Below are positions 1 through 18,945 of a stretch of 18,945 nt of DNA, piece after piece. Positions within the stretch are counted from its first letter, which is position 1; every line of letters begins with the position of its first letter. The position numbers were made by a program, and so were the translations under genes. The notes below the pieces were generated by a model that saw only the letters and a list, made by a program, of their open reading frames with translations, made no database searches and was not told where the DNA came from. The stretch is from an uncultured bacterium (GTDB lineage Bacteria; Hydrogenedentota; Hydrogenedentia; Hydrogenedentales; JAEUWI01): contig CAXBPH010000127.1 in NCBI GenBank assembly GCA_963977445.1, positions 1 through 18,945 on the forward strand. Reading direction: 5' to 3'.

Positions 1-2
1 TG

Positions 3-245
3 TCGGGCGCCCTTCAATCTTTTGAGCAGGTGGACATGGCGTCGGGCAGTGAAGCCCACGTAAAGCTCAGCCTCGAAGTGCGGAAGGATGGCGTCAGTCA
101 ATATGCCACGCCAGAGATTTCCAATGTCTACGAAGTCAGTCTTCCGATTGAGGAAGAGTCTGCTGGTGGGGTTGTGGCCACACTCTCGGTCTGTCTTGAG
201 ACCGTTGCACGTGCTATAGTCACAGATATAGCCGCGCTGAAGTAA
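3..245 (+). CDS. C-terminal part of a probable ABC-type transport auxiliary lipoprotein (PqiC-like); 5' end lies outside the window
   Basis: The frame is open from the window edge (SGALQSFEQVDMASGSEAHVKLSLEV...VVATLSVCLETVARAIVTDIAALK*). The G-L-xx-FE strand, A-x-V-x-L strand and terminal amphipathic helix resemble PqiC-family C-termini. Family call is from pattern recognition only. Confidence 0.5.
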   Translation, partial: SGALQSFEQVDMASGSEAHVKLSLEVRKDGVSQYATPEISNVYEVSLPIEEESAGGVVATLSVCLETVARAIVTDIAALK

Positions 246-272
246 CCGCGCGGGTCTACGCAGGAATTCAGC

Positions 273-1070
273 ATGGCACCACACACGAAGGCCGACGAAC
301 ATCTCTCTGACTATGAGAGAGCGGTGTGTTACCACACCTTGCCCCGTGTGAGTCATCCCCTTACGCTGGGCCTTATTGTCGCCTATGCTATTTGCCTGAT
401 TGAGGCCCTGGGGGCCATTGCTATCGGCCTATATTTCGAGCGCCCCTGGTGGGTTAAGCTCGGGGTAGCCTCGCTCATCGGCCTGATTTTTTTTGGCCTC
501 ATCGTGTTTACGATTCGGGCCTTTATCAATGAGCTGCGCCGCCGTCGGATGTTGGCTGCGGCCCAAGGGGTTCCCGATGCGCGGGCGTCGGCCCACGACC
601 TGCCCGATCCCTTTGCAGACCATATCTTGCTCCACCACAAATCTCATGTCCGTGGGACGGTTTATAATCTGACCGACAACGATGATGCGAGCGGCTATGA
701 AGTGAAAACTTCCACGAGCCATGGCTGGTGGACCATCACGAATTTACAGACCCAGGAAGTCCTGCGCGTGGATACGATGGAGCGGGGGAAGAGTTTTCAA
801 TTTGGCGTTAACTTACCTGCGCTGATGAAAGTCACCCGAGGTGGCACCGAAGTGGCGCGCATCCGCCGTCGCTTTTCGCTCAATGAACCCAAGGTGGAAA
901 TCGAGCTATTTCACCCCGAGTCGCAGGTACTCCAGTTGCGAAATCAGGGGATATTCTGGAATAATCGGCTCGTCGGTCGGGTCTATTTTTTGCGCGGGTC
1001 CTTCTATCTGGACGTGCACAAGCAGTATTTTAACGACGGGGTATTGGCTTATTTCGTGACGGAAATATAG
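273..1070 (+). CDS. Hypothetical membrane protein: two N-terminal TM helices plus a beta-rich C-terminal domain (possibly LURP-one/scramblase/tubby-C-like)
   Basis: 265-aa ORF with an AGGA RBS upstream and two hydrophobic segments (LTLGLIV...GLYF, LGVASLIG...FTI). The C-terminus has alternating beta-strand patterns (EVARIRRRFS, RLVGRV) and a final helix. Confidence 0.7.
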   Translation: MAPHTKADEHLSDYERAVCYHTLPRVSHPLTLGLIVAYAICLIEALGAIAIGLYFERPWWVKLGVASLIGLIFFGLIVFTIRAFINELRRRRMLAAAQGVPDARASAHDLPDPFADHILLHHKSHVRGTVYNLTDNDDASGYEVKTSTSHGWWTITNLQTQEVLRVDTMERGKSFQFGVNLPALMKVTRGGTEVARIRRRFSLNEPKVEIELFHPESQVLQLRNQGIFWNNRLVGRVYFLRGSFYLDVHKQYFNDGVLAYFVTEI

Positions 1071-1159
1071 TTTGGGGATAGGGTTGGAGCCGAGGCCGCA
1101 GCATCGGGGTGTCGGCCTCTAATTGCACAATCGAACCGAGAGAAGTGGAGTCTTTAAAA

Positions 1160-1768
1160 ATGATTAAGCAGCGAATGGCATATTGTTTCGTGAGTGTAGT
1201 TTTGGGGTTGGGGGTGTTTTGTACGTCGGCACATGGCGGCCTCCAGATTGAAGACGGCATGTGGCGGACCGAATTGAATAGCGACTTTGGTGTTCATCAA
1301 GGCAGTCGAAATCGGTCGGGTGACGTCAGCGTGAGCGGATTTGTGGACTACGAGGTCCCCGCGACGCCGCACACCACCCTGAGTCTCCGGCTGATGCCGT
1401 TATTTGTGTACACCCAGGATGGCGGTGAAGATGAGCACCGCTGGTTTCGGGGTGTATTTCACGATGATGGCGATGATGATGATGATACCGTCTGGGGTGC
1501 AGGTCTCGGAGTCGTGGGACGGGTCTATCAGGTCAAAGACGAGTATCGCGGTTGGTACGGTGAGGCCGGTGTGACGGCCTTTCTACACGATAATGAGTTT
1601 GTGGGCAACAATTCCAACCTCAACTTTCTAACTACCTTTGGTGTGGGCTATCAGTTCAAGAGCGATTGGCATATTCAGCTCCACTATCAGCATATCTCCA
1701 ACGCCAGCCTGGGCAGCCGGAATTCCGGCGCCAACTCCCTGGGTTTGGGCATCGGCTATCGATTCTAG
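1160..1768 (+). CDS. pagL: PagL-family / acyloxyacyl hydrolase outer-membrane beta-barrel (lipid A 3-O-deacylase-like)
   Basis: GGAG (1147-1150) precedes ATG 1160, which is preferred over the GTG at 1109. It has a Sec signal peptide ending AHG, the C-terminal H-x-S-N catalytic motif (YQHISNASLGSRNSGANS) and a terminal beta-signal GIGYRF. Confidence 0.8.
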   Translation: MIKQRMAYCFVSVVLGLGVFCTSAHGGLQIEDGMWRTELNSDFGVHQGSRNRSGDVSVSGFVDYEVPATPHTTLSLRLMPLFVYTQDGGEDEHRWFRGVFHDDGDDDDDTVWGAGLGVVGRVYQVKDEYRGWYGEAGVTAFLHDNEFVGNNSNLNFLTTFGVGYQFKSDWHIQLHYQHISNASLGSRNSGANSLGLGIGYRF

Positions 1769-1787
1769 TTCCCGTTGAACTTCCTTG

Positions 1788-1815
1788 AGGGGCACCCGTT
1801 TCGGGTGCCCCTTTT
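1788..1815 (+). terminator. Intrinsic terminator after pagL
   Basis: Perfect 11-bp stem AGGGGCACCCG/CGGGTGCCCCT with a TTT loop, followed by a T run, about 20 nt after the stop codon. Confidence 0.85.
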
Positions 1816-1894
1816 GTCTATCCTTCCCGCCGGTACCCTTTATCGAAGTGATTTATCACTTTACGCACCTGGCCTTTGTGTTGTTGCCTAAGGA

Positions 1895-1973
1895 TAGCTA
1901 TATGTAGGGGTTGGGGCTGGGGTGCCATAAGCCATCTAGTGGTTATTTTTCAAAATGACACAATATTTAGTTG
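1895..1973. promoter_or_regulatory. Three phased NrdR-box-like operators
   Basis: TAGCTATATGTAGGGG (1895-1910), ATAAGCCATCTAGTGG (1927-1942, half-site) and ACACAATATTTAGTTG (1958-1973, 13/16 match to acaCwAtATaTwGtgt). Start-to-start spacing is 32 and 31 bp. Confidence 0.7.
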
Positions 1974-1999
1974 CAACATTTCAGGTTCTCTGTTAACAT
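1971..1999 (+). promoter_or_regulatory. Sigma70-type promoter of ftsK
   Basis: TTGCAA (1971-1976), a 17-bp spacer ending in TGn, then TAACAT (1994-1999). An AGGA RBS at 2028-2031 precedes GTG 2039. Confidence 0.65.
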
Positions 2000-2038
2000 A
2001 AGCCCACGTTAACCCGCTCTAAAACCCAGGAAAAGCCC

Positions 2039-4699
2039 GTGCGCTCGACTTCAAACCTATCTGCTGAACGTAAGTCTGAGCTGGTTGGGCTTGTGATAGG
2101 TGCGCTTACCGTAGTGCTCTTCCTCGCCTTGGTCACCGATGGCTACGACGTGCAGGTACAATCTACCCGGCCCTACGACGATATGCTGGGTGTTCCCAAC
2201 CTATTGAGGGCTCCCGGAGCCTTCGTGGCCGGGGTATTTGCCCTCTTACTCGGTGATGCGCGCCATGTGACCTACTCCCTGTCCTTTGTGTGGTCACTCA
2301 TGCTGATCAGCCACCGACCCGTCGATCACCTGCTGCCCCGGTTGCTTGGTGCGGGCGTCTTGCTCGTGGCGGTTGCGTCTTTTCTGCAGCTCAATTTTGT
2401 AACCGGTAGTTCCAATGCCGATGCGGGCGGGGCCATCGGGCTTTTTGTTGTTTCCCTCTTCACACGGAACCATTTCGGCATTGTTGGTGCCAACATTGTG
2501 GTCTGCTCCATGGCCCTGGTTGGCTTGCTGCTGGCAGCGGAATACCTCTTTATTTATCTGTTTCTCGTGGTTCAGCGGGGCGGCGCGCGCTTGTTACAAC
2601 GTACTTCCGGCGCTTCATTGCGGCGGGCAACGGCCGGTGCTGGCGTGCTGGCAGGTCAAGACAAGGCCCCCCGGACGCCCCGACAAGAGCCCTTGCCCCT
2701 GGATGCGGAAGCGATTCCTGAGCCTATTGTGGCCGAAGATCCGGAAGAAATGGTCTACCCCGCCCTCGATATGGCTGCGGATCGCCTTTCCCGGATTACT
2801 ATTCGGGGTTCCGGTGCGCCGACGGAAGAGGAAGAGCTCCCCTTCGACGCGGTGCCCGACATTGGGCATGAGCTGGACGACGACACGATAGAAGATGAGG
2901 CCCTTGCCATTGACTTGGACCTGCCCGAGGCACAGGAGCCTTACGACGATGGCTTCGATGTGCCGGAAGACCCCTTCGAAGCAATAGAGCCTTATGTCGA
3001 TGACGCGCCCGCGCTGAATATTACCCAAGCCGCGTTGGAGCCGGTGGATGACGAGCTTGTAGAAGCCGAATCCGACTGGGATGCGCCAGTGCCTGCGGCA
3101 GAACCAGAACCTGAGCCTGCGTCGGCCCTTGCCCCCGCCCCGGCTGCCAAGCCCCAGGCGAAACCCCGCCGCCCCCGCCGCAAAATCGTGGCCCATGAGG
3201 AAATTCCTCATGATTACAAGTACCCGAAGCACTACAGCCGGCCTTCTATGGACATCCTCGATGAGGCAGAAGAGAAAGTCGTCACCGATCTTTCGGAGCA
3301 ATTGCGAGCGACGAGTATTCTGCTGGAAGAGACTCTGCAAACCTTTGGCATTGAAGCGCGGGTTACCGATGTTACCCGGGGCCCGACCATTACCCGTTAC
3401 GAGCTGGAGCCTGCACCCGGTATAAAGGTAGCGCGTTTTCAGGCCCTTTCCGACGATATTGCCCTGGCCCTGAAGGCCCACCGCATCCGCGTGGAAGCCC
3501 CCATTCCCGGCAAAGGGCGTGTAGGTATCGAAGCGCCGAACGCCGAGCGTGATCCTGTACTGATTCGCGAGCTCATTGAATCCCGTGTGTTCAAGCGGGG
3601 CAAAGGCAAGCTGAACCTTGTGCTCGGTAAAGATATTGCCGGTGAAGTTAAGATTGCCGATCTGGCAACCATGCCTCACCTGTTGGTGGCCGGTGCCACC
3701 GGCGCGGGTAAGACCGTCTGCGTGAAGGCCCTACTGGCGAGTTTGCTTTTCCAGCACACGCCCGACGACTTGCAGCTGATTTTGATTGACCCGAAGATGG
3801 TGGAACTGTCGATTTTCAATGATATCCCCCATTTGATTACGCCCGTGGTGATTGACCCGAAGAAGGCGTCCGTTTCCCTCACATGGCTTATCAATGAGAT
3901 GGAAGAGCGCTATCGCCTCTTTGCTGACCTGCGGGTACGTAATATTGAGGTCTACAATCACAGCGTCGAGAACGGTGAAATCGAGATGGAAGGGGACGAG
4001 GACGATCCCGAATCCCATTCCTTGAGTGTGATTCGCCGTCTGCCCTATATTGTCTGCGTGATCGACGAATTGGCCGATCTGATGATGCTGGCCCGCTCCG
4101 AAGTGGAAGATTCCATTGCCCGACTGGCCCAATTGGCTCGTGCCGTGGGTATTCATATGATAATCGCGACCCAGCGGCCGTCGGTCGACGTGTTGACCGG
4201 TGTTATCAAAGCAAATTTTCCATCTCGTATATCATTTCAGGTGTCATCTCGGGTAGACTCCAGGTGTATTCTTGACGAAATTGGTGCTGAACGGCTTATC
4301 GGTATGGGTGATATGCTCTATTTGCCCGCTGGTCAGTCGAAGCCCACCCGTATTCAGGGTGCCTTTGTAAGTGATGATGAGATGAATTCTCTCATTATGC
4401 ACTTAAAAAGACAGGCCCCGCCGCAGTACAAAGATGAAATAGAAAATTGGGGGAAAAGTAGAGATAAATTAGAAGAAATTGCCGACGAACCCGATGAGTT
4501 ATTCGACGACGCCGTACACATTGTTATGGAAACTGGCCAGGCCTCAATTTCCATGGTGCAAAGGCGTTTGCGAGTAGGGTACACTAGGGCGGCGCGGTTG
4601 ATTGATATGATGGAGCGAAAGGGAATTGTGGGGCCCCATACGGGGAGTAAAGCACGGGAGATCCTGGTCGACGCCGTGCAGGTAGAAGAAAGCTCATGA
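2039..4699 (+). CDS. ftsK: DNA translocase FtsK/SpoIIIE
   Basis: N-terminal multi-TM domain and acidic/Pro-rich linker. Motor motifs are PHLLVAGATGAGKT (Walker A), IDPKMVEL, IDELADLMM (Walker B) and ATQRPSVDV. The gamma domain reads ASISMVQRRLRVGYTRAARLID. Confidence 0.97.
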   Translation: MRSTSNLSAERKSELVGLVIGALTVVLFLALVTDGYDVQVQSTRPYDDMLGVPNLLRAPGAFVAGVFALLLGDARHVTYSLSFVWSLMLISHRPVDHLLPRLLGAGVLLVAVASFLQLNFVTGSSNADAGGAIGLFVVSLFTRNHFGIVGANIVVCSMALVGLLLAAEYLFIYLFLVVQRGGARLLQRTSGASLRRATAGAGVLAGQDKAPRTPRQEPLPLDAEAIPEPIVAEDPEEMVYPALDMAADRLSRITIRGSGAPTEEEELPFDAVPDIGHELDDDTIEDEALAIDLDLPEAQEPYDDGFDVPEDPFEAIEPYVDDAPALNITQAALEPVDDELVEAESDWDAPVPAAEPEPEPASALAPAPAAKPQAKPRRPRRKIVAHEEIPHDYKYPKHYSRPSMDILDEAEEKVVTDLSEQLRATSILLEETLQTFGIEARVTDVTRGPTITRYELEPAPGIKVARFQALSDDIALALKAHRIRVEAPIPGKGRVGIEAPNAERDPVLIRELIESRVFKRGKGKLNLVLGKDIAGEVKIADLATMPHLLVAGATGAGKTVCVKALLASLLFQHTPDDLQLILIDPKMVELSIFNDIPHLITPVVIDPKKASVSLTWLINEMEERYRLFADLRVRNIEVYNHSVENGEIEMEGDEDDPESHSLSVIRRLPYIVCVIDELADLMMLARSEVEDSIARLAQLARAVGIHMIIATQRPSVDVLTGVIKANFPSRISFQVSSRVDSRCILDEIGAERLIGMGDMLYLPAGQSKPTRIQGAFVSDDEMNSLIMHLKRQAPPQYKDEIENWGKSRDKLEEIADEPDELFDDAVHIVMETGQASISMVQRRLRVGYTRAARLIDMMERKGIVGPHTGSKAREILVDAVQVEESS

Positions 4700-5163
4700 A
4701 CCAATTCGAATTTCCGGGACATAGATTGACCGAGCAGCGCGAAGCGCTGGCCATGTCAATGGTGGATGCGTATCACGAAACCCACGTTCCCATCGAGTAT
4801 CTTACTCGTCTGGAGAATGGTGAGTTGGATGAATTGCCCGCCACGGCCTATACCGTAGGATTTCTTACCACCTACTGTAATGTGCTGCAGCTGCCTGCCG
4901 AGCCCTTCATTGAAGCGTTGCGTACCTGCCGATCCACACGCCCTGAAGTGAACTTTCTGTCCCGTGGTGGCTTGTCCGACCTGAGTAATCCCTACCCACT
5001 CTGGGTTCGCGATGCCATGACCTGGGCCGCCATCTGTGCGGTTTTGTTGCTGGGCTGGGTCTCCTATTCCATTGTGGTCCGTCCCTTCGCGGAATCGACT
5101 CCCGACCGTGTAAACGCCGGATCCATCGAAATCGCGCCCCCTGCCCGGTTTGACGTGGAATAA
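4696..5163 (+). CDS. rodZ: RodZ-like HTH membrane protein, short form
   Basis: ATGA overlap with ftsK. The HTH_25-like segment G-xx-L-xxx-RE...YLTRLENGELDELPATAYTVGFLTTYCNVLQL is followed by one TM helix, in the typical position after ftsK. Confidence 0.8.
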   Translation: MNQFEFPGHRLTEQREALAMSMVDAYHETHVPIEYLTRLENGELDELPATAYTVGFLTTYCNVLQLPAEPFIEALRTCRSTRPEVNFLSRGGLSDLSNPYPLWVRDAMTWAAICAVLLLGWVSYSIVVRPFAESTPDRVNAGSIEIAPPARFDVE

Positions 5164-5265
5164 TTCGGACCACCTGACCAGCGATGGCGGCTATTTGTTG
5201 GCGTCGTGACGGGGGCGGCCTTCTCGGGATTTGGACGCCGTCCGGGTGATTCCCCTTTTCCGATC

Positions 5266-5274
5266 TGCTACAAT
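5266..5274 (+). promoter_or_regulatory. Extended -10 promoter just upstream of pgsA
   Basis: TGcTACAAT ends 9 nt before ATG 5284, and there is no Shine-Dalgarno in between. Confidence 0.55.
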
Positions 5275-5283
5275 GGCGGCATT

Positions 5284-5898
5284 ATGAACCTACCCAATAA
5301 ACTCACCGTGGCACGCTGCATCCTGACGGGATTCTTCGTGTTCTTTCTTTCCTTCCAGGATGTCTATTGCTATGCCTTGGGCTATATTGTCTTCGTCACA
5401 GCGGCCATCACCGACTATTACGACGGCAAAATAGCGCGCGAACGCAATCTGGTCACCAATTTCGGGAAACTGCTCGACCCGGTGGCCGATAAGGTGCTGG
5501 TCGTTGCTGCCTTTGTCATGCTACTCGGAATCCCCGCCATGGCGGTCCCCGCGTGGAGTGTGGTCCTGATTCTGGCCCGGGAATTTCTCGTTACCGGCGC
5601 GCGGGCGCTGGGTGCGGCCCAGGGCCTCGTTATACCAGCGAATAAATGGGGTAAACGGAAGACCGTCTATCAATTGGTCTACGCCTGCACCTTTCTTTTT
5701 ATGGTGGTCGTTATTCAGGCCCTGGAACAATATCCGGCGTTGGGAGATAGTATTCCTGGCGACGTTGCGATGTATACCACCGGAATCGGGCTGGCCTCTC
5801 GCTGGTCCATTGTTCTCGTCTCCCTCTATACCGTCTATTCGGGCATACAGTTTGCCCGGCTCAACTGGAAATCCCTCGGGCTTGACGCCGTTTCATGA
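5284..5898 (+). CDS. pgsA: CDP-diacylglycerol--glycerol-3-phosphate 3-phosphatidyltransferase
   Basis: Canonical start MNLPNKLTVAR (ATG 5284 rather than GTG 5206) and the CDP-alcohol phosphotransferase motif TDYYDGKIAR...TNFGKLLDPVADK. Confidence 0.95.
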   Translation: MNLPNKLTVARCILTGFFVFFLSFQDVYCYALGYIVFVTAAITDYYDGKIARERNLVTNFGKLLDPVADKVLVVAAFVMLLGIPAMAVPAWSVVLILAREFLVTGARALGAAQGLVIPANKWGKRKTVYQLVYACTFLFMVVVIQALEQYPALGDSIPGDVAMYTTGIGLASRWSIVLVSLYTVYSGIQFARLNWKSLGLDAVS

Positions 5899-7019
5899 AT
5901 AACACCATCCACACCTCTCAGGCCATCGTTGATTTGTCGGCCTATGAATACAATCTTTCGGTGGTGCGCAATCTCACGGGGCCCGGGTGCGATTTGGCGG
6001 CCGTGGTCAAAGCCAATGGCTACGGTCTTGGTGCCCTGCCCATCGCCCAACGTGCCTTGGCATCGGGCGCACGCATGCTATGCGTTGCCACGGCCGAAGA
6101 GGGCGTAGCGCTCCGCGAGGGGGGGATTGAAGCGCCTATCCTGGTGCTGATGCAGTCGGACAGGGATTCACTGGCCTCCATTATTCGCCACCACCTCACG
6201 CTTATGCTTTCCGACGTGAAAACGGCCGAAGTACTGGGCGAAATGGCGCGAAAAGCCAACCAGGTATTGCCGGTCCACTGTATGGTGGACTCGGGCTTTG
6301 GTCGCCAGGGCTTTTCTGCAGAAACGGCGGCGGAAGATATCCAATATCTAACCCGAATCTCTCACATCGATGTAGAAGGTATCGCCACCCACTTCCCGGT
6401 GGCCAATATCGTGGACGATGCCTTCACCTATGGCCAGATTCGGGCCTTTAAACACCTCTTGAAGCAGTTGGAGAAAGAGGGCATCCCCTATGAGGTCGCC
6501 CACGCCGCCAACAGCGCTGCCGTGGTAAATTATCCTGGGAGCCTGTTTAATATGGTTCGTGCGGGTATCATGTCCTATGGCGTCTGGCCGACCGATGCGC
6601 CCCCCGCGACCGAAATGCTGCGTCCCGTAGTTCGATGGGAAACACGCGTGGCCCAGGTCCGCGAACTGGAGCCCGGCTCGACGGTGGGGTATGGACGGAC
6701 CTACACGACGCCGGGGCGGATGAAGGCGGCCATGCTGCCAATCGGTTATGCCGATGGGTATCCCTTCAGTCTGTCGAATAAGGCCGAGGTATTGATCCGC
6801 GGCAAACGGTGTCCGATTCGTGGTCGGGTTTGCATGGATCAAGTCGTTGTTGACGTTACGGATGTACTACGTGTCGAAGCCGGTGATATTGCGGTATTGC
6901 TGGGCAGCGATGGCGAAGAAACGATAACGGTAGCCGAATTGGCGTGTCAGGCGTGTACCATCCCCTATGAAATTTTGACCGGGATCGGACCGCGTGTTCC
7001 ACGCGTCTACGAAGGATAA
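5895..7019 (+). CDS. alr: Alanine racemase
   Basis: PLP-lysine motif AVVKANGYG, plus HAANSAA, VGYG (catalytic Tyr), IGYADG, GRVCMDQ and TIPYEIL. ATGA overlap with pgsA. Confidence 0.96.
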   Translation: MNNTIHTSQAIVDLSAYEYNLSVVRNLTGPGCDLAAVVKANGYGLGALPIAQRALASGARMLCVATAEEGVALREGGIEAPILVLMQSDRDSLASIIRHHLTLMLSDVKTAEVLGEMARKANQVLPVHCMVDSGFGRQGFSAETAAEDIQYLTRISHIDVEGIATHFPVANIVDDAFTYGQIRAFKHLLKQLEKEGIPYEVAHAANSAAVVNYPGSLFNMVRAGIMSYGVWPTDAPPATEMLRPVVRWETRVAQVRELEPGSTVGYGRTYTTPGRMKAAMLPIGYADGYPFSLSNKAEVLIRGKRCPIRGRVCMDQVVVDVTDVLRVEAGDIAVLLGSDGEETITVAELACQACTIPYEILTGIGPRVPRVYEG

Positions 7020-7064
7020 TGTGCACGATCCCGGGACGGGTTCGGGTCAAAAGACGAGGTAGAC

Positions 7065-7583
7065 ATGTCGGAATTACACCTGGTGGACGGATACAATATC
7101 CTGCACAAGTGTAGTTGGCTGAAGAGCCTGCTGCGTCATGATCTGGAAACCGCACGGGAAGCGCTCATCGACAAGGTGGCCCACTTTTGTTCCCACAGTG
7201 GCACCCGCGTGACGATTGTTTTTGATGGCCGTGGCCGCAAGATACCGGAGAAAGTGGCCCACAATCGCAGCGTGGGTTCCCTCAAAATCCTCTATTCCCC
7301 ATCCCAGCTCACGGCTGATTCTGTCATCGAGCGCATGGTCTATGAAACGCCGCGGAAGATGGATGTGGTGGTCGTGACCAACGACCGGGGTGTTCGTGAT
7401 TTGTGTCGGGGGATGGGTGCACTGGTGATGGACGCGCAAAACTTCCTCAGCTGTATTCAGGAAAGCAGCCGTGCGACCAGCGAAACGGTAAAGCGCACGC
7501 AGGCACCGATGCCCCACCACCTGGGTGATCGACTTGACGCGTCGTCCTTGGAAGCACTGGACCGACTGCGCAAAAAACTCTAA
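7065..7583 (+). CDS. NYN-domain ribonuclease, YacP/Rae1-like
   Basis: Motifs LVDGYN, AREALI, IVFDG, YS-xxx-LTADSVIER and VVTND; GAGG RBS upstream. Confidence 0.88.
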   Translation: MSELHLVDGYNILHKCSWLKSLLRHDLETAREALIDKVAHFCSHSGTRVTIVFDGRGRKIPEKVAHNRSVGSLKILYSPSQLTADSVIERMVYETPRKMDVVVVTNDRGVRDLCRGMGALVMDAQNFLSCIQESSRATSETVKRTQAPMPHHLGDRLDASSLEALDRLRKKL

Positions 7584-7758
7584 ACTGCTACCCGGCATAA
7601 TCTTGCTTTTTGAACAAGAAAATGGATCGCAAAAGTTTGTAACGCCTTGTCATTATTAAGGTTACATTCGCAAATCAGGGCGGAAGAGATTCCGAATTCT
7701 GACCACGGATGAAACAAGGCAAAATAGAAAGTAAGTTAGCCCAAGCGAAACGCCGAAA

Positions 7759-7969
7759 AACAATGGGGGTTGACCATTCCCGCCACGGCGCGACTTCGAC
7801 TTGGTCGACACAAAAGGCACGGTGATTTTCGTGCCCCCTCCGTCCATGGCGAAAGGGCGGGAAGTGCCAAAGAATGGCGGTCAGAACTTCACATCACCTG
7901 AATAACATCACGTGCCCCGTGGAACCTGACGTGGGCCTTATGTCGACCAGGAATGGTCAACCCCCTGTT
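7759..7969. repeat. REPIN-like fold-back: two inverted copies of a REP-like palindrome
   Basis: GGGGGTTGACCATTCC (7765-7780) is the exact reverse complement of GGAATGGTCAACCCCC (7950-7965). TGGTCGACA (7802-7810) pairs with TGTCGACCA (7941-7949). Each arm is itself a GTTGACCA...TGGTCGAC hairpin. Confidence 0.7.
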
Positions 7970-7994
7970 GGACACGTCCGATTTTTTCCTCTTC

Positions 7995-8021
7995 CTTCGT
8001 GCTCTTCGTATCTTCGTGGTA
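7995..8021 (-). repeat. Three-unit short tandem repeat (ACCACGAAG ATACGAAG AGCACGAAG on the minus strand)
   Basis: CTTCGT occurs at 7995, 8004 and 8012. Confidence 0.6.
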
Positions 8022-8097
8022 AAAACATTTGGGTTGCGGCCAACGGCCACTCTAAGACCTCTCCGGGGGACGTGGTCCAACACCAACTCACGGCATG

Positions 8098-8553
8098 CTA
8101 CCGGCTACCCTCTGGCCGGGGGGTGACGTCCAGGGATTCCATCTTCCACCCGAGTTTATCGCTGCCCGAGAGAATAGCGATATAGGTGTGGGGAATCATC
8201 TGGCCACCAGGACGCTGGAAATCCACCTCGCCCCGAAATTCGATACGCCCGTAGCGCCAGGTGTGGCGACAATCGCGACAGAACACGGCAGCGATACCCG
8301 GTTCAGCACTTTTCTGATCCAGCGCGTCCCGGACGGCCTGGTAGGCACTCGCTCGTTCTTTTTCTTCCAGATAGGCATCGAGACGATCATCGCTACTTAC
8401 CGGGGCGGCGGTATGGAGGAGCGCGTCGACCGAATCTTTCCGGTGGAGGAAAAAATACATGAGCACCAGGAAGAGGGCGACAAAAACCACGGCAACGGCG
8501 GACCATCCCCACAGGCGTTCCTGACGGTCCAGACTGGGTGGTATGCCGGCCAT
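8098..8553 (-). CDS. Hypothetical single-TM membrane-anchored protein
   Basis: 151-aa ORF with a purine-rich RBS (AGGGGA), one TM helix (WGWSAVAVVFVALFLVLMYFFL) and the same strand as the MurJ-like gene, about 40 nt downstream of it. Confidence 0.65.
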   Translation of the reverse strand: MAGIPPSLDRQERLWGWSAVAVVFVALFLVLMYFFLHRKDSVDALLHTAAPVSSDDRLDAYLEEKERASAYQAVRDALDQKSAEPGIAAVFCRDCRHTWRYGRIEFRGEVDFQRPGGQMIPHTYIAILSGSDKLGWKMESLDVTPRPEGSR

Positions 8554-8593
8554 GTAAACATTCCCCTACCATTGGACCCCGGCAAGACGGGGC

Positions 8594-10102
8594 TTAGACC
8601 TGAAAATACTTTTTCGCGATTAAGATTCGGGTCCCCACACCCACAATCAGGGTGGCCAGTATAGCACTGCACAGGAGTTGGTAGACAGGGTCCAGTTCCG
8701 CACCAACCCATCGTGTGAGCAGGGCGCTCAGGGCAACCAACGTCGTAATGGTGGCCAGAAAATAGAGACTGGGGAGGAGTTGGGCGCGTTGGATGGGGCG
8801 GGCTACGTATTCCGTCCGCAATGCTGCCAGCGCTTTCCAGACGACCCATCCGGCGAGGGCGGCACCGACGACGAAACTGCCCGCAAATGCAATGCTGATA
8901 CCCGGCAGATCCAGGATTGTGAGACACGGTACGGCGAGGGCGGCAAAGGCGACCAGGCGGGTGACGACGATGGCGAGGTAGCGGCGATGTTGGCCCAGGG
9001 CAAAGAGCACGCGGCATGCGAGGGCCTCGAGGACCCAGGCGGGAATCGCCAGACCGTGGCCGAAGAGGAGTGCTGTGGTGGTATTCGCATCTGCCGCATC
9101 AAAATGTCCGCGGGTCAAGAGGGTATCCACGACAGCATCGCGGTGGACCATGAGCCACAATGCGGTGGGGAGAGAAAAGAGCAGGAGGGTCACGGCAGCA
9201 CCAAAGGTGGCCCGGAGGAGGTCATCCACACGTCGGTCGGAGGCGAGTTGTGTCGCGAAGGGAAAAAGGGTGCTGAAGAGAATGAGGTCCAATATACCGA
9301 CGGGAATCTGTGCGATGGCGTAACTGTAGTTGACCTGAGAAACCGCGCCTTTGCCATAGAAGGCCGCCAGCCCGACGACGAGGAGGATCTGGGCCTGTTG
9401 GGCACCGTTCAGGAGGAACAGGGGTCCCGCCAGTCGGCTGAGATATCTGCCGGGTAACTTCCGGAGGGGCGTGCGCGGCTCCAGGTGCAATACGGCGCGC
9501 CCAAGGACGGCCTGAATCAGTAGCAAGAGGACAAAGGCACCGGGCAAGGCGATGGCGACGGGGGCGATACCCAGATCGTCGGACATGAAAAGTAAGGTGA
9601 GGAGGAGGGTTCCACTGAGGACAAAACCGTCGAGGGCGGCGGCGACATACCGTGCCTGGGCAGCATTCCAGGCCTTCAGGCAGGATGCGGGCACGGCATA
9701 GATGATGGCCCATGCCGTTATCTTCTGCAGGGCAGCCGCCTCGGCTTGTGTGGCGCTATCCGCACCGTGGGCCAGGAGGGCGACCACCTGGGTGGCTCCG
9801 AAATACACAGCGGTAGCCACAGCGGTTGCGGCAAAAAAGAAAATCACCAGGAGGGTGCGAAACACGGGCGCCGATTCTTCCCGTCTCCGCAGGAGGGGCA
9901 CCAGGGTGTTGTAGACGACGCTGTCGAGGATGAGATAGACGCCAATGGGCACCGTCTTGGCGAGGAGATAGGCGTCTGTGGCCTGGTCTGCACCAAAGCG
10001 GTAGGCGAGGAGAATACCGCCGAAGGCCCCCATCACCTTGCTGGCCACACCGATGAGCCCGACCCAGATTACGGGGCGAAAGAGGGATTCCGAACCTTTC
10101 AT
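8594..10102 (-). CDS. MurJ/MviN-family (MOP superfamily) lipid-linked glycan flippase
   Basis: 502 aa with many TM helices and MviN-like motifs SKVMG...LLAYRFGADQATDAY, GAVSQVNYSYAIAQIPVG and LLTRGHFDAAD...T...L. It is divergent, so orthology to the essential murJ is unproven. Confidence 0.85.
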   Translation of the reverse strand: MKGSESLFRPVIWVGLIGVASKVMGAFGGILLAYRFGADQATDAYLLAKTVPIGVYLILDSVVYNTLVPLLRRREESAPVFRTLLVIFFFAATAVATAVYFGATQVVALLAHGADSATQAEAAALQKITAWAIIYAVPASCLKAWNAAQARYVAAALDGFVLSGTLLLTLLFMSDDLGIAPVAIALPGAFVLLLLIQAVLGRAVLHLEPRTPLRKLPGRYLSRLAGPLFLLNGAQQAQILLVVGLAAFYGKGAVSQVNYSYAIAQIPVGILDLILFSTLFPFATQLASDRRVDDLLRATFGAAVTLLLFSLPTALWLMVHRDAVVDTLLTRGHFDAADANTTTALLFGHGLAIPAWVLEALACRVLFALGQHRRYLAIVVTRLVAFAALAVPCLTILDLPGISIAFAGSFVVGAALAGWVVWKALAALRTEYVARPIQRAQLLPSLYFLATITTLVALSALLTRWVGAELDPVYQLLCSAILATLIVGVGTRILIAKKYFQV

Positions 10103-11475
10103 GGGCGAGGTGCCGTGAGGCGGAGGGTGACGCCGTAGTACCAGAAGAAGGGCCCCGCTACGAGGGTCACAATGAAGGTGGACGTGGCCATACTGTGGAC
10201 CACCATAGCGACCAACGCTGCGCAGGCCCCGGTGGCCATCCAGTTACGCGGCTGGGCCATGGGATTCGCGGTCGCGCGGAAAAGCAGCGCGAGGAATGTC
10301 GTCATGAGCAGGAGGCCAAGAAAGCCCGATTCGGCGAGGGTCATGACAAAATGATTGTCGTAAAAGGAGCGATGGCGGGCACCCGCGCCGAGACCCAATA
10401 CGGGGAAGTCGGCAACGGTGCTGAGGGCGCTTTTCCAGGCCACGAGACGGTCATACATGGAGCTGCCCGGTGCGCTGAAGCGATACCAGAGCGTCGTTGG
10501 AAGGGCGACCACGGCGAGGACGGCCAGGGGCGGTGTCCACCAGCGGAGCGGGGGGCAATAGAGGAGGGCCAGGGTGCCGCATCCCGCCATCCAGGCCAGC
10601 GCACCGGAACGGGAGCCCGTGGGCAGAAGTGCCAGCGATGCCAGGATCGCCAACGCGAGACCAAGAATTCGATGGCGTGGCACGGTGGCCAGGGCGATGC
10701 CCGTTACGGTAGCCAGGGCGAACAACCCACCAGCGTGGTTGGCTTGGCCGGGGAAAAGGCCACGCTCGAAGGTGCGGTAGGCGACGCCCGGGTCCTCATA
10801 CAGGGGCCAGGCGTTTTCCGCGAGGCCATAGCCCGCCAGGGCAATCAGGGGCACACCCCAGACATAGGCCGTGGTATTGCCGAGTCCCGGGGCAAGAGAA
10901 TAGGCGGCAACAAAGAGGGCATACCACGTGAGCCATTGGGCCAGGTAAAGGAGGGCCGAAGTGGGGGTGGTGAGGGTGCCCTGTGCTCCGCCGGCGATGA
11001 TGCTGACGACAATGACCATGAGGTAGAGCAGAAAGGCGGTGTGGGCCGGTGGGGTGCGTATTTCGAGACGGGGGTTGGTGACGAGCGCGACGAGCATGCC
11101 TGCGATGGCGGCCTGGTCGAGGCGTAGAAAAAAAATTTCATCGCCCAGGGTGGCCAGGGGCAATCGGGGTGCCCAAATCAGCAAGGCGGGCGTGCAGCCC
11201 AGGGCCAGCGTCGGGTAATAGAGAGCAACCAGAAAAACACCCAGCATGGCTGCGGGTATGCCATAGCCATAAAACAGGGCGATGAGCAGACCCACGGCGG
11301 CCACGAGGGTGGCGAGCCCTTGGGTATGGGGCAGGGTCGTTGCCCGCAGGAACACGGCATTTTCCAACACGGGTGCGACGGGTGGGGGGGCCTGGGTGAA
11401 AAATGTGGCCATCCGGGAACGGGTGACCCATCGGTAGGCAACGCTGTCGCCATATGCCCGGAACGCCTGTATCAT
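10099..11475 (-). CDS. O-antigen ligase/Wzy_C-family membrane glycosyltransferase
   Basis: Polytopic protein with GQANHAG, TGSRSG, SMYDRLVAWKSAL...FPVLGLGAG and DNHFVMTLAESGFLG. ATGA overlaps with both neighbours. Confidence 0.85.
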   Translation of the reverse strand: MIQAFRAYGDSVAYRWVTRSRMATFFTQAPPPVAPVLENAVFLRATTLPHTQGLATLVAAVGLLIALFYGYGIPAAMLGVFLVALYYPTLALGCTPALLIWAPRLPLATLGDEIFFLRLDQAAIAGMLVALVTNPRLEIRTPPAHTAFLLYLMVIVVSIIAGGAQGTLTTPTSALLYLAQWLTWYALFVAAYSLAPGLGNTTAYVWGVPLIALAGYGLAENAWPLYEDPGVAYRTFERGLFPGQANHAGGLFALATVTGIALATVPRHRILGLALAILASLALLPTGSRSGALAWMAGCGTLALLYCPPLRWWTPPLAVLAVVALPTTLWYRFSAPGSSMYDRLVAWKSALSTVADFPVLGLGAGARHRSFYDNHFVMTLAESGFLGLLLMTTFLALLFRATANPMAQPRNWMATGACAALVAMVVHSMATSTFIVTLVAGPFFWYYGVTLRLTAPRP

Positions 11476-11924
11476 GGGGACTCCGGGGTGACCTGGCGCA
11501 CGATACCGTCCAGAATGATGGACTCCAGTTCCAGCCGCAGGGCGCGGCCCGGGAGGAGGGGCGTGCCCCGGTAGAGCAGGCGGTCGGCACCGTCGCGAAC
11601 AGCATTCAGGCGCAGTGTTACCAGCGGGATGTTGTTTTCGGTGTGGTTGCCGAGAACTTCCGCCCGTATTTCGCCGGAGCGTGGGTCGAACTCTTTCAGA
11701 CCGACGGTGGCAAGCTCACTGAGCCAGCCGTGCTCCTGGGGAAGTTGGAGTTGGACTGTGAGGGCGACCTGCCGTTCTTCCAGGGCATAGGGTGGGGCAA
11801 CGCGGTAGTCCACCGTGAGTCGCTGGTAGGCCAGGGCGGATATGGCGAGAATGACGAGGACCAGAAAGAGGTCGAAGAGATTCAGTTTGCCGAACAGGCG
11901 GCCATTGTGGTCGAGCAGGGGCAT
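11472..11924 (-). CDS. DUF4330-like membrane-anchored protein
   Basis: The N-terminus LLDHNGRLFGKLNLFDLFLVLVILA fits the D-xx-GRLFGK-x-N-xx-D-TM signature of DUF4330. GAAAGG RBS upstream. Confidence 0.75.
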   Translation of the reverse strand: MPLLDHNGRLFGKLNLFDLFLVLVILAISALAYQRLTVDYRVAPPYALEERQVALTVQLQLPQEHGWLSELATVGLKEFDPRSGEIRAEVLGNHTENNIPLVTLRLNAVRDGADRLLYRGTPLLPGRALRLELESIILDGIVRQVTPESP

Positions 11925-11961
11925 GGGGGCCTTTCACGAGCGCGTGGGTAGGGTTTTGATT

Positions 11962-11990
11962 AACCTAGCATATTGGGCGAGGCCGGGCAA
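11962..11990 (-). promoter_or_regulatory. Sigma70-type promoter for the DUF4330-ligase-MurJ operon
   Basis: Minus strand reads TTGCCC, a 17-bp spacer ending TGC, then TAGGTT. Confidence 0.5.
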
Positions 11991-12019
11991 TGGTTCGGTG
12001 GGGGCGTTTGTCTTTTTGG

Positions 12020-12044
12020 ACAGGATTTACAGGATTAACAGGAT
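12020..12044 (+). repeat. Three-unit 9-nt-period repeat ACAGGAT-TT-ACAGGAT-TA-ACAGGAT
   Basis: ACAGGAT occurs at 12020, 12029 and 12038. Confidence 0.7.
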
Positions 12045-12259
12045 GAGGACGGACGTCGTTTCGTGTTTTCAGCGTTGTCTATAGGTTGGGGAGATTTTTA
12101 CGACTAGATGTTTGGCCAGGGTATCCCCATTAAAATATCCCATCCATTGCACCCCATCTGATTTGATGAAAGCCATGGTGGGGGTGCCACCCGAGGAGCC
12201 CACTTCTTAATTCAAGTGGATGCGAGGTCGACCTCTACTGCGATTGCCACGATGTTCGG

Positions 12260-12288
12260 TTGCTCCGGTTGTGGGTGGTCGCTACAAT
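12260..12288 (+). promoter_or_regulatory. Sigma70-type promoter abutting the acyltransferase start codon
   Basis: TTGCTC (12260-12265), a 17-bp spacer, then TACAAT (12283-12288). ATG follows at 12297 with no Shine-Dalgarno. Confidence 0.6.
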
Positions 12289-12296
12289 AGGTTCCC

Positions 12297-13400
12297 ATGA
12301 AACTTTTTATATGCTGGCTGGTTACGCTCCGTATTATCGCTCGTTATTTTCTCTACCGCCTGGGTATTGGAGGGCGTCCCAATTTCACCGACCGTTGGGC
12401 CGAAGTGCAGTTGGTATATCGCCAAGTTACCCGGATGGACAGCCGCATACGCTTGCGTGGTCTGGAGCATTTTCCCGGTTCCCACCCGGCCATTTATGCG
12501 GGCAACCATGTGAAGCTCGACGACCCCTTTTTCGTGTGCTATGCCGTGCAAGAGGGCAGCGGCTACACGATGCGCACCCGTTTTGTAATGCGCGATGATT
12601 TCTTTCTGGGATTTCCGTGGACCTGGATGCCCTTCCGCATGAATGAAGTGGCAGAAATGGGCGGGGCCTACCTCCTGTCCAAAGACGGCGTTACGCTGGC
12701 CCAGCTCAAGCCCCTCATCGATATGCTGCAGGAGCCGGACTCCTTTGTCATTTTCCCCAATGGGTCCCGAAGCCGCAGTGGTCTGTGGTTTGAGTATCGG
12801 GATGACATGGAAGGTCCGGGGTCCGTTTCTTTCTTCCTGGCCCAGTCCCAACGAAAAAAACCCGACGTGGCCGTGCCTGCGGTACCCGTCGGTCGAACCC
12901 ACAATCCGGTGACCAAGGTGAGTACGGTAATTCTGGGTGCCCCCTTGTATCTGGAGCCGGGTGCGCGCCGCGAGGCCCAACGGGAATTCGACGACGCCCT
13001 GGTGCTGGCCATTTCCGACCTGGTAGAGATACAGATGACCCACCTGGTGAGCGGATTACTTTATCTTCGCTGCCTCCATGGTCTGGGTGACACCGTCACG
13101 CGCGCTCAGTTGCTTGGTGAGGTCCTGGCGGTGATCGGCGCCTTGCCTTCCACGCGTTTCCTCGATCCTGGCCTGGATAAGGATGGCGAGCAGCAGCTGA
13201 CGGCGGTCCTGGCCTATCTGGCGCGTTACGACATGATTTCCATGGCGGGCGATGACGTGCACCTTCAGGTGGAGAAAATAGGGGTTGCCCCCGCGCCAGA
13301 CGTGCATTATCGCAGGGAAAACCCGATTAAATTCAGTGTAAACCAGATTCTGCACTTGCCCGATGTGGTTGCGGCGCTGGAGGTTGCGGTGCTCGGGTGA
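12297..13400 (+). CDS. Glycerolipid acyltransferase (PlsC/PlsB LPLAT family) with C-terminal extension
   Basis: Catalytic HX4D motif NHVKLDD, block III-like FPNGSRSRSG and block IV-like VPAVPVG. Confidence 0.85.
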   Translation: MKLFICWLVTLRIIARYFLYRLGIGGRPNFTDRWAEVQLVYRQVTRMDSRIRLRGLEHFPGSHPAIYAGNHVKLDDPFFVCYAVQEGSGYTMRTRFVMRDDFFLGFPWTWMPFRMNEVAEMGGAYLLSKDGVTLAQLKPLIDMLQEPDSFVIFPNGSRSRSGLWFEYRDDMEGPGSVSFFLAQSQRKKPDVAVPAVPVGRTHNPVTKVSTVILGAPLYLEPGARREAQREFDDALVLAISDLVEIQMTHLVSGLLYLRCLHGLGDTVTRAQLLGEVLAVIGALPSTRFLDPGLDKDGEQQLTAVLAYLARYDMISMAGDDVHLQVEKIGVAPAPDVHYRRENPIKFSVNQILHLPDVVAALEVAVLG

Positions 13401-13487
13401 CTTCATCGGGCGGACGGGACCTTCGTAAGGGGGAACTTTTTGCGACGGTCAGGTATGGATTCTTGGGGATCGCGTGTCCCCTGTGCT

Positions 13488-13589
13488 TTGACTTGCCTCA
13501 GGATCGAAGGGTAGACTGTAGATTATGGAATGCCCCACGAGAGCGGTCCTACAGCGGCACCGATCCCGTCGATTCTACGTTGGTATAAT
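13488..13589 (+). promoter_or_regulatory. Two candidate tandem promoters for the lipoprotein-resB-ccsA operon
   Basis: TTGACT (13488-13493), 18 bp, TAGACT (13512-13517); also a perfect extended -10 TGgTATAAT at 13581-13589. Confidence 0.55.
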
Positions 13590-13628
13590 CCGTCTTAACC
13601 TGTATAAATACAAAGGTTTACATACGCT

Positions 13629-15416
13629 ATGCGATCTCCTCGTTTTGCCCTCCTTCTCCTTCCTCTACTCTTAAATGCCTGCTCGGAACCGGCCTCCCGT
13701 CAGGAAATAACCGACATCCGCGAGCCGGGCGAGCTACGGCGGGAAGCGCCCCCCAAGCTTGATGTGCGTCAGCGTCTGGGTATGCGCTCCGACAGCGCCA
13801 TGGGCAGCAGTCAGGCGTCGGAAAGTGCCCTTGGTGGTATCACCTTCCACCATGATATGCCGGAAGGGTGGGAAAAAGTTCCCGAAACGGCCCTGCGCCA
13901 GGTGAATCTTCAGATGAAGGGTGCCCCGGATGTGGAGTGCTATTTCACCTTCCTGCCCGGTGGTGGTGGCGGTCTCGAGGCCAATCTCAACCGCTGGCGC
14001 ACCCAGATGGGTCAAGAGCCCTTGAGTGCCGACGCGGTTGCTGCGTTGCCGAAGAAGACGATATTTGGACAGCCGGCGACGTTTATCCTTATCGATGGCG
14101 ATTTTGTGGGTATGGGTACGGAACCCAAAACCGACTATCGGATGTATGGACTGATCTTGACCTACACCGACCCCAGTTCCAACGAGGACCAGGCGTTCTT
14201 CCTGAAAATGACCGGCCCCCGTGGGATGCTGGAAGACCAGGAAGCAAACTTTGAGCTGATAGCGTCCAGTCTGCATGCCGTTGCCCCCGGGGAAGAACAC
14301 TCCCACGGCGATGAAGCCGAGGCCCATAGCGCCAATGATGGGCATGATCATGGTGCGGAGGCTGAGGCCCATGGTGCCAACGATGGGCATGATCATGGTG
14401 CGGAGGCAAAAAGCATGGCGGCGGCACCCGAAGCGCCCGCTACACCGGTGGAAGCGGCGACCACGGGCTTTACGTGGACCCTGCCCGAGGGTTGGTCTGA
14501 AATTGCGCCGACCATGATGCGGCAGGCGAATCTGGTTGTCACAGGCCAGGACAATGTTGAATGTTACCTCACCGTATTGGGCGGCAATGGTGGTGGTCTG
14601 GAAATGAACATCAATCGCTGGCAGCAGCAGATGAGTCAAGAGTCCCTGAGCCCGGAAGCGATTGGTTCATTGCCGACCGCGCCGCTTCTGGGTGCTGACG
14701 CGACATTTGTCACCATAGACGGTACCTTTGGTGGCATGGGCGGGGCGCAGCAGAACGAAAACTTCCGTATGTATGGCTTGGCGCGTGTCGACGAATCACA
14801 GGCGTTTTTCGTGAAAATGACCGGTCCCCAGGAAGTGCTTGCGGCGCAGGAAGCCAATTTCCTTGCCTTCTGCGCATCCATCCAAGTGGGAGCGGTTGCG
14901 GCACCAGCGGTCGCCGCAGAAACGCCCGCCGCCGCACCTGCTGCCGGGGCCAATCCCCACGGTATGGCGGATCCGACGCCCAAAGGTGGCTTCAATCCAG
15001 AAGGTCTTTCCTGGACGGCACCCGAGGGTTGGCAGGATGGTGGCGAGCGCATGATGCGTGTAGTGACCTATGAAGTTGGAGAATCGGAATGTTATATCAC
15101 CAGCCTTTCGGGTACGGCAGGCGGTGTTAATGCCAATATAAACCGGTGGGTGGGCCAGATGGGCCAACCCGAGTTGGATGAGGCGGCGCTTGCGGCCCTT
15201 CCGCTCATCAAGATTCTTGATACGGAGGCCCCCATGGTCTTCGTAGCGGGTAGCTTCGTCGGTATGTCCGGCGCGGCGAACCCGGGCTATGCCTTACTTG
15301 GCACGGTGGTCCCGGTGGAAGATCAAACGATCTTCGTAAAGATGATAGGACCGGAGGCGGAAGTGAATGCTCAGAAAGAAAATTTTGTGGCTTTTTGCGC
15401 TTCCATTAAACCCTGA
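13629..15416 (+). CDS. Uncharacterised lipoprotein with three copies of a ~140-aa domain and a His-rich linker
   Basis: Lipobox LNAC (Cys18). The three repeats share PEGW...R...ECY...GG...N-x-NRW-xx-QM...G-x-F-x-GM...F-x-KM-x-GP...NF. Confidence 0.85.
   Translation: MRSPRFALLLLPLLLNACSEPASRQEITDIREPGELRREAPPKLDVRQRLGMRSDSAMGSSQASESALGGITFHHDMPEGWEKVPETALRQVNLQMKGAPDVECYFTFLPGGGGGLEANLNRWRTQMGQEPLSADAVAALPKKTIFGQPATFILIDGDFVGMGTEPKTDYRMYGLILTYTDPSSNEDQAFFLKMTGPRGMLEDQEANFELIASSLHAVAPGEEHSHGDEAEAHSANDGHDHGAEAEAHGANDGHDHGAEAKSMAAAPEAPATPVEAATTGFTWTLPEGWSEIAPTMMRQANLVVTGQDNVECYLTVLGGNGGGLEMNINRWQQQMSQESLSPEAIGSLPTAPLLGADATFVTIDGTFGGMGGAQQNENFRMYGLARVDESQAFFVKMTGPQEVLAAQEANFLAFCASIQVGAVAAPAVAAETPAAAPAAGANPHGMADPTPKGGFNPEGLSWTAPEGWQDGGERMMRVVTYEVGESECYITSLSGTAGGVNANINRWVGQMGQPELDEAALAALPLIKILDTEAPMVFVAGSFVGMSGAANPGYALLGTVVPVEDQTIFVKMIGPEAEVNAQKENFVAFCASIKP
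14319..14408 (+). repeat. 45-bp tandem duplication encoding EAH(S/G)ANDGHDHGAEA twice
   Basis: Two near-identical in-frame 45-nt units start at 14319 and 14364. Confidence 0.9.
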
Positions 15417-15482
15417 TACGTGGGACGCGGACCGGGGTAATGGTTTGCGAGAGCACACACCAATCCAGATCGGAAATTTGTT

Positions 15483-16628
15483 TTGAAAAAGCTATTTAAC
15501 TTCTTTGCCTCCTATGGTTTTGCGGTCGTCATATTGATCTTATTGACTATCCTGACCCTGTTTGGCACCTTGGAGCAGGCCAGCAGCAGTCTCTTTGATG
15601 TGCAAAACAAGTACTTCAATTCCTTCTTCCTGACTCATGACCTATTCGGGATTCCCATCCCGCTGCCGGGCGTCTACCTGCTTTCGAGCTTGTTGTTTGT
15701 CAATCTGGTCTGCGGCGCGCTGATACGTGTGCGTAAAGAGTGGAAAAAGCCGGGGATGTTGATTGCCCACTGTGGCATCTTGTATATGCTCGTGGCGGGC
15801 TTTGTGACCTACCATTTTTCCACGTCCGGCCAGATGACGCTCTATCCTGAAGAGCGTTCTGATCGGTATCAGAGTTATTATGAGTGGGAGATTGAAATCG
15901 CGCGCCTGGAGGATGGTCTCTATGGAACGCGTTGGATTATTCCGGGGGAAGCCTTCGGCGATATGAAGGTGGAAGATACCCGGGAGTTCTTCCAGCCCGA
16001 TTTGCCATTCACGCTGATGTTGGAGAACTTCCTACCCAACGCTACGCCCCAGCCCACGCCCGGTGATGACGGGGCAGAGGGCTTTACCCTGGTGGCCAAG
16101 CCCCCGGAAATGGAAGCGGCCCAGAATGCGGCCGGCGTGTATGCGCTGGTGTTGGCGAAAGACAAGAAGGAAGTCCAGACAGGTTTTCTCTGGGGCTTCT
16201 CGATTTCTCCCTGGGTGATAACGGTCGACGGCGTGGATTATGCCATTGAATTACGTCATCGCAACTGGGAACTGCCCTTCACCATTACGTTGGACGAGTT
16301 CATCCGCGACTTGCATGCACGGACCTCTATGGCGAGCAATTTTGAGAGTGTAGTAACCAAGACGGAAGGGGGCGAGCCAGACCGGAAAATCAATATCCGG
16401 ATGAATGAGCCACTCCGTCACAAAGGGTATACCCTCTTCCAGTCCGGCTGGGGCCCCCAGAATGCGGGACCCGATACCAAACTGTTCTCGACCTTTTCGG
16501 TGGTGAACAATCCGGCCGACCAATGGCCGCTCTACTCGTGTATCGTCATTGCCGTGGGTCTGTCGATCCACTTCTTACAAAAATTATTCAGCTATCTTCG
16601 CGCTGAAAACCGGAGGCGTGCCTCATGA
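15483..16628 (+). CDS. resB: Cytochrome c biogenesis protein, ResB/CcsB-like
   Basis: Three N-terminal TMs (GTLEQ; conserved TM His in GMLIAHCG), then LPFTITLDEF, SNFESVV, IRMNEPLRHKGYTLFQSGW and VVNNP plus a C-terminal TM. Confidence 0.85.
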   Translation: MKKLFNFFASYGFAVVILILLTILTLFGTLEQASSSLFDVQNKYFNSFFLTHDLFGIPIPLPGVYLLSSLLFVNLVCGALIRVRKEWKKPGMLIAHCGILYMLVAGFVTYHFSTSGQMTLYPEERSDRYQSYYEWEIEIARLEDGLYGTRWIIPGEAFGDMKVEDTREFFQPDLPFTLMLENFLPNATPQPTPGDDGAEGFTLVAKPPEMEAAQNAAGVYALVLAKDKKEVQTGFLWGFSISPWVITVDGVDYAIELRHRNWELPFTITLDEFIRDLHARTSMASNFESVVTKTEGGEPDRKINIRMNEPLRHKGYTLFQSGWGPQNAGPDTKLFSTFSVVNNPADQWPLYSCIVIAVGLSIHFLQKLFSYLRAENRRRAS

Positions 16629-18601
16629 GAATTTCATCCGTATTTCGCCCTGTCTTACTCGTCGCATTGACGACGTTGCTTCTGCCTGCGGTTTCCCACA
16701 GTGCTGAGCGGGAACCCTGGAGCAAAGAAATAATCGATCTCTTTGCGACGATGCCCGTGCAGGATGGTGGTCGCATCAAGCCCTTCGATACCTATGCGCA
16801 GTTTACGATGCTCCAGTTGAATGGCAAACGGTCTTTCACGACCGAGCCGGCCGACGGGAGCAAGGGTGAGCGGCTGAAGCCGGTTGCCTGGATGCTTGAT
16901 GCGATTTTCTATCCGGAAATTGCGTCGGACTACAAGCACTTTATCGTGGACAACTACGACGTAATTGCGGCCATGGGGGTGCAGGCTCACGACAAGCGCC
17001 GCAGCCGGTATTCCTACAACGAGTTGGAGCCGGGGGTGGAGAAGTTGATGGCGTTGGCGCAGGAATACAACGCGGTCGACCCGAAGAAACGGGATCTGGT
17101 GCAGCAGGGTGTGCTCGACCTGACGAACAACGTATTCTTGTTTACCCAAATCATCCATTTTATGGATTTCGCGGAAGAACGTTTCACGGTGGAGGGCGAC
17201 ACGGCCCTGGCCAAGGCTTTTCCTGAGGCCGAAGGCGTGTCTATGAGCGTGACGCTGGAGCGGGCCATGAAGGTGCTGGCTGCGCTGCGGGGCAACCCCG
17301 ACAATCTTAGTGCGGATGAAGTGAATGCCGTGGTTATGGCATTCAGCACGCTGCTGGAAGACCTGGAACGTCCTGCCATGCGGGCCCAGGCCATTGCCTT
17401 GTTCCCCCCTTCCGAAGCGGACGTGGAAGAATGGCAGACACCGGCCGACGTCATGGCGGCTGCGGTTGATGAAGTGCACGGTGCACCGATTTCACTTTCG
17501 ATGCTCGGCGCCCTGGAAAAACTGCCAGCGTTGAAAGGGGATCGTCCGGCATTCACCGAGGCTTTGAACACCTTGCACAACGAAACCGTCGCCCTCGCGA
17601 AGGAACGTGGTGAATACAGCAAGATATCGCTGGAAGTGCACTATTACAAAGGGCAGTACATTTTCTATAGCCAGTGGCTCTTTGTGTTGAGCTTTCTCGT
17701 GGTGGCTATCAGTTGGCTGACGCCCCGGTCCAAGTGGATTCACTATGCGACACCTGTTGCGGTGCTGTTGCCCACCATTCTGCTGATTATCGGCATCACC
17801 CTCCGTTGCATCATTCGCGACAGGCCGCCCATCTCAACGCTGTATGAGACGATATTGTTTATTACGGCGACGGCGGTGCTGGTTTCACTCTTCATTGAGT
17901 ATGTTAATCGTCAACGTGTTGCCGTGGCCATGGCGTCTTTTCTGGGCATGGTGGGTATGTTTATCGCCTATCGCTATGAAGTGAAAGAGGGCGTGGACAC
18001 CATGCCGAGTCTGGTGGCGGTGCTTGATACGAATTTCTGGTTGGCGACCCACGTGACCATCATCAACATCGGCTATGCCGCGGGTATGCTGGCGGGCGCG
18101 ATTGCCCACGTCTATATTTTCAGCCGCCTGTTGAACTTCAAAAAAGACAACAAAGAATATTACCGCAGCCTCAATCGGATGGTCTATGGCATCTTGTGCT
18201 TTGGCCTGCTTTTCTCGACCGTCGGCACCATTCTGGGCGGCATCTGGGCCAACGACAGTTGGGGCCGTTTCTGGGGCTGGGATCCGAAAGAGAATGGCGC
18301 ACTGATGATTGTGTTGTGGAGTCTGGTTATCCTCCATGCCAAGATGGGGCGCTTCATCAAGGAATTGGGCATCTCTCAGGGCGCTATCGTCCTTGCGATG
18401 ATTGTGGCCTTTTCCTGGTGGGGTGTGAATCAACTCGGTGTGGGTCTTCACAGCTACGGGTTCACCAGTGGCATTATGAATGCCTTGGTGGTCTATTGGG
18501 GATTTGAACTGCTCGTGATTGCTCTGGGGGCGCTGGTTTGGCTGCGCGACCGGAATGATCGGGTAGGGACCCAAGGTGGAAAAGAAGTAACGGCTTCCTG
18601 A
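16625..18601 (+). CDS. ccsA: Cytochrome c biogenesis protein CcsA/ResC (System II heme lyase) with a large N-terminal periplasmic domain
   Basis: WWD motif GGIWANDSWGRFWGWDPKE, His motifs WLATHVT, VILHAK and GLHSYG, plus PPISTLYE and N-terminal QDGGRIKPFDT. ATGA overlap with resB. Confidence 0.93.
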   Translation: MRISSVFRPVLLVALTTLLLPAVSHSAEREPWSKEIIDLFATMPVQDGGRIKPFDTYAQFTMLQLNGKRSFTTEPADGSKGERLKPVAWMLDAIFYPEIASDYKHFIVDNYDVIAAMGVQAHDKRRSRYSYNELEPGVEKLMALAQEYNAVDPKKRDLVQQGVLDLTNNVFLFTQIIHFMDFAEERFTVEGDTALAKAFPEAEGVSMSVTLERAMKVLAALRGNPDNLSADEVNAVVMAFSTLLEDLERPAMRAQAIALFPPSEADVEEWQTPADVMAAAVDEVHGAPISLSMLGALEKLPALKGDRPAFTEALNTLHNETVALAKERGEYSKISLEVHYYKGQYIFYSQWLFVLSFLVVAISWLTPRSKWIHYATPVAVLLPTILLIIGITLRCIIRDRPPISTLYETILFITATAVLVSLFIEYVNRQRVAVAMASFLGMVGMFIAYRYEVKEGVDTMPSLVAVLDTNFWLATHVTIINIGYAAGMLAGAIAHVYIFSRLLNFKKDNKEYYRSLNRMVYGILCFGLLFSTVGTILGGIWANDSWGRFWGWDPKENGALMIVLWSLVILHAKMGRFIKELGISQGAIVLAMIVAFSWWGVNQLGVGLHSYGFTSGIMNALVVYWGFELLVIALGALVWLRDRNDRVGTQGGKEVTAS

Positions 18602-18623
18602 ATTAAGCCGTAACGATATATAG

Positions 18624-18670
18624 AACGGGCGGAAACGTGTAACTGCGTTTCCGCCCGTTTCGTTGTTTTT
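18624..18670 (+). terminator. Intrinsic terminator after ccsA
   Basis: 14-bp stem AACGGGCGGAAACG/CGTTTCCGCCCGTT followed by TCGTTGTTTTT. Confidence 0.85.
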
Positions 18671-18768
18671 GGGGGCAGGAAGACCGGCGTGGGTGTTCCG
18701 TTGAGTTTCACTTACCCTCGGGGGGACGGCCCCGGCGGTCGCCATCGACGTTTCATGCAGGACGACTT

Positions 18769-18945
18769 CTATTTACCACGTGGTTGACTGGGCTTCAGCC
18801 ATATTCGCTCGGCCGGTGCAGTCCCCGCGCTGCTCCGCGTAGGTGTCCCCGTGGTGGGCGTAGCTGGCGTAGGATCGACCTCGCAACTGGCGGGACAGAC
18901 ACGCTCGTCCGGGGTTGTCTGGGCTTCAGCAAGGTAGGCGAGTTC
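18769..18945 (-). CDS. Possible 3' end of a convergent gene entering from outside the window
   Basis: A minus-strand frame is open from the window edge to TAG at 18771-18769 (ELAYLAEAQTTPDERVCPAS...KPSQPRGK*). It is low-complexity and no family was recognised. Confidence 0.3.
   Translation of the reverse strand, partial: ELAYLAEAQTTPDERVCPASCEVDPTPATPTTGTPTRSSAGTAPAERIWLKPSQPRGK

Follow-up and report, generated by a model that had tools for sequence, protein, structure and literature searches.

NrdR-type boxes upstream of ftsK and other segregation, division and cell-wall genes in uncultured Hydrogenedentota: a candidate nucleotide-responsive regulon

The ftsK promoter and its box array

The window analysed here is an 18,945-nucleotide stretch from an uncultured member of the Hydrogenedentota, whose genome we refer to as G000. 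It carries ftsK (2039..4699, plus strand), the proposed target of this work, which encodes a DNA translocase of 886 amino acids with four Pfam FtsK domains; its three named relatives all belong to Ca. Hydrogenedentota. Upstream, a hairpin resembling an intrinsic terminator (1787..1813, plus strand; 12 pairs, 9 of them G-C, with a T tail) follows a pagL-like gene and would thereby shield ftsK from upstream transcription. The ftsK stop codon is overlapped by a gene with an HTH_25 domain (4696..5163, plus strand). These two genes abut or overlap in all eight relatives checked and are probably co-transcribed. We call the second gene rodZ-like, a putative name taken from its domain and context; NCBIfam gave no match to it at 1e-10. 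Further 3′ lie pgsA, alr and a YacP-like gene, in that order. An extended -10 promoter belonging to pgsA itself is suggested by TG-C-TACAAT at 5266-5274, ten bases 5′ of the ATG at 5284, in which case the ftsK transcript may need to span only ftsK and the rodZ-like gene. No Rfam family matched within the window.

Ahead of ftsK lie three 16-bp NrdR-type boxes, annotated without a strand. Box 1 (1895..1910; TAGCTATATGTAGGGG) matches the NrdR consensus at 10/16 positions and the core at 9/10, and scores 9.1 bits under the matrix described below. Its C4, A6, T11 and G13 are all present, and 7 of the 8 positions between C4 and G13 are A or T. The middle box (1927..1942; ATAAGCCATCTAGTGG; 9/16, core 5/10, 4.3 bits) is degenerate: only its right half-site is recognizable, its left half has A4 and C6 instead of C4 and A6, and the stretch between positions 4 and 13 is 50% AT. 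Box 3 (1958..1973; ACACAATATTTAGTTG) is the strongest, with 13/16 consensus matches, 9/10 core matches and 15.5 bits. The box starts are 32 and 31 bp apart, leaving linkers of 16 and 15 bp, within the integer-turn range of NrdR operators (15-17 bp).

The final three bases of box 3 are also the opening three of a predicted -35 hexamer, TTGCAA (1971..1976, plus strand), so that the array overlaps the predicted core promoter, as NrdR operators do. A 17-bp spacer separates this hexamer from a predicted extended -10 element, TG-T-TAACAT (1991..1999, plus strand; TG at 1991-1992, TAACAT at 1994-1999), and transcription would be expected to start near 2006. Across 20 aligned genomes, the TTG of the -35 and the T, G, T, A and final T of the extended -10 are invariant. 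A consensus promoter scanner did not call the ftsK promoter because it has only 8/12 matches, under the cut-off. Recomputing these features reproduced what an earlier note had read from the letters: three 16-mers with these starts and spacings, the core count of the first, the half-site in the middle, the consensus match of the third and its position over the -35, and a TTGCAA-17-TAACAT promoter with an extended TG. The array precedes ftsK and the overlapping HTH_25 gene, the target that the note had named as ftsK-rodZ, in the place where a classical NrdR regulon has a reductase operon or nrdR.

Published work, cited here and below from the portions of each source available to us, describes an NrdR tetramer loaded with dATP and ATP that binds two phased boxes, kinks the DNA and represses (PMC9110341, PMC13584703). 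The form loaded with ATP only does not bind DNA, C4 and G13 are critical, an A6-to-C change is harmful, 63% AT is a lower limit and two boxes are required (PMC13584703). When each box is held to C4, A6, T11, G13 and at least 63% AT between C4 and G13, boxes 1 and 3 comply and box 2 does not. The earlier note had seen the half-site but missed that it breaches these experimentally derived rules. For the same reason (no C4, a C6 and 50% AT in the middle box), the published two-box regular expression does not accept the window's adjacent boxes; it passes only the combination of boxes 1 and 3 at 63 bp, a spacing outside what the available part of PMC13584703 covers. Affinity at this ftsK promoter is therefore uncertain. 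The expression also fails the nrdA and nrdR promoters of G000 itself, indicating that its criteria are too stringent for this lineage. Among the best 30 matches of each search, it passes 11/28 upstream regions of ftsK, 5/29 of nrdR and 0/27 of clpS, and at nrdA/nrdD 0/19 at the short spacing and 2/19 at the long one. Within the genus of the window, the right half of the middle box is kept in 9/9 aligned genomes, and 8/8 relatives have a counterpart of box 1 at the same distance, scoring 8.9-18.5 bits.

Genome-wide rarity and conservation of the boxes

Boxes were scored with a palindromic matrix built from 78 boxes upstream of nrdR, nrdA and nrdD together with ten published boxes, with ftsK excluded. 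The training boxes include those of G000's own nrdR and nrdA, and 12 of the 20 nrdA/nrdD labels, as well as that of G000, were confirmed with NCBIfam. A second matrix was made from the ten published boxes alone (E. coli and Streptomyces). We counted a pair when two boxes of at least 1 bit each summed to at least 14 bits, a threshold set after the data were seen. Conservation counts are drawn from the best 30 matches per search, with upstream regions shorter than 200 bp dropped and G000 excluded, leaving 26-29 relatives; upstream lengths were 300-700 bp, the longest being given to the negative controls. Because the relatives are not independent, these counts are no probabilities.

The 16-letter consensus, matched at 13/16 or better by 31 sites in the 7.1-Mb genome, gave scant spacing signal genome-wide, making a matrix necessary. 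Under the matrix, which is blind to ftsK, 20 sites in the whole genome reach 15.5 bits, and among triples with 31-33 bp spacing a single locus outscores that of the window (28.9 bits). Triples of this spacing reach 22 bits at 4 loci, and each of nine control spacings yields 0-2. Similarly, pairs of at least 18 bits in G000 number 14 at 31 bp, 2 at 32 bp and 5 at 33 bp; every other spacing from 18 to 59 bp has 0-4.

Upstream of ftsK orthologues, a pair at 31-33 bp is present in 20/28 relatives among the best 30 matches (16/28 with the published-only matrix). The training sets, also among the best 30 matches, give 23/29 for nrdR and 14/19 for nrdA/nrdD (22/29 and 11/19 with the published-only matrix). 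The median best pair is 17.9 bits at ftsK, near the 21.5 bits of nrdA/nrdD and far above the 2.8 bits of clpS. Both expectations of the earlier note, that the boxes would score like those of the nrd genes and that boxes and spacing would be conserved ahead of ftsK, were thus upheld. The C4/G13 bases are complete, at four, in 12 of the 20 ftsK pairs, and the other eight keep three; no qualifying pair was found in 8/28 relatives among the best 30 matches. Other spacing bins at ftsK hold 0-6/28, except the 28-30 bp bin (10/28), probably because the motif has a two-base self-similarity and the same boxes are registered in shifted form. In eight further, more distant ftsK genomes, two best pairs satisfied the pair rule, and G018, G026 and G039 of this set have single ftsK boxes of 17.6-21.3 bits.

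In an alignment of 20 of the 30 ftsK regions, the conserved blocks are the box over the -35, which most relatives keep, and the extended -10. Four relatives (G010, G013, G014 and G022) have lost the -35 box to decay and kept the promoter, with the pair lying one step upstream. A reverse search with box 3 and the promoter found 84 metagenome stretches, of which 80 were fetched and 24 precede ftsK, some of these 24 being near-duplicates of one another or of genomes already counted. A second box of at least 3 bits at 31-33 bp occurs in 13/24 of these ftsK loci versus 0/56 of the other loci, and in 0/24 of the same ftsK loci at two control spacings.

Such conservation could in principle reflect a sigma-70 promoter with a UP element of AT-rich phased tracts, the likeness to NrdR boxes having arisen by chance. 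The three bases that box 3 shares with the -35 would fit this explanation, as would the AT-richness of intergenic DNA and the chance pairs that do occur in G000. However, such pairs are found at only about 20 loci in 7.1 Mb; the lexA, recA and dnaA upstream regions of G000 have none, scoring -3.8, 1.8 and -0.2, respectively; and box and -35 are separable in the four relatives named above. We regard the explanation as scarcely credible and largely refuted, and the placement of boxes at other promoters, described below, adds to the case against it.

The degeneracy of the middle box raises another possibility, namely that NrdR binding is weak or non-canonical and that the ftsK promoter is fine-tuned, bent or even activated through one strong box whose partner is decaying, with no dATP switch. 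Several relatives do retain only the box over the -35, the middle box violates the binding rules, and activation through one box has been described for P. aeruginosa topA (PMC4409342), although that precedent has since been questioned and, in the available text of the later reports, was not reproduced (PMC12051234, bioRxiv 10.1101/2025.03.28.645925). A decaying partner sits poorly with the second box found in phase in 20/28 relatives among the best 30 matches, and with the joint shift of both boxes where the one over the -35 is lost. Degeneracy is just as pronounced in the pairs at the nrdA, nrdD and nrdR genes of this lineage, and the box overlaps the -35. We therefore consider weak or non-canonical binding unlikely, and favor repression by NrdR through paired boxes.

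NrdR, the reductase genes and further candidate targets

All genomes searched encode nrdR (41/41, from 25/25 genera), including that of the window, where the earlier note's proposal called for it; most relatives have one copy per genome. The protein of G000 (C125:6729-7178) can be aligned with solved NrdR structures. Of the residues named in the available part of PMC9110341, it retains base-reading D15 and R17, backbone-contacting R12, R26-29 and R37, and nucleotide-binding K53, E59, K65, F127, V130 and Y131 (own numbering), and so has both the Zn-ribbon recognition residues and those of the ATP cone.

The lineage's own reductase promoters carry the motif, both at nrdA/nrdD, where the 14/19 given above belong to the training set, and at thyX-nrdJ. 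In G000, class I nrdAB (contig C269, assigned with NCBIfam) is preceded by a cobalamin riboswitch as well as an NrdR-type pair (L065:28-315). The class II, B12-dependent reductase gene nrdJ lies behind thyX on contig C77, and the pair upstream of thyX-nrdJ, which is outside the training set, scores 28.8 bits. An NrdD-like gene (L004; G000:C110:15566-17827, minus strand) has an ATP-cone-type start, falls below the NrdD family cut-offs and is conserved in relatives. With both matrices, an NrdR pair was found in 0/9 relatives at this gene, which may be a non-reductase paralogue.

Beyond the reductases, and among the best 30 matches of each search, pairs at 31-33 bp lie upstream of gyrB (20/29; 18/29 with the published-only matrix), of a gene for an Amidase_3 protein (20/28; 19/28) and of a gene for an MltD-like LysM transglycosylase (20/28; 18/28). 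At mraZ, again among the best 30 matches and with the discovery genome counted, a box of at least 12 bits is present in 24/27 relatives and a pair at three or four turns in 19/27; without that genome, a pair at 31-33 bp occurs in 13/26. Some NrdRs tolerate four-turn spacing (PMC12051234). The best box of G000 (21.5 bits) belongs to murC, which has its own promoter here; among the best 30 matches, 29/29 murC regions have a box of at least 12 bits and 17/29 have a partner at 40-42 bp. A strict pair pattern searched in five relatives gave 23 sites versus 7 for the reversed pattern, and the 23 include nrdR, thyX, a class II-like reductase, ftsK, the amidase region and the mraZ promoter. The earlier note had tied division and segregation to nucleotide status through ftsK; the sequences support that link, but the larger set of gyrB, mraZ, murC, amidase and MltD-like genes had been missed.

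The boxes sit differently in each predicted promoter: over the -35 at ftsK, just upstream of the promoter at gyrB, in the spacer at the MltD-like gene and over the start at murC. This variation argues that they are not a promoter element. They lie within reach of RNA polymerase at all members but mraZ, whose boxes are some tens of bases 5′ of the likely -35.

Several other loci carry similar motifs. A pair at murB (G000:C43:5865-5911, L104) also occurs in 4/28 relatives among the best 30 matches, all from the window's genus, and murB is a possible genus-level member and recent gain to the regulon. The best triple of G000 (C186:3951-4030, L100) is flanked by a divergent radical-SAM gene and a gene for a hexapeptide-repeat transferase; the matching locus has a strict pair in G008 (L390) and in G010 (L421), and judging by these motifs it is likely a further regulon member. 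In G008, a strict pair stands directly 5′ of a transposase gene (PF14706, which we take to be IS4-type; L386:1500-1545, G008:C1:3185977). The same 42 letters recur at 4417852, 5409909 and 6351176, with the gene seen at one copy, which suggests an insertion sequence whose transposase promoter may read NrdR. Clusters of strong boxes with 41-44 bp spacing precede unannotated genes at G000:C226:5234-5400 and C400:3804-3970, and further candidate pair sites seen in G000 lie near CheX-like, HlyIII-family, kinase, HDOD, flgK, TonB and other genes. Between mraZ and an rsmH-like gene of G010, a small ORF (L378:555-950) has, by eye, the look of an anti-sigma-factor antagonist.

Motif matches alone can mislead. 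A 28.6-bit pair within coding sequence near clpS, evidently a chance occurrence, passed every motif test in G000; among the best 30 matches, it is conserved in 2/27 relatives and, with the published-only matrix, in 0/27, and clpS was rejected as a target. We likewise rejected dnaB, whose G000 match is inside the gene (pair in 0/28 among the best 30 matches), and a gene combining MshEN and DnaA-type ATPase domains (3/28 among the best 30 matches, not conserved). The latter encodes a fusion protein of 793 amino acids (L273:187-2565, G000:C28), and long homologues of its N-terminal part occur throughout the order.

The assignment of the boxes to NrdR is predicted from sequence, and AT-rich palindromes are common to unrelated regulators. 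Both points would be compatible with another, lineage-specific regulator that recognizes an NrdR-like motif and runs the division genes, with NrdR running the nrd genes only. Yet the boxes at the two classes of gene have the same motif, the same C4/G13 and the same 31-33 bp phasing; a matrix made from E. coli and Streptomyces boxes recovers the division-gene sites; and most relatives encode a single nrdR. LexA in particular does not provide the explanation. A candidate LexA box, [CG]TGAA-N6-TTCA[GC], lies upstream of lexA and recA (G000:C175:2978 and C47:4818) and resembles the Myxococcus box; as read from these two promoters, it has 23 exact sites in the genome. The palindrome TGAA-N6-TTCA is absent from the window even with one mismatch allowed, and its exact form occurs in 0/30 ftsK upstream regions. 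A separate regulator is thus very unlikely in our judgement, and we retain NrdR as the candidate for both classes of gene.

A proposed nucleotide switch and its relation to known systems

The motifs, their spacing and conservation, the overlap with a predicted promoter and an intact NrdR are observed in these genomes. We consider it probable that the conserved array, with boxes three helical turns apart, is an NrdR operator, and that NrdR represses ftsK and the rodZ-like gene at high dATP as part of a lineage-wide regulon for segregation, division and the cell wall. When dATP is high, an NrdR tetramer on boxes 2 and 3 would block RNA polymerase at the ftsK -35. A second register (boxes 1 and 2), made possible by box 1, would compensate for the weak middle box. 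The poor binding reported for the third box at S. pneumoniae nrdHEF (PMC12051234) warns against assuming that box 1 is used. As replication draws down dNTPs, dATP among them, NrdR would be released and the ftsK promoter freed, with ftsK co-expressed with nrdAB, thyX-nrdJ, gyrB, the mraZ division cluster, murC, the amidase and the MltD-like enzyme. The outcome would be a switch between replicating and idle states. On this scheme the division gene products would appear while replication is in progress, earlier than they are required, which suits such a switch more than a finely tuned cell-cycle timer. NrdR binding, repression, nucleotide dependence at these sites and co-regulation are what we infer from the sequences.

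The recurrence of one motif at ftsK, gyrase, division-cluster and cell-wall promoters suggests that NrdR likely ties segregation and division to nucleotide supply, beyond nucleotide synthesis. A broader proposal, which we hold with only moderate confidence, is that NrdR in Hydrogenedentota is a nucleotide-sensing cell-cycle regulator. A single dATP/ATP switch would then act over the genes for making dNTPs (nrdAB, nrdD, thyX-nrdJ), for supercoiling (gyrB), for segregation (ftsK), for the division and wall cluster (mraZ), for wall precursors (murC) and for septal hydrolases (the amidase and the MltD-like gene), such that division genes are transcribed only while replication consumes dNTPs. The coupling of division to replication varies by lineage and is unknown for most uncultured phyla, and NrdR is usually treated as a reductase-specific repressor. 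If the proposal is true, conserved phased boxes at six segregation, division and wall promoters across an order would let NrdR connect dNTP pools directly to the division programme. The proposal also suggests that regulon searches overlook targets in other phyla when they consider reductase promoters alone. No culture of the organism is needed to test the claim, because NrdR proteins also recognize boxes from other organisms (PMC13584703) and E. coli reporter assays for NrdR are available (PMC12051234).

As far as its available text goes, a 2025 preprint finds paired boxes and derepression at reductase operons only in E. coli and P. aeruginosa, with single boxes at topA and dnaA, and proposes that paired-box repression is limited to reductases (bioRxiv 10.1101/2025.03.28.645925). 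In the titles and abstract openings that our literature search covered, ftsK or division genes did not appear as NrdR targets; sources beyond these, among them subscription papers, RegPrecise and the supplement of Rodionov and Gelfand 2005, may bear on novelty. What we describe is likely an established kind of operator at targets of a new class, conserved across an order.

The closest known systems are the reductase operators of E. coli (nrdAB, nrdHIEF and nrdDG) and S. coelicolor (nrdAB and nrdRJ), which likewise consist of 16-bp partial palindromes with C4 and G13 (PMC9110341, PMC12051234, PMC13584703). They share with the sites described here linkers of 15-16 bp, overlap with the core promoter and an NrdR with the same recognition residues. 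Arrays of three boxes, as at ftsK, have precedents at S. pneumoniae nrdHEF and at T. maritima nrdJ (PMC12051234, PMC13584703). Here, in contrast, the predicted target is ftsK, the middle box is a half-site, and candidate operators of this type are also conserved at gyrB, mraZ, murC and two peptidoglycan hydrolase genes. DNA-handling targets outside nucleotide synthesis have been proposed before, at Pseudomonas topA and Shewanella dnaA (Rodionov and Gelfand 2005, via PMC4409342 and bioRxiv 10.1101/2025.03.28.645925). Those sites are single boxes, whereas the boxes here are paired, phased, promoter-linked and spread across division and wall genes.

Other bacteria reach ftsK by different means. 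In E. coli, LexA controls ftsK/dinH within the SOS response, and there too a repressor site lies over the ftsK promoter and links division to the state of the DNA. The genome studied here, by contrast, has its candidate LexA palindrome ahead of lexA and recA and not ahead of ftsK. In Caulobacter, CtrA acts as one regulator over ftsK and other division and segregation genes. The WhiA/WhiB regulons of Streptomyces similarly place ftsK and other division and segregation genes under one regulator (PMC3781837). These systems use other proteins and other motifs, and none of their regulators is a direct nucleotide sensor, as NrdR would be.

Follow-up and report, generated by a model that had tools for sequence, protein, structure and literature searches.

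A PsbP-fold lipoprotein encoded 5' of System II synthase genes in many phyla is probably an undescribed helper of the haem-attaching machinery

The window (the whole 18,945-nucleotide stretch of DNA analysed here) raises the question of why a lipoprotein is encoded at the head of genes for cytochrome c maturation. Three genes on one strand occupy 13629-18601, with a strong terminator behind them (Table 1); they encode a lipoprotein of 595 aa, a ResB/CcsB of 381 aa and a CcsA of 658 aa. The lipoprotein gene heads this three-gene operon, with 66 nt between its stop codon and the start of resB, and a 4-nt overlap joins the resB stop to the ccsA ATG. A preliminary description of the sequence had read these genes as one compact unit with a terminator, in agreement with the ORFs, the Pfam matches and the 17-bp stem with its T-run at 18623-18660. 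It had also proposed candidate promoters. One plus-strand sigma-70-like site was indeed found, but the whole region contained 6 such sites versus 3.4 +/- 1.8 in shuffled sequences, and the promoters stand on weaker ground. The unit was further said to have no thioredoxin gene, and neither a thioredoxin nor a CcdA/DsbD family emerged from Pfam scans of its three proteins and of 17 other window ORFs. Besides, no window ORF of at least 80 aa contained CxxCH.

Table 1. Features of the lipoprotein-resB-ccsA unit and their positions in the window.
Feature	Position	Strand	Details
Sigma-70-like promoter candidate, TTGACT-18-TAGACT	13488..13517	+	consensus match only, 9/12 positions
Extended -10-like TGgTATAAT, 40 nt before start codon	13581..13589	+	by-eye reading, unscored
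Lipoprotein gene	13629..15416	+	ATG, 595 aa; signal peptide - tether - A - linker - A - linker - B
Signal peptide and lipobox (LLNAC, Cys18)	13629..13682	+	protein begins MRSPRFALLLLPLLLNAC
Tether, aa 19-72, short conserved motifs QEITDIR and QRLGM	13683..13844	+	motif comparison
PsbP-fold domain 1, A-type, aa 73-216	13845..14276	+	domA HMM 164.8 bits; ECY Cys, no second Cys
His/Asp-rich linker 1	14277..14468	+	contains 45-nt tandem repeat
PsbP-fold domain 2, A-type, aa 281-419	14469..14885	+	domA HMM 192.8 bits; Cys312 and Cys415
Ala/Pro-rich linker 2, predicted disordered	14886..15005	+	pLDDT <50 at model residues 154-175
PsbP-fold domain 3, B-type, aa 460-595	15006..15413	+	domB HMM 186.0 bits; Cys488 and Cys590
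resB/ccsB	15483..16628	+	TTG, 381 aa; PF05140
ccsA	16625..18601	+	ATG, 658 aa; PF01578
WWD haem-handling motif, CcsA aa 541-560	18245..18304	+	WANDSWGRFWGWDPKENGAL; 18/20 positions invariant, 63 sequences
Intrinsic terminator	18623..18670	+	17-bp stem, 4-nt loop, T-run

ResB matched PF05140 with 78.1 bits (cut-off 24.6; E 8.1e-22) and showed four hydrophobic segments by eye; its periplasmic domain spans roughly aa 113-346. As in other ResB/CcsB proteins, it has a TM histidine and a periplasmic domain with (V/M)NxP, a motif defined in PMC4222556. H96, N308, P310, R312 and Q320 were invariant in 63 sequences, and aa 258-350 aligned to residues 225-310 of CcsBA (7s9y). CcsA, in which an N-terminal anchor is followed by a helical periplasmic domain at aa 27-345 (16703-17659) and then by a TM/WWD core, matched PF01578 with 81.5 bits (cut-off 29.9) and scored 122.9 bits against the TIGR03144 equivalog, under the cut-off of 187.6. 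Its WWD motif agrees with the published one (PMC4222556), the exceptions to invariance in 63 sequences being N543 (present in at least 90%) and D544, which varies. It has the two periplasmic histidines and one TM histidine of CcsA/ResC proteins; H476 and H571 were invariant in the same sequences and H609 was found in at least 90%. The preliminary description had singled out the N-domain of CcsA for co-folding with the lipoprotein. This domain is not a novelty of the unit: its sole significant fold match was CcsBA, in whose fused form it has its counterpart as the second periplasmic domain. Judged by sequence, ResB and CcsA are a split CcsBA-type System II synthase with every haem-handling residue conserved, and this synthase looks functional, with the WWD motif and histidines retained and the pair collinear with solved CcsBA. 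It shares with CcsBA and ResB-ResC (Helicobacter hepaticus CcsBA, 7S9Y, 7S9Z) the Pfam families, WWD, TM and P histidines and collinearity with 7s9y, but the break between its two proteins falls between the two TM helices that separate PD1 from PD2, and its genes are preceded by a conserved lipoprotein gene. In two related loci (L027 and L030), resB and ccsA are fused. Fused Helicobacter CcsBA is active in E. coli in the absence of any such lipoprotein, so enzymes of this class have no intrinsic need of one. The word lipoprotein has 0 occurrences in the 2023 structural review.

Is the gene order of the window a local accident? The related loci were the best 80 of at least 587 confirmed matches, all obtained via two strict motifs. 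A lack of neighbourhood bias toward ccsBA had been set beforehand as the result that would count against a role in System II, and a strong bias was observed. Among 77 judgeable loci, the lipoprotein gene was directly 5' of resB on the same strand in 75, directly downstream of resB-ccsA in one (L013) and without either gene beside it in one, so that 76 of 77 were adjacent. Where the sequence was long enough to show ccsA, it was present in 70 of 71 loci. The gap between lipoprotein and resB genes had a median of 10 nt and was at most 100 nt in 61 of 62 cases, with overlap in 12. Lipoprotein, ResB and CcsA were the only gene clusters widely shared across loci, the next real cluster occurring in 17. 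Record labels assigned 40 loci to Planctomycetota, 21 to Hydrogenedentota and 3 to Verrucomicrobia, with Lentisphaeria, Sumerlaeota and others also represented. Two MAGs had two family loci each, L019 and L026 (both full trios) and L004 and L024 (the L004 contig ends inside resB). Tree distances between L019 and L026 were large (CcsA 1.68, lipoprotein 1.54), and orthologues in other MAGs were close (0.39 and 0.25, respectively). Distances of CcsA and lipoprotein correlated with r = 0.74 over 1953 pairs, and the lipoprotein-ResB-CcsA module diverges as a unit. Functional coupling of the lipoprotein to System II is well supported. Because its gene lies 5' of the synthase genes in many phyla, the lipoprotein is probably an undescribed helper of the haem-attaching machinery, and no description of it was found in the literature searched. 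We consider it likely that it is a dedicated accessory factor of the split synthase, a variant typical of Planctomycetota, Hydrogenedentota, Verrucomicrobia and their neighbours.

The protein itself starts with a signal peptide ending in a lipobox with Cys18, as bacterial lipoproteins do, and by a simple rule 223 of 245 database homologues had a signal peptide and lipobox-like Cys. The tether motifs recurred among 232 homologues with a recognisable tether as I[TSN][EDQ].R in 59 and xR[FLMY]G in 137. Three repeats had been proposed downstream, with ranges that correspond in frame to aa 71-216, 281-419 and 460-595; domain HMMs built in this analysis placed them at aa 73-216, 281-419 and 460-594, and pairwise BLASTP agreed (48%, 37% and 42% identity; E 5e-48, 1e-29 and 2e-36, far beyond chance). 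The motifs named earlier were all recovered: PEGW at aa 78, 286 and 465, ECY at 103, 311 and 487, NRW at 121, 329 and 505, KM.GP at 193, 396 and 571, and FCASI at 414 and 589, in repeats 2 and 3 but not in repeat 1. ECY had been presented as conserved, and it occurs in all three window repeats, but neither its Cys nor the FCASI Cys is family-invariant: they were found in 604 and 348 of 675 domains, respectively, which weakens Cys-centred mechanisms. The three-domain form is rare; among 81 proteins, the architectures were AB in 62, AA in 10, B in 5, AAB in 2 and A in 2.

The possibility that the lipoprotein maps to a characterised family was checked and did not hold at the sequence level, as no match was found in Pfam, NCBIfam or PDB sequences. 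In particular, neither the lipoprotein nor 91 A1 members matched Pfam PsbP (PF01789), PsbP_2 (PF18933) or DcrB (PF08786) at E<=1. A profile of the lipoprotein family finds 10,936 cluster representatives. The AlphaFold model (pLDDT 90.6) has the PsbP/DcrB/LpqN fold, with the antiparallel sheet between helices of the PsbP / Mog1 / DUF1795 superfamily. Foldseek returned 19 PDB matches with E<=0.001, nearly all PsbP, CyanoP, LpqN, Tsi3, Apa and BT_1490, at target TM 0.4-0.57. Probability was 1.00 for PsbP (cyanobacterial and plant), LpqN, Tsi3 and Apa and 0.99 for DcrB, the best rows having E between 1.7e-5 and 1e-3 and DcrB 2.1e-2; Atlas leads were DcrB (0.89) and PsbP (0.88). Thus, the earlier hint of a PsbP/DcrB-like fold was borne out, and the domain is a new sequence family within the PsbP-type fold. 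Several of the matches are proteins that join a membrane complex as peripheral partners (PsbP with PSII, one chain of the NDH-PSI supercomplex, LpqN). With PsbP/CyanoP (PF01789), the lipoprotein shares the alpha-beta sandwich (Foldseek probability 1.00, E 5e-5 to 2e-3, target TM ~0.5) and a peripheral position on the outer face of an energy-transducing membrane, but identity is 8-17% and the lipoprotein has tandem domains and other partner genes. CyanoP is a lipid-anchored lipoprotein and assembly factor. LpqN (M. tuberculosis, 6E5D), which is reported to bind periplasmic domains of MmpL exporters, and DcrB/DUF1795 (6E8A) are also cell-envelope lipoproteins of this fold, but they share no sequence family with the lipoprotein and differ in operon partners and conserved residues.

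As to what the lipoprotein does, for which the preliminary description had proposed an apocytochrome, haem or metal chaperone, we tentatively favour a substrate-side adaptor that holds apocytochrome. Its lipid anchor and flexible tether would keep it at the membrane beside the synthase, and each domain would hold a stretch of unfolded, Sec-exported apocytochrome on a conserved surface, putatively formed by PxGW, an Arg, a helical GG-x-x-x-N-x-N-R-W-x-x-Q, K-M-x-G-P and usually the central-strand Glu-Cys-Tyr. The domain would then offer up CXXCH segments at the external WWD/P-His haem site. With one to three domains strung on flexible linkers, the lipoprotein would have several holding sites, which, if true, would aid the many multihaem cytochromes of these organisms. 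What the data establish is the conserved gene order, the lipoprotein signals, the fold, the conserved residues and the intactness of the synthase; physical docking, the ligand and an effect on cytochrome yield are inferences. Hints on the substrate side came from this variation in domain number and from cytochrome neighbours. ORFs with at least four CxxCH were present in the fetched flanks of 23 of 80 loci (a raw count with no genomic background), and in 8 loci a tetrahaem ORF ended just upstream of the lipoprotein gene. Another such hint was L010, in which the lipoprotein closes a multihaem cytochrome cluster without resB-ccsA. In System I, CcmE carries haem and CcmH/CcmI hold apocytochrome for the synthase. 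These membrane-anchored periplasmic factors are possible functional analogues of the lipoprotein, although their folds and sequences are unrelated to it, and no System II equivalent of either was found in the parts of the System II literature that were searched.

The main rival to the apocytochrome-holding adaptor is a haem-side chaperone, a System II analogue of CcmE whose domains would accept the haem that the synthase exports, or would serve to buffer it and protect it. The synteny supports this reading as much as the adaptor. Moreover, R298, R330, K396, W289 and W331 were each found in 655-672 of 675 domains and Glu-Cys-Tyr and Met370 in 86-90%; Arg and Lys could bind the propionates, Trp could pack against the porphyrin, and a transient axial ligand could come from Cys, Tyr or Met, CcmE itself using a Tyr axial ligand. 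The His-rich linkers might help (5.8% His versus 0.8% in the domains). However, the alignment of 675 domains offers no invariant candidate axial ligand: it has no invariant His, and the near-conserved Cys, Tyr and Met are each absent from 10-14% of domains. For example, 14 of 325 proteins, such as those of L055, L058, L063 and L079, have no ECY Cys in any domain and are still encoded 5' of resB-ccsA. In L010 the lipoprotein stays with cytochromes and not with a haem exporter. Furthermore, according to the review PMC10663686, no soluble carrier takes part when CcsBA attaches haem at its external WWD site. Taken as a whole, we regard a haem chaperone as somewhat unlikely.

It is less probable still that the lipoprotein is a structural extrinsic subunit or assembly factor, docking on PD1 and PD2 in the manner of PsbP/CyanoP and stabilising or gating the synthase chamber with no haem or apocytochrome binding of its own. 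Its fold family, lipid anchor, conserved tether motifs and co-divergence with CcsA would all be consistent with such a role. Nevertheless, the conserved polar and aromatic residues, which are the same in A and B domains, suggest a ligand site, a variable domain copy number is odd for a fixed subunit, and L010 has no synthase.

An unrelated periplasmic function that merely shares the operon, either metal binding via the His/Asp-rich linkers or a DcrB/LpqN-like envelope role, also seems improbable. Linker 1 contains a His/Asp-rich tandem repeat (45 nt, 14319-14407, 2 copies, 93% matches) and weakly matched the His-rich loop of ZnuA (1pq4; E 0.076), and the roles of the fold relatives are diverse. 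But genes that stay adjacent in several phyla, a few nt apart, are hard to explain in this way, and the His-rich segments lie outside the conserved domains, with at least four such His in 116 of 325 proteins.

With no thioredoxin gene in the unit, the ECY and FCxS cysteines could be imagined to reduce or protect apocytochrome cysteines in place of ResA/CcsX, and the second Cys mostly accompanies the first (329 of 348 domains). ResA/CcsX and CcdA/DsbD are also periplasmic System II accessory factors, often encoded beside resBC, but the lipoprotein has a PsbP-like rather than a thioredoxin fold. Its six cysteines are at positions 18, 104, 312, 415, 488 and 590, and therefore neither CxxC nor CxxCH is present in its 595 aa; CxxCK is also absent. 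Domain 1 of the window is one of 327 domains, out of 675, that lack the second Cys, and both Cys are missing from 52, a pattern that fits an optional structural disulfide better, and a thiol-redox role is very unlikely. The homologues without conserved Cys weaken this role and also the last one considered, that the lipoprotein is itself the substrate. Dedicated lyase genes usually adjoin their substrate, as NrfI does in Wolinella, dedicated CcsA paralogues serve unusual haem motifs and each domain has one conserved Cys (ECY) to which haem might be attached, but this is the least credible reading, since the lipoprotein has no c-type haem motif or variant of it and no conserved His ligand, Val, Ala, Met or Thr stands in place of the Cys in 71 of 675 domains, and the WWD motif of the synthase is canonical.

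The unit in question consists of three open reading frames (ORFs), whose positions are listed with the other features in the table. The second ORF was identified by Pfam as ResB/CcsB (PF05140, 78.1 bits with a cut-off of 24.6) and the third as CcsA (PF01578, aa 404-607, 81.5 bits with a cut-off of 29.9); the latter fell under the CcsB-equivalog cut-off of NCBIfam (122.9 vs 187.6 bits). The lipoprotein stop and the resB start were 66 nt apart, resB and ccsA overlapped by 4 nt, and a hairpin with a 17-bp stem followed ccsA, so the compact, terminated lipoprotein-resB-ccsA unit proposed in the preliminary description was confirmed. Its candidate promoters fared less well, as the promoter evidence is thin, comprising a single scored consensus-like site and one box spotted by eye. 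The genes around the unit (FtsK, alanine racemase, MurJ, a Wzy-like ligase, PagL and an acyltransferase, all assigned by Pfam) are chromosomal housekeeping and envelope genes. CxxCH was absent from every window ORF of at least 80 aa, and Rfam had no match anywhere in the window.

Features in and around the lipoprotein-resB-ccsA unit
Feature	Position	Strand or location	Basis
Three ORFs (595, 381 and 658 aa), one strand	13629-18601	+	ORF calling
Lipoprotein gene, 595 aa	13629-15416	+	ORF calling
Lipoprotein tether (aa 19-72)	13683-13844	within lipoprotein gene	
Linker 1	14277-14468	within lipoprotein gene	
45-nt tandem repeat	14319-14407	within linker 1	
resB (ccsB), 381 aa	15483-16628	+	ORF calling
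ccsA, 658 aa	16625-18601	+	ORF calling
CcsA N-terminal domain	16703-17659	within ccsA	
Terminator, 17-bp stem	18623-18660	downstream of ccsA	hairpin scan
Consensus-like promoter site	13488-13517	upstream of lipoprotein	single scored site; promoter evidence thin
TGgTATAAT	13581-13589	upstream of lipoprotein	spotted by eye
63-aa ORF	13397-13588	+	
Terminator-like hairpin	13465-13481	within 63-aa ORF	
Long shadow ORF	17885-18745	-	
Long shadow ORF	13734-14639	-	
Long shadow ORF	18196-18507	+	

We found that this arrangement is shared by relatives of the lipoprotein. Related loci were collected with a 20-sequence alignment; the 80 examined were the best of at least 587 confirmed matches in species-representative genomes (31-70% identity to the query) and are the closest members of a much larger family. 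According to the labels of metagenome-assembled genomes (MAGs), which may be wrong, 40 were from Planctomycetota, 21 from Hydrogenedentota, 4 from Nitrospir- and 3 from Verrucomicrobia, with one each from Lentisphaeria, Sumerlaeota, the 'FCB group' and Pseudohongiellaceae and 8 unclassified. Three loci ending within 45 nt of the lipoprotein were left out. Among the 77 judged, 75 had resB immediately after the lipoprotein in the same orientation, so the predicted bias of homologues toward resB/ccsA was borne out in these best 80 of at least 587 matches; in locus L013 resB-ccsA was directly upstream of the lipoprotein, and L010 had neither gene. CcsA was present in 70 of the 71 loci long enough to show it. 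The lipoprotein-resB gap had a median of 10 nt and was at most 100 nt in 61 of 62 cases, 12 of which overlapped, and the median resB-ccsA gap was -4 nt. When all ORFs were clustered, the lipoprotein and ResB/CcsA were the only widely common genes; judging by their window members, the other large clusters reflected these three genes read in another frame or on the other strand, and the next genuine cluster occurred in 17 loci. Taken together, the lipoprotein gene is very probably tied functionally to the System II synthase.

Across 63 sequences of the synthase, ResB His96 never varied, nor did His476 and His571 of CcsA or 18 of the 20 residues that make up its WWD motif (aa 541-560); His609 was conserved in 90% or more. 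The window WWD sequence agrees with the canonical motif quoted in passages of PMC4222556, and by residue conservation the pair carries what is expected of a working enzyme. The N-terminal domain of CcsA is long and helical; the PVQDGGR-x-KP segment near its start is strongly conserved, with Q46, G49, R50 and P53 invariant in the 63 sequences. A model of this domain (aa 27-345, pLDDT 95.3) had only Helicobacter hepaticus CcsBA as a significant match in the PDB (7s9y, E 1.6e-4; 7s9z, E 6.5e-3), with a modest TM score of 0.36-0.38, and ResB-only and fused CcsBA clusters also matched in an Atlas structure search. At the sequence level, ResB 258-350 corresponded to 7s9y residues 225-310 and CcsA 343-637 to residues 636-921. 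Fused CcsBA has two periplasmic domains with two transmembrane helices between them, as described in passages of PMC10663686. These matches and that description indicate that the window pair is CcsBA split between the two helices; a novel CcsA N-terminal domain was thus ruled out, the domain being the second periplasmic domain of CcsBA. Two Planctomycetota-type loci (L027, 9017-12175; L030, 8540-12019) encode ResB and CcsA in one continuous ORF with the lipoprotein still ahead; here the split pair is naturally fused.

The lipoprotein begins with a signal peptide and a lipobox (LLLNAC, Cys18), and a signal peptide with a lipobox-like Cys was found in 223 of 245 database homologues. Motifs and domain HMMs placed its repeats at aa 73-216, 281-419 and 460-594. 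All motifs noticed earlier were at the positions claimed, the repeats were 37-48% identical to one another (BLASTP E 1e-29 to 5e-48), and a motif search agreed that FCASI is confined to repeats 2 and 3. Searches of Pfam, NCBIfam and PDB sequences returned nothing significant for the protein, and the 91 members of a homologue alignment scanned singly against Pfam gave short sub-threshold matches only (NPCBM_assoc and PKD_6, each weak, short and below cut-off in 23 of 91 members). Nevertheless, the family has many members: among 1.84 billion cluster representatives (clusters at 50% identity), a profile matched 10,936 proteins at E≤1e-3, 8,406 at ≤1e-10 and 2,315 at ≤1e-30. The sole name given by its sources, Hydrogenedentes and Planctomycetota MAGs, is 'hypothetical protein', and the family merits a model and a name. 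Two domain subtypes were distinguished, A (N-terminal) and B (C-terminal). Architectures in the related loci plus the window (n=81) were AB in 62, AA in 10, B in 5, AAB in 2 and A in 2; these counts indicate that the three-domain form of the window is rare and that one domain can suffice. Single-domain forms thus made up 7 of 81 loci; a word-index search with one domain found one short homologue, and a length search, as weak evidence, found no forms above 1042 aa.

A domain fold was nonetheless recognizable. Modelled with AlphaFold2 from the 91-sequence alignment, window domains 2 and 3 had a mean pLDDT of 90.6 and a disordered linker. Foldseek returned 19 PDB matches at E≤0.001, nearly all of the PsbP/Mog1/DUF1795 fold, including BT_1490, cyanobacterial and plant PsbP, LpqN, Tsi3 and Apa, with DcrB at E 2e-2; target TM scores were about 0.4-0.57 and identities 8-17%. 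An Atlas search, taken as a lead, gave DcrB at 0.89 and PsbP at 0.88. Therefore, the suggested PsbP/DcrB-like character held at the level of the fold, but not at that of the Pfam PsbP and DcrB sequence families. Co-folding of domain B with CcsA 27-640 and the periplasmic domain of ResB (113-346), with the tether and A domains omitted and without controls, gave a score of 0.00 (mark 0.32), which speaks neither for binding nor against it.

Residue conservation was assessed in 675 domains of 325 proteins. The P and W of PxGW, one Arg, GG, N-x-(N)-R-W-x-x-Q and K-x-x-G-P were near-invariant, each in 646-672 domains. The ECY cysteine was present in 604 domains and missing from every domain of 14 proteins, which rules out a universal Cys-dependent mechanism; in four of the 14 (L055, L058, L063 and L079), the lipoprotein is nonetheless upstream of resB-ccsA. 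A second Cys occurred in 348 domains, 329 of which also had the first, a pattern more consistent with an optional disulfide than with a catalytic pair.

Several loci adjoin multihaem cytochrome genes. As raw counts without a genomic background, ORFs with at least four CxxCH motifs occurred in the retrieved flanks of 23 of 80 loci, and a tetrahaem ORF ended just upstream of the lipoprotein in 8; the two of these that were scanned both matched Cytochrome_C554. Two MAGs had two family loci each, L019 and L026 in BTVY01 and L004 and L024 in JAHDWY01. Both L019 and L026 are full trios, and the L004 contig stops inside resB, 267 nt past the lipoprotein. One locus of each pair (L004, L019) adjoins a multihaem cluster, whereas the partners do not. 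The paralogues L019 and L026 were far apart in CcsA (1.68) as well as in the lipoprotein (1.54); orthologues from different MAGs were near in both. In L010, the lipoprotein is the last gene of a multihaem cluster, followed by convergent unrelated genes (NuoF-like, SOD). A recurring Hydrogenedentota cluster lies directly upstream of the lipoprotein in L002, L004, L019, L059 and L010, possibly as an electron-transfer module that includes maturation genes of its own. For example, in L002 it comprises a 5-haem NapC/NirT-like protein, a 6-haem protein, a ~555-aa protein without Pfam match, a 14-haem protein and a tetrahaem c554-like protein; L010 shares the 14-haem ORF and the ~555-aa protein, has no tetrahaem ORF beside the lipoprotein and differs in its other cytochrome ORFs.

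Regarding function, we tentatively favor an adaptor or holdase that acts on the substrate side and handles unfolded apocytochromes, a possibility that falls somewhat short of even chances, over a CcmE-like haem chaperone, the main rival, which is doubtful. The holdase is preferred because the lipoprotein can stay with cytochrome genes without the synthase (L010), paralogous trios adjoin particular cytochrome clusters, the copy number of identical, putative binding modules varies, and the conserved surface is polar and aromatic with no fixed metal ligand. Behind the haem chaperone come, in falling order, a purely structural extrinsic subunit, an unrelated passenger of the operon and a thiol-redox role, and last a role as a substrate of the pathway.

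To our knowledge, System II has been described as requiring nothing beyond CcsB, CcsA and a thiol-reduction branch. Planctomycetota, Verrucomicrobia and Hydrogenedentota rely strongly on multihaem cytochromes, and a widespread, tightly linked and fully unannotated third gene would change the System II picture for whole phyla. A broader scheme, which we consider improbable as a whole, is that System II of PVC bacteria and Hydrogenedentota has three components, in which the lipoprotein holds haem or apocytochrome and feeds the synthase, with substrate-specific trios. The PsbP-fold lipoprotein would then be the counterpart of System I CcmE or CcmH/I, would keep haem or unfolded apocytochrome at the membrane, possibly via a transient strand-cysteine bond, and would pass successive CXXCH sites to the synthase. 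If true, this three-component scheme would explain very large multihaem cytochromes from an otherwise minimal pathway, and paralogous trios would each be a maturation line dedicated to the substrates of a particular cytochrome cluster. In practice, the lipoprotein is a concrete candidate to include when the multihaem cytochromes of these lineages are expressed in heterologous hosts, and it offers a handle on substrate access to the CcsBA active site. Whether the periplasmic domains of CcsBA cap the active site, bind substrate or release it was left undecided in passages of PMC10663686. Full-text searches of the main texts of freely accessible papers turned up no account of a PsbP-fold lipoprotein in System II: 'lipoprotein' had 0 occurrences in PMC4222556 and in PMC10663686, and the passages of PMC3495685 on 'ResB' and 'cytochrome c biogenesis' describe no such protein.

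Regions outside the domains showed additional features. Linker 1 is rich in His and Asp and contains a tandem repeat (2 copies, 93% matches) encoding EAEAH-x-ANDGHDHGA. Across the family, His made up 5.8% of linkers vs 0.8% of domains, and 116 of 325 proteins had at least four His outside the domains. A PDB sequence search gave a weak likeness of linker 1 to the His-rich loop of ZnuA (1pq4, E 0.076), and this linker may bind a metal or haem iron. The tether has short conserved motifs amid an otherwise variable stretch. By simple patterns, QEIT-x-x-R right behind the lipid-modified Cys occurred in 59 of 232 homologues and (E/Q)R(L/F)G(M) in 137 of 232; these may be docking peptides.

Besides, a 63-aa ORF without a Pfam match overlaps the end of the acyltransferase gene, takes up most of the space between that gene and the lipoprotein and contains a terminator-like hairpin. 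Long antisense or out-of-frame ORFs also lie over the three genes. Similar ORFs from as many as 78 loci clustered with them, and the most likely explanation is that they are non-coding shadows arising from conserved genes of high GC content.
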